Shown here: positions 1-48,242 of the stretch, in pieces
How the letters are laid out: the number at the start of each line of letters is the position of its first letter
Numbering within the stretch: the first letter of the stretch is position 1
IMG/VR virus record: IMGVR_UViG_3300045988_148808
Coordinates: 1-48,242 of that record
Strand: one strand, 5' to 3'
Source of the DNA: a virus
Length of the DNA stretch: 48,242 nt
Notes under the pieces: generated by a model
Seen by the model: only the letters and a program-made list of their open reading frames with translations
The model's database searches: none
What the model was told of the DNA's origin: nothing
Made by a program: the position numbers and the translations under genes

Positions 1-85
1 AAAAGTGGCTTCTGGTTTGTCTTTCAGACGGAGCAGCTCCGGAAGGGTTCGTGAGGCCGTCGAACGAATTTCTCGCAAAAAAAAC
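1..85. repeat. Terminal overlap, identical to 48158..48242 (genome closure)
   Basis: nt 1-85 (aaaagtggcttctgg...ctcgcaaaaaaaac) match the last 85 nt base for base. Confidence 0.95.
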
Positions 86-206
86 CGGATTGTCCGACAT
101 CGAGATTGCCATATCGTTTAACGCATTGCTTGATTTGTGTCTGATCGTAAGGACAAGCGAACTAATCAACGAATGTCCTGTTTACCGGATGGAGATGGGA
201 ATATGA
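3..206 (+). CDS. winged-HTH protein, 3' part of an 85-codon ORF that begins at 48106 across the junction
   Basis: Same frame as 48106..48242 through the overlap. TGA 204-206 overlaps the next start (ATGA). ...EKWLLVCLSDGAAPEGFVRPSNEFLAKKTGLSDIEI... resembles the wHTH of the following initiator. Confidence 0.65.
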   Translation, partial: KWLLVCLSDGAAPEGFVRPSNEFLAKKTGLSDIEIAISFNALLDLCLIVRTSELINECPVYRMEMGI

Positions 207-1015
207 GCATTGAGGCTATCAACTGGTCTTTTAGGGTTCGTGGGATCAAGTCATCTGAAAAGCTGGTGCTTGTCGCGCTGGCGAACTATGCCAACACAAA
301 CGACGAGGCGTGGCCGTCCATCAAGCAACTATCCGAGTGTACAAGTCTCGACAGAAAGACCGTGCTGAAATCAATAGGCATTCTTGTCGAGTGCGGTCTG
401 ATCGAATATACCGGTGTCAGCAAGGGAGAAACGAGAAGTGTTAAAACCTATCGCCTGAACACGGACTTGACCGATGCAAGCAGTCCCCAAAACGGTACTG
501 TTAAGCAGCCCCAAAAACGGAACTGTCCCCAAAATGGGACTGTCCCAAATTTCCCATTAAGCAGTCCCGAATTTCCCGCGAAACAGTCCCAAATTTCCCG
601 TGAAGAAGTACCAAATGTGGGACACGGAACCATCAATGAACCATTAAAGGAACCATCAGGGAACCGTCAAAAGGCGCAAGCGCCATTTTCGACCGACCTG
701 CTGATCCGGGAAGGAGTGCCTGATGACGTTGCCAGAGACTTTGCCGAATTGCGAAAGCGCTTGAAAGCACCGATATCGGAGACGGCAGTCAAGGGACTGG
801 TTCGTGAAGCACAAAAAGCGGGAATAACACTGACGGAGGTGCTGGAAACCGTTTGCGCTAATGGCTGGCGTGGATTCAAAGCGGATTGGGTAGCGAAAGG
901 TAGCGGAAGAAAAACGGAAACGATTGCCGAACGCAATGCACGGATCGAAAGAGAGATTTTCGGGCAATCGCTGGATGATGAGGCAAGGACCATCGACATG
1001 GAGAAAATCGCATGA
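203..1015 (+). CDS. replication initiator / replisome organiser (lambda O-like layout)
   Basis: Track ORF 137..1015; likely start ATG 203 (MSIEAINWSF). N-terminal wHTH (EKLVLVALANYANTNDEAWPSIKQLSECTSLDRKTV), iterons in the linker, C-terminal ...LTEVLETVCANGWRGFKADW typical of phage replication organisers. Confidence 0.75.
   Translation: MSIEAINWSFRVRGIKSSEKLVLVALANYANTNDEAWPSIKQLSECTSLDRKTVLKSIGILVECGLIEYTGVSKGETRSVKTYRLNTDLTDASSPQNGTVKQPQKRNCPQNGTVPNFPLSSPEFPAKQSQISREEVPNVGHGTINEPLKEPSGNRQKAQAPFSTDLLIREGVPDDVARDFAELRKRLKAPISETAVKGLVREAQKAGITLTEVLETVCANGWRGFKADWVAKGSGRKTETIAERNARIEREIFGQSLDDEARTIDMEKIA
481..599. repeat. iteron set A: six ~16-nt direct repeats, candidate ori
   Basis: C(A/T)G(T/C)CCC(C)AAA... 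units start at 481, 506, 523, 540, 562 and 584. The last three are CTGTCCCAAATTTCCC / CAGTCCCGAATTTCCC / CAGTCCCAAATTTCCC. Confidence 0.8.
626..669. repeat. iteron set B: four GGAACC(A/G)T(C/T)A-type repeats phased 11-12 nt
   Basis: ggaaccatca 626, tgaaccatta 637, ggaaccatca 649, ggaaccgtca 660. Confidence 0.7.
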
Positions 1016-1734
1016 ATGACGCAAATCGCAAAGAGCTTTACCAGCTGTTGAAACTTGCCTATGCCGGCTACGGGAAAAGTGCTCCCGATCCGGAAACATT
1101 CAACGCATTCGTGCATTTCCTCCGGCCATTCCCGTTGACAAGCATCAAGGTGGCACTGGAGGAACACTGCGACCGGTCGGAATTCGTGCCGACTGCCGTA
1201 GCGCTGGCCAGGCGATGCAAAGAAATGGATGGGAGACCGACAGCAGATGAAGCGTGGGCAATCGCACTGAAAAGCGCAAATGAGTCCGAAACAGTAGTCT
1301 GGACAAGCGAAATTGCACAAGCGATGTTCGCCTGCAAATCAATTCTGGATACCGGCGACAACATCGGTGCACGCATGGCGTTTCGGGATGCCTACAACCG
1401 GCTGGTCGATGACGCCAGAGCACAGCTGATACTGGTGAAATGGGATGTGTCGCTGGGGACGGATGCCCAGCGTCGGGAAATTGCCATCCATAACGCGCAA
1501 CGAGCTGGGCAAATAGCCTGCGACAGCACGCTTTATCCTGCCTTACCGGGTGCCCCGTCCGAAGAAGCCAGACTCAGGATTGCCCAAAAAACAAAAGAAC
1601 TGTTGGAAAACCTGAAGTCCGGCAGCCTGATGCGATACAGCCGGTCGAAAGAAATCGAGCGAGACCGAGTTGAGACAGCCAGACGTAAAGCGGAAATCGC
1701 AAAGGCAGTCGATGAATACCGAAGGGGATCATGA
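1012..1734 (+). CDS. replication-associated protein, possible helicase loader (G39P-like N-terminal region)
   Basis: ATGA overlap with the initiator stop. The N-terminus KELYQLLKLAYAGYGKSAPDPETFNAFVHFLRPFPLTSIKVALEEH recalls the G39P-type loader pattern. No NTPase motif. Confidence 0.45.
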   Translation: MNDANRKELYQLLKLAYAGYGKSAPDPETFNAFVHFLRPFPLTSIKVALEEHCDRSEFVPTAVALARRCKEMDGRPTADEAWAIALKSANESETVVWTSEIAQAMFACKSILDTGDNIGARMAFRDAYNRLVDDARAQLILVKWDVSLGTDAQRREIAIHNAQRAGQIACDSTLYPALPGAPSEEARLRIAQKTKELLENLKSGSLMRYSRSKEIERDRVETARRKAEIAKAVDEYRRGS

Positions 1735-1801
1735 AACCGCGACCGAAGCAGGTTTACCGATCCTCGAGGTCGGACGGCTGAAAAAAATGGATTAATGCGC
1801 C

Positions 1802-2359
1802 ATGAAGAACAGAAGAAAAGAAATGCAGGAGACTAATAAAAAAACACGAGGTCGAGACGGCGAGACACGCCGGAACATTCTGGCTTTTTGCAGTCAGGAC
1901 GCAAAAACGGCACGTGAGATTATTGACGGACTCTCCCTTTCGAAGACGGTGGTGTACAAGATACTAAAAAACCTGAGGGAGAAAAAATGGATAACCGTTC
2001 TTGACAAAAAGATAGGCAATAAATCGTTATATCTCGCAAAGGGATATAAAGGCGCCCCTTCTTCCGTCGCTAAACCGAAAGAAAAGGCGGGAAAGAAAGA
2101 TAGCGTTTCTTTTTCGCAAAAAGTCTTGGACTTTATCAAAGTCAATCCGGGGGTAAGCGCGTGGGAGATCGCCAGCAAGTTTTCCGTCAGTAGTAAAAAG
2201 GCTTCAGGAAGCGCGGAGTACCTCTGCTTCCGAAACAGGATTAGGTTGGAGAAAAAAGACGGGATCTACTGCTATTTCCCGGTATCCCGCGACTCCATCC
2301 CGCTTAACTTTCGAATTTGGGACAACGCAATACGGCATGTAGTGAGGAGCGCGATATGA
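1802..2359 (+). CDS. winged-HTH (MarR/ArsR-like) DNA-binding protein
   Basis: ...RRNILAFCSQDAKTAREIIDGLSLSKTVVYKILKNLREKKWI...; a second wHTH-like segment lies near the C-terminus. Confidence 0.6.
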   Translation: MKNRRKEMQETNKKTRGRDGETRRNILAFCSQDAKTAREIIDGLSLSKTVVYKILKNLREKKWITVLDKKIGNKSLYLAKGYKGAPSSVAKPKEKAGKKDSVSFSQKVLDFIKVNPGVSAWEIASKFSVSSKKASGSAEYLCFRNRIRLEKKDGIYCYFPVSRDSIPLNFRIWDNAIRHVVRSAI

Positions 2360-2586
2360 CACAAAATGCATTGATCATCGACAACATCAAGGCGTTATAC
2401 GGGTTGGGAAAAGATATCGACGTGGCGCCTCTCCTTGGTGTGACTGCCTCGTCTGTTTCCCATATGAGGCGCGGAGATATTTCCTTTTCACCCCGGATGT
2501 TCCTGTTCTTGTGCATCGACAGGGACATGCGACCAAGCCAGATGTTTATGGAGCTTGGATTACCGCCAGATTATTTCGAAAAATGA
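2356..2586 (+). CDS. small HTH protein
   Basis: ATG 2356 overlaps the previous stop (ATGA). HTH-like segment ...DIDVAPLLGVTASSVSHMRRG... Confidence 0.55.
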   Translation: MTQNALIIDNIKALYGLGKDIDVAPLLGVTASSVSHMRRGDISFSPRMFLFLCIDRDMRPSQMFMELGLPPDYFEK

Positions 2587-2900
2587 ACTTCATAGAATCT
2601 TACTTTAACGCCATCCATAAGAAACTGGCCAATCACTTCGGCATCCCTATTGAGGAAGTACATTTTTACGGTGTTTCCTACCTGATGGATCGGTTGACAC
2701 CAGTCACACCGGCACGGATGAAATTCGATACATACCGTTGGACGCTGTTAGGAGACTGCCCAGTGTGCCATGCGCCAAGCAATCAGGAGCACACATACTG
2801 TTCAAACTGTGGCAGGCGACTGTTGTGGCCGAAGAAAAAAGACTGGGCGAAACACGGTATCAGCACTGATGAATACATCGACAGTCAGTATGAAGAATAA
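2583..2900 (+). CDS. zinc-ribbon protein
   Basis: ATG 2583 overlaps the previous stop. CPVCHAPSNQEHTYCSNCG forms a CxxC...CxxC motif. Confidence 0.55.
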   Translation: MNFIESYFNAIHKKLANHFGIPIEEVHFYGVSYLMDRLTPVTPARMKFDTYRWTLLGDCPVCHAPSNQEHTYCSNCGRRLLWPKKKDWAKHGISTDEYIDSQYEE

Positions 2901-2950
2901 GCTGCTCAAATAAAAAACAAGGGCTTTATTGAGATATGAAAGGATAAAAC

Positions 2951-3310
2951 ATGGGAACCGAGAAAACAGCGTTATTGAATGCCCTAGAGGAGTATGAACG
3001 GGAAAAGAAAAAATACGGGGTAACGTCTGCTCAGGCGATGAAGTGGATGGGAACGATGCTGGCACTTGTACCGGAAGAGCTGAAAGAAAAAATCGTTGAC
3101 GCCGGTATTCGGCAAGGAGTGCTACCCAAACCGGATGGTTATCTGGCAGACGGAACACCGGTATATAGCTCCAGATTGATTGAAGATTTCTTCGGGGTGT
3201 CCCGGGATGAGATTAACTACCGGCTACAGGTACTTAACGAGGCGAGACAGTCTGTCGGCAAAGAACCATTGTCGTTCCTGGACGATACTCTCGTCCACAA
3301 AGTGCATTAG
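2951..3310 (+). CDS. hypothetical protein
   Basis: Clean ORF in operon orientation; an AAAGGA element lies about 9 nt upstream. No motif recognised. Confidence 0.55.
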   Translation: MGTEKTALLNALEEYEREKKKYGVTSAQAMKWMGTMLALVPEELKEKIVDAGIRQGVLPKPDGYLADGTPVYSSRLIEDFFGVSRDEINYRLQVLNEARQSVGKEPLSFLDDTLVHKVH

Positions 3311-3318
3311 GGGTAAAT

Positions 3319-3735
3319 ATGACCTGTATCCGATTTTCCGTTCCCGGCGCCCCAGTCGCAAAAGCCCGTCCGCGTTTCACGAAAAACGGACACGCCTACA
3401 CGCCCGATAAAACGCGCTCATACGAAGCGATCGTCAAGCTGTGTGCCATGAAAGCCATGAAGGGCAAAAAGCTGCTCACGGGCGCGATTTCGCTTTCCGT
3501 GACGGCGTTTTTCCCGATACCGAAATCCTGCACAAAGTCGGTCAGGGCAAAAGCATTGTCCGGTGAATTCAGGCATACAAAAAAGCCGGACTGGGACAAC
3601 GTCGGCAAGGTTGTATCGGACGCCTTGAATGGTGTGGTTTACGCTGACGATGCGAAGGTATCGCATGCGACTGTCGATAAGCGATATTCCGACTTTCCGC
3701 GGGTAGAAGTGTTGGTTGAATGCGAAAACGCGTGA
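3319..3735 (+). CDS. rusA: RusA-family Holliday junction resolvase
   Basis: FSVPGAPVAKARPRFTKNGHAYTP...KPDWDNVGKVVSDALNGVVYADDAKV is the classic RusA signature. Confidence 0.9.
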   Translation: MTCIRFSVPGAPVAKARPRFTKNGHAYTPDKTRSYEAIVKLCAMKAMKGKKLLTGAISLSVTAFFPIPKSCTKSVRAKALSGEFRHTKKPDWDNVGKVVSDALNGVVYADDAKVSHATVDKRYSDFPRVEVLVECENA

Positions 3736-3762
3736 GTTTTATGAAAAAAATCGGTTGAACTT

Positions 3763-4329
3763 ATGACATTGTTTGAAAACACCGAACAGGCTTTGATTTT
3801 CGCCTACAACTACACAGGTCAAAACTGCATCACGGCACGTCTGTCGCTGGAGCCATTTCCAACTACCGGAAAAGGACTGGGCGGGCTGAATGGCGCAGCA
3901 CAGGCAGGCATGATAAGGCGAGAAGTCAGTTCCGCCGGAAGGCTTATTGAAAGCCTGATAACGGCGAAATACGCGCCGATGTGGTTGCCTTGCAGCTGCG
4001 GTCATGCTTGCTGCTCTGGCAAGATCGAAAACAGGGAATGGGCGGAAGCGATCCCGTACATCGTGCTTGACGTGTGCAAAAACGCATTGCACGGCGCAGA
4101 TCGGGGGACGGTTGTCTGGTGTGTCAAGGCGTATTACAGCGGATCTATATTACCCATCAGGCAGATAGCCAGCATGGCAAGCGTCAGCGAAAAAACCATC
4201 ACGAGAAATTTTCCGAAGATCATCAATTATCTTCGGGGAACAAAGAGCAAAGAAGGTATGGACGCTGTGGCGTATCGTACTGTTGACCGGATTTTGACGG
4301 ATAAGGGGGTTGTTGGGGAACTGAAATGA
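3763..4329 (+). CDS. putative late-gene regulator (antiterminator Q-like)
   Basis: Sits after rusA as in lambdoid phages. Cys cluster LPCSCGHACCSGK and a C-terminal HTH-like IRQIASMASVSEKTITRNF. Assignment by position and motifs only. Confidence 0.4.
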   Translation: MTLFENTEQALIFAYNYTGQNCITARLSLEPFPTTGKGLGGLNGAAQAGMIRREVSSAGRLIESLITAKYAPMWLPCSCGHACCSGKIENREWAEAIPYIVLDVCKNALHGADRGTVVWCVKAYYSGSILPIRQIASMASVSEKTITRNFPKIINYLRGTKSKEGMDAVAYRTVDRILTDKGVVGELK

Positions 4330-4703
4330 AAAGAGATTGGGACTTGGTCAGGGATATTCTCGAAAAAGTCGAGGATGGATCCTTGCAAACGTATCTTTCC
4401 AAAGAGAATTTTATCGACAAAGGCATCACCGAAGAAGACATTTTCGGCCATATCGAAATCATGCTGGACGCCGGTATTTTGAAAAACGGGATTGTCTCGC
4501 GGGGATGGGGCGGCAAGTTCTCCCAGTGGGATATGCAGGGCATTTTCATCTCAATGCAAGGGCATGACTTGCTGGACGCATTGCGTGACCAAACCGTTTG
4601 GATGCGTATCAGACAGAAGGCACGTCAATCTGCCGTTTCCATTTCATGGGAGTTTATCAAAGCAGCGATACCTGTTGTCATGAACGAGTTATTGAAATCG
4701 TGA
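4326..4703 (+). CDS. DUF2513-like wHTH protein
   Basis: MKRDWDLVRDILEKVE...GHIEIMLDAGIL...MQGHDLLDALRD matches my memory of the DUF2513 pattern. ATGA overlap with the upstream gene. Confidence 0.6.
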   Translation: MKRDWDLVRDILEKVEDGSLQTYLSKENFIDKGITEEDIFGHIEIMLDAGILKNGIVSRGWGGKFSQWDMQGIFISMQGHDLLDALRDQTVWMRIRQKARQSAVSISWEFIKAAIPVVMNELLKS

Positions 4704-4711
4704 GAACAGAG

Positions 4712-4909
4712 TTAAATTTTTTCGTTGATACCGGCCTGCCGCAGAATGCTGTTTGCAGTATGACGGGAATCGACTGTTACGGGAACAGCAAAAGATTTCC
4801 GGGATATTGGAGAAAACCACATTTCATGGCTTCCCTTGGCTTGTCTGCGAAATTCGCAGTCGTGAGCAAGAAGGATTTTCCGCAATTGCGGATAAAAAGA
4901 AGCGCCCAT
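4712..4909 (-). CDS. hicA: HicA-family toxin-like protein
   Basis: ...LRKILLAHDCEFRRQAKGSHEMW...VPVTVDSRHTANSILRQAGI resembles the HicA/YcfA fold pattern. Abuts the upstream antitoxin-like ORF. Confidence 0.65.
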   Translation of the reverse strand: MGASFYPQLRKILLAHDCEFRRQAKGSHEMWFSPISRKSFAVPVTVDSRHTANSILRQAGINEKI

Positions 4910-5203
4910 TTAATTGAATGTGACGGTTTGACGTTGAACAAAAACATAGCTCACTTCGTAGTAAGCGTCACGGACAGGGAATCCGTTGTCAGCGAGCAGT
5001 TCCGGAATGACCAGATTGGCGCGATCAATGACAGCATTAAGGCTCTCACCTTCTGTTGCAAGCCCAAGTTCATCGCAGATAGCTACCCATACGTTTGCTT
5101 CCGGATCATATACCACTTCCACTTCAAAGAAGTGGTCAAGCCGGCGTGTGCTCACTATATGCGGTGCTTCTACTCCCTCTTTCACAAGTTCGTTTTTTTT
5201 CAT
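4910..5203 (-). CDS. hicB: HicB-like antitoxin (DUF1902-type)
   Basis: Likely start ATG 5203 with an AAGGAG SD. ...FEVEVVYDPEANVWVAICDELGLATEGESLNAVIDRANLVIPELL resembles the HicB N-terminal domain. Confidence 0.6.
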   Translation of the reverse strand: MKKNELVKEGVEAPHIVSTRRLDHFFEVEVVYDPEANVWVAICDELGLATEGESLNAVIDRANLVIPELLADNGFPVRDAYYEVSYVFVQRQTVTFN

Positions 5204-5227
5204 GGCGTAGGCTCCTTTGCCTGTATT

Positions 5228-5257
5228 TTGACACATGGATGAAAATATCGCTATACT
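5228..5257 (+). promoter_or_regulatory. sigma70-like promoter (TTGACA-18 nt-TATACT)
   Basis: TTGACA 5228-5233 and TATACT 5252-5257; faces the KilA-N gene. Confidence 0.55.
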
Positions 5258-5263
5258 GACATC

Positions 5264-5470
5264 GCACCGGAAAAAGACGGTGTCGGGTTTGACAGCCCGA
5301 ATCTCACAGGCGGACAGCCGCTAGCCAAGCGGTATTTTTTTGTCCGTTGCATGGCTTCGTCTATGGGCAAGCCATGTGGGAAGCCGCAAGGCTTGCCGGT
5401 ATCCTGTGAGCCGGTCTGTCAACCCGCATGGTTTCGCCCACCCTTTTGACAGGGGGTAGGCGATTGATTC
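5264..5470 (+). ncRNA. structured RNA / long structured leader upstream of the KilA-N gene
   Basis: Closing helix 5285-5295/5416-5425 plus 5304-5310/5403-5409 encloses three hairpins (5311-5346, 5350-5376, 5381-5394 with a GCAA loop). An internal hairpin plus T7 is terminator-like. Confidence 0.5.
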
Positions 5471-5494
5471 AACAATATTCACAGGAGCATAACC

Positions 5495-6202
5495 ATGCAA
5501 GCACTCATTATAGGCACATCAGAAGTTCGTCAGATTGACGGTCTATATTCTCTCAATGATTTACATAGAGCATCTGGAAATGAAAATCGTCATCGTCCGT
5601 CTCTGTTTATCGAAAATAAACAATCTCAAGATTTAATAGCAGAAATTACCAAAGCAGGAATTACTGCTTTGCGCACAAAAAAGGGCGGGACACAAGGCGG
5701 CACCTACGCCTGCAAGGAACTGGTCATCGCATATGCCGCATGGATAAGCCCAGCATTCCATCTCAAGGTTATCCGCGTATTTCTCGCCGAAGCCGGACGC
5801 ACATTACCCGAGAAACAGGACATCAACCTTCTGGACAAGGACTATTTTGCCAAGGTGCGAGATATTGCGATCAAGTTTGCCGATGATTGGGTGCGTGTTG
5901 GCAAAGGCGAGGACGTTCACCCTTCCCTGACGATTCCGGATGACGTGCTTGCCGGCATCATCGCCCAGCAGATCAGCCGACAGAACTTCCGCCTCTACGT
6001 GGATTATGCCGGACAACTGCATGTAGCCCCGATACCAAACAAAAGTCCCTATGAAGGGCTGGCAGAAGCGATTGCCGATCCGGGGAATATCGGTCTGACG
6101 GATGAGGTGATCGAGGAAATCGGCGCGGCATGTGTCAAGGCACTCGCCTACCGTGCCCATTACAGGAAGTCCGTTATCGGCAAGATCAGGGGGACGAAAT
6201 GA
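5495..6202 (+). CDS. KilA-N domain protein (antirepressor-like)
   Basis: ...IDGLYSLNDLHRASGNENRHRPSLFIENKQSQDLI...GGTYACKELVIAYAAWISPAFHLKVIRVF is a KilA-N signature. AGGAG SD lies 7 nt upstream. Confidence 0.8.
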   Translation: MQALIIGTSEVRQIDGLYSLNDLHRASGNENRHRPSLFIENKQSQDLIAEITKAGITALRTKKGGTQGGTYACKELVIAYAAWISPAFHLKVIRVFLAEAGRTLPEKQDINLLDKDYFAKVRDIAIKFADDWVRVGKGEDVHPSLTIPDDVLAGIIAQQISRQNFRLYVDYAGQLHVAPIPNKSPYEGLAEAIADPGNIGLTDEVIEEIGAACVKALAYRAHYRKSVIGKIRGTK

Positions 6203-6283
6203 AAAGTTTTGTCCTGGATAGTTTTTGTCTGATAATGTTTACTTGTGCGATGTGGTTGTTTCTGCTGATCTGATCGCATAATG

Positions 6284-6309
6284 ACGTGGGGGTGCAACAC
6301 CCCTCACGT
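6284..6309 (+). terminator. hairpin after the KilA-N gene (weak terminator candidate)
   Basis: ACGTGGGGGT-gcaac-ACCCC(T)CACGT followed by only TTT. Confidence 0.35.
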
Positions 6310-6350
6310 TTGGCGAGTATCTTACGGTGTTGAGGCGAAAGAAAAATATC

Positions 6351-7895
6351 ATGAAAAAAATACTGTTTGTATGTTTGTGTTCAATTTTTATTGTTGGTTG
6401 TGAAGTAGGAAAGCCTCCGCCTCCTTCGCTGAATGAAAATGCCGTTTGGTACACCAAGGAAATAACAAAACGTCGGATCCTTTCGTCAATTCTGAATGCC
6501 ACCAATGACGTGTCCGACACCATCAAACAAAGAACGTATGGACTTTACGATGTTGTTGACATAGAAGATATTAATTTTGTTTCCAAGCAAAACATTATTA
6601 ATGCCGAACGTCAATTTAAAGATAAAAAGTTTATAACAAGTGGAAAAGTTTACGATATAGGCCGTGGTGTATTTGGGCCTTACTTAATCGTATATTCTGA
6701 AAGGTCGCCTGCAGACGTTTTCGGGGCGGACTTCAAGGTAAAAGATGAATCTAGCCTTGGAAATGTACGGAAGGGACAACGTGTTTCACTGGCATGTGAA
6801 AAGATCAAGTTTTTGCCGTCGCGTGCTGATTGCGAAATGCTAGATGATCTAATAGCAAGAAAAGGGGATGCAGTAGATACGTTGGTAAACTCCATTTTGA
6901 ATGGAAAATCATCATGGGATGAAACATTTGATTTGCAGACGAAAAGAGTTTACTCGATCGCCAGCAAAATGCCCTCAGACAGTGTATGTTTTCATGCACC
7001 TGATGTGCCAGAATGTCGCAAGGACTATAAGCGGGCACAGGCTATTTATGAAAAAGAAACTGGCGATAAGGATGGTAGCGCTGATTTAAAAGAGCCTGTT
7101 TCCGGCGCAGCTGAATCACAAAATGAAGACAAAAACGGTAAAAAATCCGGTGCAGAAATTAGAGCGAATATCTGCGCTCATTTCATCGCCGACAACATAC
7201 ACAAAATGGCGATGACTCAGTTTGGATATGAAGCGAAATCTTTTTCCGTATCTGAAAAGGATATATATCCAGAGGCACCCAATATTTGGTATGAAGTAAA
7301 AGGCGCAAAACTGAAAGACAAATATGGAAAATGGCACGATGTGAAATTTTCGTGTTTCGTAAATCGAGAAACCAACGAAATATTTAATGATGTGGTGCTC
7401 ACTTTAAGCGAGAAACAGGGAAATGAACTGACACGGGAAAGGGACCTTTTTTTAACAGACGACCAATTACAGGAAGAAAAGCGTCAACAAAAACTGATTT
7501 ATATGGTTAATCCTGTTTTTGCTAAACCTGAAACCAGTTGGGCTTTCGCGCATCGGGATGATGTTCATCCGGTAGAAACGGCTCCTGCAACCGATGGATC
7601 AGATAACCAGCGAGCAAAAGCGTGTTATAAACAGGTGATAAAACACCTTACCCCTTCTCCGAAAGCCCAAAAACAATGGGTTGTTATTTCGGAAAGCATG
7701 AATGAAACGGAAGCGACATTTGTTGCGCAAAGACGAGGACATACCATTAACGTTGGCTGGTCAAAGGGTATGGGAAGCGACGCTCTTCAAATTTGCAGTG
7801 TGAGAGAAACTAACGCGGATGGAGTTGAGGTATTTAATGATGAAGGTTCTGATTTTGCCTCAGCGTCTTCCCCCGTTTTCTTTAAACAAAAATAG
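6351..7895 (+). CDS. large lipoprotein (514 aa) with an OB-fold-like (tRNA_anti-like) segment
   Basis: MKKILFVCLCSIFIVGC has a lipobox. ...FKDKKFITSGKVYDIGRGVFGPYLIVY...VRKGQRVSLACEKIKF is an OB-like pattern. The gene is visibly A+T-rich. Confidence 0.8.
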   Translation: MKKILFVCLCSIFIVGCEVGKPPPPSLNENAVWYTKEITKRRILSSILNATNDVSDTIKQRTYGLYDVVDIEDINFVSKQNIINAERQFKDKKFITSGKVYDIGRGVFGPYLIVYSERSPADVFGADFKVKDESSLGNVRKGQRVSLACEKIKFLPSRADCEMLDDLIARKGDAVDTLVNSILNGKSSWDETFDLQTKRVYSIASKMPSDSVCFHAPDVPECRKDYKRAQAIYEKETGDKDGSADLKEPVSGAAESQNEDKNGKKSGAEIRANICAHFIADNIHKMAMTQFGYEAKSFSVSEKDIYPEAPNIWYEVKGAKLKDKYGKWHDVKFSCFVNRETNEIFNDVVLTLSEKQGNELTRERDLFLTDDQLQEEKRQQKLIYMVNPVFAKPETSWAFAHRDDVHPVETAPATDGSDNQRAKACYKQVIKHLTPSPKAQKQWVVISESMNETEATFVAQRRGHTINVGWSKGMGSDALQICSVRETNADGVEVFNDEGSDFASASSPVFFKQK

Positions 7896-7996
7896 CCAGC
7901 TCAAACATCTAAAAAAGAAAAACTGTTGACATGTCCGAAAAAATAGGACAAAATGCATGTTAATTTCCAAAATGGATGAATGCATCCATAAGATAA

Positions 7997-8023
7997 AGCC
8001 TCCGAAAATTCGGGGGCTTTTTT
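7997..8023 (+). terminator. Rho-independent terminator
   Basis: AGCCTCCG-aaaatt-CGGGGGCT followed by a T run. Confidence 0.7.
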
Positions 8024-8112
8024 GTTGCATCGCATAAAACAAAACCCCTGAACGTGGGCGGGTTAGTAAAAGTGATTGAAGCGCTTGAAAAGTGCCGCGC
8101 AGCAAGGCGGTT

Positions 8113-8205
8113 ATGCTGGGGTGTTCTGTGTGCGGTATTCGTTGTATATGCTCTTCATGCTATTGCCGCCATCATAAATTCGGTCTCAAGCATTTGTTGA
8201 AATGA
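8113..8205 (+). CDS. 30-aa Cys-rich peptide, stop overlaps the methylase start
   Basis: MLGCSVCGIRCICSSCYCRHHKFGLKHLLK. AAGG lies 5 nt upstream. Its TGA overlaps the ATG of 8202 (ATGA), and the methylase has no SD of its own. Confidence 0.3.
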   Translation: MLGCSVCGIRCICSSCYCRHHKFGLKHLLK

Positions 8206-9338
8206 GATACGGACTCCCCTACAAGGGCAGCAAAAACAAAATCGCCGAATGGGTTGTAAGCATTCTGCCTCATGGCGGAACATTGTGCGATCTGTTTTGT
8301 GGCGGATGTGCCGTGACACACGCGGCAATGGTTTCCGGCAAATACGACCGGTTCATCATCAACGATATCGATCCAGTTCTTCCCGGAGCGTTCGTCAAGG
8401 CGATATCCGGAGGGTTCGCCGATGAGAAGCGCGTCATCGACCGTGAAACGTTCGACCGACTCAAGGATGCAGACCCCTATGTCGCGCTGTGCTGGTCGTT
8501 CGGAAATGGTGCAAAAAACTATCTCTGGAATGACGAAATCGCAGGGGTGAAACTGCTGGCGTGCAAAATGATCATGGCGGACACATGGCAAGAACGCAGG
8601 CGATACTATCGGCAATTCATTCTGTGTTTACAGCAAAAACGGGAAGAGCTTGAAGAAAGAAAAGCCCGCCAGGCTGATTACATCAGGGAGCATGGGGAGA
8701 CGGAAGACTATCTGCGCAATGAATTGAGAAATGCCCTGAAAACATCCGGGAGGACGGCTGCCGACGTTGATCGTCATCTCGGGACGAAAGGCATGGCCGG
8801 CCACTACTTCGGGAAATCACAATGGGCGTTCCCGACAAGAGCGGCATACGAGAAAATGCGAGAAATCCTTCCACTGCCGGAATATGACTATTACAGTCAA
8901 GGCCTGAAAAGTCTGGAAAGACTGAAAAATCTGCAAAAAGTAGAAAGTCTGGAAAGAATACAAGATCTGGAGAGTCTGGAGCGACTGGAAAGATTTCAAA
9001 AGCTACAAGGAGTAGAACCCATTCCAGAAGTACGAACGGGAGATTATCGGGATATTGCCCTTCCGGATGACGCCGTGATTTATTGCGATATCCCTTATCA
9101 TGGGACAGACGAATACAAGAGCGCCTTCGATCACGAGGCGTTTTACGATTGGGCGGAAAGCCGGAAACAGCCGGTATTCATTTCCGAGTATGTGATGCCG
9201 CAAGACCGGTTCAGATGCATTGCCGAACGCAGGAAAACATCCAGTTTTTCCGGTTCGAGCAATTCGACGAAAACGATAGAAAAGATTTTCATCCCGATCC
9301 ATCAGCCATACAGCCCGCCAGCAAGCGGGCTTTTTTAA
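8202..9338 (+). CDS. DNA N6-adenine methyltransferase (D12/Dam class) with a repeat-containing insertion
   Basis: N-terminal YKGSKNKIAEWVVSILP...LCDLFCGGCAV and a catalytic-type CDIPYHGT (DPPY-like) motif. Confidence 0.85.
   Translation: MRYGLPYKGSKNKIAEWVVSILPHGGTLCDLFCGGCAVTHAAMVSGKYDRFIINDIDPVLPGAFVKAISGGFADEKRVIDRETFDRLKDADPYVALCWSFGNGAKNYLWNDEIAGVKLLACKMIMADTWQERRRYYRQFILCLQQKREELEERKARQADYIREHGETEDYLRNELRNALKTSGRTAADVDRHLGTKGMAGHYFGKSQWAFPTRAAYEKMREILPLPEYDYYSQGLKSLERLKNLQKVESLERIQDLESLERLERFQKLQGVEPIPEVRTGDYRDIALPDDAVIYCDIPYHGTDEYKSAFDHEAFYDWAESRKQPVFISEYVMPQDRFRCIAERRKTSSFSGSSNSTKTIEKIFIPIHQPYSPPASGLF
8901..9011. repeat. imperfect tandem repeats coding (K/E)SLERL heptad-like units inside the methylase
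   Basis: AGTCTGGAAAGA at 8910 and 8946, AGTCTGGAGCGA at 8973. Protein: GLKSLERLKNLQKVESLERIQDLESLERLERFQKLQG. Confidence 0.7.
9313..9336 (+). terminator. Rho-independent terminator in the methylase 3' end
   Basis: GCCCGC-cagcaa-GCGGGC followed by T6. Confidence 0.65.
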
Positions 9339-9343
9339 TGACG

Positions 9344-9742
9344 TCAACGTGCCATTTTCTCGATAGCCGAATCCGCCAGAAAAGCAGAGCGGCTTCGGAT
9401 ATTATGTGTTTGCAGGTAAGCATCAATAGATGCCAACAGACTGGATGGAAGCGTGATAGTCAGCCTTTCTGTTTTTCCAAGATATGGAGTGATGTCGATA
9501 TCCACCAGCCCCACGTGGAAGCCTTTGTATTCCGGATTTTTGACAATATCCTCGACTTTAGAAGGAGTTGGTATTTTCCGGTCATTTCTGGCCATGTTAT
9601 CCAGCTCAATTTTTGCAGCTTCCACGGCAACGGCATAGCAGTCTTCAAACGTATCGGCTGCCGTGAATACGTCCAGATCGGGTATTCGGACATCACAGGC
9701 TGTTTTTTCGTCGCCCAATTCGATAACGATAGGATATTTCAT
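9344..9742 (-). CDS. hicB: HicB-family antitoxin
   Basis: Likely start MKYPIVIELGDEK... Typical HicB N-domain plus a C-terminal RHH-like TITLPSSLLASIDAY...RSAFLADSA. Confidence 0.85.
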   Translation of the reverse strand: MKYPIVIELGDEKTACDVRIPDLDVFTAADTFEDCYAVAVEAAKIELDNMARNDRKIPTPSKVEDIVKNPEYKGFHVGLVDIDITPYLGKTERLTITLPSSLLASIDAYLQTHNIRSRSAFLADSAIEKMAR

Positions 9743-9805
9743 GATATCTCCTGTTTGTTTCACGGTTTGACAAGGCATGAATGATGAGGAAAACCTCATC
9801 ATTTA

Positions 9806-9985
9806 TTAAAGACCGGCTTTCTTTAGCAATCCTTTGACAGTACCGAGTTTCAAATCTTTTCTAGGGTGAGGCACAGCAAGATTGTTAGGATTGCCCGCTT
9901 TCGTAAAAATATGATGACTGCCATCTATTCTTACGAGTTTCCAACCATTATCGGTTAGCAACTTGATCAGTTTTTTACTGTTCAT
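9806..9985 (-). CDS. hicA: HicA toxin (59 aa; below the ORF-track cutoff)
   Basis: Own translation: MNSKKLIKLLTDNGWKLVRIDGSHHIFTKAGNPNNLAVPHPRKDLKLGTVKGLLKKAGL, the canonical HicA. Confidence 0.9.
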   Translation of the reverse strand: MNSKKLIKLLTDNGWKLVRIDGSHHIFTKAGNPNNLAVPHPRKDLKLGTVKGLLKKAGL

Positions 9986-10058
9986 GCCTTGTTTCCATTT
10001 CTCTATGACATGTAATTATTATACATAAATATGTATTAAAATGCAAGAGTAAAATAGT

Positions 10059-10430
10059 ATGTCAAAAGAAGATTTAAAACCCGTTCGAAGCAAAGACGAA
10101 GCAAAGGAAAGAGGCAAAAAAGGCGGCATTGCTTCCGGTGAAGCAAGGCGTAGGAAAAAGACAATCCGTGAAACGCTGGAAATGATGCTGGCCGGCCAAA
10201 TGCCGGATGGAGCGACAAGACGGGATGCTATTGTGACAGCACTCCTTGAAAAAGCGTTGTCCGGCGATGTACGCGCATTTGAGGCAATCCGGGACAGTGT
10301 CGGCGAAAAGCCAACAGAAAAAATGAACGTATCCACAGCAGGCGGTGTGGTGTTCCCGACAAGCATTTTATTGGTGGCAGGTGAGCCAGGCAAAAATACA
10401 GATACCCCCGAAGCTGATAGCGGTGTTTGA
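10059..10430 (+). CDS. putative terminase small subunit
   Basis: Lies directly upstream of and overlapping TerL. Basic N-terminus ...GKKGGIASGEARRRKKTIRETLE...GDVRAFEAIRDSVGEKP. Called by position and pattern. Confidence 0.5.
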   Translation: MSKEDLKPVRSKDEAKERGKKGGIASGEARRRKKTIRETLEMMLAGQMPDGATRRDAIVTALLEKALSGDVRAFEAIRDSVGEKPTEKMNVSTAGGVVFPTSILLVAGEPGKNTDTPEADSGV

Positions 10431-11604
10431 CGGGCCAGCTCGATACCGTGGCGCACATGGTGGGCGAGGAAGTGCAAAGACCATGACTTTCGCCAAGATG
10501 AGCGCCATTCGCGGATACATGTTCGGTCAGCAGCTTCAAAGCGGCATCATCCTGTGTGGGCGCGAGTTCATGAATTCCCTTGAGGATTCCTCAATGGAAG
10601 AAGTGAAACAGGCGATTCGTTCAGAGCCGTTTCTGAATGCGTATTACGATATCGGCGAAAAATACATCCGTTCCGTCAACGGCCTGATCGAATACAAGTT
10701 TGTTGGTCTTCGCAACAATCTGGACAGTGTGAAGTCGAAAGCTCGCATTCTTATAGCGTGGGTGGACGAAGCGGAAAACGTCTCCGAATCTGCATGGTTG
10801 AAGCTGATCCCTACGGTCAGAACGGAAGGCTCTGAAATCTGGGTGACGTGGAACCCCGAGAAAAAGGGAAGTCCTACCGATCTGAGATTCCGGCAGAACA
10901 AAATGCCGGATGCACGGATTGCCGAAATGAACTATATGGACAATCCATGGTTTCCGTCCGTGCTGGAAAAAGAACGCCAGAACGACCTGAAGCGTCTGGA
11001 CGATGCGACTTACCGCTGGATATGGGAAGGGGCCTACCGTGAAAACTCTGCCGCACAAATCTTTGCTGGCAAATACGAAATACATGATTTTGTTGCAGCG
11101 TCGAACTGGAACGGCCCGTATCAGGGAATAGACTTCGGTTTTTCAAAAGACCCGACGGCGGCGATTCGGTGCTGGATACATAACGAATGCCTGTGGATTG
11201 AACATGAGGCCTTCAAGGTAGGGTTAGAGCTTGATCAGACGACAGATTTCATTGCCGCACGCATTCCACGTTTCAGTCAGTACGTTACGCGAGCAGATTC
11301 TGCACGACCGGAATCCATTTCTTACTTGAAGCGTCATGGATTGCCCAGAATTTCTCCAGCAGAAAAGGGCAGGGGTTCTGTAGAAGATGGGATATCGTTC
11401 ATCAAATCTTTCAGGAAAATATACATCCACCCACGATGCAAAGAAGTCATCAATGAATTCCGGTCTTACAGTTACAAGATCGACCGTCTTTCTGGGGATG
11501 TGCTTCCGGATGTTGTGGATGCATTCAACCATGGAATTGATGCCCTGCGTTATAGCCTTGAACCCGTCATGAAAAACAGGCGACCTTTCAACATAAAACT
11601 CTGA
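10381..11604 (+). CDS. terL: terminase large subunit (PBSX/Terminase_3-like)
   Basis: ...PARYRGAHGGRGSAKT (Walker A), ...LIAWVDEAE (Walker B-like). Start uncertain: GTG 10381 preferred, track gives 10345. Confidence 0.85.
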   Translation: MSQAKIQIPPKLIAVFDGPARYRGAHGGRGSAKTMTFAKMSAIRGYMFGQQLQSGIILCGREFMNSLEDSSMEEVKQAIRSEPFLNAYYDIGEKYIRSVNGLIEYKFVGLRNNLDSVKSKARILIAWVDEAENVSESAWLKLIPTVRTEGSEIWVTWNPEKKGSPTDLRFRQNKMPDARIAEMNYMDNPWFPSVLEKERQNDLKRLDDATYRWIWEGAYRENSAAQIFAGKYEIHDFVAASNWNGPYQGIDFGFSKDPTAAIRCWIHNECLWIEHEAFKVGLELDQTTDFIAARIPRFSQYVTRADSARPESISYLKRHGLPRISPAEKGRGSVEDGISFIKSFRKIYIHPRCKEVINEFRSYSYKIDRLSGDVLPDVVDAFNHGIDALRYSLEPVMKNRRPFNIKL

Positions 11605-13067
11605 TGCGAAAAACGTTGAAAAAACCTTCCTATCGGCCCTTAAACATTTCGAATTATCTGTTTGAAGACGACAGCATTGACGGAATCATCGACTGGCGCG
11701 AAAAACTGAAACCGGCGGAAACCCTCGGGAAACCCGATAAAGATGCACAAATGGCAAACGACGAAGCCTGTGCTTACGCGTGGGGGCTATTGTCTCACTC
11801 GCTGGAACTCGGCCAAATGCCAACGACCGCATCGTTTCTGGGCTATCCGGCATTGCAGGACATCGCCCAGAACGGACTGATACGCGCATGCGTTGAAACG
11901 GTTGCGGACGACATGACCCGCGATTTCGGAAAAATCAAGAGCGAAGAACCTGACAAGGCGGAGATTGTTGTTGCGATGAACAACGCGCTTGAGCAATTCC
12001 ACATCCGGGATGTCTTGCATGAGGTTGCAGAAAAAGTTGGCTATTTCGGCGGGTGTCTGGTTTACATAGATACAGGCGCAAATGATGCGGAATTGCAAAC
12101 CCCGCTCAACATGGGCGAATACAGCAATGAATTGCGCAATCTCAAAGCATTCCGGGTAATTGACCCTATCAATGTGTATCCGGGAGCCTACAACAGTGCG
12201 GAACCTTTGAAAGCGGATTTTTTCAGGCCGGATCACTGGTATGTCATGGGCAAGCGCGTCCACGCATCAAGGCTGATTCGCTTTGTTGCCAACGAAGTGC
12301 CACAGCTATTGAAGCCGGTTTACAACTTCTTCGGTATCGCACAAGCCCAACTGCTTTGGGACTATGTGATGCATTTTTCGGAGTGCCGTGTCGCCACCGC
12401 GAACATCGCCAAGAAATACAGCATGACCGTTTTCAAGACGAACATGTCTGCCACGCTGATGGACGGCGCCGGAACGGACCAGATCAACAATCGTATCCGG
12501 TTGATCGCCCGTTATCAGGACAACAACAGCATAACGGCGATAGATAAGGACAACGAAGACATCGTCAAGATCGAAACGCCGATTGGCGGGTTGACTGATA
12601 TCACCAAACAGGGACTTGAGTTTCTTGCAGCGCTCAATCGCACACCTGCCGTTAAATTGCTGGGTATATCCCCTTCCGGCTTCAATGCCACAGGGGAAAG
12701 CGATCTGCGGAATTACAACGACCATATTTCCAGTCAGCAGGAAAAAGTTTTCGGACACGGTCTGAAAACCATCATCGATTGCATCCATGTTTTTCTTTTC
12801 GGAAAAACAAACAAGGGGCTGATATTCGAATGGGCAGAGCTCGGCGAAGAAGATCAGGCCGCCATGGCGAACACCCAGAAAGTAAAAGCCGACACGATGG
12901 CGGTTTTGTTGGATCGAAGCGTTATCAGCCCGGAAGAAGCGCGTCAGGCTGTCGCATCCGATCCTGACAACCCACTGTCATTTATTGACCCCGCGGACGT
13001 CCCTGAAGGCGAGCCTGTGGATTTCGGCGATCTGGATGACGCGGACAAAGCCGGTGAAATCTACTGA
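11604..13067 (+). CDS. portal protein (DUF1073-type)
   Basis: 487 aa, immediately after TerL with a start/stop overlap. Sequence pattern recalls DUF1073 portals. Confidence 0.8.
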   Translation: MRKTLKKPSYRPLNISNYLFEDDSIDGIIDWREKLKPAETLGKPDKDAQMANDEACAYAWGLLSHSLELGQMPTTASFLGYPALQDIAQNGLIRACVETVADDMTRDFGKIKSEEPDKAEIVVAMNNALEQFHIRDVLHEVAEKVGYFGGCLVYIDTGANDAELQTPLNMGEYSNELRNLKAFRVIDPINVYPGAYNSAEPLKADFFRPDHWYVMGKRVHASRLIRFVANEVPQLLKPVYNFFGIAQAQLLWDYVMHFSECRVATANIAKKYSMTVFKTNMSATLMDGAGTDQINNRIRLIARYQDNNSITAIDKDNEDIVKIETPIGGLTDITKQGLEFLAALNRTPAVKLLGISPSGFNATGESDLRNYNDHISSQQEKVFGHGLKTIIDCIHVFLFGKTNKGLIFEWAELGEEDQAAMANTQKVKADTMAVLLDRSVISPEEARQAVASDPDNPLSFIDPADVPEGEPVDFGDLDDADKAGEIY

Positions 13068-13849
13068 TGAAAAAAAAGAAGCGAGCGAAGGTCTTGCGTC
13101 CCATACTGCCGAATGCGGGAAACAGGGCGTGGTACCGCAAGAAAATCCTCACATTGAACGAGGAGATGCAACGGTCGGTATCGTGGTGGCTCATGTCGGA
13201 ATTACGCAAGAACGGCAGCGCGGCAGACTTGAATCGCACGATGGAAGAGCTGACACGACGCTGGCAAGACCGATATGAGGAAGAAGCCGCAAGCATCGCC
13301 GAAGCGTTTGTAAAACGCGTCAATACCAGCACAGTGAAGTCCATGGAACAGGCCTTCGTTTCCGTTGGATTTGATATCAAATTGCGAAACACACGCGAGG
13401 TGAACAATATCCTCAATTCGTTGCGATATACCCAGGTTGACCTGATCCGCAGCATTCCAGCACGAGAACTGGATGCAGTATCTGGCATCGTGCAACGCGG
13501 AGTGCAAGCAGGTAGAGACATCGCCTATATACAGGACGAACTGAAAAAACGCTTTGCCGTAACGAACAACAGAGCACGAACCATCGCCATAGACCAGAGC
13601 AACAAGGCGACACAGGCTATCCGTGAGGCACACGATCTGGCGGCCGGCATTACCGAGGGAATTTGGGATCACGTGCCGGGACGCAAGACATCACGACCGA
13701 CCCACGTTGCCATGAACGGAAAACGTTTCAAGCTGTATGGGCCTGACAGGGGGCTGTACGACAGTGCGGTAGGAAGAACAGTCATGCCCGGGGAATTGAT
13801 TTTGTGCGCCTGTGGATATAGAGCGGTGCTTCCTGAATTTTTCAGGTGA
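13067..13849 (+). CDS. head morphogenesis protein (MuF / SPP1 gp7 family)
   Basis: ...[20 protein letters not shown]...[22 protein letters not shown] is a MuF-type motif. Sits after the portal. Confidence 0.85.
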
Positions 13850-14397
13850 TAAACATGATTATTCAAGACGCGGACAAGTGGATTACAGTAAAGCCGAATG
13901 GGGCGGAAAACAAAGGAGCGCACGTCAAGATCGACGGGGAGACCGGCGAGGTGAAAGCCGGAATGGGCGGAAAGTTCACAGGGCAGCGCATTTCTGAAGT
14001 TCGCAAAGACTTTACAGGTCCCAAAACACCAAGGGGGTTTCAAAGGCAAAAACCTGATCACAAGACGTACCAACAAAATCGAACGGCAGAAAGCGGAATA
14101 AAACGAGATGATCAGGGGCGTCCTGTTGCGCCGAAACGCCCTGTCCTCGTGTCAAACGGATACTGGAACGGCAAGTTCTATTCGAACAACAGGGTTTTCG
14201 TTGACGGCAAGCAAGTCAAATTGACGAATGAAGAAGCAGAGGCTCTCAAGAAATGGCAGAAGGAATACGCCCGATTCAAGGAAGAGCGGAAAGAGGACAC
14301 GAAAATCGCGCCGAAAGCCTATCTGAACGTCAAATATGAGGACAGGAACGCGGCGAAGCAAGCCGGCGCCAAATGGGATCCTGATGCTAAAAAATAG
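13846..14397 (+). CDS. protein with a polyvalent-protein-style linker motif and a DUF5710-like C-terminus cut by TAG
   Basis: [35 protein letters not shown]...; C-terminus [28 protein letters not shown]. Same frame as 14422..16464. Confidence 0.6.
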
Positions 14398-14421
14398 TTT
14401 TGGGACAAGCGAAGCGGCGAA

Positions 14422-16464
14422 ATGCCTGAAGCATTGAACCGGTTCTATGGAATACCTCAATCAGCGCCAAAAGCAGAAAGAGTCATTACACAGAAAACAG
14501 AAACAGCGAAACCATCATCCATGACTGACCGCGAACTCGCCGCACAAGCCAAACGATATGACAACACGTTCAACGAAGGTGGTGAAGGATACAACCCGTA
14601 TCGTGTTGAACAAGAAAAGAGAAGCTGGGGTGCGTTACGGCGTTCCAGTACAGAAAGTGCCTTGAAGTCTTTTCCTGAAATGTATCTGGACAATCTTCCG
14701 GGAGCGCGTCAGTTTAATGAAGCGATGAAGCAAGGGAATATCGCTAAAGCGGATGAAGTGCTTGCCTCCAATCCGGCTCTTGCGAATTACGCCAAATGGT
14801 CGAGCGCTGGAGCAGAAACGGCTTACGGCATGAATCAGCGTAATGCCGCCAGAATGCTTAGAAACGGGAGCAGCTATGAAGAAGCAAGGCAGATTGCCGA
14901 GAAATCCGCCTATAACTGGGACAATTCCATGGGAACAACATTGACCTTTGATGCGGCGAGCAAGCGTCGCTTTGATGAAAACGGCTTCATGCACGTTGAA
15001 TCAAGCCATATCACCAAAGAGCAAGTGGTACCGTATCGCGGGCGAGAAATACCAGGCTGGCAAGAGCGTGGTCTCGATCCGGACAAGATTTATTTCGGTT
15101 ACCGACCGTCGGAAGAACTGCAAAAAGCGGTGGACACCTTCAACGGCTTGCCGATCATGCTGATGCATCACACGGTATCCGCCGACGATCCGAAGAAGGA
15201 GTATCAGGTCGGTTCCATGGCGACAAACGCGGTTTGGAACGCGCCATACGTCGACAACGGAATGATTTTTACGGATTCTGTTGGCATTGAGGCCGTCAAA
15301 AACGGTACGTGCAGGGAAATCAGCTGCGCATATCAGTATGACCCGGATTTCACGCCGGGTGTTTTCGATGATACGCCGTATGACTTCGTGATGCGGAATA
15401 TCAGGGGCAATCATGTTGCCATCGTGGAAGAGGGACGTGCAGGCCCGGATGTGGTCGTGGCAGATTCTTCCGAAAACTTGAAACCAAAAGGAGTAAAACA
15501 GCTTATGAGTATTCTCAAAGACTTCTTCCGCGGTGCACAAGACAGTGACCCGGGCATCGAAGCCGCGGAAGTCAATGCAGCACAAACCATTTTGGATTTG
15601 CACAAACGCGATCCCATTACCGGGGAAATTGTGGACATTACGACAGACGAGGATAAAAACGCCAAGATTCAGGAATTGATCAACCAATTTTCCGAAGTGC
15701 TGTCTCCGGAAGATTTGAAGAAATTTGAAGATAGCCTTACCGATCTCGCTTATTCCAAAGCAACTGGTGAAAGCGAAATTGCCCGGAAAATGGACGGGGA
15801 AGATGACGGGCTGAACACCGCCGAGGCCTACGCTTATGGCGAAAAGAAAGAACGCGAGCGCGAAGAACGGGAGGAAATGCGCGGTGGCAGGGATGCGACT
15901 CCCTTGAATACAGCGGAAGCTGTGGCCGCAGGTGAACGTCACGAGCGAGAAAAACTCATGCGCGAACACATGCGCGAACGGGCAGAAGATGCCTTGAAAA
16001 AATGCGGCATGGATGCCGAGCCGGATGCCGTGAAAGAAGCTTTCGCCAAAGGGTTCGCTTGGGGAATGCATGATGGCGAAAAGGACATGCGCAATCGCGC
16101 CGAACGCGAAAAACTGGATCGGGAACATGAACGGGAAGCGATGGAAAAACGCTATGCGGCGGATTCCGCAGCCCTGATAAAGAAAGTCGAACGATCCATT
16201 GCGGCCAAATTCGAGGCGGCAAGAGAGGTGGAAACCGCTATTGGAGCAGTTCGCCCGCTGGCCTTCGATAGTGCCGACGCTATTTATGGTTACGCACTTG
16301 CACAGATGGGACGATCAGGCGTCAACAAAGCGGCGGCTCGCGAAGTGTTCCGAGCCATTGTGGACACGCACAGACAAACGATGGCAATGGACGCAACCCC
16401 CTATCAGGACCGGAAATATACCGGAGAGTTCGCGGGATTGAAAAATCTTAAAATCGAAAGGTAA
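14422..16464 (+). CDS. prohead protease/scaffold protein (DUF2213-type core, E/R-rich coiled-coil C-terminus)
   Basis: ...RRFDENGFMHVESSHITKEQVVPYRGREI...GNHVAIVEEGRAGPDVVVADS matches the DUF2213 pattern. No SD in front of ATG 14422. Confidence 0.7.
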   Translation: MPEALNRFYGIPQSAPKAERVITQKTETAKPSSMTDRELAAQAKRYDNTFNEGGEGYNPYRVEQEKRSWGALRRSSTESALKSFPEMYLDNLPGARQFNEAMKQGNIAKADEVLASNPALANYAKWSSAGAETAYGMNQRNAARMLRNGSSYEEARQIAEKSAYNWDNSMGTTLTFDAASKRRFDENGFMHVESSHITKEQVVPYRGREIPGWQERGLDPDKIYFGYRPSEELQKAVDTFNGLPIMLMHHTVSADDPKKEYQVGSMATNAVWNAPYVDNGMIFTDSVGIEAVKNGTCREISCAYQYDPDFTPGVFDDTPYDFVMRNIRGNHVAIVEEGRAGPDVVVADSSENLKPKGVKQLMSILKDFFRGAQDSDPGIEAAEVNAAQTILDLHKRDPITGEIVDITTDEDKNAKIQELINQFSEVLSPEDLKKFEDSLTDLAYSKATGESEIARKMDGEDDGLNTAEAYAYGEKKEREREEREEMRGGRDATPLNTAEAVAAGERHEREKLMREHMRERAEDALKKCGMDAEPDAVKEAFAKGFAWGMHDGEKDMRNRAEREKLDREHEREAMEKRYAADSAALIKKVERSIAAKFEAAREVETAIGAVRPLAFDSADAIYGYALAQMGRSGVNKAAAREVFRAIVDTHRQTMAMDATPYQDRKYTGEFAGLKNLKIER

Positions 16465-16467
16465 AAC

Positions 16468-17319
16468 ATGGCATTGCAATCATACGTAAACAAGGATTAC
16501 GCTCTGGGCGTGCCGGGTGATATGGTCAACCCCGGTGAAGGACAAAATGTATTTACTCCGGTCAATCCCATAGCAGACGGAGACGTCAATGTCGGTTCAT
16601 TCGTCTTTCCAGGCGCAGATCCCTATACGATGGCCTCAAACAGTGCGACGGTCGATACGTCCGGAAGTGACACTTATGCCGTTGCAGCAACCCCTTCATC
16701 CGGTGATCCTGTGACAGGAAACGTTACCGTCGCCAATGACGGACTGGATGTTTCGTTGCAATCAACCGTCGGGGCGATTAACAAAACGGACAGCACCAAT
16801 ACCTCCGCGAACGGGACACTGACGATTCCGGTCGGTGCGGATTTCAAAGGAACCGTTACATTGGGAGGGAAAACCATCGCGACAGTGACGAGCGGATCTG
16901 TATCCCCCGGAAGCGATCTGACGGCAACCGGCACGAACAGCACGGTGACGGTTTCCAAGACGGAATATTCGGGAACGGATATCGTTATCACATTCTCGGT
17001 TGCCTGGACCGCTCAGGGAACGGGTACGGCCGTCATGGGCTTTGTCGTCCGTGTCCAGATGTATCCGAATTATCTTCTCAATTCGCCGGGCACCTTGACT
17101 GTACCGAGTGGCAGCGCCTTGTCGGTTGCGGTAAGAGGCGATTTTTATGCCATCTCCAAAACAGAGGCTACCATCGGACAGAAAGTATTTGCGAGCACGA
17201 CAGACGGATCCATCAGTACAGGTGCGGCAAGCGGTTCCGTACCGGGTAGCGTCGAGACCGATTTCACAGTGAAACGTGGCGGAGCGGCCGGCGAATTGAT
17301 CGTGATCGGCAATCAGTAA
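16468..17319 (+). CDS. putative capsid decoration/cement protein with a T/S/G-rich insertion
   Basis: Lies between scaffold and major capsid. Termini resemble small decoration proteins; the middle is repetitive T/S/G-rich. Confidence 0.45.
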   Translation: MALQSYVNKDYALGVPGDMVNPGEGQNVFTPVNPIADGDVNVGSFVFPGADPYTMASNSATVDTSGSDTYAVAATPSSGDPVTGNVTVANDGLDVSLQSTVGAINKTDSTNTSANGTLTIPVGADFKGTVTLGGKTIATVTSGSVSPGSDLTATGTNSTVTVSKTEYSGTDIVITFSVAWTAQGTGTAVMGFVVRVQMYPNYLLNSPGTLTVPSGSALSVAVRGDFYAISKTEATIGQKVFASTTDGSISTGAASGSVPGSVETDFTVKRGGAAGELIVIGNQ

Positions 17320-17335
17320 CAGGACAGAAACCACC

Positions 17336-17362
17336 AGCCCCCTTGAACAGGGGGCTTTTTTT
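17336..17362 (+). terminator. Rho-independent terminator
   Basis: AGCCCCCT-tgaac-AGGGGGCT followed by T7. Confidence 0.8.
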
Positions 17363-17374
17363 ATGGGTGAATAA

Positions 17375-18403
17375 ATGGCACATATTCCATCAATACGTGA
17401 AGTCGAGCGATACGGCTTTCGCTTCCCTTATGCCAAAGGGTGGCTAACAAGGCAAAATGTCATGGCAATGGACGCGGCGCTCATTACAACGCCAAACACC
17501 ACAGTTCCGGCGGCCCTGCTGCAGTATATCTCTCCGGAGGTCATCCCGATTCTGACGGCCAAAAGAGCGTCGGCTGCGATACTGGACGAGAAAAAGGTCG
17601 GAGACTGGATAACGGCGATCTACCAGTTCCGCACCGAAGAATATACCGGGTCGACCGGTCCGTATTCCGATTATGGGGATGGCCCCTCCTCCGGTGTAAA
17701 CAACGAATGGAACAACCGCGAACAGTACATTTTCCAGACAACAATCACTTACGGTGATCTGGAAGTGGAAATGTCCGCACAGGCTAAAATCGATTTGATT
17801 GCAGGAAAACAGCGTGGTGCAGCCGAAATCATCCGAACGGATGCCAACAAATTCTATTTGCTTGGGGTAGCGGGTCGCAAGATTTACGGTCTGTTGAATG
17901 AACCGAATCTGCCTCCGGCCATTACCCCGAACAATGTGTCCGGGGCGATTACTTGGCCGGAAAAACTTTCCATCGAAAACGATCTGGGTACTCGTGCAGT
18001 CTATAACGATATTCTCAAACTGTTCGGCCAACTCGTATCACAGGCAGGAGGCCTGATCGACCAGAATACGGAGATGAAATTGCTGATTTCGCCTGCACGG
18101 TCGGTGCAGCTTGCGATGGCCACCAACTTCAATGTTTCGGCCAGCGAAATGATGCAGAAAAACTTCCCGCGTCTGGAAGTCGAAACAGTGCCGCAGCTCT
18201 CCAGTGAAACCGCAGGCGAAACCATGATCCTGATGGTCAAACAGTTCATGGGTAACGATACGGCAGATCTGGCGTTCGGCGAAAAAATGCGTCAAGGCAG
18301 ACTGGTCCCGGAAACTTCCAGCTTCCGGCAGAAGTTTTCCGCGTCGACCTATGGTGCGATCATGAAAATGCCGTTTGCTTATGCTGTCATGAGTGGTATT
18401 TGA
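17375..18403 (+). CDS. major capsid protein (DUF2184-like, HK97 fold inferred)
   Basis: 342 aa after scaffold/decoration, bracketed by strong terminators. Sequence pattern recalls DUF2184 capsid proteins. Confidence 0.75.
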   Translation: MAHIPSIREVERYGFRFPYAKGWLTRQNVMAMDAALITTPNTTVPAALLQYISPEVIPILTAKRASAAILDEKKVGDWITAIYQFRTEEYTGSTGPYSDYGDGPSSGVNNEWNNREQYIFQTTITYGDLEVEMSAQAKIDLIAGKQRGAAEIIRTDANKFYLLGVAGRKIYGLLNEPNLPPAITPNNVSGAITWPEKLSIENDLGTRAVYNDILKLFGQLVSQAGGLIDQNTEMKLLISPARSVQLAMATNFNVSASEMMQKNFPRLEVETVPQLSSETAGETMILMVKQFMGNDTADLAFGEKMRQGRLVPETSSFRQKFSASTYGAIMKMPFAYAVMSGI

Positions 18404-18426
18404 CGGCGAATTGATTCCTTCCTTTC

Positions 18427-18460
18427 CCCTCAAGCCCTTTTCGGGTCTTGAGGGTTTTTT
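18427..18460 (+). terminator. Rho-independent terminator
   Basis: CCCTCAAGCCC-ttttc-GGG(T)CTTGAGGG followed by T6. Confidence 0.8.
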
Positions 18461-18548
18461 ATGACTTGAGACCTCCCCATCAAGGGAGAGGCAATCTGCA
18501 CGGTCCCTATCCGTCGGTGTGGATTGAAACATTGGAGAAACACCAAAA

Positions 18549-18935
18549 ATGGCAAGAAAACCGGTAACGGCCAAAACGGCACAGTCTGTTGTAAAAACGG
18601 ATACAAAAGTTGTGGTTTGTCTCAATCTGGCGCATTCCCTTGTCTTCGATGTCGGGGACAAAAAGATAAAGATAAACGGGTCGAACGAAAATCTGCGTGG
18701 CGCCAACGAAGGCATTCTTTCGATCGGCAAGTTCGGCGAATCGATCATAGACCGTCAGGACTGGGAAGAAATCGTGCGGCAATACGGAAACATGACGATT
18801 TTCAAACGTGGCCTGATTTTTGCGCAGAACGATACTGCCAGTGCACGGGCGAAAGCGAAAGAACTGAAAGACACCCGGCACGGTCTGGAACCGGTTGATC
18901 CAAAAAGGACAACCACGAAAGAAGACAGCAAATGA
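18549..18935 (+). CDS. hypothetical head-associated protein
   Basis: ORF in the head-completion block; no motif recognised. Confidence 0.55.
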   Translation: MARKPVTAKTAQSVVKTDTKVVVCLNLAHSLVFDVGDKKIKINGSNENLRGANEGILSIGKFGESIIDRQDWEEIVRQYGNMTIFKRGLIFAQNDTASARAKAKELKDTRHGLEPVDPKRTTTKEDSK

Positions 18936-19345
18936 TTGTCGTCTTCAATGCGACAGAATTCCGGACGTTTTACCCGAAATTCACGGAGGAGCTGATATCG
19001 GATGAACAGCTGGACAATCTTTTCCAGCTGGCTTGTACTTTTATCGACAATACGGACAAATCGCGATTTCCGTATGATCCTAACCGCAACATCTATACAC
19101 GCAAACAAATGCTCTATTTGCTCGTGTGCCATCTCGCGACAATGGAATTATGGGGGGCTGGACAGTCCGGGCCGTTGACCAGTGCCACACAAGGGTCCGT
19201 CAGCGTCGGATTCCAGAGCATGGATATGTGGGGCCAACCATGGTTTTCGCAGACCCCGTGCGGCAGGACGCTCCTGCAGATGCTGATGCCCTATGCTCTG
19301 GGTGGACGGATTTTCACGAAACCGCACTTTCATCCGTATGGCTAA
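18932..19345 (+). CDS. head-tail connector protein (DUF4054-like)
   Basis: ATGA overlap with the upstream gene. ...FRTFYPKFTEELISDEQLDNLFQLA... recalls DUF4054. Confidence 0.55.
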   Translation: MIVVFNATEFRTFYPKFTEELISDEQLDNLFQLACTFIDNTDKSRFPYDPNRNIYTRKQMLYLLVCHLATMELWGAGQSGPLTSATQGSVSVGFQSMDMWGQPWFSQTPCGRTLLQMLMPYALGGRIFTKPHFHPYG

Positions 19346-19853
19346 AATCGACGATTTGATCAAAAGGATCAAGGCACTTGACGGTTATCAGATCAAGGCT
19401 GGCATCCTGAAAGGGGCGACCTATCCGGATACCGGGCAATCGGTTGCGCAGGTGGCGTTCTGGCAGGAATACGGCGTTCCGTCGCGGGGAATTCCTCCCA
19501 GGTCGTTTATCCGGAGTACGGAGGCGGCGAAACTGCCGGAGTGGCGTGCTTTACGTGACAAATATCTCGCTTTTTATCTGCGCGGCGATATTACGAAAGA
19601 AAATCTCACGACGATTGTAGGGGGACAGATGGCAGCCGATATCAAGGCGGCGATCAAGGCAGGCATTGATCCGCCCCTGTCCCCTGTTACAGTCATGACG
19701 CGATATCTGGTGAAGTCGAAAAACAGGCAAAGAACTTTTTCAACCGTGCAGGAAGCAAGGGAACGTATTGCGAAAGGCGAAACGCCACCGTCCGGTGATG
19801 ATACGTCCCTTTATGACACTCACGTTCTTTATAATGCGATTGACTACGAATGA
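19338..19853 (+). CDS. head-tail adaptor/completion protein (putative)
   Basis: Likely start MAKIDDLIKR. Called by position in the connector block. Confidence 0.5.
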   Translation: MAKIDDLIKRIKALDGYQIKAGILKGATYPDTGQSVAQVAFWQEYGVPSRGIPPRSFIRSTEAAKLPEWRALRDKYLAFYLRGDITKENLTTIVGGQMAADIKAAIKAGIDPPLSPVTVMTRYLVKSKNRQRTFSTVQEARERIAKGETPPSGDDTSLYDTHVLYNAIDYE

Positions 19854-20248
19854 TTGATGTCTTCACGATTTCAAATAACGCCATACAGGTTGTCAACGAG
19901 AACATCCCAGCCATATGGCGCCGGTCGAACGGTTATCTGATTGATGATGCCGGTATCCAGATTCCGCAGTACATCGATACAGCTATCAAGGTGCAATCCC
20001 AAGCGGTTTCAGGCGATACGCTGGCGTTTACCGAAGGTTTGGACATACAGGGTGTCATGCGCTCCGTCTATATGTACGGGAACGTGCAGGGCGTTGTTCG
20101 CTCTGACGAGCGCGGGGGGGACTTGCTCATGTTTCCCCAAATTCCGGGCAATCCCAATCAAACGTGGAAGGTTGTTACTGTCGTTGAGACATGGCCTGGC
20201 TGGGCGCATGTCATTGCCGTACTGCAAACCGACGAATCCGATCAGTAA
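19850..20248 (+). CDS. hypothetical virion protein (connector/tail completion block)
   Basis: ATGA overlap with the upstream gene; called by position. Confidence 0.5.
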   Translation: MIDVFTISNNAIQVVNENIPAIWRRSNGYLIDDAGIQIPQYIDTAIKVQSQAVSGDTLAFTEGLDIQGVMRSVYMYGNVQGVVRSDERGGDLLMFPQIPGNPNQTWKVVTVVETWPGWAHVIAVLQTDESDQ

Positions 20249-20251
20249 GAA

Positions 20252-20761
20252 ATGAAACCAGACATACAGGACAGTGCCGTTTTTATGGCGCTGCGGGCCT
20301 TTCTTTCCGAGTTGTTTCCGGATGTTGAAGTTATTCAGACGCAGCAGAATCGGGCTCCGCCACCGCGTGGAGCGTTCGTTGCCATGAGCAATGTGGGAAA
20401 GCGCCGGTTGTCGACCAATCTGAGGACATACACCGACACCGACGCGACCAAGACGCAAAACACCGTTATGCCGACCGAATACACGGTACAAGTGGATTTT
20501 TACGGCAAGGGGTCAGGAGAAAGAGTGCAGACATTCTGCACTCTTTTTTTTGATTACTACGGATGTGACGCGTTCCCGGAAAACGTCCGTCCACTCTACG
20601 TAACGGATCCGCAGCAGATTCCCCTTATTTCTGGCGAGAAACAATTCGTTGAACGCTGGAAAACAGAAGCAAAGATTCAGATCAACCCCGTTGTCAGCGT
20701 CCCGATGGATTTCTTCAGCGAACCGTCGCTGACGCTGATTCCGGTTCCTCTCAAGGAGTAA
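20252..20761 (+). CDS. putative neck/tail terminator protein
   Basis: Lies immediately before the sheath gene. Pattern resembles DUF3168-like terminators. Confidence 0.45.
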   Translation: MKPDIQDSAVFMALRAFLSELFPDVEVIQTQQNRAPPPRGAFVAMSNVGKRRLSTNLRTYTDTDATKTQNTVMPTEYTVQVDFYGKGSGERVQTFCTLFFDYYGCDAFPENVRPLYVTDPQQIPLISGEKQFVERWKTEAKIQINPVVSVPMDFFSEPSLTLIPVPLKE

Positions 20762-20764
20762 ACA

Positions 20765-22258
20765 ATGGCGTCATATATACCCATTGACCAAATCGTTACC
20801 ATCAATCCGGGAGTTATCGGTGCAGGCAGCAATCCTCTTGCGCTGAATGGTCTTTTTATCGGAGAAAACAACCTGATTCCATATGGACAGGTGATGGAAT
20901 TCAACAGCGCGGATGCCGTCTCCGACTGGTTCGGCTCGTCCGCCTATGAAACCAGACTGGCCAATGTCTATTTCAATGGTTTTACGAATTGTACGAAATA
21001 TCCCGGGGCGATATTTTTTGCACCTCGCATTACCGAAGCGCGTGCAGCATGGGCTCGCGGATCGTCCCTGAAAGGAATGACACTGGCGTCCCTGAAAGCA
21101 GTGACCGGCACCCTGTCCGTTACAGTGAATGGAACAGCCTATTCCACTGAACTGGTCAACCTGTCGACCTCGACCAGTTTTACCAATGCCGCCGAACTGT
21201 TGACCACGCAATTATCCATGAGCGAGGCCGCGACCGTTACATGGGACGCTACCAGCAATCGGTTCACCATCACTACCATATCGACTGGTACAGAAGCATC
21301 CATTTCGCAGGTTACCGGAACCGCTGCAGCAGGGCTCGGCCTGTCGACCGCAACATTGTCGCAAGGAGCACCGGTCAACACATTGACGGATATCCTCAAT
21401 TTCGCGAAAACCCAATCGCTGAACTGGGCATTATTCACGACGATTGAACAGTCCACTCAGGAAGAGGCGACGGAAATGGCGATATGGGCGAACAACCAGA
21501 ACAACGGCTGGGGTTTTGTCATGAGCGATAACGATCCGAATGCCGAAATGGCAAACAACGAGACCTGTTTCGGATTTCTGGCAAAACAGGCGGCCTATGA
21601 TTCCACGCTTAGCCTGTTTGACCCGAACGAGAACCCGACGTTCAAGGCGTTTGTAATGGGGTGCGCGGCATCCATAGACTGGAGTGCCACAGAAGGACGC
21701 ATCACTTTCGCGTTCAGACGGCAATCCGGACTGGCCACGACTTGTAATGATCAGCAGATTGCCGAAAACCTGCTGGGCAATGGTTACAGCTATTACGGAG
21801 CGTATGCGGGACGAGGGGAAGATAACACGTACAACATCATGTACGATGGCAACATGCCGGGAAACTATCCGTACTTCGATACGTTCATCAATCAGATTTA
21901 TCTGAACAATCAGTTGAAACTGGCCATATTCGATTTGCTGCTGGCGATGAATTCGATTCCCTACAATGATGAGGGCTATACGCGTATCCGGGCCTCTATA
22001 CTCGATCCGGTCAATGAAGCAGTGAATAACGGCACCATCAGAACGGGCGTACCGCTGTCGGAAAGCCAGAAAACACAAATTTCTGCCAGGGCCGGCAAAG
22101 ATATTTCCAATGAACTGTATAGCCAGGGGTGGTATCTCCAGATCAATGCGGCGACAGCGATTATCCGGGCGCGACGCGGTTCACCATCCATGAATTTCTT
22201 CTATTGCGACGGTGAAGCGATCCAACAGATCACGCTTCCATCTCTCGTCATTATCTAA
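20765..22258 (+). CDS. tail sheath protein (DUF3383-like)
   Basis: 497 aa followed by tube, chaperone and tape measure. The N-terminus MASYIPIDQIVTINPGVIGAG... recalls DUF3383 sheaths. Confidence 0.7.
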   Translation: MASYIPIDQIVTINPGVIGAGSNPLALNGLFIGENNLIPYGQVMEFNSADAVSDWFGSSAYETRLANVYFNGFTNCTKYPGAIFFAPRITEARAAWARGSSLKGMTLASLKAVTGTLSVTVNGTAYSTELVNLSTSTSFTNAAELLTTQLSMSEAATVTWDATSNRFTITTISTGTEASISQVTGTAAAGLGLSTATLSQGAPVNTLTDILNFAKTQSLNWALFTTIEQSTQEEATEMAIWANNQNNGWGFVMSDNDPNAEMANNETCFGFLAKQAAYDSTLSLFDPNENPTFKAFVMGCAASIDWSATEGRITFAFRRQSGLATTCNDQQIAENLLGNGYSYYGAYAGRGEDNTYNIMYDGNMPGNYPYFDTFINQIYLNNQLKLAIFDLLLAMNSIPYNDEGYTRIRASILDPVNEAVNNGTIRTGVPLSESQKTQISARAGKDISNELYSQGWYLQINAATAIIRARRGSPSMNFFYCDGEAIQQITLPSLVII

Positions 22259-22270
22259 GGAGCATTTGAC

Positions 22271-22708
22271 ATGGCAGATATAGATATCACATCAGCAAAC
22301 AGTACGCTGATCATTACCGTTTCGGCCCTGGCAATCGCTTCGGTGGCGATGGAAGGATACGCGGTTGATAACGCATGGGCGCTGGATGACGCGGAAACAG
22401 CGGTCGCGCAGGTCGGCGTGGATGCGAAGATGACGGCTGGATGGGTACCACGGCTCAATCCGCTGACACTTTCGTTCGCGCCGAATTCGCCGTCTGTGGC
22501 AACACTCTCGGCGATCATCACAGCCCAGGACGCAAACATGACAATTTATACGTTGCAGGGGGTCTTGTCATGTCCGTCCATCGGGAAATCATGGACGCTT
22601 TCCAATGGCGTTCTCACCCGGGGCAAGATGATCCCGGATGGAAGCCGGATCCTTGGGCCCCAATCTTTTCAGCTGACGTTTGAATCAGCGCGTCCTGCAG
22701 TACTTTAA
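22271..22708 (+). CDS. tail tube protein
   Basis: 145 aa between the sheath and chaperone genes. Confidence 0.65.
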   Translation: MADIDITSANSTLIITVSALAIASVAMEGYAVDNAWALDDAETAVAQVGVDAKMTAGWVPRLNPLTLSFAPNSPSVATLSAIITAQDANMTIYTLQGVLSCPSIGKSWTLSNGVLTRGKMIPDGSRILGPQSFQLTFESARPAVL

Positions 22709-22723
22709 GGCGGAGAAAACAAG

Positions 22724-23137
22724 ATGAGCAGAAAAGAAATCGACATTACCATCAACAAGGAAAACCGCGACAAGGGGAAACGGTTCCGGATAACGGAAAT
22801 GAGTGCATTCGACGCGGAAAGCTGGGCAATGCGCGCCATTTCCGGCATGGCTTGTGCCGGTGTGGATTTGCCAGGCGAAATTCTCCGTTCGCCTTCAGTA
22901 GAAGCGCTGGCGTCCATCGGGATCAGCGCGTTTCTGAAAATCGAGCGCCACGAACAGGAAGAACTGTCGCGACAATTACTGGATTGTGTCCGCCTCATTT
23001 ACGACATGAAAGGAAACACAAGAGACCTGTTGCCGTCGGATATCGAGGAACCGTCCACTTTGTTCACATTGCGCCTGAAAGCCCTCGAATTGCACTTGTC
23101 CTCTTTTTTCGCAGGCGGCGGCTCCATCTCCGCATAA
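22724..23137 (+). CDS. tail assembly chaperone (short, G-type product)
   Basis: Sits before the tape measure gene; a slippery site lies near its end. Confidence 0.7.
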   Translation: MSRKEIDITINKENRDKGKRFRITEMSAFDAESWAMRAISGMACAGVDLPGEILRSPSVEALASIGISAFLKIERHEQEELSRQLLDCVRLIYDMKGNTRDLLPSDIEEPSTLFTLRLKALELHLSSFFAGGGSISA

Positions 23138-23352
23138 GTCCGCAAGAGCACATTCCCGGACTGGCGAATTACGCCAATATTCCGGAAATCATAGGCTTGC
23201 TGGTCAGCAATCAGCTGGCCAGCTTGCGTGAACTTCAGACGGTCTATGGCGTACAGGACGCTTATGATCTTCTGGAAATTCTCATCGTCAACAGGTATAA
23301 CGAAAACCGGATAGCAAAATGGCAATCGCAGACGAACTCGTCGCCGTACTGA
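22724..23352 (+). CDS. tail assembly chaperone, -1 frameshift extension (G-T type product)
   Basis: The -1 frame after 23104-23110 stays open to 23352 and reads protein-like (...LANYANIPEIIGLLVSNQLASLRELQTVYGVQDAYDLLEILIV...). Confidence 0.6.
23104..23110 (+). promoter_or_regulatory. slippery heptamer T_TTT_TTC for -1 programmed frameshifting
   Basis: Zero-frame codons TCT TTT TTC; X_XXY_YYZ pattern 9 codons before the TAA. Confidence 0.6.
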
Positions 23353-25142
23353 AAGTCGATAACAGCCAGCTTCTCGAAGGGCTGAAAAAAGCGCAGGCGG
23401 GGTTACAGGACATCCAGAAAGCCATGAAAGAAGCGTCGGAAGATGAAAAACGTCTTGCTGATGCTCAGGAAAAAGCAAGGAAAGCGACTGCCGAAGCGAC
23501 CAAAGACACCCGAGCCGCATCGGAAGCCTTCAAAAAATTTTCCGGAAGTCTCTCAAGCGTCCGTTCGTCCTTCCTGTCGCTCCGAACGATCATGACAGGA
23601 TTTCTCGTCGGGACAGGGATTTCCCGTCTGACAGAATCCGTTACCAAAATATCTAATCTGTCCCAGATCACAGGGCAGAGCGTCGGCAGTATCCGGGCAT
23701 TGGGAAATGTCTTCGAACAGTTGGGGTATTCCGCAGGGGAAGCGAACGGAACGATCCAGAGCATATCGGATGCGCTGGCAAATGCAAACTACGGCGGGGC
23801 ATCGCCGGGGGCCTTGATACCCTTTCTTAACTTCGGTATCCAGACGAAGGACAAGGACGGCAATCCGAGAGATACAGCGGAAATGCTCATTGATCTCGGA
23901 GAGGCGGTACAGAAGAGTTCGAAAAACATCGCCGAAGCCCGAATGAAGTTGAAAGCGATGGGATTCGACAATGCTTCCATTGCTTTCATGACGGCGGATA
24001 ATCCGCGTGAAATGCTGGCGCAACAGAGAGCCAATGCCGAGGCTTACGAGCAACAGGCGGAAGCGGCAAGGAAGCTGAACGGGTTCATCAAAGAGCTTGA
24101 GCAGACATTCACAAGTCTTGGCGTACAGGCACTTCCGGTTGTCGAACCCATCGTAAAAGACGTTACAGACGGGCTCCAGAAACTGGTTGCTGTCGCCAAC
24201 AAACATCCGGAAGGTGCACAGATGGCGATCAAGGCGATAGGTGCTGTCGCATTGCTTGCCAAGGGGCCAGTCGGAGCATTGATCGTCGCACTGGAAGCAT
24301 TAAGAGAATGGTACCTCAAGGCAAAAGACTGGCTGGCAAACGGAAATGAAATACAGAAAAACGTTGTATCCGGGGAGTATGAAGGCAATACGGTTGATCC
24401 GTCGAATTACAACGTTGATCCGAAAAGCGAAAAAACCGGAGACTGGGGCACCGGATTCTACAAAACCACAAGCGGCTGGCTTGATTCTGGAATCAAGGCG
24501 TTCAAGGATGCGTGGGGGGAAGACCCCGTAGTGGGTGGAGTCCCGGGGAATAACGGGAAAAACAAGGCATCACAAGCCATTGATTTTTTTGTTTCCAAAG
24601 GCTACAGCGCCGATGAAGCCAAAGCAATTACCGCCAATTTGCAAGGGGAGAGCAGCTTCGACGAAAAAGCGGTCGGAGACGGAGGAAAAGCCTATGGACT
24701 GGCTCAATGGCATCCTGACCGGCAAGCGCAGTTCAGGAAATTGTTCAATAAGGATATCCGGGCAGCGACGTTTCAGGAACAGCTGGAGTTTGTCGACTGG
24801 GAATTGAGGAACACTCACCAGAAGGCATTGAGAGAAATGCGCAAGGCGAGGACGTTGGGTGACAAAACCGGCGCGATCACCCGGCATTACGAGATTCCGG
24901 CAGATATTACAGGAGCATCTGCCAAAAGAGCGCAAATTGCGATGGGGTACGGCAACTATCAGCCACAAATGGTGGCGATGGCAAACGCCCAGCCTTCCGT
25001 AGTCAACAACACGACAAACCAGACGACCAACAATACCCTGAACCTCACTGTAGCCGACGTAAAAGAAGCGAAAGAAATTGTCGGGCAGTATACGTCCGGA
25101 CAGAAAACAAACCGGCGTATGGCAAGCGGGACGACAGTTTAA
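23319..25142 (+). CDS. tape measure protein with a C-terminal tail-lysozyme-like domain
   Basis: 607 aa, helical N-terminal part. C-terminal ...ANLQGESSFDEKAVGDGGKAYGLAQWHPDR... recalls the phage tail lysozyme domain. Confidence 0.85.
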   Translation: MAIADELVAVLKVDNSQLLEGLKKAQAGLQDIQKAMKEASEDEKRLADAQEKARKATAEATKDTRAASEAFKKFSGSLSSVRSSFLSLRTIMTGFLVGTGISRLTESVTKISNLSQITGQSVGSIRALGNVFEQLGYSAGEANGTIQSISDALANANYGGASPGALIPFLNFGIQTKDKDGNPRDTAEMLIDLGEAVQKSSKNIAEARMKLKAMGFDNASIAFMTADNPREMLAQQRANAEAYEQQAEAARKLNGFIKELEQTFTSLGVQALPVVEPIVKDVTDGLQKLVAVANKHPEGAQMAIKAIGAVALLAKGPVGALIVALEALREWYLKAKDWLANGNEIQKNVVSGEYEGNTVDPSNYNVDPKSEKTGDWGTGFYKTTSGWLDSGIKAFKDAWGEDPVVGGVPGNNGKNKASQAIDFFVSKGYSADEAKAITANLQGESSFDEKAVGDGGKAYGLAQWHPDRQAQFRKLFNKDIRAATFQEQLEFVDWELRNTHQKALREMRKARTLGDKTGAITRHYEIPADITGASAKRAQIAMGYGNYQPQMVAMANAQPSVVNNTTNQTTNNTLNLTVADVKEAKEIVGQYTSGQKTNRRMASGTTV

Positions 25143-25145
25143 AAA

Positions 25146-26018
25146 ATGCAGACATTTGAAAAACGCAGTATCGATGTGTTGTTTTCCATCGTTTCAGGTT
25201 CACCGGATGGGCAGCCCAGACAGATATCCTTTTCGGGCTTGCGTGTTTCAGCACGTATCCGGTATGAGGCGGGTGCCTATAATATGGCGGATATCCAGAT
25301 ATACGGGCTGTCACAGGATTTCATGCGCCAGCTGATCACGATCCATGCATATGGATGGACAGGCAACAGCTTTGTCAACAACCGAATTGCGCTCCGCTAT
25401 ACGGATGAAACCAACGTCACGATCTTCGAGGGGGGGATTGTCAGTGCGCTGATTGATTACAATACCGCGCCGGAAGTCCCGTTTGCCATTCTGGCCTCGG
25501 CAACCTATAAAGAACAGATGGAAGTACCTGGGGGAATGTCTTTTCCGGGAACCGTGGCGGTTGAAACGATTCTTCAGAAAATTCTGGGAAAAAGTGCAGG
25601 GAAGACGCTTGAAAACAAGGGGGTGGATACAGTTCTGACAGATGAATCGGTCAACGGGTCGGTTATGGACATGATCGATCAGGTATGTCGTCATGCGAAC
25701 ATCGAATACTGGATGCAGAACAATACGCTCATTATCGCTCCGAAAGGGTCTACAGCTGAAAGTGCTGCCCCAATAGAACTGACCCCGGAAACAGGACTGG
25801 TTGGCTGGCCGGTACTGACGCAATACGGTTGCAACGCACGGGCCCTGTTTTCACCGGACTACGTTGCCATGAGAACCGTAAAACTTGCTTGTCCGGTACT
25901 TTTTGACGGCACACGGACTTTTTACATTGTCGGATTGACCCATGAAGTCGATTCCGAAGTGCCCGGCGGACGCTGGCATACGCGTCTGCGATTGCAGTTG
26001 AATACATCTAACGGTTAA
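25146..26018 (+). CDS. baseplate hub / tail late-control-like protein (putative)
   Basis: 290 aa directly after the tape measure gene; called by position. Confidence 0.5.
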   Translation: MQTFEKRSIDVLFSIVSGSPDGQPRQISFSGLRVSARIRYEAGAYNMADIQIYGLSQDFMRQLITIHAYGWTGNSFVNNRIALRYTDETNVTIFEGGIVSALIDYNTAPEVPFAILASATYKEQMEVPGGMSFPGTVAVETILQKILGKSAGKTLENKGVDTVLTDESVNGSVMDMIDQVCRHANIEYWMQNNTLIIAPKGSTAESAAPIELTPETGLVGWPVLTQYGCNARALFSPDYVAMRTVKLACPVLFDGTRTFYIVGLTHEVDSEVPGGRWHTRLRLQLNTSNG

Positions 26019-26023
26019 ACATC

Positions 26024-26710
26024 ATGGCAACAGGATTGAACGGTTTCCCGAGTGTATCGGGAATTTCGGTATCGAGCATTGCGACGGGTGCATTGGGACG
26101 TCTCGAAGCAGCTATCTGGGATTTGCTGTCCGTTTCGCCGAAGTGGGGAATTTACCTGGACAATACGGTAGCCATCGAAGTGGATTCGGTCTTGTCCGTT
26201 GAACACAGGGCCTTCGCACAGGTTCCGACTTATCGCCTCATGTCCGGCGCGTTCGCCAGCTACAACAAAATCAGCATGCCGTCAGGACATCGCATTGTGC
26301 TCGCTGTCGGTGGCGATCAAACAAGAAGAGAGTTTTTTGTCGCATGGCTGGAAACACAACGTGAAGCCGCGACAGTATTTGATGTGGTGACTCCCGAAAA
26401 AACATACAAAAGAGTCACGCTGACTGAGTACAGTGTGCGTCGCACGGCGGAAAGTGGCACAGCGTCCCGCATCATTGCAGAATGTACTTTTGAAGAAATA
26501 CGGGAAGCGCTCACTACGTACTATGTAGCGGGAGAAGATACCGCAGATACGACAAATGCCAGTGATGCAGCTGATACACCGACATCAGAGACAGGGTTTG
26601 TTCAGACCATTACCTATACGGCGAAAACAGCCATGGAGTCTGTGACGGCATACGTCAGCGGAGTTGTTGAAAATGTCAGCAATACCATCAGCAACATAAC
26701 AGGAAGTTAA
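26024..26710 (+). CDS. baseplate-associated protein (putative)
   Basis: Called by position in the baseplate block. Confidence 0.5.
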   Translation: MATGLNGFPSVSGISVSSIATGALGRLEAAIWDLLSVSPKWGIYLDNTVAIEVDSVLSVEHRAFAQVPTYRLMSGAFASYNKISMPSGHRIVLAVGGDQTRREFFVAWLETQREAATVFDVVTPEKTYKRVTLTEYSVRRTAESGTASRIIAECTFEEIREALTTYYVAGEDTADTTNASDAADTPTSETGFVQTITYTAKTAMESVTAYVSGVVENVSNTISNITGS

Positions 26711-27019
26711 ATGGCCGATGTACAGATACCGTTAAGACAAATACCGAATCAGTCCCTGGCATGTGTACTGTCCGGGCAATCATGTGTCATTACTATCCGG
26801 ATGCTGGGGGAGAATCTCTATTTGTCTCTTTCGAAAGATGGTGCTCCGATTTGCCAGAATGTCCTGCTGGTTGACCGATCTGCCATTGTGAGGGCCGCCT
26901 ATACCGGGTTTGTCGGTGATCTGATTGTTGTGGACAAAGCGGGGCAAGAGAACCCGCAATATGACAGATGGAATGACCGTTGGGTGCTGCTGTATAACGA
27001 GGAAGGATACGATTTATGA
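26711..27019 (+). CDS. small baseplate-block protein
   Basis: Called by position; ATGA overlap with the next gene. Confidence 0.45.
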   Translation: MADVQIPLRQIPNQSLACVLSGQSCVITIRMLGENLYLSLSKDGAPICQNVLLVDRSAIVRAAYTGFVGDLIVVDKAGQENPQYDRWNDRWVLLYNEEGYDL

Positions 27020-27735
27020 CTGAAAAATACTACGGCAATGTTCAGCCGTCCGATGATGCTTCCGCCTATAACGAACTGGTGTTCCAGATCAACGCCATCA
27101 TGAAGCGGGTCAATACCTGCATGCCGGTTCAGGTAACGGCGGTAAAGGCAGGAGGACTAGGGCCGGTCGGGTTCGTGGATGTTCAGGTGATGGTGACGCA
27201 ACTGACCGGCAATAATACTGTAGTGGCTAATCCATCTATCCAGAATGTACCGTATTTCAGGGTTCAGGGCGGGAAAAATGCGGTCATCATCGATCCGCAG
27301 GGCGGAGATATCGGGGTTGCCTGTTTCTGTCAGAGGGATATCTCATCGGTCAAGAAGGTTCGGGCCGTTGCGCCACCGGGATCGCACCGGATGTTCTCGT
27401 TTTCGGACGCTGTTTATTTTGGAGGCACGCTGAATGGGACACCGGAGCAATATATCAAGTTTGACGGATCCGGAATTGCGGTTTATTCGCCGACCAAAAT
27501 CACCTGCACAGCTCCCGAAATCCTGATGGAAGCGGAGAATAGCATCACGATGGACACGCCGCTGGTGCAGATTACGGGGCAGATGGTTCAAACTGGTGCG
27601 AAAGGCTCTGGGGCGCAAACGTCCGGCGGCATTACAAACACCGGCGGCACGATTTCCAGTAATGGGGTGGTTCTCGAGACCCACGTGCACTCGGGTGTGA
27701 CCTCAGGAGGGGCGAATACCGGAACTCCGGTCTGA
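27016..27735 (+). CDS. baseplate spike / assembly protein V-like
   Basis: ...MPVQVTAVKAGG...VDVQVMV... OB-like N-domain and a G/T/S-rich C-terminal needle ...VLETHVHSGVTSGGANTGTPV. Confidence 0.7.
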   Translation: MTEKYYGNVQPSDDASAYNELVFQINAIMKRVNTCMPVQVTAVKAGGLGPVGFVDVQVMVTQLTGNNTVVANPSIQNVPYFRVQGGKNAVIIDPQGGDIGVACFCQRDISSVKKVRAVAPPGSHRMFSFSDAVYFGGTLNGTPEQYIKFDGSGIAVYSPTKITCTAPEILMEAENSITMDTPLVQITGQMVQTGAKGSGAQTSGGITNTGGTISSNGVVLETHVHSGVTSGGANTGTPV

Positions 27736-27736
27736 A

Positions 27737-28156
27737 TCATTTTATGGGCTGCCAATTCTTCGTACTTCTGTTTGCTTTCTTGTGAGCGAGGTCATTGCAG
27801 ACATAGAAGGAATTTGGAAGGTCGTTCTCGTTTGCATATTTGTATTTCCCAAAGTAAACATCATTCACGATTTTTTTCAGTTGTGCGTCTGAGAACGATA
27901 CATTGAATTTTGGATTCAGATTCTTTTTTATCGTTGCATTATGTTTCTTTTCGGCTTGTTTCAAATTGTTGAACGCTTCCTGCGGGGATTTCTTGAAGTA
28001 ATCTCTTGATTGGATTGCCTGATGCATATAATCGAAACCTTTCACGCATTTAATGAAAACTTCGTTATATACCTGGCTTTCTTTCCCGGAAAGAGACTGC
28101 CCTTGAGAGGAAAAAGAAGTAAGAAACATGAAAATGGCAAGAAAGTATTTTTTCAT
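27737..28156 (-). CDS. small secreted protein (signal peptide), A+T-rich insertion gene
   Basis: Likely start MKKYFLAIFMFLTSFSSQG. Opposite strand to all flanking tail genes. Confidence 0.55.
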   Translation of the reverse strand: MKKYFLAIFMFLTSFSSQGQSLSGKESQVYNEVFIKCVKGFDYMHQAIQSRDYFKKSPQEAFNNLKQAEKKHNATIKKNLNPKFNVSFSDAQLKKIVNDVYFGKYKYANENDLPNSFYVCNDLAHKKANRSTKNWQPIK

Positions 28157-28268
28157 AAAAGGCGCTTTCCGAAAAAGAACTGAACAAGGGCAAAAGGAAC
28201 ATGTGAAATATTCTAGCCCATAGAGATTTGTTGAGACTATCGCATTTTTTGGGAAACACTGCCACAAC

Positions 28269-28292
28269 AGCCCGGATCGCTCCGGGCTTTTT
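28269..28292 (+). terminator. hairpin + T5 terminator
   Basis: AGCCCGG-atcgct-CCGGGCT followed by TTTTT. Confidence 0.6.
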
Positions 28293-28304
28293 CGCAATTT
28301 GGAC

Positions 28305-28859
28305 ATGGAACCAATACGACAAGCATTCCTGATAGGGTATGCCTATGCGACGGGTGTTCGGTATGGACTGGGTTTGCGGTTGGCTCTGGATGGAGAATTC
28401 AGGGAAAGTGAGCATCCGAGAGACAAGGACGGGAAGTTTGCGAAAAATGGCGAATCAGGCGGGAAAGAAGATATATCCAGCTTGTTGAAACCGGAAATCA
28501 AAGGCGTCAGAGGAAAAGCTGCCATAGAAGCTATCCGTAAAGCAGGGAAAGGATACGTGAAAGGCGCGTTTTACCGGAACGATATCGGCGATATTGATCT
28601 GTTCTGGGGAAATGATGATATCGGGCTGAAACATATTTTGCTGAGACGTCAGGCGCAGGGCGTGAATATGGGAAAGTTCCTGAATGATCTAACCGTGACC
28701 ATAGAAAACGGCAAATTAAGGGTGAACAGTGGCGGGAATTTCGAGATATGGAATGACGGTAACCTTGCTGTTGTTTACCCGTCATTTAAGGGGAACAAAC
28801 TGAATTTTGTCTGTACGGCATTTCGACAAAAAAAGCCTTCCTGGATAAAGAAGGCTTGA
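28305..28859 (+). CDS. EHPRD-motif protein with a putative PBECR-type (polyvalent-protein) nuclease-like domain
   Basis: ...FRESEHPRDKDGKFAKNG... then ...AFYRNDIGDIDLFWGNDDIGLKHILLRR...KLNFVCTAF. Assigned from memory of polyvalent-protein modules. Confidence 0.45.
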   Translation: MEPIRQAFLIGYAYATGVRYGLGLRLALDGEFRESEHPRDKDGKFAKNGESGGKEDISSLLKPEIKGVRGKAAIEAIRKAGKGYVKGAFYRNDIGDIDLFWGNDDIGLKHILLRRQAQGVNMGKFLNDLTVTIENGKLRVNSGGNFEIWNDGNLAVVYPSFKGNKLNFVCTAFRQKKPSWIKKA

Positions 28860-28996
28860 TGTGTTCTGGATGGCCGCCACTCCTTTCGGTCCCCATCATT
28901 TACCGCATGCCCGCATAAGCAGGCCGGTTGCACAGCGAAGGCGGAATGTAATTTCTGTTGTCAGAACACACGTTCATTATAACCAAAAAATTCTTT

Positions 28997-29353
28997 ATGA
29001 ATACCATGTTTTTAAATCCGGATACATGGGATTTGGTCGTGGACGATTATGGAAATATCGCCATGGCAGAAAGTCCCTATGCTATTGCGCAGGATGTTGC
29101 ATCAGCCTGCCGTCTCTGGCTTGGCGAAGCCCGATACGACACGACACGCGGCATCCCATATGAAACGTCTTTGCTGGGAGAATTGCCGCCACAATCCCTG
29201 ATCGCATCATGGTTCGAGACGGAAGCGGAGACGGTCCCTGAAGTTGAATCCGCACAAGTCGTTCTGTCTTTTGACCAGACAACCCGACAGATGTCAGGGC
29301 AGATACAAATCACTCAGACATCCAGCGAAACCACCACTCTGAATCTTTCCTGA
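28997..29353 (+). CDS. baseplate wedge protein (GpW/gp25-like or DUF2634-like)
   Basis: ...DDYGNIAMAESPYAIAQDVASACRLWLGEARYDTTRGIPY... lies directly before the Baseplate_J gene. Start ATG 28997 chosen over TTG 28958. Confidence 0.6.
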   Translation: MNTMFLNPDTWDLVVDDYGNIAMAESPYAIAQDVASACRLWLGEARYDTTRGIPYETSLLGELPPQSLIASWFETEAETVPEVESAQVVLSFDQTTRQMSGQIQITQTSSETTTLNLS

Positions 29354-29355
29354 TT

Positions 29356-30576
29356 ATGGCAGAAACCAATGTTCCATCCGTGGAAATCACGGATACGGGC
29401 GTTTTTGTGCCCGAAACATCCAAAGTACTGGCTGGCGTTTTACAAGACTATAACGCGGCTTTTGGCGGTAACCTGAACATTACCAGCGTTTCCACTCCAC
29501 AGGCTTATCTTGCAGGCGAGACGACAGTCAACATTACGAATGTCAACGCAGCGCTGGCTTATCTTTTCAACAATGTCGATCCAGCCTATGCATCCGGACG
29601 CTTTCAGGACGCCATCGCGAGGATATATTTCATCACACGCAAGGCTGCCACACATACGACGGTAACGGCACTATGTACCGGTTCTCCGGGCGTGATGCTT
29701 CCGGCGGGAAGTCAGGCGAAAGACGAAAACGGATACACGTATACATCTGCGGCCAGCGCCGTTTTCGATTCGACGGGGCAGGCCACAGTCATTTTCCGGT
29801 GCGATACCGCTGGTGCCATTGCGTGTCCAGCCGGAAGTTTGACACAGATTCTTGTTGCTGTTCCAGGGTGGGATGCGGTTACGAATGAAGCGGCTGGCAT
29901 TGCCGGAAATCCTGTCGAGAACAGGGAAGACTTTGAACGTCGCCGTTATGAATCAGTCGCTATCAATGCAACAGGAACGGTTTCTTCCATTCGTTCCGCC
30001 GTATTGGCGCTGGATAACGTAACAGATTGTTTTGCGGTGGACAATCCGAAAAATGAAACGGTTTCATATGGAGCAACCGGCTACGAACTGGCCCCGCACA
30101 GCGTCTATGTGGGCGTGGTAGGTGGAGATAATGAACAAATCGCGCAAACGATCTGGACAAAAAAAGACCTGGGATGCGATTACAACGGAAACACGAGCGT
30201 TGTTGTTTATGCTGATTCAGCTCTCGCGGCCCCTTATCCCCAGTACAACGTTGTTTTCAACAGGCCGACGGCAGTGCCGATCCTTTTTGCCGTCACGCTG
30301 AAAGCAAGCAATTCGTTGCAGGCCAATATCGAAGAATTGGTCAGGACAGCGATCATTTCTGCATTCAATGGCGAATTAAACGGTTTTACACGCGAACGAA
30401 TGGCGTCATATATCTTCGCGTCGCGCTATTACTCCGTTGTGTCAGCGATCAGCGAGTACGTCAATATCCTGTCTATCCTGATCGGAACGACAACAGCGGA
30501 CAGCAATTCCCTTGAAATGGGGATCGACCAATACCCGACCGTTTCCGCATCCGATATTGAGGTGACGCTGTCATGA
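29356..30576 (+). CDS. baseplate J-like protein
   Basis: 406 aa. ...FQDAIARIYFITRKAATHTTVTALCTG...PAGSQAK... matches the Baseplate_J pattern. Confidence 0.8.
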   Translation: MAETNVPSVEITDTGVFVPETSKVLAGVLQDYNAAFGGNLNITSVSTPQAYLAGETTVNITNVNAALAYLFNNVDPAYASGRFQDAIARIYFITRKAATHTTVTALCTGSPGVMLPAGSQAKDENGYTYTSAASAVFDSTGQATVIFRCDTAGAIACPAGSLTQILVAVPGWDAVTNEAAGIAGNPVENREDFERRRYESVAINATGTVSSIRSAVLALDNVTDCFAVDNPKNETVSYGATGYELAPHSVYVGVVGGDNEQIAQTIWTKKDLGCDYNGNTSVVVYADSALAAPYPQYNVVFNRPTAVPILFAVTLKASNSLQANIEELVRTAIISAFNGELNGFTRERMASYIFASRYYSVVSAISEYVNILSILIGTTTADSNSLEMGIDQYPTVSASDIEVTLS

Positions 30577-31196
30577 GGCAATATGGAAACAGTCCCACTA
30601 TCCAGCAGTTGGTCGCAAACCTGAAGTTGTATTTCGATTCGGAATCTGCCGTAAACGAGTTTTACGACAAGATATGGAACATCGAAACGGCAAACACTTT
30701 TGGATTAGACATCTGGGGAAATATCGTCGGAATCGGGCGCTACATCACAGCGGACAGCGCCAGCAAGTTTTTCGGATTCCAGACGACCAATGATTCGTTT
30801 GCACCTTTCGATCAGGCACCGTTTTATGACGGAAAACGCGCCACGACGACTTACCGGCTCGAGGATGAGGCGTACCGGAAGCTCATCATGGTAAAAGCCA
30901 TGGCGAACATAGTCCGGCCGAACGCCCCGACGATCAACAGGATGCTGCAATATCTGTTCGATGGAAAACGTTGCTATGTCCTCGATCTTGGTGGCATGGC
31001 CATGCGATACGTGTTTGCTTTCTATCTGCAACCTTACGAAAAAACAATCGTCTATTCTGACGTACTGCCGAGACCGGCGGGAGTCAGGGTAGAAATCGTC
31101 GAAATTCCCCAACCTAATATTTTCGGCTTTTCAGAAGCCGGATCCAAATCAGCACCTTTTAATCAAGGCACTTTTTACAATCCTGACTACTTCTAA
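30573..31196 (+). CDS. baseplate/tail protein (DUF2612-like)
   Basis: ...NIETANTFGLDIWGNIVGIGRY... recalls DUF2612. ATGA overlap with the J gene. Confidence 0.65.
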   Translation: MRQYGNSPTIQQLVANLKLYFDSESAVNEFYDKIWNIETANTFGLDIWGNIVGIGRYITADSASKFFGFQTTNDSFAPFDQAPFYDGKRATTTYRLEDEAYRKLIMVKAMANIVRPNAPTINRMLQYLFDGKRCYVLDLGGMAMRYVFAFYLQPYEKTIVYSDVLPRPAGVRVEIVEIPQPNIFGFSEAGSKSAPFNQGTFYNPDYF

Positions 31197-31202
31197 GTAA
31201 CC

Positions 31203-32330
31203 ATGAGCATAACGACACCTGTTCTCATTCCTGTCCCGTTTTGCAATTCAGGGAACAAGGCAACGATTCCGGTCAACACTCCAACATCGCCGGATGAAGC
31301 GAATTACGCATCATACGAAGCAGGATTTCCACCGATTACCATGATACCGACGGAAGCGAATGGCATTCCTCCGCGTGGTGTGGATTTCAACGGAATCCTG
31401 TATGTGATTTCGTCCAATATCCAGAACTGGAATGCCGGTGTACAGATGAAATTCAACAGTGATTTCTGTACGGCAATTGGGGGGTATCCTCGCGGGGCAG
31501 TTCTGCAGGCGAATGACAATAACGCTTCTTATGTGTCCGCCATCGATAACAATACCGGTGATTTCAACAGTAACCCCGAATTGATAGGAACGGATTGGCT
31601 GCTTTATGGCGGTGGCGGAAATTCGATACGTTTTGCTGTGGCCGGTGGAAGCAGTGACATCATTACAGTGACATACGAAAATCCTGTTACAGAACTGACT
31701 GACGGAATGATCGTTTGTTTCCAGGCAACCGCTGCAAATGCGACCACGACGCCATCGTTCAACCCGGACGGCTTTGGAGCGGTCACTATCGTGAAAGGGG
31801 CAAACCAGCCTCTGAGCGAAGGTGACATCAGTGGCGAAGGTTATCTTGCCATATTGCAATACAGCGCGACCTGGAACAAATGGGTGCTCCAAAACCCGGC
31901 CACCGGCATCAACATCGTCGTCCCGTCGGCCATGCCGGTCGGAGCGATCTATGTGCAATTCGCGGGTCAGACTGACCCGACCACACTTTTCGGCGGCACG
32001 TGGGAAAACGTGTCATATATCTATGCTGGTCTGTTTTTCCGTGCCGAGGGCGGCAATGCGGCTGCGTTCGGCTTTAACCAGAATGGCGGCGCACCGAATA
32101 TAGTGGGATTCATGGGTAACGTGCAGATGTCGAATTGGGCTTCAACTGGGGCTTTCTACGCAAATGGAGCCGACGGAAATGAATATAACTGGAATGAATT
32201 TAAGGCGGGCGGATCCGGACAGCGAGGAATCTTCATGTACTTTTCCGCTGCCAACTCTAACGGCGCCTATTCTGTGAACGAATTCCGCTCCGCCAACAGC
32301 ACCATCCGCATCTGGAAACGTACCGCATAA
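31203..32330 (+). CDS. tail fibre protein
   Basis: 375 aa after the baseplate genes. The N-terminus ...ATIPVNTPTSPDEANYASYEAGFPPITMIP...GIPPRGVDFNGILY is typical of fibre N-termini. Confidence 0.7.
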   Translation: MSITTPVLIPVPFCNSGNKATIPVNTPTSPDEANYASYEAGFPPITMIPTEANGIPPRGVDFNGILYVISSNIQNWNAGVQMKFNSDFCTAIGGYPRGAVLQANDNNASYVSAIDNNTGDFNSNPELIGTDWLLYGGGGNSIRFAVAGGSSDIITVTYENPVTELTDGMIVCFQATAANATTTPSFNPDGFGAVTIVKGANQPLSEGDISGEGYLAILQYSATWNKWVLQNPATGINIVVPSAMPVGAIYVQFAGQTDPTTLFGGTWENVSYIYAGLFFRAEGGNAAAFGFNQNGGAPNIVGFMGNVQMSNWASTGAFYANGADGNEYNWNEFKAGGSGQRGIFMYFSAANSNGAYSVNEFRSANSTIRIWKRTA

Positions 32331-32341
32331 AGGGTAAAGAC

Positions 32342-33076
32342 ATGGAATACATCATCATTGATAATGGAGTAATCACAAAACACGGTTGTGCACAAACCAA
32401 ACCCGAAAACGCTCTCGAAGTCCCGAGCGGATTTCCGGGGTATGTCGGATTACCGTTTGCATCTCTCAAGGACGATCTGACCGGCCTGAAACCGCTGTCC
32501 CAACAGGTAGCCGAAGGTATAGTGACTGTACCGGACGGCTACAAAATCAATGAGGCGGACAACGAATTTATCCGGATGGAGCAGTCGGAAATCGACACAA
32601 AATACCCACCCAAAACCTACGCCCTCGAGGGATCGTTTGAGGCCATCGAAATCAGAAAGACGTTTGATCGGGACGGGAATTTCGGATACTGGTCGCCAGA
32701 AAACACTGTGGAAATGTCTGGAGAACAACCCGGCCCGGCATACAAGGCCGTCTGCGGGCAATGGGTACTGGACGAAGACAAAGCGTCGGAAGTCGCCATG
32801 ACCGAAGCCAAAACGGAGCGAACCGAAGCGGTATCCCGCATCACCGTCGAAGTGGACGGGATGATATTTGACGGCGACGAGAAATCTCAAGATCGCATGT
32901 CAAGAGCGATTACCATGTTCACCAGTTCCGGATTACCAGCGGATACCACGACAGCGTGGGTACTGGCGGACAACACCGTCGCTCAGGTGACGATTGACCA
33001 GCTAACACAGGCGCTCCTGCTCGCCGGTCAGAAACAGACCGAACTTTGGACGCAACCATACGAGGACGCGGCATGA
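32342..33076 (+). CDS. DUF4376-like protein (tail-fibre assembly/accessory)
   Basis: C-terminal ...EAVSRITVEVDGMIFDGDEKSQDRMSRAI...WVLADNTVAQVTIDQLTQALLLAGQKQTELW recalls DUF4376. Confidence 0.6.
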   Translation: MEYIIIDNGVITKHGCAQTKPENALEVPSGFPGYVGLPFASLKDDLTGLKPLSQQVAEGIVTVPDGYKINEADNEFIRMEQSEIDTKYPPKTYALEGSFEAIEIRKTFDRDGNFGYWSPENTVEMSGEQPGPAYKAVCGQWVLDEDKASEVAMTEAKTERTEAVSRITVEVDGMIFDGDEKSQDRMSRAITMFTSSGLPADTTTAWVLADNTVAQVTIDQLTQALLLAGQKQTELWTQPYEDAA

Positions 33077-33657
33077 TCTGGCTGTTGTACCTACCACTGA
33101 CCGCAATCGTCTGTCTTCTCGCTTTTCCTCTCGCACCGATAATCGCCCTGTTCGCCGATGGACAGGGCGATGTCACATTGTCCACAAAAAACCCGCTGCG
33201 TCTCTGGCTCACGCCTGACAATCCGATCGAAGGGGACCGCGGACATATTGAGCGATGGGCTGGGTTTGTTGTCGCACATCACAAAATCGGCATGTATGTC
33301 CAGCGCGTTGCATGGCTCTGGCGTAACAAGGCATACGGATGGCGATGGACGGTGTTCAGCACGTTCGTGGCGGCGAACGATGAGCTATTGCAATACGGCG
33401 ACAGTGAGACGGACAACGACCCGTACCATCCGGGCGTTTGGTTTGCCACGACATCACGCAACCCCGTCAAGGCACGATGGATGTTGTATGTGATCTGGCC
33501 AACGTTTCCCGGCAGGTGCTTGCGTCTTTATCTGGGATGGAAATTGCAGAGTGCGTGCAAGTACCGCATTCAGCATGCCGGCAATCCGGAATTTGTCGTA
33601 TCTGACTATACGGCTATGTTCGTGTGTAGCGTTAATCCGTGGAAGGAAAGAGGATGA
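33073..33657 (+). CDS. membrane protein of a conserved phage family (function unknown)
   Basis: N-terminal TM MIWLLYLPLTAIVCLLAFPLAPIIALF; ...WLTPDNPIEGDRGH...VAWLWRNKAYGW motif. Confidence 0.55.
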   Translation: MIWLLYLPLTAIVCLLAFPLAPIIALFADGQGDVTLSTKNPLRLWLTPDNPIEGDRGHIERWAGFVVAHHKIGMYVQRVAWLWRNKAYGWRWTVFSTFVAANDELLQYGDSETDNDPYHPGVWFATTSRNPVKARWMLYVIWPTFPGRCLRLYLGWKLQSACKYRIQHAGNPEFVVSDYTAMFVCSVNPWKERG

Positions 33658-33926
33658 ATTACATAACGCCAGAGCTTCTTATCGGCATAATTTCCGGGCT
33701 TGTTGTCTGTGTTGCGACAATGTTCTGGTTTTTCTTCCGGCGCTTGTACAAGCTGATTGACGGGTTGCGTGGATGCGTTGATCGGATGAAAGACCGTCTG
33801 GAAGAACGCATCCGTACAAATGATGAACGTCACGACGACTTGCACAATAAATTCGACGCGCTCCAAAAAGAGCTGTACGAGCTGAAATGCTACGTCTATT
33901 CGCAGCACGGGGGTATAAATGAATAA
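33654..33926 (+). CDS. putative holin (single TMD plus coiled-coil tail)
   Basis: MNYITPELLIGIISGLVVCVATMFWFFF then a charged helix. Start/stop overlaps with both neighbours; sits directly upstream of the endolysin. Confidence 0.55.
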   Translation: MNYITPELLIGIISGLVVCVATMFWFFFRRLYKLIDGLRGCVDRMKDRLEERIRTNDERHDDLHNKFDALQKELYELKCYVYSQHGGINE

Positions 33927-34383
33927 GACGCGCATTACTGTGGCGGCGCTGGCTGTGTCGGCAGCCGCGCTTGTGGGTATCGCCACGCACGAAGGTTATC
34001 GCGGCGAAGCGTACAAGGATGCGACCGGTATTCCCACCATCGGCTACGGCGAAACCGCAGGCGTGAAGATGGGCGACAAGACCACACCGGAACGAGCGCT
34101 TGTGCAACTGCTGGAAAGTACGGAAAAACACGCCGACGCTATCCGAAGCTGTATCAAGGTGCCGCTGTATCAACATGAGTTCGATGCCTACGTCAGCCTA
34201 TCCTATCAGATAGGTGCTGGTGCTTTTTGCAGGTCAACACTAATCAAAAAGCTCAACAAAGGCGATTACACAGGGGCGTGTAACGAGCTTGATAAATGGG
34301 TATATGCTGGCGGCAAAAAACTTCCTGGAATTGTAAAAAGACGTCAAAAAGAAAAAGAAATGTGTCTCGGAATAAAAAAATAA
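33919..34383 (+). CDS. endolysin, GH24 lysozyme with an N-terminal SAR-like anchor
   Basis: ITVAALAVSAAALVGIATHEGYRGEAYKDATGIPTIGYGET is a T4-lysozyme-type catalytic motif behind a weakly hydrophobic N-terminus. Confidence 0.9.
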   Translation: MNKTRITVAALAVSAAALVGIATHEGYRGEAYKDATGIPTIGYGETAGVKMGDKTTPERALVQLLESTEKHADAIRSCIKVPLYQHEFDAYVSLSYQIGAGAFCRSTLIKKLNKGDYTGACNELDKWVYAGGKKLPGIVKRRQKEKEMCLGIKK

Positions 34384-34427
34384 TGTAATATTGTCGCGTT
34401 AGTCAGTTATAAAACATATGTGATTTT

Positions 34428-35111
34428 ATGCCAGTATGCAGATATTGTGGGACGAATTTTGAAGGTCCGTACAGAATGAAATATTGTTCTCTAAAATGTC
34501 GCATTTTAAGAAGAACACATGTCAAAGGAGAAAACGAATGTTGGGAGTGGAATGGCGGTAAAACAAAAGCAGGATATGGTGTGTTGAATATCTGTAACAA
34601 AATAGTATTAGCGCACAGAATATCATATGAGGCATTTTTCGGAGAAATACATGAAGGGATTTTTGTTTGTCATCGTTGCGACAACCCGTCATGCGTAAAC
34701 CCTAAACATCTATTTGTCGGAACGAACGCTGACAACATGCGCGATATGGCGGAGAAAGGCAGAGCGGCATGGAAAAATCGAGAAATGCCAAAAGAGGTAA
34801 GGGAAAAAATAGCGGCTACAAGAAAAGCGAGTGGATGGAAGCCTAGCAGAGAACAGATACAGGCATCTATTGAGGCACGGAGAAAGCTTTTATCAGACCC
34901 AGTTAAAAAGAACGAAATATATTCAAAAATTCGTGGTGAAAAGAACCCGAATTATGGGCCAATGACAGACGAGAAACGCGCAAGATACAAAAAATATTGG
35001 GAATCTCAAAAAGGAAAAAAGCGCGGTCCAATGAGTGAAGAAACAAAGCTAAAAATAAAAGCAGCTCATTTGCGAAGGTCAATATGTTCCGGAAAATTAC
35101 CAACAAATTAA
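34428..35111 (+). CDS. HNH homing endonuclease (HNH_3 with NUMOD-like repeats)
   Basis: ...ECWEWNGGKTKAGYGV...LAHRISYEAFFGEI...VCHRCDNPSCVNPKHLFVGTNADNMRD plus three G-x-K-x-S/T-EE/EQ repeats. Visibly A+T-rich. Confidence 0.9.
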   Translation: MPVCRYCGTNFEGPYRMKYCSLKCRILRRTHVKGENECWEWNGGKTKAGYGVLNICNKIVLAHRISYEAFFGEIHEGIFVCHRCDNPSCVNPKHLFVGTNADNMRDMAEKGRAAWKNREMPKEVREKIAATRKASGWKPSREQIQASIEARRKLLSDPVKKNEIYSKIRGEKNPNYGPMTDEKRARYKKYWESQKGKKRGPMSEETKLKIKAAHLRRSICSGKLPTN

Positions 35112-35225
35112 ACAAGCCGGCGCATGCGCGGAAATCAGGCGCTGGAACCGTGCAGGCGGCAAGGTATTGCCTGGACTGGTCAAGCGGCGTGAAGCGGAAT
35201 ACAAAATGTGCAAGGGGGAGTCTAA

Positions 35226-35420
35226 ATGACGAGAGACGAATTGCCGGAAGAAAAACGAACGCGCTGCGAAGTCTGGACGCGGGTGATGGGATACCACCGT
35301 CCGGTCCACAATTTCAACGCAGGTAAGCAGTCGGAGTTCCGTGAACGTAAATGTTTCAGGGAACCGGTAAGCGGGGGACAAATTGTCCCCGGGAACCGCT
35401 TACAGATTGTAAGCAGATGA
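35226..35420 (+). CDS. mini-ORF resembling the C-terminal glycyl-radical tail of NrdD
   Basis: GGGGGAG SD. ...CEVWTRVMGYHRPVHNFNAGKQSEFRERKCF compares with my recollection of E. coli NrdD ...RRVCGYLGSPDARPFNAGKQEEVKRRV. Confidence 0.6.
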   Translation: MTRDELPEEKRTRCEVWTRVMGYHRPVHNFNAGKQSEFRERKCFREPVSGGQIVPGNRLQIVSR

Positions 35421-35427
35421 ATTTGAT

Positions 35428-35452
35428 AACTATTCGGAAATTCCGAATAGTT
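35428..35452. repeat. 25-bp perfect palindrome (12-bp arms)
   Basis: AACTATTCGGAA-A-TTCCGAATAGTT. A third half-site TTCCGAATA lies at 35476-35484. TTGATAAC direct repeats flank it at 35423 and 35454. Confidence 0.9.
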
Positions 35453-35524
35453 GTTGATAACCAGTTATTTGGTTTTTCCGAATAACTAGTGATCCAAGAT
35501 TTTGGATCAAACTTGGAGCAAAGG

Positions 35525-35977
35525 ATGCATCAAAAATTGCTTGTCGGAATTGCTGGCCTGATTGTCGGACTGACTGCCGGGTGGTTTGCAAACGGCTGGC
35601 GGCTCAATGCGCAAATCGAAGCGACAGCCGCCGAGCACGCGCAAGCGCTCCAGCGTGCCGAGCAGGAAGCCAGATCAAAAGAGCAGGAATGGCAATCTAC
35701 TCACAATAAACTGCAAGCAAAATACGAGAAGGAAAAGAAAAATGCTGAATCCAAAATCGCTGATCTGCGCCTCCGCGTGCGCTCTGGTACTGTGCGCCTG
35801 TCAGTCCCCGCCCGTGGCTGTGCAGTGCCCGGAAATCCCGGAGCTGCAACTGGAAAAACGCGAGCCGAACTTGACGGAAAGACTGCTGACGATCTTATCT
35901 CTATCGCAGCCGACGGAGACGCAGCAATCCGGGAGCTGAATCTGTGTATTGATCAGTACAAAAGTGTTTCGCCATAA
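35525..35977 (+). CDS. Rz: i-spanin (Rz-like)
   Basis: N-terminal TM LLVGIAGLIVGLTAGWF, coiled-coil body, embedded lipoprotein ORF in the +1 frame. GGAG SD before ATG 35525. Confidence 0.8.
   Translation: MHQKLLVGIAGLIVGLTAGWFANGWRLNAQIEATAAEHAQALQRAEQEARSKEQEWQSTHNKLQAKYEKEKKNAESKIADLRLRVRSGTVRLSVPARGCAVPGNPGAATGKTRAELDGKTADDLISIAADGDAAIRELNLCIDQYKSVSP
35742..35939 (+). CDS. Rz1: o-spanin (Rz1-like lipoprotein) embedded in Rz
   Basis: MLNPKSLICASACALVLCAC-QSPP has a lipobox, followed by a Pro-rich short mature part. Lies entirely within the Rz ORF. Confidence 0.8.
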   Translation: MLNPKSLICASACALVLCACQSPPVAVQCPEIPELQLEKREPNLTERLLTILSLSQPTETQQSGS

Positions 35978-36198
35978 AAAATAATAGCTAGTATTTATCA
36001 GGTGTTTGAGCTGATTGTTTTTTGTGCATGGCGAAACGAAAATTTAACTAACCTATTGATTTTAAATAATTTATAAACTGCCTTCTAAGCCGTAGGTCAG
36101 TGGTTCGAATCCACTAGGGCAGGCCATTAAAATCAATCACTTATCATCATTCCCGACTTTCTTTGCATCTTCATGGCGAAACACCTGTTTCGCCATAA
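35965..36198. promoter_or_regulatory. attP region: tRNA-like core flanked by arm-type repeats
   Basis: ATGGCGAAAC or its complement at 35966-35975, 36028-36037, 36173-36182 and 36187-36196. The 13-mer TGTTTCGCCATAA is at 35965 and 36186. Confidence 0.6.
36077..36126 (+). other. 3' half of a tRNA-Arg(TCT)-like sequence (attP core), not a complete tRNA gene
   Basis: Anticodon loop CTTCTAA, variable loop AGGTC, T-arm AGTGG-TTCGAAT-CCACT, acceptor 3' strand AGGGCAG, then G-CCA. No D-arm or 5' acceptor upstream. Confidence 0.75.
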
Positions 36199-37253
36199 CC
36201 GGTTTTACCGTCTTGCCTTTTTGCTGTCGTATGTAGATTTCCGTCGTTCTGGTATTGGTGTGCCCCAGCAGGTTGGATGCCTCGACGATGCCGTAAATGT
36301 CCCTTATGTCTGTTGCCGCTTTGGCGCGTAAATCGCGGAACTGAAAACGCTGGAAGGGTATTCCTCGTTCTTCGGCTTCTTGTTGCGCAGCATCTCTTGC
36401 TTTATTGAAGTGGTAGCGGAAATATCCGTCATTGTTCAGCATGTGTCCGGCCGGATCCGCCAATATCAACATACTGACCACACCACGTTTTTTGATCCTG
36501 TCCAGGACATTCGCCAGTTCTCCAGTTATTTCTATTCTCAGCTTTTCTCCGGTCTTGTTTTGGGTAATTTCCAGATATCCGTTTTTGATGTTATCCCAAC
36601 GCAATTTTTTGACATCTGTCGGTCTTTGACCAGTCAGATAGGCAATATCCAGGGCATCGCGTAATACATCTTTCGAGTGTTTATAAACGAGTGCCAGTTC
36701 TTCATCTGATACATATATTTTTCGTTTTTCGTCCACTTTCATTTGACGTGTCAATCCTGTAACCGGGTTGATTACTGTCATGTATCCTCTTGCAATCGCC
36801 CAGTTGCAAAAAAAGAAATTTGATTTCTTTTTTTGCACTGGCTTTGGATGACCGACGATAATAATAAGGCATGATTTGTGCTGGCCGGATATCATCAATA
36901 TCCATTGGACCATACACCGGAGCAAGAAATCGCCAATATGTTTTCCTGTCTTTAATGGTTCGATCCGACAGTCCGGATTCTTTTCTGTTTTCAGCCCAAA
37001 CCATGTATTTCTCGAAGACAGCCTGAAAAGAGTTTTCTGTCACGACGGGGTGATGTTCTTGTCCTTCCAGTTCTGCCCATCTTATTTTCGCTTTGGGAAG
37101 GTCGCTGCCCAAAGCGATGGTTTTGCGTTTCCCGTTTTTGTCGCGAGGGAGTTCGTAAAAATAGTAGCGTTTTTCGTCTCCTCGTTTGTTTTTACGGATA
37201 CGCACGACCATGTGCTGTGGCAAATCAAGATGTTTTTTCTTGATGGCTATCAT
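36137..37253 (-). pseudogene. int: tyrosine integrase interrupted by a 1-nt frameshift
   Basis: N-part ORF 36702..37253 (arm-binding-type N-terminus) and C-part ORF 36137..36925 (LTGQRPTDV...LLGHTNTRTTEIYIR) overlap in different frames. A7/T7 runs lie at 36808-36834. Confidence 0.85.
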
Positions 37254-37462
37254 TACGCAACCTTACTAAAATCCGGAAATGATTTTTTTATTTGAGGTTG
37301 TAAACTCATTTTTTCACGACAATAGCTACGACTGACAACAGGGTATCCATTTGCATTTTTTGCAAAATGCCATCCGTTCGTCGTCAGCCACCGAATTTGT
37401 GCGGATTTTTTTGTCCTTCCGGTTAAAAAGGCCAGTTCATCCTGATTCAGAAATTCGTCCAT
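37253..37462 (-). CDS. xis: excisionase-like protein (DUF4224-like)
   Basis: ...LNQDELAFLTGRTKKSAQIRWLTTNGWHFAKNANGYPVV... Its stop overlaps the int start. Confidence 0.6.
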   Translation of the reverse strand: MDEFLNQDELAFLTGRTKKSAQIRWLTTNGWHFAKNANGYPVVSRSYCREKMSLQPQIKKSFPDFSKVA

Positions 37463-37471
37463 AACACCTCT

Positions 37472-37840
37472 TTAAATCTTTGAACTATCTCCAGATAGGC
37501 GAAAAATTTTTTCCAGGTGGACTGGTGGCTTGTTATGCGATCTGACATAATCCCAGTCCATCTCAAAAAAACCATTTGCGTTGAGTGGAGTAAGGTTAAA
37601 AGCCTCGTATGGTCCTATTATTTCTGTGAGGCTTTCCCATCGAGGTTCAAGAAATCCTTCCTTTTTCACCCATTCCGTCTGTACGCACACAGCTCCGTAG
37701 CCCTCGTGTGGAGCTATACGGCATAAACATGGATCGCCGAAAATTTTATCAATCACCCTGGACAATTCTTCCCAGCTTCTTGCGAAAGCCGTCCCGCAGA
37801 CATCTGGTCTGTCCTTATATTGCACGTACACCATTATCAT
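37472..37840 (-). CDS. hypothetical protein
   Basis: Start ATG 37840 behind GGAGAG (the track starts at TTG 37852). No motif recognised. Confidence 0.5.
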   Translation of the reverse strand: MIMVYVQYKDRPDVCGTAFARSWEELSRVIDKIFGDPCLCRIAPHEGYGAVCVQTEWVKKEGFLEPRWESLTEIIGPYEAFNLTPLNANGFFEMDWDYVRSHNKPPVHLEKIFRLSGDSSKI

Positions 37841-37882
37841 TTTTCTCTCCAATCGCGGCCGAGATTGCCGATGATGATTACT

Positions 37883-38146
37883 TTATTTAGTGACGCCATT
37901 TTCCGCTTCCTTTTCCAGTCTTTTCGCAAGGTCCAATGCACTATCGAAAACGATTCCTAAAATTTTCAGCTTCACCGTATCGATCTTTCCCGCAAGAACA
38001 CAAGACAAAACTAATGTCGAGACTTGCACAGATACCGCGTCCTTTTCTTGTTCATTGAATTCAGGATTTTCACAAATTTCACGGGACATTTTTTCCGCTA
38101 GGTCTTTTATAAAATCAGCTTTCGCGTTTTCTTTTTTCGTCATCAT
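37883..38146 (-). CDS. hypothetical protein (88 aa)
   Basis: Likely start MMTKKENAKADF. The longer track ORF overlaps the methylase 3' end. Confidence 0.45.
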   Translation of the reverse strand: MMTKKENAKADFIKDLAEKMSREICENPEFNEQEKDAVSVQVSTLVLSCVLAGKIDTVKLKILGIVFDSALDLAKRLEKEAENGVTK

Positions 38147-38151
38147 AAAAA

Positions 38152-38616
38152 TCAAATATCGCTTAAATTGCCACAATGTGCTGGCAGCTTTACTGTGACA
38201 GTTCCTTCCAAAAATTCCGCAAACCGCTTCTGTATGCCTTTTCCCGGTTGGATATGCCCGACAACAACAAAGTCTCTCAGCCGTCCCATATCTTCTTTTG
38301 TTACGCGGAAACATTCAGAAAATCCTTGTCGTATATCGTTCTGCCAGTCACCGGACAAAATGCCGTATTTCTTGCCGAGCCACGATTGCGGTCCGGCATG
38401 GACAAGATGAGGCGGATCAAAAACAACCAGATGAAATGTCTGATCCGGAAAGCCCATATGACGGAAGTCCTGAATAATGTCCGGCCTGATTTGCAGTACA
38501 CGTCCATCGCACAGGACATGTTCTTCGGTTCGGTTGTCAGCAAATACGGTCAACGGGTTTTGCTTGTCAAACCAGAACATTTTTGAGCCACAACAGGCAT
38601 CGAGTATTGGTTTCAT
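38152..38616 (-). CDS. small SAM-dependent DNA methyltransferase (N6A/N4C type)
   Basis: Motif I LDACCGSKMFWFD and motif IV FDPPH. Confidence 0.7.
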   Translation of the reverse strand: MKPILDACCGSKMFWFDKQNPLTVFADNRTEEHVLCDGRVLQIRPDIIQDFRHMGFPDQTFHLVVFDPPHLVHAGPQSWLGKKYGILSGDWQNDIRQGFSECFRVTKEDMGRLRDFVVVGHIQPGKGIQKRFAEFLEGTVTVKLPAHCGNLSDI

Positions 38617-39449
38617 CTGATCTCCATATACGCCCTGATTACTTCCGCCGCGACTTGCGGGACGATTGCATTGCCGTAGGCCTGCAATGCGCCCACTCTG
38701 CCGGATATCCCATGAGCCATCGGGACAATTCCGGATTCAACTGGCCGCCAGCGTTGGTCTCGGCAATAAATCCAGTCAGCACCCGACCAAGGCGATTGAT
38801 CCGAGTTCCCGGTTCCAGCACTTGCGCCGGCAGACCGTTCCTCGGGTCTTGCGCCATATCTCCCTGTTTTTTCGCGTCGTTCGCACGGGGTGTCGCCCAT
38901 GCTGCAAGCAGGCAAAAGTCGTTCAGATTGCTCCCGTGCCGTGTCTCTCTCATTGCCCGTTTCGACTGTCCGCCGCTCTTCCCGTCCCGGGATTGCGGTG
39001 TCGGCCACGCCGTAATCCACACCGTCCGTCCCAACAGCGCATTGACATGGACATTGGCTTCCGCACCGTCCTTGTGGTCTCTCGTCGTCGGAGTGGGCCA
39101 GCTTGCCAGAAAAACCGAATCTTCCAGTCTTGCTTTCCGATCCAGCGCCCTGTCCGGGTTCCCGGTCGAATGTCTGCGTGGCGTCGGCCACGAACCACAA
39201 CCGTTGTCGGATATGCGGCGCACCGACGCACGCAGCAGGCAGACCGACCGACCCGACGGCGTATCCTTCGCCTTCCAGGTCAGTTTGAACAAGATCGAGC
39301 CATCCGTGGTTAATCGCTGCCTCAACCTGCTCGCCAAAGACCGTGACAGGGCGGCACTCCCGGATGAGGCCGAACCAGACCGGCCAGAGGTGCCGGTCGT
39401 CCTGCATTCCCTGTTTCTTTCCGGCTGCGGAAAACGGCTGACAGGAGAG
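38613..39449 (-). pseudogene. DNA cytosine-5 methyltransferase remnant (5'-truncated, motifs in two frames)
   Basis: Frame A: (TAA)LSCQPFSAAGKKQG MQDDRHLWP...VFGEQV...GAPHIRQRLWFVA...QAYGNAIVPQVAAEVI. Frame B: 4x W(P/A)TP repeats and LNPELSRWLMGYPAEW. No motif I. Confidence 0.75.
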
Positions 39450-40298
39450 TTATGCAAACGGATTGCCGAAGAAGAACGGTTGACCGCATTCCGCTTTAAT
39501 CTTCTGGATGATCGTGTCCGTCGCGGCTTTCATGGTCAGATCGGGCCGCACCAGTTCATACCAGAAAACAACCTTGCCTTCACGGTGACGGTAGCGGAGC
39601 CGTGCATTGATCTGATAGGCGTCTCCCCCGAAATAAACCGGAATGCCGATTGCAAACTTGTCGAACACTCTCATCTGTTCAACCGTGCCTTTGTCGTCGT
39701 CCTGGACGAATGTCATGTTGACGCCACCGTTTTGCAAGCGCACCGACGATTTGAAACGGTAATCCTGTTTGGCCTCGAAGTTGAGGGCCATATTGAGAAT
39801 TTCAGCACTGGACGGATAGCCATCCGGACTGGCGATGTCCGCCTGATTGTTGTCAAGAAACTCTGCGAAATCAACCTGAGACATGACCGTTCTGTTTTTG
39901 CCTGCCCACCGCAGATACTCCGGCGAGAACTGCGGCGCATAGTGGGCGACATGGTCGCGCCATGCCTGTTCATCCTCTTTTTCACCGTGATCGTTGATGA
40001 CAGCCTGAAATTTCGCCTTGTCCTCCGCATAATCAACGTCGGCCCAGATGGTGCAAGCGGTCAATGAGCCGTGACGTTTGACGTATCCGATAAAGCTGTC
40101 CGTGTCGTTCAACGATACAATTGCTTTTTTACGCCGCGGCTTCTGGAGCAGGGCCTCATTGTCGCAATCCTGTACTTCCCATCCTTTCGGGACAGCGATT
40201 TTCCGGAACTGGATTTCATCGTTTTGGTAAACGGTAATTGGTTGCGGTGCGTTCTCGAAAATTGTCTCTGCAATGTTTTTTTCTTCGTCCATTGTCAA
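39450..40298 (-). CDS. DUF2303 (YfdQ-like) protein
   Basis: 282 aa. The overall pattern ...DTDSFIGYVKRHG...MALNFEAKQDYRFKSSVRLQNGG...INARLRYR... recalls YfdQ/DUF2303. Confidence 0.75.
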   Translation of the reverse strand: MTMDEEKNIAETIFENAPQPITVYQNDEIQFRKIAVPKGWEVQDCDNEALLQKPRRKKAIVSLNDTDSFIGYVKRHGSLTACTIWADVDYAEDKAKFQAVINDHGEKEDEQAWRDHVAHYAPQFSPEYLRWAGKNRTVMSQVDFAEFLDNNQADIASPDGYPSSAEILNMALNFEAKQDYRFKSSVRLQNGGVNMTFVQDDDKGTVEQMRVFDKFAIGIPVYFGGDAYQINARLRYRHREGKVVFWYELVRPDLTMKAATDTIIQKIKAECGQPFFFGNPFA

Positions 40299-40322
40299 AA
40301 TCCTTTAAGAGTAAGAGGGAGG

Positions 40323-40664
40323 TTATTGAGCGTTTGCCGTTTTCAGCGGAGCGGCTGGAACGTCAACGGTCTTGAGGTTGAGCTTCTGCTGGTTCGGGTT
40401 ATCCGGTACCAGATTGCCTTCCGGAGTGACGAACAGCAGGGCTTCCATTGGAGCCTCTGCCGGTTTGGACAAGGTGGCTTTTCCGGTTACGGTCATGGCC
40501 CCGTTTGCAGTGGCGCGCTTGACAGTGATTTTCAGGGTGATGGAACCCTGTCCACCTTGTTCGTCAACCGCTCTGACCAGCTCGGCCATCATGTCGCTGG
40601 ATTTGTCGATAAATTCGCCACCTGCGATTTGGCGTAACGTGTCGGTTATGGGTCTTACTGACAT
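40323..40664 (-). CDS. hypothetical protein
   Basis: AAGGAG SD; in the early-left operon. No motif recognised. Confidence 0.55.
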   Translation of the reverse strand: MSVRPITDTLRQIAGGEFIDKSSDMMAELVRAVDEQGGQGSITLKITVKRATANGAMTVTGKATLSKPAEAPMEALLFVTPEGNLVPDNPNQQKLNLKTVDVPAAPLKTANAQ

Positions 40665-40878
40665 TTATTTCTCCTTTATGTATCCCCGCTTTTGTCCGGA
40701 GCGGGGGAAACCGGAAGGAAAGATAATCATGAGTAGTTAAAGCTGCGTGGTCGGTGTCACCCTCACGCCGTAGCGGTTGTTTCGTCTCCCCGTCACCGCT
40801 ACTGGACGGGGGATGAGTTTTGCTCGTCTTCGTTTGTTGGTTCGTCTGGCGGCTGATCCATCAGCCAGTCTTTCAGTC

Positions 40879-41376
40879 TCATCTGATTTCCACCCGTTCG
40901 GTCTGTTCCAGCTGACAGCCAGGGACGCTTTTGCCGTCCTTCAGGTCTTTCAGGAGTCGCCTTTTATCCAATCTTGCTGGCTCGGGTTCCGGAATTTTCC
41001 AGTACACTTCCGGTACCAGCCCATCGTCGATGATCTGCACGGCATGCGGATTCTTCTTAATCACAATATCGAACTCCAGTCCCTTGACTTTCCGCACTCC
41101 AGCGATGGTCATGCACGTCTGTAAGTACTCAAGCAAGCTTTTGCGCTTGTTCTCAAAATGCACTTTTCGCTGACACATTTCGTCGCAAGCGTTTTCCAGA
41201 GCGATGATCTTTCCCTCAAACTCTTTAACGATATAGCCTGTGGCAAGACATTTCTTTTCGAAATCGAAGCTTTCCGCCTCGATGGTATCGGCGATTGTCT
41301 TCGGGTCTTGCTCTGAGTTTTCGAGTTTGTCCTTGAGTGTGGCCACTTCGGCAGACAGCTTGTACAAGTTACTCAT
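40879..41376 (-). CDS. Siphovirus Gp157-like protein
   Basis: Likely start MSNLYKLSAEVATLKDKLE... ATGA overlap with the upstream gene. Pattern recalls Sipho_Gp157. Confidence 0.65.
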   Translation of the reverse strand: MSNLYKLSAEVATLKDKLENSEQDPKTIADTIEAESFDFEKKCLATGYIVKEFEGKIIALENACDEMCQRKVHFENKRKSLLEYLQTCMTIAGVRKVKGLEFDIVIKKNPHAVQIIDDGLVPEVYWKIPEPEPARLDKRRLLKDLKDGKSVPGCQLEQTERVEIR

Positions 41377-41795
41377 ACATTCTCCCGGACATAATTGACA
41401 CAAGCCTCCATGACTTTCCGGCTGACTTCTGTTAGTTGACGATCGTGCAGAGACAGAACAACCGGCAGGTTCCGGATAAGGTCTCCATTCAGAGACCACG
41501 TTCCTTTTTCCTTTCCTCTGGAAATCAGTAATTTCAAGTTGGCAAGCACGACAGCGAATGCTGTTTTCGCTTCACCCATATAACCTTTCGGATATTCCTT
41601 GTTCGCGAGAACCAATGCCAGATTGCAGACCGAAACGATATTCAAAACAGCCTGCCTGTTCGGTTCCCGTTTCGCCCAATCCAGAGAAAGCCAGGCGAAA
41701 AGAGACAAATCCCGTTTTTCATCCTCATCCAGCTTTCCGTTCCATGACTGGATTTGCTGCATACGCTGAAAAAGAGCGCGTTTGTCTTGTCTCAT
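41373..41795 (-). CDS. hypothetical protein
   Basis: Early-left operon ORF; no motif recognised. Confidence 0.55.
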   Translation of the reverse strand: MRQDKRALFQRMQQIQSWNGKLDEDEKRDLSLFAWLSLDWAKREPNRQAVLNIVSVCNLALVLANKEYPKGYMGEAKTAFAVVLANLKLLISRGKEKGTWSLNGDLIRNLPVVLSLHDRQLTEVSRKVMEACVNYVRENV

Positions 41796-41805
41796 AAATC
41801 ACCCT

Positions 41806-42207
41806 TCAAAAAGGAATATCGTCTGAACCGTCTTTACCTGCCTGATACGTATTTCGCTTTGTTTGCTGACCGTCATGCTTTTGGCCAAGCATCTGCATCT
41901 GATCGGCGATGATTTCAGTCTGGTAACGCTCTATGCCATTTTTGTCTGTGTAATTCCGTGTTTTCAGCCGTCCTTCCACATAAACCTGCGCCCCTTTTTT
42001 CAGATACTGTCCGGCGATTTCAGCCAGTTTTCCAAAGAAGGAAATCCGGTGCCATTCGGTCGCTTCCTTCTGCTCGCCAGTAGCCTTGTCACGCCAGCGA
42101 TCAGTCGTGGCTACTGCAATACTGGTAACCTGTTCGCCGCTCGGCAGATATCGGTTTTCCGGATCGCGACCGCAGAATCCAATAATGATGACTTTGTTTA
42201 TGCTCAT
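41806..42207 (-). CDS. ssb: single-stranded DNA-binding protein
   Basis: [41 protein letters not shown]...[14 protein letters not shown]... and an acidic tail DGSDDIPF. Confidence 0.9.
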
Positions 42208-42854
42208 TGCTTTTTCTCCAGTATCGCTTTCAGGCGGTCATATTCTTTCTTGATTGACGGACGATCTTTTGGATTCGCCTTTTTCCATGCATCGCCAAAG
42301 ATGGCTTGCAGTTCCTCAACGGTTGATGCGTCACCCATTGCTGTGAAAACGTCTGTCCAGTCATCCGGGTCTTCCAGATCGTCAAAATCAGACTTCGGCT
42401 GAATGGGCTCCTGTACCGTTGCGTCAGGGTCATTGTCTCCCTCTGTCGGTATGGCGAATGTTTGGAAACAGGCGTATTTATATGCAGCACTCATAGCCTT
42501 GTTGGTTGCTTTGTCCCCGCTGTCCATCGCTTCGCCGAACGTCCGCGCCGTATGCTTTGACCCGTCGTCTGCCGATACAAAGTCAAACTCCGCCTCAACC
42601 GTCACGTAAAACAGTGCGGCTCCCTTCGTGCTTTTTCGCTCGACACAATCCCGCGATACCATGCGAGGGATAATGCACAGGTGATGTTCTGCCAACAGGG
42701 GGGAAATCACGTTATACACATCATCAATACCCCGAAAGGCATACATCGGCTTGTTGTTCCAGTCCTTCGCCTCGCGGTTTTTTGTGATACCAATCTTTGA
42801 CAAGGCCGCTTGTACCGCATTGATCGCGGCATAGACGTTTTTCGTGTCGCTCAT
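42204..42854 (-). CDS. erf: ERF-family single-strand annealing recombinase
   Basis: ...[23 protein letters not shown]...[20 protein letters not shown]...[23 protein letters not shown]. Confidence 0.85.
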
Positions 42855-43012
42855 GCTATCTCCTTGACCATTTCGCGGGCTGCCTCAATGTTTTCCGGTT
42901 GTAACCAGTAAGCCCCGTCACGGTACGAATGCGCCGGATTGTCATCCCTGTCATATTCAGGCGAAAGGATGTAAGTGTCACCGAGATAGTTTTTAGCTTG
43001 TGTCAATGTCAT
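42851..43012 (-). CDS. small hypothetical protein (53 aa)
   Basis: Likely start MTLTQAKNY. ATGA overlaps with both neighbours. Confidence 0.45.
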   Translation of the reverse strand: MTLTQAKNYLGDTYILSPEYDRDDNPAHSYRDGAYWLQPENIEAAREMVKEIA

Positions 43013-43110
43013 GCTATTGCTCCTCTGATGATTTCCGCAGCAATCCAGAACAGGCCGATATACAATGCCCATCCAATACCGGTAAAAAGTTCAAGCATCT
43101 TTTTCATCAT
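43009..43110 (-). CDS. 33-aa hydrophobic peptide (below the ORF-track cutoff)
   Basis: Own translation: MMKKMLELFTGIGWALYIGLFWIAAEIIRGAIA. Its stop overlaps the next start (ATGA). Confidence 0.35.
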   Translation of the reverse strand: MMKKMLELFTGIGWALYIGLFWIAAEIIRGAIA

Positions 43111-43186
43111 CAAATCAACCTTCAGAAAATCCGGTTTTTTTTATCTGGATCCGGAAACCAGACCGGCCGACGCGCATCAGCCGGTG

Positions 43187-43519
43187 TTAATCGTTGCAGG
43201 AGTAATATCGGGCCTGCTCTTCTGCTTCCCTGGCACGTTCGTCTTCTTCGTCTATGATTTGTACTGCCAAGTTTTCGGCGGCATCATTCCAGTACGCCCA
43301 GATGGAGTCTTTGATCTGGTCGCTTGTCATCTGGGAGGCGTCGAAAGTTTCCAGCGCTTCAGAGATGTTTTCCGGTGTAGCAGGGTTGAAATCGCCTGCA
43401 AGAAGCTCCTCAACAACCTTGTTGACCCGATCACAAAAATGGCCGTAGCGATCCTGCTGTCTTTCGTATGCGGCCAGATCAGCCATCACTGGACAAAAAT
43501 CTCTTGTTGTGTGTGCCAT
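43187..43519 (-). CDS. first early-left gene, hypothetical acidic protein
   Basis: GGAG SD; lies directly downstream of the predicted PL. Confidence 0.55.
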   Translation of the reverse strand: MAHTTRDFCPVMADLAAYERQQDRYGHFCDRVNKVVEELLAGDFNPATPENISEALETFDASQMTSDQIKDSIWAYWNDAAENLAVQIIDEEDERAREAEEQARYYSCND

Positions 43520-43552
43520 TTTTTACTCCGTCATTGTTTAGCTGATGAAGTA

Positions 43553-43581
43553 ATTATAAGATTACTGATATTATAAATCAA
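43553..43581 (-). promoter_or_regulatory. early-left promoter candidate (TTGATT-17 nt-TATAAT on the minus strand)
   Basis: Plus-strand AATCAA 43576-43581 and ATTATA 43553-43558. It abuts the palindrome ATAAGTA-N11-TACTTAT (43581-43605). Confidence 0.55.
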
Positions 43582-43652
43582 TAAGTATAATGATACTGTA
43601 CTTATGTTTTTCTGATAAAATTGATGCAGGTCAATTTTGAAGGGTAGGGTAA

Positions 43653-44081
43653 ATGACAGTAATTGCATGGGATGGGAAAACATTGGCAGCAGACAGACAG
43701 ATCACATCTGGTTACACAAAGAACAAACGGATAACGAAGATCAGGAAATATGGGAATGTGCTTTGTGGGGTGACGGGAGAAACAAAATATGCTGATGCTT
43801 TGTTTAAATGGGTAGAGGGCGGAAGAATCAAGGAGAGATTCCCGTCATTTAGCGACGACAATCAGGTCATGCTGGTGGTTATCGATGATAAAGACTTGAT
43901 CGAGTATTGGTCGTCGACCTTTGAAACAAAATATCCGCGTGATGAAAGAACATCATGGGGAAGCGGAAAAGAATTGGCTTTAGGCGCAATGGCGGCTGGG
44001 GCTGACGCAAAAAAGGCGGTAGAAATCGCCTGCGAATACGATCTGTATTGTGGAGGAGGGGTTGATGTTGTCGAAGCGTAA
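43653..44081 (+). CDS. HslV/proteasome-beta-like Ntn-hydrolase (142 aa)
   Basis: MTVIAWDGKTLAADRQ... has Thr after Met. ...TSWGSGKELALGAMAAGADAKKAVEIACEYD... matches the HslV-like motif layout. Confidence 0.65.
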   Translation: MTVIAWDGKTLAADRQITSGYTKNKRITKIRKYGNVLCGVTGETKYADALFKWVEGGRIKERFPSFSDDNQVMLVVIDDKDLIEYWSSTFETKYPRDERTSWGSGKELALGAMAAGADAKKAVEIACEYDLYCGGGVDVVEA

Positions 44082-44445
44082 TTTGTCAACAGAACGGGTG
44101 ACGAAAGTGGAGTTGATCCCGGATATCGCAGTCAAGAACAATGTTGTGTTCCAACTGAACTGCGATCTTGGTATCAAGGAATTTGCTGTCCAGTTGGGTA
44201 CATCAATGGGGGAAACAGTTGGTTATCTTATATTTAGCGGAGATGGGAAACACTTTGAAGCAACGAAGTTAATTTCTCAGGATGAGAAAGTGCCGCACAA
44301 ATTAACTGTGTTGAGAGGGACACTATGGTCTTACCCGGAAGTGATTTCAAATCAGAAATTAGCTTGTCTTTCAGAGACTGATCCGTATTTTGACTCTGAT
44401 TTATGGCGTAAATCAGTTGAGCAAGTGTGTTCTCATGAATTTTGA
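44065..44445 (+). CDS. hypothetical protein, partner of the HslV-like gene
   Basis: GGAGGAGG SD. Overlaps the HslV-like 3' end and overlaps the convergent ORF 44234..44737 by 212 nt, so it is uncertain. Confidence 0.4.
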   Translation: MLSKRNLSTERVTKVELIPDIAVKNNVVFQLNCDLGIKEFAVQLGTSMGETVGYLIFSGDGKHFEATKLISQDEKVPHKLTVLRGTLWSYPEVISNQKLACLSETDPYFDSDLWRKSVEQVCSHEF

Positions 44446-44737
44446 CGGTAATTGTGTCGATATTGGCTCTAACACCACCTTCCTGGCTGATGTAGTCCCA
44501 TCCGTCAGCAGTTAGTTCGGGAGGGAATGCGCAAGAGTATTTGCCATCTACACTTCGGATGATGTGACTGACAACAAGCCCTTTTTGCTCAAGATATTGG
44601 AGATTGACAATATACTTTTTCTGGTTTTCGTTGGCTTTTTCTTGGAACCACTCGACACTACCCATGTGATCTGGTGCGGTTTCGGCTAATTTTTGAAGAA
44701 TTTCAATGTAGTAATCTCTCTCTAATAGCGGTTCCAT
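44234..44737 (-). CDS. DUF2513-like wHTH protein with a C-terminal helical extension, co-oriented downstream of cI
   Basis: ...KKYIVNLQYLEQKGLVVSHII...PELTADGWDYISQEGGV... parallels the 4326..4703 product. Starts 3 nt after the cI stop. Confidence 0.6.
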   Translation of the reverse strand: MEPLLERDYYIEILQKLAETAPDHMGSVEWFQEKANENQKKYIVNLQYLEQKGLVVSHIIRSVDGKYSCAFPPELTADGWDYISQEGGVRANIDTITVKIHENTLAQLIYAINQSQNTDQSLKDKLISDLKSLPGKTIVSLSTQLICAALSHPEKLTSLLQSVSHLR

Positions 44738-44740
44738 ATG

Positions 44741-45457
44741 TCAGTTCCCGAAGTTCTTGAAATTCATCGGCAGGGCGCGCAACACTTTGCCAATGATTCG
44801 TGTTTCGTCTGGTTTTTCGCTCCAGAGCCAAGACGCATATTTTTCATTGTCAGATTGGACGAGAATATTTCTGCCTGCAAGAGAAAGTCTCTTACAAAGT
44901 AATTCACCACCGTGCAGAATGATATATATCCCTTCGCCTTTGTACTCAGTGGCGACTGTATCGACAAAAAGCAGATCATTCGGATTGATGGTGGGTACCA
45001 TGCTGTCTTTTGCAGCAAGAATGACCTTTATATTTCCTGCTCTATTCAAATTTCCGATTAATTCCTGTGCTGTTTTGCTGGACATGACCAGACGCTGAAC
45101 AATCTCAGGATAATCAGGATTAAGCAAACCAGTTCCACAAGCCGCACGAACATCGAGTAAATCGTAAACGACACTGTTTCCATATTTTGATGTACGTGGT
45201 ATCAGGTCAAGCGGCCCATCTTCTTGTTGTGCGTCGTCTTTTTGGTTGTTAGGGTACTTGGGTCCCAAGCCTGTTTCCAACCATAAGGCGTTTACTCCCA
45301 GTTTGGCCGCTATTGCGGCAACGTAAGTAGTTTTTTACGAGGCGCCGCTTTCAAGTTGTGAGATAGCAGATTGTTTTATGCCAACAGCATCCGCAAGCTG
45401 TTGTTGAGACAGCCCTTTTAAATTTCTTTCTTCTTTTAATCTTCGTCCAATATTCAT
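44741..45457 (-). pseudogene. cI: CI-type repressor (XRE HTH + S24 peptidase) with an in-frame TAA at codon 41
   Basis: MNIGRRLKEERNLKGLSQQQLADAVGIKQSAISQLESGAS-TAA(45335-45337)-KTTYVAAIAAKLGVNALWLETG... then ...AAKDSMVPTINPNDLLFVD...LCKRL. Confidence 0.85.
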
Positions 45458-45493
45458 ATGAGCATCCTAATACAAAAAATGATAAATATTTTG

Positions 45494-45522
45494 TTGACTT
45501 AAAATATAAGCATGCGCATAAT
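45494..45522 (+). promoter_or_regulatory. early-right promoter candidate (TTGACT-17 nt-CATAAT)
   Basis: -35 at 45494-45499, -10 at 45517-45522. The cro ATG begins 7 nt after the -10. The 12-mer AATATAAGCATG is repeated at 45503 and 45520. Confidence 0.6.
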
Positions 45523-45528
45523 ATAAGC

Positions 45529-45771
45529 ATGATTGCTCAATTAATAACCACCAAACTGATCGAAAAAGGATTCCGTCAAGAGGAAATCGCAAAGCACCTT
45601 GGCTGTACCCAGTCAAATGTGAGCTTGCTACATACAGGCAAGACGAAAAGTCCATCTTTCGATATTTGCTTGGCTTTAATCAAGTTGGCAAAAGAGAACG
45701 GTATCGAAGTACCGGGAATTGAATTTATGGAAAAAGAAGCCCGTGAACGGTCAGATATGGAAGAAAAATGA
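45529..45771 (+). CDS. cro: Cro-like HTH repressor
   Basis: Divergent from cI. ...KGFRQEEIAKHLGCTQSNVSLLHTGKTKSP... is an HTH. No SD or leader. Confidence 0.7.
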   Translation: MIAQLITTKLIEKGFRQEEIAKHLGCTQSNVSLLHTGKTKSPSFDICLALIKLAKENGIEVPGIEFMEKEARERSDMEEK

Positions 45772-45944
45772 AGTGTGTTTCGGGAAAGAACCATGCATAC
45801 GATGAAAAGGCCCTGATCCGGTACTTCATCAATGAAGGCTGGACAAGGCGATCAGCTGTTGAACTGGCACGAGGCATGATCGAACGCGGTTCGTACCTGC
45901 CGGATCACGAACATGCGAAGTATCTGAAACTGGAGGGGAAATGA
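45768..45944 (+). CDS. 58-aa hypothetical protein (below the ORF-track cutoff)
   Basis: Own translation: MKCVSGKNHAYDEKALIRYFINEGWTRRSAVELARGMIERGSYLPDHEHAKYLKLEGK. ATGA overlap with the cro stop. Confidence 0.4.
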   Translation: MKCVSGKNHAYDEKALIRYFINEGWTRRSAVELARGMIERGSYLPDHEHAKYLKLEGK

Positions 45945-46081
45945 CAGAAAAACTGACGGAATATCAGAACAGATTGATATCCGAAACATTGTGCAAGATG
46001 GTTCTGGACGGAGTAGCGCCGGACGAAATTAGGAAAAAACAGTGTTTCCTGTCAGAACAGATGACGAAACTGAATGCACCG

Positions 46082-46567
46082 TCATTTTCCGAGAATCTCT
46101 GTTCTGCAACCGTGGCAATAGAGGACGGGGAATCTGTTTCCGACGCTTCCCCGAAATTGTCTTTGCAAAACGGACTTGATCCCTTTATCGAAGCAGCTCT
46201 GGCAAATATAGTGGAAGGGCTCCGTCATGACTGGCGTTCCCGAATGGCTTTCTACTGGGGAGACATTACGCGCATATGCAAAGTTGCCGCTACCAGGGAC
46301 AGTCTCGACCAAAGAATATTTTTCCTTCTCCGAGATGGATTCGCGCAGTTTTCTCAGTTCCTCTGTTTTTTCGAGTATCTCTTTTTGCAAGGAAAGTATC
46401 GCGACTTGAGCGTCGATGAGCTGGTCTCCGAGCTGGAGAAAGGTAGCAATCGGTACCTCGGAGAGGCCGGAAGAGCGTATCGATTTAATTATTCCGATGG
46501 CGCTGCTGATTCCGGACAAGACACTGGCTCCGGTTGTGACCGCTGTGGCGACAGTAACAGGATCCAT
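46082..46567 (-). CDS. hypothetical protein: Gly/Ala/Ser-rich hydrophobic N-terminus, coiled coil, C-terminal zinc ribbon
   Basis: AAGGAG SD. MDPVTVATAVTTGASVLSGISSAIGII...LQKEILEKTEELRKLRESISEKEKY...YICQSCFDKG...LYCHGCRTE. Confidence 0.6.
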   Translation of the reverse strand: MDPVTVATAVTTGASVLSGISSAIGIIKSIRSSGLSEVPIATFLQLGDQLIDAQVAILSLQKEILEKTEELRKLRESISEKEKYSLVETVPGSGNFAYARNVSPVESHSGTPVMTEPFHYICQSCFDKGIKSVLQRQFRGSVGNRFPVLYCHGCRTEILGK

Positions 46568-46692
46568 TTTTAGGAACTCCTTTCGTGGAAGTTTGTTGTT
46601 TGGCGACACAAGCATAACACGTCAGGAGTTCCAACCAAACCACAGGTAATGACATGACTGGAAACGACAAAAAATGAAAAACATTATCAGTT

Positions 46693-46929
46693 TTATTGGA
46701 CGGGTTTTTCTTTATTACGCAATAGGGGGTTGCGTGCCGAGCCTTCGAAAAATTGTTTTATCTGGCGACCCAGTGATTCTAATTGGCTGTCGTTCACTCG
46801 CAGGGAAAAACAGAATAGAGGCGTGTAGATCAGTATTTCTGGCTCCCCCGTATCGGGATTTAACACGACCAGTGGATCATCAATAGATTCGAAAGAGACT
46901 GCAGGGAAGGTTATTTCTTCAGTTTTCAT
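46693..46929 (-). CDS. hypothetical 78-aa protein, first gene of the antisense cassette
   Basis: Start ATG 46929 behind AAAGGAA. MKTEEITFPAVSFESIDDPLVVLNPDTGEPEILIY... Confidence 0.5.
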   Translation of the reverse strand: MKTEEITFPAVSFESIDDPLVVLNPDTGEPEILIYTPLFCFSLRVNDSQLESLGRQIKQFFEGSARNPLLRNKEKPVQ

Positions 46930-47019
46930 GGGGGTTCCTTTCTGGAAAAAGTTTTTGGCAAAAGCCATTTTAACAGTTGGGAATCCCCGACAAACACAAT
47001 AAGAGTTTAGGAGATTCAG

Positions 47020-47349
47020 ATGTTGGCACCAAGCGAAGGCGAGCGTCTTAAAGGATCCGGAACGCAAGCCGTGCTCAGAAATAACCGAGAGTTTTATGAA
47101 AACGCTCTGCACGAATTGCGCCAGTATCTGATTCTGCTATCGGTCAACAAGGTGGATGTGTTCACGTTCGAGAACTTCCGTCAGCACTACCTACGAAAAG
47201 GACTTGAACCACCCTCCCATCACAACGCATGGGGCGCATTAGCCAGCAAAGCGGCAAAAGCGGGCGTAATCCAATGGACAGGGGAGCACATCCTGGCCAA
47301 ATCAGCCAGAACACACGGACATCCGGTCAAAATCTGGAGACGATCATGA
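47020..47349 (+). CDS. hypothetical early protein
   Basis: AGGAG SD. ...HHNAWGALASKAAKAGVIQWTGEHILAKSARTHGHPVKIW... Confidence 0.55.
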   Translation: MLAPSEGERLKGSGTQAVLRNNREFYENALHELRQYLILLSVNKVDVFTFENFRQHYLRKGLEPPSHHNAWGALASKAAKAGVIQWTGEHILAKSARTHGHPVKIWRRS

Positions 47350-47807
47350 AAAGGTCACGCTATCCCACACGGAGAATACTCGTCGTCAGCAATATCCAGC
47401 TGGACACAGCAATAAACGTTTTGAAAAACATCCCGATAGATTCGGCCAACCCGATTGAAATCAGGATCGGCGAACAAATCAAAAGCCGAAACAAGGACCA
47501 GAACGCTTTGATGTGGGCTGGTCCGCTTCGCGACATTGCGAGTCAGGCATACGTCAACGGTCAGACGTACTCGGCCGATGTCTGGCATGAGCATTTCAAA
47601 CGGGAATTTTTGCCGGAAGAAGCCGATACGGAACTTGCGCGGGAAGGTTATCAGAAATGGCGTTATTTGCCGTCAGGAGAACGGATTCTGAAGGCCTCAA
47701 CGGGCGATCTGACGACAAAAGGGTTCTCTATCTACCTCGAACAGATTTACGCATACGGGGCTTCCTTAGGCGTTCAGTTCGGCATTTCCGAAAGGATGTT
47801 TACATGA
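47346..47807 (+). CDS. ninB: NinB/Orf-family recombination mediator
   Basis: ...PIEIRIGEQIKSRNKDQNALMWAGPLRDIASQ... parallels lambda NinB (...RNRSLDQNRKLWACLGDVSRQ...). ATGA overlap with the upstream gene. Confidence 0.7.
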   Translation: MKRSRYPTRRILVVSNIQLDTAINVLKNIPIDSANPIEIRIGEQIKSRNKDQNALMWAGPLRDIASQAYVNGQTYSADVWHEHFKREFLPEEADTELAREGYQKWRYLPSGERILKASTGDLTTKGFSIYLEQIYAYGASLGVQFGISERMFT

Positions 47808-48109
47808 TCTATCGGAACCGGAAACTGCTTGATTTGGCAAAGTTTTCGCCCTGTTGCTTCGGGTGCGGACGTGTCAATGACGGAACCGTTGTAGCCGCTC
47901 ACAGCAACCAGTTGCGGGACGGAAAAGGAAGAGGAATCAAAGCGCATGATTTCCGTGTGGCCTATCTGTGCCATGACTGCCATATGGAAATCGACCAGGG
48001 AAGCAGGTTAAGCAAATCTGAGCGGGTTGAGATGTGGGAAGAAGCTCATCGAAAAACGGTTGAGTGGTGGTTTTTATCGGGGATTCTGAACGTGAAAGGG
48101 GAAAAATGA
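47804..48109 (+). CDS. DUF1364 (YbcO-like) putative nuclease
   Basis: ...SPCCFGCGRVNDGTVVAAHSN...AYLCHDCHMEIDQG... has a Cys/His pattern like E. coli YbcO. Confidence 0.65.
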   Translation: MIYRNRKLLDLAKFSPCCFGCGRVNDGTVVAAHSNQLRDGKGRGIKAHDFRVAYLCHDCHMEIDQGSRLSKSERVEMWEEAHRKTVEWWFLSGILNVKGEK

Positions 48110-48242
48110 GCGTCGAAGTAATGAAATGGGCTTTCGAGCAGGATTTGCCAGCCCGGGAAAAGTGGCTTCTGGTTTGTCTTTCAGACGGAGCAGCTCCGGA
48201 AGGGTTCGTGAGGCCGTCGAACGAATTTCTCGCAAAAAAAAC
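48106..48242 (+). CDS. 5' part of the junction-spanning wHTH ORF (continues at nt 86 of the circle)
   Basis: ATG 48106 overlaps the DUF1364 stop (ATGA). MSVEVMKWAFEQDLPAREKWLL... Confidence 0.65.
   Translation, partial: MSVEVMKWAFEQDLPAREKWLLVCLSDGAAPEGFVRPSNEFLAKK
48158..48242. repeat. Terminal overlap, identical to 1..85
   Basis: See feature 1..85. Confidence 0.95.

Follow-up and report, generated by a model that had tools for sequence, protein, structure and literature searches.

In bacteriophage P1, a plasmid prophage, the c4 RNA of the immI region is annotated as a processed 77-nt trans-acting RNA. The c4 precursor is cut to about 77 nt by RNase P, and c4 acts via icd, whose translational repression leads to Rho-dependent termination. 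The site of action is the RBS of this short gene, and the P1 effector, Ant1, has an ANT/KilAC domain. In P4, the CI RNA and its targets seqA and seqC show a related arrangement, in which a processed immunity RNA lies between two target copies on one transcript. CI RNA acts by transcription termination on replication genes; no Rfam model matched, and our comparison with P4 is literature-based. In Gifsy-1, translation of AnrP, the antirepressor encoded downstream, is switched on by the short terminated IsrK RNA, and orf45 is translationally coupled to anrP (IsrK paper). A processed RNA of Gifsy-1, STnc1160, sits at the position expected for C4, and the IsrK paper also names SeqA of P4 a structural homologue of IsrK.

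Arrangements without icd are known as well. When the isrK consensus was compared with GenBank phages, phiV10, TL-2011b, D6 and Klebsiella prophages were matched. In phiV10, TL-2011b and Klebsiella ST11-OXA245phi3.2, isrK (76-80 bits) and C4 (66-78 bits) are directly followed by an antirepressor/Bro-N gene, and isrK, C4 and an antirepressor gene without icd have also been described in the literature for APSE phages. The layout examined in the present study is therefore of an already known kind.

Here, we analyzed a viral DNA stretch of 48,242 nucleotides (hereafter the window), in which the gap at positions 5228-5494, just before a KilA-N gene, is very probably a c4-type (immI-type) immunity cassette built on a C4 antisense RNA. 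An Rfam scan of the whole window at the gathering threshold returned a single match, C4 antisense RNA (RF01695), at 5359-5445 on the plus strand, with a score of 65.4 bits against a cut-off of 45, an E-value of 1.4e-10 and all model positions (1-87) covered. A permissive Rfam scan of positions 5000-5800 revealed two additional sub-threshold matches just 5' of C4. The first was isrK (RF01394) at 5264-5339, with 46.6 bits (cut-off 50) and a full-length alignment that takes in a terminator, and the second was c4-a1b1 (RF03163) at 5251-5303, with 35.0 bits (cut-off 46.7). The original prediction for this gap had suggested a c4/immI-type riboregulator by analogy and had named an Rfam scan as a check. 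The analogy is borne out by the C4 match above the gathering score, by collinearity with P1 immI and by covariation of the recognition sites. Membership in the C4 family, the anatomy of the element, its complementarities and their covariation are established at the sequence level. In addition, small overlapping ORFs on either strand (5251-5370, 5321-5500, 5340-5459 and 5428-5538) were rejected because they lie inside the conserved RNA.

The predicted mature C4 RNA has a length of 78 nt (5365-5442, plus strand), its ends being assigned by alignment to the annotated P1 c4 (4344-4420). Its fold comprises an outer stem (5364-5381 with 5423-5440), a hairpin 1 with a GCAA loop (5381-5394), a hairpin 2 (5395-5415) and a single-stranded junction. 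When folded in isolation, the region 5364-5441 reaches -43.5 kcal/mol (z = -4.7) and adopts the same shape as P1 C4, including the same 3' ACC overhang. Two recognition elements are exposed in this structure: b' (UCCUGUGAG, 5402-5410) is carried by the hairpin-2 loop, and a' (CUGUCAA, 5416-5422) occupies the junction. The hairpin with the GCAA tetraloop had been correctly placed by the original prediction and corresponds to C4 hairpin 1. The cloverleaf into which it had been drawn did not stand, as the family-conserved fold is the three-way structure of C4 (outer stem, two hairpins and single-stranded junction). A tRNA-like or cloverleaf reading was ruled out, both the Rfam model and the family keeping this three-way structure.

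The dense self-complementarity of the gap is real and well above chance. The leader from 5264 to 5500 folds at -112.3 kcal/mol, compared with -78.4 +/- 4.8 kcal/mol for shuffled sequences (z = -7.0). This property had been noticed before, although two of its components, the outer stem and the a2 site at 5446-5452, had been overlooked. When the leader is folded whole and unprocessed, the MFE fold favours pairing in cis between a1/b1 and a'/b', plus a hairpin at 5349-5377, over the C4 outer stem. The long closing helix described previously (5285-5295 with 5416-5425) is a genuine complementarity with one bulged U and is present in this fold, but it is really the pairing of a1/b1 with a'/b'. Cofolding of mature C4 with the mRNA gained only about 5 kcal/mol, with C4 rearranged.

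Both recognition elements have complementary targets on either side of C4. Upstream, a1 (UUGACAG, 5289-5295, plus strand) lies in the loop of a small hairpin and is complementary to a' (5416-5422), and b1 (CUCACAGG, 5303-5310, plus strand) is complementary to b' (5403-5410). Downstream, a2 (UUGACAG, 5446-5452, plus strand) begins 3 nt past the predicted C4 3' end and is complementary to a'. The b2 target (UCACAGGA at 5479-5486; whole element 5479-5487, plus strand) is complementary to b' and lies over the SD sequence AGGAG (5483-5487), and the ATG of the KilA-N gene follows at 5495, 8 nt beyond SD/b2. The predicted duplexes have energies of -9.9 (a1-a'), -13.2 (b1-b'), -9.7 (a2-a') and -14.2 kcal/mol (b2-b'). 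The 48 kb contain three occurrences of the pattern TTGACAG-N(5-35)-TCACAGG, against a chance expectation of 0.00 from shuffles; two of these occurrences are the target sets on the plus strand and the third is the reverse complement inside C4. A second, upstream target copy (a1/b1) on the same predicted transcript is what the C4 family expects, and the geometry of the window is modal for this family (a1 at -72, b1 at -58, a2 at +3 and b2 at +36 relative to C4). The heptamers TCACAGG at 5304 and 5479 and CCTGTGA at 5403, on which the original prediction was built, are all in place. The proposed pairing of CCUGUGA with the ribosome-binding site agrees with the complementarity to b2 over the SD, but recognition is predicted to be bipartite, involving a and b rather than the heptamer alone. 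No copy of a C4 with the same b'/a' was detected in viral, genome and metagenome contig collections by exact or degenerate searches; b' (CCUGUGAG) is thus a predicted RNA-encoded immunity specificity with no copy in these three public collections.

The covariation of these sites, proposed earlier as a check on homologous regions, supports antisense pairing: the a and b sites change in a matched fashion in comparisons with P1, with a divergent relative and across 62 C4 loci. Between P1 and the window, a', a1 and a2 are identical, whereas b' (UUUCACUAACG), b1 (GUUAGUGC) and b2 (GUUAGUGA) of P1 all differ together. Since these P1 elements are unlike those of the window, the predicted b specificity of the window is new. 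In the divergent locus L154, whose regulated protein is 79% identical and whose C4 scores 60.2 bits, both sites have switched with matching changes: a' CUGCUAA accompanies a2 UUAGCAG, and b' CCACGUA accompanies b2 UACGUGG on the SD. Metagenomic contigs coding for a 98%-identical protein have a leader identical to that of the window.

For the wider family, a degenerate C4 core pattern was run against viral and genome contigs, and 62 distinct C4 RNAs with enough flanking sequence were tested. The hairpin-2 loop is hypervariable among these loci, yet it complements the flanks of its own locus, the matching sites typically lying some 60-70 nt before C4 and some 30-40 nt after it. The mean longest complement of a locus's own loop was 6.5 nt upstream and 7.1 nt downstream, compared with 4.9 and 4.5 nt, respectively, when loops were swapped among loci. 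The downstream complement continues into GGAG, an ATG follows after 6-9 nt, and the site lies on the SD in most of the 62 loci. Nearly all C4 RNAs of the pattern-selected set have CUGUCAA or CUGCCAA as a', a position at which the selecting pattern itself fixed NTGNCAA. As a' hardly varies and b' is hypervariable, specificity appears to reside mainly in the hairpin-2 loop; judging from these comparisons, it is b' that determines the specificity of C4.

The secondary structure is also supported by the family. In an alignment of 44 C4 RNAs, hairpin 1 showed 4-22 double-sided compensatory changes per pair, and the MAFFT/RNAalifold consensus recovered both hairpins and the base of the outer stem. 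The middle of the outer stem was missed because the MAFFT alignment is not structure-aware, and this part was taken from the Rfam alignment. The first downstream ORF of the C4 loci mostly encodes 60-130 aa. In five loci a Bro-N or P22_AR_N antirepressor gene follows directly, and the direct RNA-to-antirepressor layout without icd was observed in at least eight C4 loci; this layout is the usual one for another RNA, sRNA-Xcc1 (see below).

Upstream of C4, the predicted sigma-70 promoter (5228-5257, plus strand) consists of a -35 box TTGACA (5228-5233) and a -10 box TATACT (5252-5257) separated by an 18-nt spacer. It agrees with 11 of 12 consensus positions, in accordance with the original prediction. 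In alignments, the -10 box coincides with that of P1 promoter P51b and is matched by the initial positions of the Rfam c4-a1b1 model. Transcription is predicted to start near G5264, to which position 1 of the isrK model aligns. The following IsrK-like leader (5264-5341, plus strand), recognized by the sub-threshold isrK and c4-a1b1 matches and by its fold, carries a1/b1 and is composed of a hairpin (5264-5283), the a1 hairpin (stem 5284-5287/5296-5299, CGGG/CCCG; loop UUUGACAG), the b1 site and an intrinsic terminator. The terminator (5317-5341, plus strand) has a stem-loop at 5317-5333 and a T7 run at 5335-5341, was found by both the terminator scan and the fold, and lies where a terminator-like hairpin had previously been suspected. 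Around it, 5309-5315 pairs with 5342-5348 in an outer helix, and it is homologous to the IsrK terminator of the Rfam model and to GCGGAC...GCGGTATTTTTGTGTCCGT in P1. If transcription ends here, a short RNA of approximately 78 nt (5264-5341) is the predicted product. Of the C4 loci, 17% have a terminator in the leader, compared with 3% of control stretches, and the window belongs to this subgroup.

Between the terminator and C4, a further hairpin had been proposed at 5350-5376. It does form alone (5349-5377; -17.6 kcal/mol compared with a shuffle mean of -9.8 kcal/mol), but it takes up the 5' strand of the C4 outer stem, with which it competes, and it is not kept in the closest divergent relative. 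In a direct comparison, P1 shared the strong hairpin of the window, whereas its counterparts in L154 and phiV10 were weak, and the hairpin was therefore left out of the conserved parts. A duplex-energy comparison of the 5'-flank hairpin gave -16.3 versus -14.9 kcal/mol, with only 23 loci parsed.

Pairwise alignment demonstrated that the annotated immI region of P1 is collinear with the window over about 275 nt, between the -35 box and the start codon. Both promoter boxes (-35 and -10) are shared, as are the a1 hairpin CGG(G/T)TTTGACAGCC(C/T)G, the terminator hairpin GCGGAC...GCGGTATTTTT.TGTCCGT with its outer helix, the C4 core GTCTGTCAACCC and the a2 site TTTGACAG with GGGTAG behind it; the ATG follows at the same spacing. 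P1 and the window are identical in a' (CUGUCAA) and in the a sites (UUGACAG), and a1 and a2 occupy the same positions. P1 b1 aligns with b1 of the window, although its sequence is different. The Rfam scores of the P1 region are 68.8 (C4), 35.1 (isrK) and 51.0 bits (c4-a1b1), compared with 65.4, 46.6 and 35.0 bits, respectively, in the window. The previously suggested likeness to P1/P7 immI thus holds for order and spacing but not for gene content, as the window has no icd ORF: the ATG after b2 opens the 235-aa KilA-N ORF itself, and the RBS lying under b2 is that of the effector gene, not of icd. Because icd is absent, the P1 mechanism is not transferable step by step.

The remaining systems differ from the window in other features. 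The isrK element of phiV10 scores 75.9 bits against 46.6 bits for the leader of the window, and the N-terminal domain of the effector is Bro-N in the isrK+C4 phages (phiV10, TL-2011b, Klebsiella and APSE) and KilA-N in the window. The leaders of Gifsy-1 and the window both contain three hairpins, the last of which is an intrinsic terminator; Gifsy-1 has antQ upstream of isrK, and the cassette in the window is preceded by RusA and an unassigned 188-aa ORF. On these comparisons, the cassette in the window is a known layout with a different effector N-domain (KilA-N) and a new b specificity.

Based on homology with P1 and the placement of the sites, we infer the following mechanism. The near-consensus promoter would produce a transcript from about 5264, and the leader terminator probably stops a fraction of transcripts to give an IsrK-like short RNA. 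From the read-through RNA, a C4 of about 78 nt (5365-5442) would be excised, as in P1. Its b' loop and a' junction would pair with b2 and a2 just downstream on the operon mRNA, and, since b2 covers the SD of the KilA-N gene, C4 would block KilA-N translation both in cis and in trans. The antirepressor would then be silent in the lysogen, and the C4 pairing would provide RNA-encoded immunity specificity. The leader a1/b1, possibly as the terminated IsrK-like RNA, may compete for C4 and serve as a decoy or autoregulator.

An additional role of the short leader RNA (5264-5341), namely an IsrK-like action in trans on the mRNA or on C4 that switches KilA-N translation on, is conceivable, and we would give it somewhat less than one chance in two, on the unlikely side. 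This reading overlaps with C4 repression and does not exclude it. The leader has the same three hairpins as IsrK, including the terminator, although its 46.6 bits fall below the isrK cut-off of 50. Such activation has been shown for IsrK, orf45 and anrP in Gifsy-1, where STnc1160 sits at the C4 position; the window, however, lacks an upstream ORF like orf45 that could provide translational coupling. The predicted binding of a1/b1 to C4 is about as good as that of a2/b2 (-9.9/-13.2 versus -9.7/-14.2 kcal/mol), but the presence of a leader terminator in just 17% of C4 loci means that it is not essential to the family.

It is improbable that pairing at both flanking targets mainly causes premature transcription termination, in the manner of P4 CI RNA, instead of a translational block. 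The three-site layout (target, RNA, target) is equal in the two systems. As Biere et al. are said to have found in 1992, the end result of P1 c4 action is Rho-dependent termination, which counts for this alternative. The structural homology of SeqA to IsrK stated in the IsrK paper points in the same direction. However, b2 is placed right on the SD, 8 nt ahead of the ATG, here and in most of the 62 C4 loci, which is the placement predicted by a translational block, and the terminator scan detected no terminator-like site between b2 and the gene.

A purely cis-acting switch, in which a cloverleaf and alternative SD/anti-SD pairing would operate with no separate trans-acting RNA, is very improbable: such pairing is possible and the whole-leader MFE fold does form the closing helix (5285-5310 with 5403-5425), but what the family conserves is the outer stem of C4 plus two hairpins, the hairpin at 5349-5377 is not kept in L154, and the P1 homologues are annotated as processed 77-nt trans-acting RNAs, so that by homology the regulator would be a processed RNA able to act in trans.

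The gene placed under C4 repression by the preferred reading (5495-6202, plus strand) encodes a 235-aa protein with a Pfam KilA-N domain at residues 11-96 (E = 6.4e-20). Over the N-termini, it shares 40% identity with P1 KilA, and no similarity to P1 Ant1 was observed. KilA-N was the sole domain detected by Pfam, with no Ant-type ANT/KilAC domain in this protein; P1 Ant1 has the latter domain, whereas the effector in the window combines KilA-N with an unnamed C-domain. This C-terminal half is approximately 73-93% identical to the C-termini of many proteins, among the matches listed, that have Bro-N, pRha plus ORF6C, or KilA-N as their N-domain; some of these carry the name antirepressor. As far as these identities indicate, a shared C-terminus with differing N-domains follows the domain swapping seen in phage antirepressor families. 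The 235-aa protein is accordingly best viewed as a putative antirepressor-type effector, KilA-N proteins as such not being proven antirepressors. The KilA-N gene can thus be assigned as the probable guarded effector of the cassette.

By its gene content, the window is a lambdoid temperate phage, with O-like and helicase-loader-like replication genes, RusA, NinB, ERF, SSB and an integrase. An S24 CI-like repressor is also encoded, on the minus strand at about 44741-45457, and may be a target for the antirepressor. No C1-type operator was identified, in which respect this phage differs from P1; comparison of 5196-5266 with the CI/Cro region and elsewhere for a shared operator yielded nothing beyond 9-10-mers at chance level and an AT-rich inverted repeat of 6 nt. 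A HicAB pair is transcribed divergently from the C4 promoter, and the cassette itself is located downstream of RusA and the 188-aa ORF. The 321-nt region had no DNA match in GenBank phages (distant mode) or in complete E. coli genomes, megablast of window positions 1-12000 returned no more than a weak match, to the terminase of an Erwinia phage, and a KilA-N-based locus search in genomes yielded only two distant loci. An unlabelled 290-nt gap can now be annotated as a probable second immunity (immI-like) region in an uncharacterised lambdoid gut phage.

While c4 biology as known is unchanged by this locus, its connection with sRNA-Xcc1 (RF02221) is the sole part of wider interest. Like C4, sRNA-Xcc1 has two internal hairpins and a junction. 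Its hairpin 1 is unlike that of C4 and contains a conserved AAUACAAYACC...GGGAA motif, and Rfam keeps sRNA-Xcc1 outside the C4 clan. In the parts of the literature available to us, sRNA-Xcc1 is described as a Xanthomonas/Xylella sRNA tied to virulence, or as integron-encoded, and no C4-like mechanism for it is proposed there; one paper merely notes an adjoining ORF6N gene. From its sequence features, sRNA-Xcc1 appears to be a second branch within the C4 type of immunity RNA. If this is true, it would be a C4-like phage immunity RNA, and C4 and sRNA-Xcc1 would form one superfamily. That the leader-RNA cassette is, more generally, a portable immunity module with swappable specificity, of which C4 is only one branch, we regard as an evenly balanced proposition. 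If it holds, the terminated leader of the window would be a C4 decoy, making the cassette a three-RNA switch.

Before homologues of the KilA-N gene in three other loci (L001, L155 and L157), the C4 position is taken by sRNA-Xcc1, with scores of 66.3, 58.1 and 48.7 bits, respectively, relative to a cut-off of 53. An sRNA-Xcc1 pattern matched at least 120 viral contigs, from which 93 distinct RNAs were analyzed. Most of the listed RNAs begin with ...AUGG and end with ...GCC(A/G)CC, as C4 does. When flanks within 130 nt upstream and from +10 to +70 downstream were examined, the same complement of at least 6 nt to hairpin-2/junction occurred on both sides in 83% of the 93 RNAs, compared with 6% when the RNAs were swapped among loci, and the downstream complement lies on the SD. 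Among the 75 distinct first ORFs after sRNA-Xcc1, domains included Phage_pRha (17), KilA-N (17), Bro-N (14), AntA (8), ORF6N (5) and P22_AR_N (3).

At the position held in the window by C4, the antisense RNA, homologues of its KilA-N gene were found to be preceded on three comparison contigs by sRNA-Xcc1 (Rfam RF02221), with copies located at 1381-1463 of L157, 599-683 of L155 and 2362-2443 of L001. This family was compared across a set of viral contigs (L161-L280), which yielded 93 distinct phage copies. In 83% of these 93 copies, the hairpin-2/junction segment of sRNA-Xcc1 has complements at two places, in the leader 5' of the RNA and on the Shine-Dalgarno sequence 3' of it, versus 6% when the RNAs were swapped among loci. 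Moreover, the genes lying 3' of the phage copies encode, in the majority, antirepressor types with pRha, KilA-N, Bro-N, AntA or ORF6N domains. sRNA-Xcc1 thus appears to be a C4-like immunity RNA that has gone unrecognised. In L157, two sRNA-Xcc1-like RNAs (1181-1253 and 1381-1463) occur in tandem about 130 nt apart, separated by a promoter-like TTTACA...TATACT sequence; tandem or clustered copies of sRNA-Xcc1 have been described in Xylella in the literature.

Among C4 loci of Pseudomonas genomes, many (L029, L033, L046, L052, L054, L055, L060, L077, L082 and others) have, as the first ORF after b2 (the C4 target site on the Shine-Dalgarno sequence), one for a conserved 80-97-aa protein that begins MLKIVPDPP... 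or MKKITPNPP.... This ORF takes the same position as icd, the short ORF that follows c4 in phage P1.

The C-terminal half of the KilA-N protein forms a domain of about 130 aa (window 5807-6199), for which no match was found in Pfam. The same domain, at approximately 73-93% identity, is common to proteins whose N-terminal parts are of the Bro-N, pRha+ORF6C or KilA-N type; N-domains thus swap rapidly within this antirepressor-type family. Immediately 3' of the KilA-N gene lies a 522-aa ORF (6327-7895), which may be co-transcribed with this guarded gene; its N-terminus resembles a lipoprotein signal (MKKILFVCLCSIFIVGC), and its family matches are all weak. On the other side of the cassette, the minus strand (4712-5203) encodes HicA, a toxin of 64-65 aa, together with an antitoxin of 97 aa that is DUF1902/HicB-like. 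Both genes are divergent from the C4 promoter, whose -35 box is separated from the hicB start codon by just some 25 nt.

As a whole, the window (1-48242) looks like a complete, circularly permuted genome of a lambdoid temperate phage. Its replication genes occupy 0.1-1.7 kb and its structural genes about 10-35 kb; the integrase follows at 36.1-36.9 kb, and the immunity and NinB region at 44.7-48 kb. No near DNA relative was found among GenBank phages and E. coli genomes. ENA and Logan metagenome assemblies contain contigs with a 98%-identical KilA-N protein and an identical leader, as well as one, from a Hadza gut metagenome, that is more distantly related.

Two further pairings were observed around C4. 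At 5349-5377, its 5' flank GCAUGGCUU is similar to the 3' strand of the C4 outer stem and complementary to the 5' strand of that stem, AAGCCAUGU. The resulting alternative hairpin is possibly specific to the precursor, on mixed evidence. It is strong in P1 (-22.1 kcal/mol), and weak in phiV10 and in L154, the relative with a 79%-identical regulated protein. At 5434-5463, the 3' tail of C4 is able to pair with the adjacent downstream GGGGGUAGGCG in the unprocessed transcript, and this hairpin partly sequesters the C4 target site a2, leaving no more than 5447-5450 of it in the loop. An equivalent arrangement exists in P1, built from other stem bases (CCUGC...GCAGG).

Follow-up and report, generated by a model that had tools for sequence, protein, structure and literature searches.

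What is a 64-codon gene resembling the glycyl-radical end of an anaerobic ribonucleotide reductase (RNR) doing by itself in a phage genome? In class III RNR, the activase NrdG makes a Cα radical on a C-terminal glycine of NrdD, the radical loop lies inside the barrel beside the thiyl cysteine, and O2 cuts the chain at the radical glycine. The gene in question occupies positions 35226–35420 (+) of the window, by which we mean the whole 48,242-nucleotide stretch analysed here (IMG/VR record IMGVR_UViG_3300045988_148808), the genome of a temperate phage. The original prediction offered two readings, a spare-part radical domain comparable to GrcA/YfiD, or a dead nrd exon carried along by the neighbouring HNH endonuclease. 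We arrive at a third: we hold it fairly probable, from comparative genomics, that the phage has in 35226–35420 a functional gene for a detachable subunit, the one that bears the glycyl radical in a two-piece class III RNR.

A stand-alone NrdD tail gene

The open reading frame, correctly delimited by the original prediction, runs from ATG to TGA over 64 codons and encodes MTRDELPEEKRTRCEVWTRVMGYHRPVHNFNAGKQSEFRERKCFREPVSGGQIVPGNRLQIVSR. The strong Shine–Dalgarno-like GGGGGAG described for it is present at 35212–35218 (+), 7 nt before the ATG, and the sequence immediately before the gene shows no sigma-70-like promoter. The proposed likeness to the glycyl-radical C-terminus of NrdD, for which a profile search had been advised, is borne out by Pfam NRDD (PF13597), which matches the tail protein with E = 1.7e-8 and a score of 34.1 bits, above its gathering cut-off of 26.2. 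Tail residues 12–44 align with profile positions 532–562 of 562 only, namely the glycyl-radical loop, and the NCBIfam NrdD models TIGR02487 and NF006358 are likewise matched by the tail over their last ~32 positions only (E ~1e-7). The NCBIfam search returned no dedicated small-protein model for the tail, and the top phage-family match was PHROG 4132, of 'unknown function'. Pfam Gly_radical (PF01228), to which proteins of the GrcA/YfiD type belong, did not match; a scan at E <= 1 gave NRDD alone.

Within the protein, residues 11–46 (RTRCEVWTRVMGYHRPVHNFNAGKQSEFRERKCFRE; 35256–35363, +) form the conserved core, which holds the invariant residues of the family and evolves with a median dN/dS of 0.21. 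The predicted radical-bearing glycine of the RVMGY motif is Gly22, encoded at 35289–35291 (+): in a family profile it is aligned to the radical glycine of RIVGY in Thermotoga maritima NrdD (PDB 4coi/4u3e), a weak match with E = 0.4, and a PDB sequence search with the single tail protein as query gave no matches. RVMGY is separated from FNAGKQ by six residues (HRPVHN), not by the eight first reported. The strict PROSITE glycine-radical pattern has Cys, Ser or Ala before the glycine, and the Met of RVMGY would not fit it. The C-terminal extension, residues 47–64 (35364–35420, +), is poorly conserved and overlaps an RNA/DNA hairpin at 35362–35408 (inverted repeat I5); the relatives P0007 and P0017 stop 7–10 residues past the core. 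AlphaFold2, given the 64-aa peptide alone and a 29-sequence alignment, returned a low-confidence, uninformative model (pLDDT 64, pTM 0.28).

The tail belongs to a large family of small proteins. A search among 5.8 billion proteins recovered 2246 relatives, the best 120 of which are all 48–108 aa long, and a profile search of 1.84 billion cluster representatives (50% identity) gave 4799 clusters at E <= 1e-3, with lengths of 53–113 aa in 149 of the best 150. The sole long match, P0467 (988 aa), was discarded as an unrelated repeat protein with ten chance 'GRCEVWTR' motifs. The family core is almost invariant, R-x-x-CEVWTRVMGYHRPV-x-x-FN-x-GK-x-x-E-x-x-x-R-x-x-F-x-E, and an identical set of invariant residues (R11, C14, E15, W17, R19, V20, M21, G22, Y23, R25, P26, N31, G33, K34, E37 and R41) was found in phage tails (61 distinct sequences) and in chromosomal tails (75 distinct sequences), the invariance of C14, W17, R19, G22 and Y23 being built in by the core-extraction pattern, which itself demanded them. 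Membership can be stated as a separate ORF of ~50–70 aa with the core R-x-x-C-E-V/I-W-T-R-V-M-G-Y-H-R-P-V-x-x-F/W-N-x-G-K-x-x-E-x-x-x-R-x-x-F-x-E; the window protein conforms to it and has all invariant family residues. Its gene lies between the endolysin/HNH region and Rz instead of in the canonical slot between a GRD-less nrdD body and nrdG. As the original prediction had noted, neither of these partners accompanies it: for class III, tblastn of the window with clade-matched NrdD body and NrdG queries was empty at E <= 1e-3. The window tail is an orphan member of the two-piece NrdD tail family.

Two-piece class III RNR in bacteria

Cellular members of the family, which RefSeq labels 'anaerobic ribonucleoside-triphosphate reductase', are encoded beside the rest of the enzyme. 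In a Lamellibrachia symbiont (locus L002), the small gene has nrdG on one side and on the other an nrdD of 682 aa, and this NrdD ends just past the Zn-ribbon (...CPKHGY...CPSCDDE...), without an RVxGY motif. Scanning one genome per species, we found a tail relative in at least 594 genomes, and we classified 81 chromosomal loci, namely the best 80 of these at least 594 species genomes together with L002. A separate tail ORF directly follows the body in 73 of the 81, with nrdG downstream in all but two (L027, where the contig ends, and L031, which gave no match). The typical order is an NrdD body of ~685 aa that ends after the Zn-ribbon, a separate tail of ~60 aa, and then nrdG. Five loci have a fused NrdD (L014, L025, L030, L032 and L062), and three gave no body match (L008, a prophage; L061, at a contig edge; and L071, unexplained). 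Two-piece genera include Pseudomonas/Stutzerimonas, Halomonas, Thiobacillus, Chromobacterium, Vogesella, Ralstonia, Achromobacter and Oxalobacter, and sulfur-oxidising symbionts are also represented.

Body and tail are complementary on the NRDD profile. The bodies of Oxalobacter, the Lamellibrachia symbiont and phage L093 cover positions 2 to 528–531, the tails cover 531/532–562, and the fused relatives L014 and L025 cover 2–562 in a single chain. A programmed frameshift or readthrough that would fuse the two pieces is ruled out by their geometry: relative to the body, the tail lies in frame 0, +1 or +2 in 25, 32 and 16 of the 73 split loci, the spacing between the two varies from -53 to +166 nt, and every tail has its own ATG. 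Recoding is also countered by a 22-nt spacer with a Shine–Dalgarno sequence in O. aliiformigenes, and by the tail of L093, which lies 2.7 kb upstream of its body. With tails in all three frames, at variable spacing and behind their own ATG, we are therefore dealing with a genuine two-gene enzyme that has no conserved recoding site. Gene order thus indicates that class III RNR in hundreds of bacterial species is encoded as an NrdD body, a separate tail gene and nrdG.

In many of the GRD-less bodies (loci L004–L083), two adjacent cysteines stand close to the C-terminal end, a few residues away from it (...AACCD, ...QQCCGA, ...ACCT).

Phage copies of the tail

Tail relatives are encoded in at least 428 viral contigs of IMG/VR. 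Of these at least 428 viral loci we retrieved 80. In every one the frame stays open across the matched region for 51 codons or more, and nrdG is missing from all of them. Extraction of the radical-loop motif succeeded for 77 of the 80; L095, L108 and L148 did not conform to the search pattern. Phage tails are under purifying selection, as cellular tails are: the median dN/dS is 0.21 for phage tails (70 unique 38-codon cores) versus 0.20 for chromosomal tails, and a comparison of the tails of the window and of its relative L084 shows 2 non-synonymous against 11 synonymous changes. A survey for orthologous phage mini-ORFs combined with a selection test, as proposed alongside the original prediction, has yielded many relatives, and ones that are constrained.

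One phage encodes both pieces. Viral contig L093 (and also L094) has a GRD-less class III RNR body of 801 aa, interrupted by an intein, 2.7 kb from the tail. In L093, the body is found at 12862–15267, with the mini-intein (Intein_splicing/PT-HINT) in the barrel, and the tail gene at 9998–10150; no nrdG was found within the 20 kb examined. Such a layout is direct genomic evidence that the pieces are made separately and have to meet in trans.

The genes around phage tails vary. In a survey of 67 non-redundant phage loci upstream and 59 downstream, the upstream neighbour was an endolysin in 12 of 67 and an HNH gene in 4 of 67, and the downstream neighbour an Rz-like spanin in 9 of 59. Other neighbours are replication initiators, DNA polymerase, terminase, integrases and, in five cases, a radical-SAM/SPASM maturase-like gene. 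Immediately before the tail, one clade of viral contigs encodes a ~432-aa radical-SAM/SPASM protein, PapB- or SCIFF-like (L109, 8223–9524; L116, 4986–6281; also L111 and L146). We considered these neighbours as a phage-encoded activase and rejected the idea, for they are SPASM peptide-maturase-like and not NrdG.

Among GenBank phages, megablast of the locus gave no matches, and with the peptide as tblastn query the sole matches were two full-length NrdDs, in ANMV-1 and MT835493. The second record, from a human-gut phage (MT835493.1, L165), is unannotated and encodes at 1024–3432 a one-piece 802-aa NrdD with a C-terminal redoxin-like domain; a thioredoxin-reductase-like gene comes after it.

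A likely Oxalobacter host

The window has ~50% GC and shares 70–82% DNA identity in patches with Oxalobacter prophages. Because of this patchy identity and GC content, we regard Oxalobacter as the likely host of the phage, with O. aliiformigenes as the likely species. Among the matches listed, P0007 is the nearest named relative of the window tail, with 94% identity across 73% of the query; it is encoded after a lysozyme gene in an O. aliiformigenes prophage. That prophage resides on the same chromosome, CP098247.1, as a split NrdD: the body, which has 687 aa and ends ...CPKHGYLAGEHEFCPICDEELMVQMEKQTH, comprises ATP-cone, barrel and Zn-ribbon but no radical loop, and behind it come a 22-nt spacer that contains AAAGGA, the 60-aa tail with the RVMGY glycine, and nrdG. 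In a second O. aliiformigenes prophage, a lysozyme gene is followed by the tail and then by Rz. The Oxalobacter MAG at locus L043 has the same arrangement of body, tail and nrdG, and its activase scores as NrdG2.

Compared with the chromosomal tail of O. aliiformigenes, the window tail is ~68% identical in the core and 52% overall, so that about 12 of 38 core positions differ between the phage and host chromosomal versions. As the two tails are only ~68% identical in the core, compatibility of the phage tail with the host body is an assumption in what follows.

The lysis cassette and its HNH insertion

The tail gene stands at the end of a rearranged endolysin locus. The endolysin gene (33919–34383, +; 154 aa; Pfam Phage_lysozyme, E = 2e-43) has a replacement 3′ end, and an HNH homing endonuclease gene (34428–35111, +; 227 aa; Pfam HNH_3, E = 8e-12, with a weak NUMOD3 match) sits in its 3′ part. 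Beyond the latter, 38 codons and a stop at 35113–35229 (+) are an orphaned endolysin 3′ end, recognised by its identity to the C-terminus of the L084 endolysin. This segment (35113–35226) is 88% identical to the C-terminus of that HNH-free homologue, versus 57% to the C-terminus of the window's own endolysin. The HNH gene is absent from L084, L001 and L003; from the endolysin remnant and these HNH-free relatives, we therefore conclude that the HNH cassette entered the endolysin gene together with a replacement 3′ end. Its copies in L085–L087 are 97–100% identical amid more diverged flanking genes, which suggests that the cassette (34384–35229) spread recently. Homologues of the tail occupy the same locus without an HNH gene in L001, L003, L008, L084 and L088–L090, and the comparison indicates that the tail gene predates the HNH insertion here. 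The TGA of the orphaned endolysin end overlaps the tail-gene ATG (ATGA), and the tail gene is apparently translationally coupled to the gene upstream.

Downstream, an Rz-like spanin is encoded at 35489–35977 (+; PHROG 2466, E = 3.5e-32), with an Rz1-like lipoprotein ORF (MLNPKSLICASACALVLCACQ...) embedded in it at about 35742–35939 (+), whose putative lipobox was read by eye. The spacer between the tail gene and Rz (35423–35488, +) is strongly structured, with a perfect 12-bp palindrome, AACTATTCGGAA/TTCCGAATAGTT, at 35428–35452, a terminator-like hairpin at 35443–35472 followed by a T-run, and an extra TTCCGAATA copy at 35476–35484. From 35345 to 35500, the 3′ end of the tail gene and the spacer form a chain of strong hairpins (MFE -57.9 kcal/mol, z = -6.9). 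The sequence is conserved in L084, and a role as terminator, processing site or operator is possible. In Oxalobacter-type phages, the tail always lies between the endolysin and Rz/Rz1 genes. A conserved ORF of ~82 aa (MSKIKELRT.YEYTGLFCGCVP.Y.NFDG...GWKISKIRKNKHFTGEAK) also occurs between endolysin and tail in L001 (7741–8004), L084, L086 and L087, and is absent from the window.

Several other features of the phage were noted. Rfam C4 antisense RNA (RF01695), the P1/P7-type immunity antisense RNA, is matched over its full length at 5359–5445 (+) with 65.4 bits against a gathering score of 45. An integrase-like gene at 36137–37253 (-) consists of two overlapping ORFs (36137–36925 and 36702–37253), a split that may reflect a frameshift, a pseudogene or a sequencing error. 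Adjoining it, at about 36080–36135, is a fragment like the 3′ end of a tRNA (...GGTTCGAATCCACTAGGGCAGGCCA), probably the attP core; ARAGORN found no complete tRNA in the window. The fragment is flanked by ATGGCGAAAC/GTTTCGCCAT repeats (35966–35984, 36019–36037 and 36173–36196), which may be integrase arm sites.

Proposed function of the phage tail

In the reading that we favour, the phage tail would be made with the lysis-cassette genes or from the prophage, and host NrdG would take the Cα hydrogen from its Gly22. The radical-bearing tail would then dock in the host NrdD body, as an extra or a replacement radical cartridge, and restore or raise anaerobic dNTP synthesis, either for phage replication or for recovery of the lysogen after O2. 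Because O2 destroys the glycyl-radical part by backbone cleavage at the glycine, the tail would be a cheap consumable, and the phage would supply neither the 77-kDa body nor the activase. Counting against this reading is the place of the tail gene in a late lysis cassette, which is late for nucleotide supply.

The apparently late expression would also suit a decoy or dominant-negative peptide, one that binds the host NrdD body or NrdG without catalysis and thereby shuts down or retunes host anaerobic dNTP synthesis, for example in superinfection exclusion or host takeover. That the phage brings neither body nor activase, and that about 12 of 38 core positions depart from the host chromosomal tail, are both in keeping with such a role. 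We nevertheless consider it unlikely, because conservation of the radical glycine and the residues around it is just what cellular tails show. A decoy would need its binding residues but could do without the radical glycine and those next to it, yet every phage copy retains RVMGY, NxGK, E37 and R41, as cellular tails do (the presence of Gly22 in every extracted core is not independent evidence, since the pattern required GY), and dN/dS is the same in both groups. Moreover, the phage has no RNR of its own as far as the clade-matched search extends and presumably depends on host dNTP synthesis, and in L093 a phage encodes a body of its own along with such a tail.

A GrcA-type repair part, which would rescue an O2-cleaved one-piece NrdD much as GrcA and T4 Y06I do for pyruvate formate-lyase, strikes us as quite unlikely. 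The spare-part reading of the original prediction stands in so far as the phage does encode a stand-alone radical-loop piece, for which T4 Y06I is a precedent (PMC13450708), and fused NrdDs with the same motif do exist in 5 of the 81 related chromosomal loci. Its parallel with GrcA fits less well: the likely host genus has a two-piece NrdD, with no cleaved stump to displace and no one-piece enzyme in need of repair, and the peptide, homologous to the small subunit that such enzymes naturally have, falls outside the GrcA family, with no Pfam Gly_radical match.

A role linked to lysis or otherwise outside RNR, such as an O2 or redox input to lysis timing or service as the substrate of another radical-SAM enzyme, we regard as very unlikely. 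The position between endolysin and Rz/Rz1 in Oxalobacter-type phages, together with the endolysins and spanins that adjoin a minority of the surveyed phage tails, speaks for such a role, as does the radical-SAM/SPASM peptide-maturase-like gene upstream of the tail in one viral clade. However, other phages place the tail beside a replication initiator, DNA polymerase, terminase or integrase, and its sequence constraints are indistinguishable from those of cellular RNR tails. Position by itself carries little weight, since morons of lambdoid phages are commonly found at the border of the lysis cassette.

Finally, the original reading as a decaying nrdD fragment carried by the HNH gene, to which its adjacency and the frequent use of nrd genes as homing sites lent some appeal, can be dismissed as exceedingly improbable: the ORF is neither truncated nor HNH-bound but intact in all 80 retrieved viral loci and under purifying selection over 70 unique phage sequences, the same locus is occupied in HNH-free relatives, a clade-matched search of the window uncovered no remnant of an NrdD body, and it was the endolysin gene that the HNH cassette split, the true exon remnant being the endolysin 3′ end at 35113–35229.

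Relation to known systems and implications

The loop of the phage tail is homologous to that of the one-piece NrdDs of phage T4, E. coli, T. maritima and P. copri (R-V/I-x-G-Y ... N-x-G-K ... E ... R), and cellular tails, like those enzymes, have an NrdG-type activase beside them. Unlike in the one-piece enzymes, the loop here is a separate polypeptide of ~60 aa, the Zn-ribbon is left on the body, and the phage encodes the loop alone. As a small autonomous radical-loop protein of a large glycyl-radical enzyme, the tail resembles GrcA/YfiD of E. coli and Y06I of T4. GrcA and Y06I are activated by the activase of the parent enzyme and act in trans, and a phage-encoded version thus already exists (PMC13450708). 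The tail differs from GrcA in matching Pfam NRDD and not Gly_radical, and whereas GrcA replaces the cleaved part of a one-piece enzyme, the phage tail duplicates a normal subunit of a two-piece enzyme. According to a June 2026 review, spare parts are known for the formate lyases only, others being 'yet to be determined' (PMC13450708). A split RNR of another class is also on record, the class II NrdJa/NrdJb of Pseudomonas aeruginosa, in which a C-terminal functional module resides on a second polypeptide (PMC9669993). That class differs in being adenosylcobalamin-dependent, and the part split off carries Zn-finger and IscU-like domains in place of the radical site; phages with just the small NrdJ piece are not reported there (PMC9669993).

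A functional analogy can be drawn with psbA (D1) of cyanophages, although the protein and pathway are unrelated, and by that analogy the tail may serve a comparable role. In the cyanophage case, whose function is experimentally supported, the virus supplies a damage-prone, fast-turnover subunit of a host complex, which is thereby kept working while infection proceeds.

Our literature search found no description of a split NrdD or of an NrdD spare part, which is no proof that they are undescribed; as far as we found, split NrdD exists in database annotation and not in the literature. We see roughly equal chances for and against the full proposition, that class III RNR in many bacteria is a two-subunit enzyme with its radical on an exchangeable ~60-aa peptide, that hundreds of phages carry this peptide alone, and that, beyond the formate lyases, it would be the first glycyl-radical protein of the spare-part kind, by which phages resupply an O2-labile cartridge.

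The tail is in any case a concrete, testable candidate spare part for class III RNR, and it draws attention to the two-piece build that an essential anaerobic enzyme has in many bacteria, which seems to have been overlooked. For annotation, this means that a tail can easily escape notice while its body is labelled a complete RNR. If the reading is true, a free peptide substrate would explain how NrdG gains access to a glycine that is buried in one-piece enzymes, and only a 7-kDa piece would be sacrificed to O2. The phage gene would then be a minimal auxiliary gene that raises the dNTP supply of its host under anoxia in a gut anaerobe.

Follow-up and report, generated by a model that had tools for sequence, protein, structure and literature searches.

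Introduction

Proteasome-type proteases have known relatives well outside the classical complexes. Fuchs, Alva and Lupas (Bioinformatics 2021, PMC8665760) reported 22 new proteasome homologs, among them PPH, a protein of 'just ~140 residues' that occurs in Caudovirales and in their hosts, where it is flanked by phage genes, and that in the words of the describing paper is the first truly viral member of the proteasome family. In their cluster map, PPH radiates from the BPH cluster beside HslV. PPH and its relative RPC are the sole members besides connectase that do not have the flanking helix H2, and the absence of a C-terminal extra domain separates PPH from RPC; Thr1 or Ser1 was assigned to all homologs in the structure-guided alignment, and WP_042125023.1 is one of the reference sequences of PPH (PMC8665760). 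Full-text literature searches found no experimental study of PPH.

[quoted passage not shown] Rrp trims the N-terminal extension of bL27 in vitro with no ATPase and with relaxed specificity, and its expression markedly slows the growth of E. coli (bioRxiv 10.64898/2026.08.10.744006).

Here we describe a PPH gene carried by a stretch of 48,242 nucleotides (the window), which is a complete temperate-phage genome encoding a DnaD-like replication protein, a D12 methylase, terminase, portal, a DUF2213 head protein, integrase, DUF2303, ERF, SSB and cI/cro. A preliminary description of this DNA, made from the sequence alone, had drawn attention to the gene and to an open reading frame (ORF) overlapping its end.

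Results

The gene and its coding evidence

The analysis centred on the following feature:

43653..44081, plus strand: gene for a PPH-family proteasome/HslV-like Ntn hydrolase of 142 aa (phrog_1040 match, AF2 model, Foldseek, residue conservation, synonymous/non-synonymous counts)

A check of the ORF and the sequence reproduced the 142-aa translation given in the preliminary description (MTVIAWDGKTLAADRQ...). An in-frame TAA at 43650-43652 directly abuts the ATG, so that an N-terminal extension of the protein is impossible, and a purine run, AGGG, lies 4-7 nt 5' of the start codon. For frame-specific substitution counts we used a relative at 85% DNA identity (L001). In the PPH frame, the window and L001 differ by 44 synonymous and 19 non-synonymous substitutions, with 24% expected to be synonymous (p=4e-14). 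The ORF is a real gene under purifying selection.

Fold and family assignment

Among the PHROG profiles, the protein matched phrog_1040, 'peptidase HslV family', over residues 1-141 with E=1e-37. A Pfam search of the window protein returned no PF00227 match, even at E<=1, while 16 of 46 PPH relatives matched this family at E<=0.01, the best of them at 1.1e-6. The relationship to PF00227 is real but beyond the reach of Pfam for the window sequence. Partial matches of 17 bits to HslV and to the archaeal proteasome beta subunit were obtained with NCBIfam, far under the cut-offs; the HslV equivalog model NF003964 gave 17.2 bits versus a cut-off of 137, with residues 9-55 alone matched. A phmmer comparison with PDB sequences reached HslV at an E of about 0.01, and with the PPH family profile chains of HslV, 20S beta and BPH were reached, at E-values between 2.5e-5 and 1e-2.

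The AF2 model, with 46 homologs in the alignment, had a pLDDT of 94.4 and a pTM of 0.89. The top Foldseek matches of this model in the PDB were HslV, BPH and 20S beta alone (probability 1.0, TMq 0.72-0.80), headed by HslV 3ty6 (E=5e-10, TMq 0.78) and with BPH 5ovs as the second-best structural match (E=3e-9); the HslV structures matched were 3ty6, 1m4y, 6kui and 1g3i. Among predicted viral structures, the best full-length match was the 146-aa 'proteasome subunit beta' of Caulobacter phage CcrBL9 (TM 0.84/0.82). The other closest viral models were 146-aa 'Ntn hydrolase' proteins of Caulobacter phages (TM 0.84), and the remaining top matches were larger phage proteins, with lengths near 190 aa or in the range 275-280 aa. 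On the basis of the model, the protein is confidently predicted to have the proteasome-beta/HslV-type Ntn-hydrolase fold. The HslV/proteasome-beta-like Ntn hydrolase of the preliminary description is borne out by AF2, Foldseek and residue conservation across 254 relatives, and the profile and AlphaFold/Foldseek check proposed there returned an Ntn fold, with HslV and BPH among the best matches.

According to DSSP, strands 36-42 and 72-77 of the model are separated by a single helix (44-55); HslV has both H1 and H2 at this place, and alignments of HslV to PPH need insertions in the H2 region. The model ends with strand 137-141, with no C-terminal extra domain, and relatives are 137-162 aa long. 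The protein had been recognized earlier as shorter than HslV, and the missing parts can be named: helix H2, the end of the C-terminus and, in the first hairpin, four residues.

The window protein agrees with PPH in length, in the absence of H2, in having no propeptide, in its catalytic residues and in its tailed-phage/prophage context. Its gene is not part of an hslVU operon and has as neighbours an orphan ORF and immunity genes. The window protein belongs to PPH, a family known from its sequences since 2021, and is not new in kind; the novelty implied in the preliminary description did not hold, this being the PPH of Fuchs et al. 2021 (PMC8665760) and also PHROG 1040. The gene should be annotated as 'PPH-family proteasome-like Ntn hydrolase' and not as HslV. 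Of the known branches of the N-terminal-nucleophile hydrolases in the proteasome-beta/HslV/BPH group, PPH is the smallest.

Candidate active site and register of the nucleophile

Residue conservation was counted on 254 aligned relatives, which were the best matches of the word-indexed and exhaustive searches described below. Position 2 is Thr in 204 of the 254 sequences and Ser in the other 50, and Met1 is the sole preceding residue in 248, which makes the Thr directly following Met, already singled out as a candidate nucleophile, a credible one. Asp14 is present in all 254 relatives, and Lys29 and Gly42 in 250 each. In the Gly-rich loop, Gly103 (254/254) and Gly105 (252/254) flank a more variable Ser104, found in 171 relatives and replaced in the others (about a third) by Cys, Ala, Thr or Gly. 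Towards the C-terminus, Gly134 (254/254) and Gly136 (253/254) follow Cys133, which is retained in 228 sequences and is Ser or Thr in 22 others. Trp53, Pro64, Asp7 and Gly8 are also essentially invariant; these are PPH-specific and have no HslV counterpart.

HMMER alignments set Asp14 and Lys29 of PPH opposite Asp17 and Lys33 of HslV/20S, and its G-S-G opposite the G-S-G of HslV. The likeness to HslV that had been noticed in the Lys-containing segment (...ITKIRKYG..., which includes Lys29) and in the GSG layout (...SWGSGKELALGAMAAGADAKKAVEIACEYD..., which includes G103-S104-G105) is matched in these alignments. We take the D130-x-x-C133-G-G stretch to resemble the Asp166-x-x-Ser169-Gly-Gly loop of the proteasome. 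Taken from the sequences, the candidate active site comprises Thr2, Asp14, Lys29, Gly42, Gly103-Ser104-Gly105 and Cys133-Gly134-x-Gly136.

The spacing from Thr to Asp is 12 residues in PPH versus 16 in HslV, BPH and 20S beta. Profile alignments to these three run ungapped through the first hairpin and, because they do so in spite of the different spacing, Thr2 comes to lie opposite canonical residues 3-5 and not opposite Thr1. The simplest reconciliation would be a first hairpin that is two residues shorter per strand, keeping Thr2 at the Thr1 position, and the DSSP string (strand 3-6, loop 7-9, strand 10-14) is consistent with a hairpin shortened in this way. Indirect support for Thr2 at the Thr1 position comes from this DSSP-compatible hairpin, the published structure-based alignment and the absolute conservation of the N-terminus.

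Locus layout and regulation

PPH is the first gene of a short operon that runs rightward and is flanked by the leftward early promoter on one side and by the end of the cI operon on the other. Sequence scans of the region gave the following elements:

43553..43581, minus strand: sigma-70-like promoter TTGATT-17-TATAAT, candidate PL (consensus scan, 10/12 matches)

45494-45522, plus strand: sigma-70-like site whose position fits PR before the cro-like gene (consensus scan)

43616..43639, no strand assigned: perfect 8-bp inverted repeat AAAATTGA-N6-TCAATTTT (palindrome scan)

Candidate PL faces left, towards a 110-aa gene and the ERF/SSB operon, and is divergent from PPH. The number of sigma-70-like sites in the region was not above that in shuffled sequences, and the candidate PL and PR are to be taken as leads only. 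The general layout previously proposed for the two genes, divergent from a predicted PL and convergent on the cI operon, holds.

The consensus scan found no promoter on the plus strand upstream of PPH. A weak extended -10-like element, TGaTAAAAT, was read by eye near 43603-43611. The inverted repeat ends 14 nt upstream of the PPH start; it is not kept in L001 or in another relative (L008), and could be an operator or a 5'-UTR hairpin. No words of at least 9 nt that might serve as operators were common to the PL side (43500-43660) and the PR side (45440-45540), and terminators between the convergent operons were not found beyond chance.

A role as prohead protease in this phage was considered and rejected, since PPH is located among the early and immunity genes and a DUF2213 protein is already encoded in the head module.

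The overlapping downstream ORF and the convergent gene

Two further features overlap downstream of PPH:

44065..44445, plus strand: coupled downstream ORF of 126 aa, a lineage-restricted orphan (SD, 17-nt overlap with PPH, split in synonymous/non-synonymous counts)

44234..44737, minus strand: gene of 167 aa matching phrog_3983 (E=5e-32, residues 5-162; synonymous/non-synonymous counts), the last gene of the cI-side operon

As the preliminary description had stated, the second ORF overlaps the end of PPH and has its own SD: the overlap is 17 nt, and GGAGGAGG (44051-44058) is the SD of the ATG at 44065. Searches of the 126-aa ORF against Pfam, PHROG, NCBIfam and PADLOC gave no match. Eight homologs were found among 5.8 billion clusters, all of them at least 78% identical, and the AF2 model (pLDDT 44) was too poor for a fold search. 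Over its last 212 nt (codons 57-126) the ORF is antisense to the 167-aa gene, a real gene on which the preliminary description was silent. The annotation of phrog_3983 is 'unknown function', the single GenBank phage relative is labelled 'putative transcriptional regulator', and a tblastn match of the 167-aa gene was found in Acinetobacter phage AbIPP1.

Comparison with L001 separated the two frames. Outside the overlap, the counts in the 167-aa frame were S=37/N=12 (p=2e-14); within it they were S=12/N=5 (p=2e-4). The 126-aa frame showed S=19/N=8 (p=2e-6) over 44082-44233 and S=3/N=14, which is not significant, over the overlap at 44234-44445. DNA divergence was 8% in the overlap versus 15-18% in the flanks. 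Codons 1-56 of the 126-aa ORF evolve as coding sequence, and codons 57-126 evolve without constraint in their own frame.

In a relative in which the immunity genes have been replaced (L088), homology stops just past the stop codon of the 126-aa ORF; the 167-aa gene is truncated there, and PPH and the ORF are kept. On contig P0265, the 126-aa ORF appears to have been kept while most of PPH was deleted. Gene callers pick either the 126-aa ORF or the 167-aa gene, contig by contig. We read the 126-aa ORF as a real, young and translationally coupled small gene, of which the N-terminal third to half would be functional. Its tail seems to have run into the neighbouring gene, and the ORF does not look like a general partner of PPH. 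Of the 'partner' suggested in the preliminary description, an overlapping ORF with 56 constrained first codons stands; its restriction to a handful of relatives at 78% identity or more speaks against the rest.

Family size, spread and genomic context

A word-indexed search yielded 358 PPH homologs. When 1.84 billion cluster representatives (50% identity clusters) were searched exhaustively with a profile, the search yielded 10,761 proteins at E<=1e-3, 6,942 at 1e-10 and 913 at 1e-30; the set of about 10,800 clusters at E<=1e-3 may include some other proteasome-family proteins. Among the best 150 exhaustive matches, nearly all alignments start at residue 1. A PPH relative was present on 417 IMG/VR contigs. 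The 324 sequences that were known by 2021 (PMC8665760) thus fall far short of the abundance of PPH in metagenomes.

To describe the neighbourhoods we took 88 loci, which form 59 groups at PPH identity of at least 80%, and clustered, all against all, their ORFs lying up to 2.5 kb from PPH. A fixed partner of PPH was sought in these 88 loci, and no neighbour family occurred in more than 12 of them; the adjacent co-directional genes belonged to at least 17 downstream and at least 19 upstream families, plus many singletons. Adjacent genes in some loci are those of the head-tail adaptor Ad1, upstream of PPH, and of the head closure protein Hc1, downstream of it; major head and scaffold genes are close by, and this head-connector block houses PPH in about 10% of the loci. 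The large terminase adjoins PPH in other loci, and in freshwater phages its neighbours include DNA polymerase A, a PDDEXK nuclease and an SNF2 helicase. Within the 88 loci, the position in the immunity region was seen only in the window and its close relatives, and is therefore a property of the lineage and not of the family. The immunity-region slot that had been offered as a functional clue does not extend to the family, whose members occupy many modules. Since PPH occurs singly in unrelated modules, it most likely acts alone.

A scan of GTDB genomes found 24 prophage or MAG loci with PPH, mostly in Burkholderiales and other Proteobacteria, at identities of at most 43% except for one 57-residue fragment. 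None of these loci is from the host of the window phage. In the same scan, PPH was present in MAGs labelled Gaiellales, Obscuribacterales and Saccharibacteria, labels to be read with the caution that MAG binning of phage contigs is unreliable. The PPH region had no match among GenBank phages, either by megablast or by tblastn, and none by megablast in complete E. coli genomes; megablast of the whole window gave two short matches only, in a terminase and a methyltransferase. All identical copies are metagenomic.

HslU and other ATPases

Two window ORFs of at least 150 aa contain a Walker-A motif, namely a 240-aa protein with no Pfam match and the D12 methyltransferase, and neither is HslU-like. 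Ten large window ORFs showed no match to AAA+ families. The statement in the preliminary description that no HslU-like ATPase is encoded is supported by this test, which is a crude one, combining a Walker-A scan of ORFs of at least 150 aa with a search of ten large ORFs for AAA+ families. PADLOC searches of PPH and of the 126-aa ORF gave no match at E<=0.1.

Discussion

A proposed mode of action and its alternatives

We consider, with moderate confidence, that PPH is an active propeptide-less Thr-nucleophile peptidase that works with neither a dedicated ATPase nor a fixed partner. The protein would be made without a propeptide, and host methionine aminopeptidase would remove Met1 and expose Thr2. 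The hydroxyl of this conserved residue would serve as the nucleophile and its free amine as the base. Asp14 and Lys29 (the equivalents of Asp17 and Lys33), Gly42 at a putative oxyanion hole, G103-S104-G105 and C133-G-x-G136 would complete a proteasome-type site. Its genomic context suggests that such an enzyme may be self-sufficient, acting on a host or phage protein with no phage ATPase or fixed partner.

Single subunits of the proteasome or of HslV have little activity when they are not assembled into rings. This weakness, together with the offset register of Thr2, the variability of Ser104 and the low PF00227 and NCBIfam scores, can be set against an active enzyme. A precedent for ATPase-free action exists in Rrp/SP_1145 and its cleavage of bL27 in vitro.

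Helices H3 and H4 make ring-ring contacts in HslV and in the 20S proteasome. Both are retained in PPH and strongly conserved (A109, G116, A119, A122, V123), and HslV is among the best structural matches; with no phage ATPase, folded substrates would call for an ATPase of the host, and PPH might form HslV-like rings that dock host HslU, replace or poison HslV and redirect ATP-dependent degradation. We regard such hijacking as improbable. H2 and the C-terminal segment are absent, so the surface facing the cap or ATPase is remodelled (PMC8665760), and Table 1 of the same paper lists PPH in Actinobacteria, where it lists no HslV; docking to HslU is less likely because of these two facts. The Gaiellales, Obscuribacterales and Saccharibacteria MAGs mentioned above point the same way, within the limits of their binning, and BPH, which is equally close structurally, is not known to use any regulating unfoldase (PMC8665760). 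A purpose other than degradation, in which PPH would be a specific processing enzyme, a transpeptidase or ligase like connectase, or an amidase acting on a non-protein substrate, seems unlikely too, if slightly less so. Connectase is a monomeric, sequence-specific ligase with a proteasome-like fold (PMC8665760), the invariant PPH-specific Trp53, Pro64 and Asp7-Gly8 could form a specificity pocket, and processing of a virion protein would make sense for the tenth or so of loci that lie in the head-connector block. Against this, the secondary structure of the model has no connectase-type insertion over the active site, the catalytic constellation is of the plain proteasome type, and no conserved candidate substrate gene is adjacent. 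Inactive homologs such as the 20S alpha subunits lose their catalytic residues, whereas PPH conserves Thr/Ser2 and its exact N-terminal length along with Asp14, Lys29, Gly42 and the two Gly-rich loops. It is this conservation that leaves little room for a pseudo-enzyme or decoy, a fold without catalysis whose N-terminus stops two to three residues short of Thr1 and which caps or titrates a host protease or regulator. The ungapped profile alignments, with Thr2 at canonical 3-5 and a Thr-to-Asp spacing of 12 rather than 16, would fit a decoy, but the four-residue gap may be explained by two residues taken off each hairpin strand with the geometry kept, and we give the decoy the least credence of all.

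The remaining alternative concerns the pair of genes, which might form a two-gene prophage module, either an enzyme with its inhibitor or adaptor or a toxin-antitoxin-like pair for exclusion or for modulating lysogeny; we think this doubtful, and equally doubtful that the pair would be expressed from the prophage like rexAB or sieB in lambda-type phages. In all close relatives the pair is kept despite swapped flanking immunity genes, and the mosaic junction in L088 falls just past the stop of the 126-aa ORF. The SD and the 17-nt overlap suggest coupled translation, the first 56 codons of the ORF are under purifying selection (p=2e-6), and the related mobile-element-borne protease Rrp is toxic when over-expressed in E. 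coli. The ORF itself is known only at identities of at least 78%, however, while PPH occurs in thousands of lineages that do not have it; its C-terminal 70 codons are unconstrained in their own frame, it has a pLDDT of 44 in AF2 and no PADLOC match, and contig P0265 appears to retain it with most of PPH deleted. In its fullest form this alternative would make PPH and the 126-aa ORF, in this lambdoid lineage, a module dedicated to switching or to exclusion, whose transcription would run head-on towards the cI operon and into its 3' end. An ATPase-independent mini-proteasome would then cleave a specific regulator, with the fast-evolving small protein of the ORF as its adaptor or inhibitor. There is, in our judgement, only a small chance that this is so. 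Such a module might target the repressor of the phage, a defence protein of the host or a protein of a superinfecting phage and, if true, it would give the whole PPH family its first function. The position of the locus and the absence of a fixed family partner narrow the hypotheses that are worth testing.

Comparison with known systems

HslV (ClpQ) supplies the best solved-structure matches and shares with PPH an N-terminal Thr/Ser nucleophile, equivalents of Lys33 and of G-S-G, and the absence of alpha-type subunits. HslV has about 175 aa compared with the 142 aa of PPH, which has no H2, no C-terminal segment and four residues fewer in the first hairpin. The Cys133-Gly-x-Gly of PPH is nearer to the Ser169-Gly-Gly loop of the 20S proteasome than to HslV. 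Whereas HslV, which forms a double hexameric ring, is partnered by HslU, no hslU is found adjacent to PPH or anywhere in the phage.

At about 200 aa, BPH (Thiobacillus denitrificans, 5ovs) is larger than PPH; it retains all four helices and carries a long pore loop of acidic character. BPH forms a double heptameric ring and is chromosomal, while PPH is viral and known here from its gene and a monomer model. Rrp is, like PPH, a mobile-element-borne proteasome-like Ntn protease with relatives in phage genomes. It differs in its extra domains, in being closest to Anbu and 20S beta and not to HslV/BPH, and in its Firmicute host.

The closest correspondence is with PPH as described in 2021 (PMC8665760), in size (about 140 residues), in the beta-sandwich core with H1, H3 and H4 and no H2, and in the lack of a propeptide, with Thr/Ser directly after Met and equivalents of Asp17, Lys33 and Gly47. 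The setting in tailed phages and prophages, mostly of Proteobacteria, is likewise the same. In these features no family-defining difference was seen; what is special here is the position of the locus and the coupled orphan ORF. The window adds no new kind of protein and places PPH at a genetically interpretable site, between the early-left promoter and the repressor operon.

Relatives of the phage

No close relative of this phage was found among GenBank phages, where the matches were restricted to short stretches of terminase and methylase. The window has a GC content of 49%, and its region around PPH, the gene for the 142-aa proteasome/HslV-like Ntn-hydrolase, gave zero matches in complete E. 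coli genomes. Identical copies of PPH came only from metagenomic contigs, the largest of which is 52.6 kb long.

Sequence variation at and around PPH

Two features near the gene were compared with aligned relative loci, the first with L001 and L008 and the second with L001:

43616..43639, perfect inverted repeat of 8 bp, AAAATTGA-N6-TCAATTTT, with 14 nt from the repeat end to the PPH start codon
44234..44445, convergent overlap of 212 nt between the 126-aa partner ORF (+) and the 167-aa phrog_3983 gene (-)

The inverted repeat was absent from the same intergenic region of both L001 and L008, in which different palindromes (GTAATTATAATTAC and TTACAAAAATTGTAA) were found upstream of PPH. Within the convergent overlap, the divergence between the window and L001 amounts to 8%, half of that in the flanks (15-18%), and the frame in which the changes are mainly synonymous is that of the minus strand.

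One metagenomic sequence may have lost most of PPH. P0265, a 97-aa predicted protein from a 1.4-kb contig, matches the window span 43637..44240 and fuses the 5' end of PPH, read in the +1 frame, to the partner ORF. Judged from this sequence, it looks like the product of a deletion of ~280 nt that took out most of the PPH gene. Such a deletion hints that PPH is dispensable; alternatively, P0265 may be an assembly artefact.

Other genes of the window

Two further reading frames are notable:

44741..45457 (-), cI-like repressor, with an in-frame TAA at 45335..45337
6327..7895 (+), 522-aa ORF with a lipoprotein-like signal peptide (...CSIFIVGC)

In the window sequence, the TAA breaks the repressor reading frame (...QLESGAS*KTTYVAAIAAKLGVNALWLETGLGP...) and splits it into a 40-aa HTH part and an S24 peptidase part. 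The stop could stem from a nonsense mutation of the clear-plaque type or from a sequencing error, or have another cause. The 522-aa ORF, weakly matching a tRNA_anti-like OB-fold, is placed with replication/Nin-type genes on one side and the terminase on the other, and may be a moron.

Comparison with PPH in head-gene blocks

The head module of the window encodes the following protein:

14422..16464 (+), 680-aa head-module protein with DUF2213 at residues 182-349

We take it to be the phage's own putative prohead protease/scaffold-type protein, and because of this putative assignment a head-maturation role for PPH would be needless here. At ~10% of the viral loci (L036, L037, L045, L062, L083 and similar, around position 5000), PPH is flanked by the genes for head-tail adaptor Ad1 and head-closure Hc1, with scaffold and major head protein genes upstream, a setting very unlike that of PPH in the window.

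Follow-up and report, generated by a model that had tools for sequence, protein, structure and literature searches.

An ochre codon in the cI-like repressor gene and a frameshifted integrase gene in a probable lytic-only derivative of a temperate Oxalobacter myovirus

The repressor gene and its control region

The window (the whole stretch of DNA analysed here, 48,242 nt) carries a lambdoid early region in which a cI/LexA-like repressor frame and a cro-like gene diverge from a shared control region (Table 1). Read on the minus strand from ATG 45457, the repressor frame translates as MNIGRRLKEERNLKGLSQQQLADAVGIKQSAISQLESGAS and then meets TAA (45337 to 45335; context TCG TAA AAA ACT), past which the same frame continues as KTTYVAAIAAKLGVNALWLETG... 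for 197 further codons and ends at TGA 44741-44743. The TAA is the sole interruption of this 238-codon frame. The mutated base is a plus-strand A at 45337, where the relatives have G.

Table 1. Positions of the lysogeny genes, regulatory elements and terminal repeat in the window
Feature	Position	Strand	Evidence
Terminal overlap, identical to 48158-48242	1..85		Sequence comparison
attP core, 45 nt: 3' half of tRNA-Arg(TCT), anticodon loop to CCA	36082..36126	+	Exact matches
Tyrosine integrase gene, in two frames	36137..37253	-	N-part ORF 36702-37253, catalytic ORF 36137-36925
Excisionase gene, intact	37253..37462	-	phrog_4764, E=8e-18
PL-like promoter TTGATT-17-TATAAT with one ATAAGTAT motif (43581-43588)	43553..43581	-	Promoter match
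167-aa gene, phrog_3983 (function unknown), directly downstream of cI	44234..44737	-	Profile match
cI/LexA-like repressor frame, 238 codons, broken at codon 41	44741..45457	-	HTH_3 and Peptidase_S24
S24 self-cleavage/dimerisation domain, now untranslated	44783..45058	-	Pfam, residues 134-225
Ochre TAA in place of Gln41 (CAA)	45335..45337	-	CAA in L001-L018 and L040
40-aa peptide, the only product expected as written	45335..45457	-	AlphaFold2 helices, 434 repressor alignment
cI-cro intergenic control region	45458..45528		Promoter match and repeats
Second private SNP, plus-strand A where relatives have G (18/18 loci)	45486		Alignment
cro-like HTH regulator, divergent from cI, same as in L001	45529..45771	+	Pfam/PHROG

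The two halves of the frame belong to one gene and not to two neighbours, since the Pfam HTH_3 match spans the stop without a break (residues 7-60, E=5e-13) and a Peptidase_S24 match follows downstream (PF00717, E=3.5e-14), both far beyond chance. Residues 3-64 align without gaps with residues 2-63 of the phage 434 repressor (E=1e-7), and the protein is ~35% identical to annotated cI/C2 proteins of lambdoid phages. In an AlphaFold2 model of the intact allele (mean pLDDT 80), helices span residues 3-13, 18-25, 29-37, 46-53 and 57-62, the linker (71-92) is disordered, and residues 95-229 form a domain rich in beta structure; residue 41 lies in the loop 38-45 between helices 3 and 4, after the recognition helix. 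Downstream of the stop, the codons for Ser152 (45002-45004) and Lys189 (44891-44893) are preserved, and the putative AAC-G cleavage-site region (residues 105-108) is still encoded. Across 22 homologues, S152 and K189 are invariant, and A105, A106 and G108 nearly so. That the Ser/Lys pair and the AAC-G region are still encoded beyond the stop suggests a recent inactivation, not two genes. In its XRE/434-type HTH, in its S24 domain with Ser, Lys and a linker cleavage site, and in its divergent cro-like partner with a shared operator and promoter region (the operators being predicted from sequence), the frame is that of a CI/LexA-type repressor; with TAA at codon 41, it is not the uninterrupted ORF that a functional one needs. 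The gene is thus a member of the repressor family by descent but a null allele.

The 40-aa peptide, whose ORF is itself recorded in the protein collections (P0121), comprises helices 1-3 of the five-helix 434-type domain, without helices 4 and 5, the linker or the S24 domain. Gene callers have chosen internal TTG starts that yield 179 and 175 aa; the product from these would be S24-only, without a DNA-binding domain. The 167-aa phrog_3983 gene is probably co-transcribed with cI. The preliminary description of this DNA had reported an in-frame TAA in cI, with a complete S24 domain in the same frame past it, and both observations are borne out by the translation and the Pfam matches. It had also located the stop between helices 3 and 4, as the model does, and within the helix-turn-helix motif itself, which has to be corrected: the stop falls midway through the five-helix HTH domain, just after the recognition helix.

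The cI-cro region is nearly invariant across 18 related loci. The predicted PR (TTGACT-17-CATAAT, 45494-45522, plus strand) matches the consensus at 10 of 12 positions and is overlapped by two exact 12-mers, AATATAAGCATG (45503-14 and 45520-31), which the window shares unchanged with every relative but L002. The shorter motif ATAAG[C/T]AT occurs in the window in three copies, two at PR and one at the PL-like promoter near 43581. A further copy, beside the cI start (45482-45489), is intact in the relatives and is destroyed in the window by the SNP at 45486; this change may be an OR3-like operator or PRM mutation. Because the genome-wide count of ATAAGYAT (3, against 1.95 expected) is not above chance, it is the position of these motifs and of the 12-mers at the promoters that makes them putative operators.

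The -10 element of the predicted PR (CATAAT) stops 6 nt ahead of the cro ATG (45517-45531, plus strand), so short a distance that the cro mRNA may have little or no leader. Two ORFs overlap on opposite strands beyond cro: 46082-46615 (minus) matches phrog_1244 (E=1e-19), and 45941-46573 (plus) is a called gene in relatives.

Alleles of cI in relatives

A homologue search of 5.8 billion proteins returned a 238-aa protein (P0001) that corresponds to the read-through product and is 100% identical to it except for Gln at the stop position; beyond it, full-length HTH+S24 homologues of 220-250 aa form a graded series and share its architecture. The DNA encoding P0001 (L001) is the closest intact relative and spans just 1.4 kb. 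Over its 1398 nt it differs from the window at two positions, namely the C to T change in codon 41 (CAA to TAA) and one base in the cI-cro spacer. A DNA pattern with Y at the mutated base picked up both possible alleles in IMG/VR and in JGI/ENA metagenomes, a human gut assembly among them. The codon is CAA in 18/18 loci (L001-L018, on 16 distinct contigs from IMG/VR, JGI and ENA metagenomes), and five further loci likewise have CAA/Gln. L040 has CAA, and contigs of the P0106 type encode Gln. At the protein level, position 41 is Gln in P0001-3, P0005, P0098, P0106, P0108-10, P0115 and P0120. With CAA in all relatives examined, the change from Gln41 to ochre is a private C to T transition, and the inactivating repressor lesion is absent from the wild relatives. 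The preliminary description had taken the stop for a point nonsense mutation (for example, CAA to TAA) and not a gene boundary, and had proposed a comparison with the cI genes of relatives; the sense CAA found at this codon everywhere examined agrees with its reading.

When the cI region and bases 1-25000 were compared by megablast with GenBank phages and E. coli genomes, nothing useful emerged; the sole hit was a 323-nt terminase stretch with 71% identity to an Erwinia phage. Neither a cI protein-pattern search of representative genomes nor a DNA pattern scan of genomes for the stop-codon context found anything. The 179-aa protein P0004 was considered as a second truncated allele and rejected: its contig, L002 (Logan SRR31464343), has CAA and four homopolymer-type indels, and the 179-aa call is most likely an artefact of this noisy assembly and not a real truncation.

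Integrase, attachment site and the rest of the genome

The tyrosine integrase gene is also disrupted. One of its two ORFs encodes a product that resembles integrase N-terminal regions, and the other, which overlaps it in another frame, contains the PF00589 catalytic domain (E=2e-13). When joined, the two parts align over their full length with intact integrases of 371-374 aa, with 90% identity to P0122 and 77% to P0124 (100% of the length for both), and 55% to an Oxalobacter formigenes protein. A DNA alignment with three relatives (L019, L029 and L030) places a 5-nt gap in the window at a T-run, about 36807-36815. Complete homologues across this junction, of about 365-374 aa, all read KFLSV(L/F)xNW, where the window reads KFLF and then changes frame. 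A homopolymer slip from T6 to T7 was considered as the lesion and rejected, since the alignment with relatives gives the 5-nt gap. In addition, H126Q (36876-36878) is private to the window; the residue is His in 6/6 homologues compared. The window therefore has no continuous ~370-aa ORF of the lambda-Int type, and the integrase gene, as judged from its reading frames, is a second dead lysogeny gene, frameshifted ahead of the catalytic domain. The preliminary description had not noted this lesion, which strengthens its reading of the repressor gene.

The attP core lies directly 3' of int. Of 15 exact matches to it in representative genomes, 12 come from genomes or MAGs labelled Oxalobacter and 3 from MAGs labelled Oscillospiraceae and Alistipes, which may be mis-binned. 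At the matching genome sites ARAGORN calls tRNA-Arg(tct), and these matches at the tRNA-Arg(tct) of Oxalobacter identify both the attP and the host genus. On one contig of O. paraformigenes HOxBLS the exact core is present three times, suggesting tandem or multiple prophages at tRNA-Arg.

The preliminary remark that the genome is circular fits the terminal overlap, which leaves a unit genome of 48,157 bp, assembled as a circle. PHROG profiles are matched essentially end to end for terminase, portal, head protease, major head protein, sheath, tube, tape measure, baseplate, fibres, endolysin, spanin, O-like initiator and RusA, and by these profile matches the lytic functions appear intact. Homology scans of the regions comparable with relatives gave no other broken gene that was real. 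A candidate third frameshift, between the methyltransferase (8202-9338) and ORF 9083-9784, did not hold up: the methyltransferase reading frame is single and intact, and ORF 9083-9784 is the antisense of a HicB-like gene. Both disrupting lesions (2/2) fall in the ~1.8 kb of lysogeny genes in a genome of 48 kb, which by our own calculation has P of about 0.0015 under random placement. Rather than random error, this clustering suggests that selection on lysogeny has been relaxed or reversed.

The HicB-like antitoxin gene (PF15919, E=5e-33; 9344-9802, minus) is oriented against the genes around it, and the 59-aa ORF beside it (9806-9985, minus) could encode a HicA toxin. The methyltransferase itself is of the D12 class and plus-stranded, with a run of SLERL/LERxQ-like repeats between its N-terminal and C-terminal (DIPY) motifs. 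Among the tail genes, 28299-28859 (plus) encodes a protein with a PBECR1 (Barnase/EndoU/colicin-like nuclease) domain; it adjoins a 189-aa minus-strand ORF without matches (27737-28306).

Proposed lifestyle and its setting

Based on these findings, we propose that the window is the complete genome of a real phage that derives from a temperate Oxalobacter myovirus, has lost repressor and integration alike, and is lytic-only and of the clear-plaque (c) type; we hold this reading to be quite probable. The ancestor would have been a temperate myovirus with a lambdoid early region that infected Oxalobacter. The C to T change turned Gln41 into ochre, so that translation would halt after helix 3 and produce no linker or S24 domain. 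By analogy with the 434/lambda/LexA family, the repressor would have to dimerise via its C-terminal domain and bind operators over PR and PL for the lytic genes to be silenced. The 40-residue fragment would be expected neither to dimerise nor to bind operators, in which case PR and PL would never be shut off, cro and the lytic cascade would be constitutive, and each infection should end in lysis. The 5-nt deletion in int would additionally abolish integration at tRNA-Arg(TCT). The phenotype predicted from this scheme is one of clear plaques, no lysogens, and growth only in hosts without a homoimmune prophage.

The preliminary description had spoken of a clear-plaque or virulent genotype. The first half of this holds in the sense of a repressor-null c-type; a lambda-vir-type genotype, as scored at PR, does not, since the two operator-like repeats that overlap PR are unchanged and only the 45482-45489 site is altered. 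With its PR-overlapping repeats unchanged, the phage should still meet repression in lysogens of the same immunity type. Such an immunity region is frequent in the data, and homoimmune prophages would block an immunity-sensitive, repressor-null phage in many hosts. This is about as compatible with a variant that is transient or complemented as with a lytic lineage that has become established.

A complemented variant could take the form of a defective prophage that persists as a passenger in a polylysogenic Oxalobacter, with a co-resident phage of the same immunity and attP supplying repressor and integrase in trans and the circle appearing only after co-induction. The cI N-terminus and the operators are almost unchanged among many otherwise different phages, attP too is common to many of them, the three attP-core copies on one HOxBLS contig suggest tandem prophages, and excisionase and attP are intact, all of which would suit such an arrangement. 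However, the contig closes on itself without host flanks, and the lesions do not favour complementation either, since lost selection for lysogeny explains them equally well. We therefore regard this alternative as unlikely.

We regard it as very unlikely that the TAA arose as an error of consensus or assembly, or that it is a rare variant in a population that really has CAA. The codon does differ from L001 by a single base, and L002 shows that noisy assemblies with homopolymer indels exist in these collections; the same truncated products, however, are recorded from a second contig, of 48,212 nt. The truncated cI peptide, the two integrase fragments and the 167-aa protein next to cI each appear in the cluster tables under one pair of contigs: the window's own, a 48,242-nt JGI/IMG contig, and the 48,212-nt one, which is known from these tables. 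NCBI, ENA and Logan are listed there as further sources for the same products. Taking the overlaps of 85 and 55 as k-mer overlaps, 48,242-85 = 48,212-55 = 48,157, and these matching units indicate that a second assembly, made with another k-mer, arrived at this genome too, lesions included; both assemblies may come from the same reads. Also against an error, there are no scattered indels, the large genes tested fit their profiles end to end, and the TAA co-occurs with the 5-nt deletion in int, the private change of a conserved int residue and the private operator-region SNP, a concentration in one module that random error would not give.

That the TAA is decoded by read-through, suppression or recoding, with full-length repressor still being made, is extremely unlikely: stop-codon recoding is known in some gut phages, and UAA read-through, by near-cognate decoding, tends to insert Gln and so, if it occurred naturally at a low rate, would recreate the wild-type cI, but TAA ends about a third of the ORFs here (33 of 89 heuristic ORFs, with TGA in 49 and TAG in 7), among them those of the large structural genes, conservation of the stop is lacking, with CAA in every relative, and ARAGORN found no tRNA gene, hence no suppressor tRNA, in the genome, so that recoding is excluded. 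RNA folding downstream of the cI stop gave no notable structure (z=-1.55). A scan for same-frame ORF pairs and HSPs spanning stops returned mostly non-coding-frame noise and was restricted to the coding strand, where comparison with homologues found no in-frame stop in any conserved gene besides cI. The genome thus bears the marks of neither a recoded phage nor programmed read-through.

The lytic-only derivative that we propose has well-known counterparts. What clear-plaque (c-type) mutants share with it is a loss-of-function point mutation in a CI-type repressor of an otherwise intact temperate phage, together with the expectation that lysogeny is neither established nor maintained while immunity sensitivity is kept. 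Lambda cI amber and ochre mutants and P22 c2 mutants are clear-plaque, repressor-null mutants of this sort. The clear-plaque mutants of TP901-1 (PMC4892519) appear to be of the same repressor-null kind. Unlike the mutants selected on plates, the present one is a metagenome-assembled genome of an uncultivated Oxalobacter phage, and it carries the int frameshift in addition. Mutants of this kind are familiar but are not often seen in genomes assembled from the wild.

The repressor itself recalls the 434 repressor, lambda cI and LexA in its five-helix domain, its S24 Ser/Lys dyad, its divergent cro and the overlapping PR. It differs from them in that the putative cleavage site is Cys-Gly, within Ala-Ala-Cys-Gly, and not Ala-Gly, that the operators seem to be direct 12-mers without obvious palindromes, and that the gene is interrupted. 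Cys-Gly is the cleavage site of UmuD.

Lytic mutants derived from prophages have been reported to arise and bloom in the gut (bioRxiv 10.1101/575076). The best documented parallel comes from mouse guts, where the ultravirulent Shimadzu mutants of a Roseburia intestinalis prophage carry operator (OR1/OR3) and cro mutations, which allow escape from the resident repressor (bioRxiv 10.1101/575076). The present phage is similar in being a derivative of a gut-commensal prophage with mutations in the cI-cro region that was recovered as free phage, and a bloom at the expense of its host is plausible. In contrast to Shimadzu, it has its repressor destroyed and its PR-overlapping repeats kept, with one OR3-like site altered, and it is predicted to remain immunity-sensitive.

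Since the mechanism has been textbook phage genetics for decades, the interest of this genome is contextual and not conceptual. It is raised by the double lesion in the lysogeny genes, by the recurrent cI lesions among relatives and by the host. Oxalobacter is an oxalate-eating gut bacterium linked to protection from oxalate kidney stones. Several predicted prophages have been reported in Oxalobacter genomes (PMC9812493; PMC3391216), and our literature searches turned up no isolated Oxalobacter phage. The genome bears on how lifestyle is called: a repressor, an integrase and an attP suggest a temperate label, yet as written the genome would neither repress nor integrate. It may also serve as a natural example of a temperate phage just past the loss of lysogeny, one base away from the wild allele and with the catalytic residues still encoded. 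A naturally lytic derivative whose attachment site is known, and which a one-base change could repair, would be a useful start for Oxalobacter phage genetics, and for asking whether prophage-derived lytic variants contribute to the loss of Oxalobacter colonisation.

Three independent cI lesions are present in the group: the ochre codon of the window, a deletion in L040 and a 3' truncation in the P0005 lineage. In L040 (1087-1706; Logan SRR31518542), 97 nt of cI are deleted between two 9-bp direct repeats, TGGAAACAG, and the gene is frameshifted after the HTH domain, giving an HTH-only product. From its different cI N-terminus and spacer, L040 is probably heteroimmune. In the P0005 lineage (L003-L010, at least 10 contigs of 40-43.5 kb), cI runs to codon ~199 and is there fused to the PL region; the ~1.2 kb lost is equivalent to ~43,640-44,860 of the window, and cI (for example, L004:10001-10702) is thereby without the last ~40 residues of S24. 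No integrase was found in this lineage at the position of the window's int, and it may be an established ex-temperate lineage. We suggest only tentatively, and with some doubt, that repressor loss is recurrent in human-gut Oxalobacter phages, perhaps as established lytic ex-temperate lineages that shape Oxalobacter colonisation. If these were true lytic lineages and not dead-end mutants, such natural predators could help explain why human colonisation by Oxalobacter is patchy and unstable.

The segment between PL and the cI operon carries, on the opposite strand (43653-44081, plus), a gene for a protein of 142 aa that resembles HslV-family peptidases (phrog_1040, E=1e-37) and has Thr at position 2; this segment is missing in the P0005 lineage.
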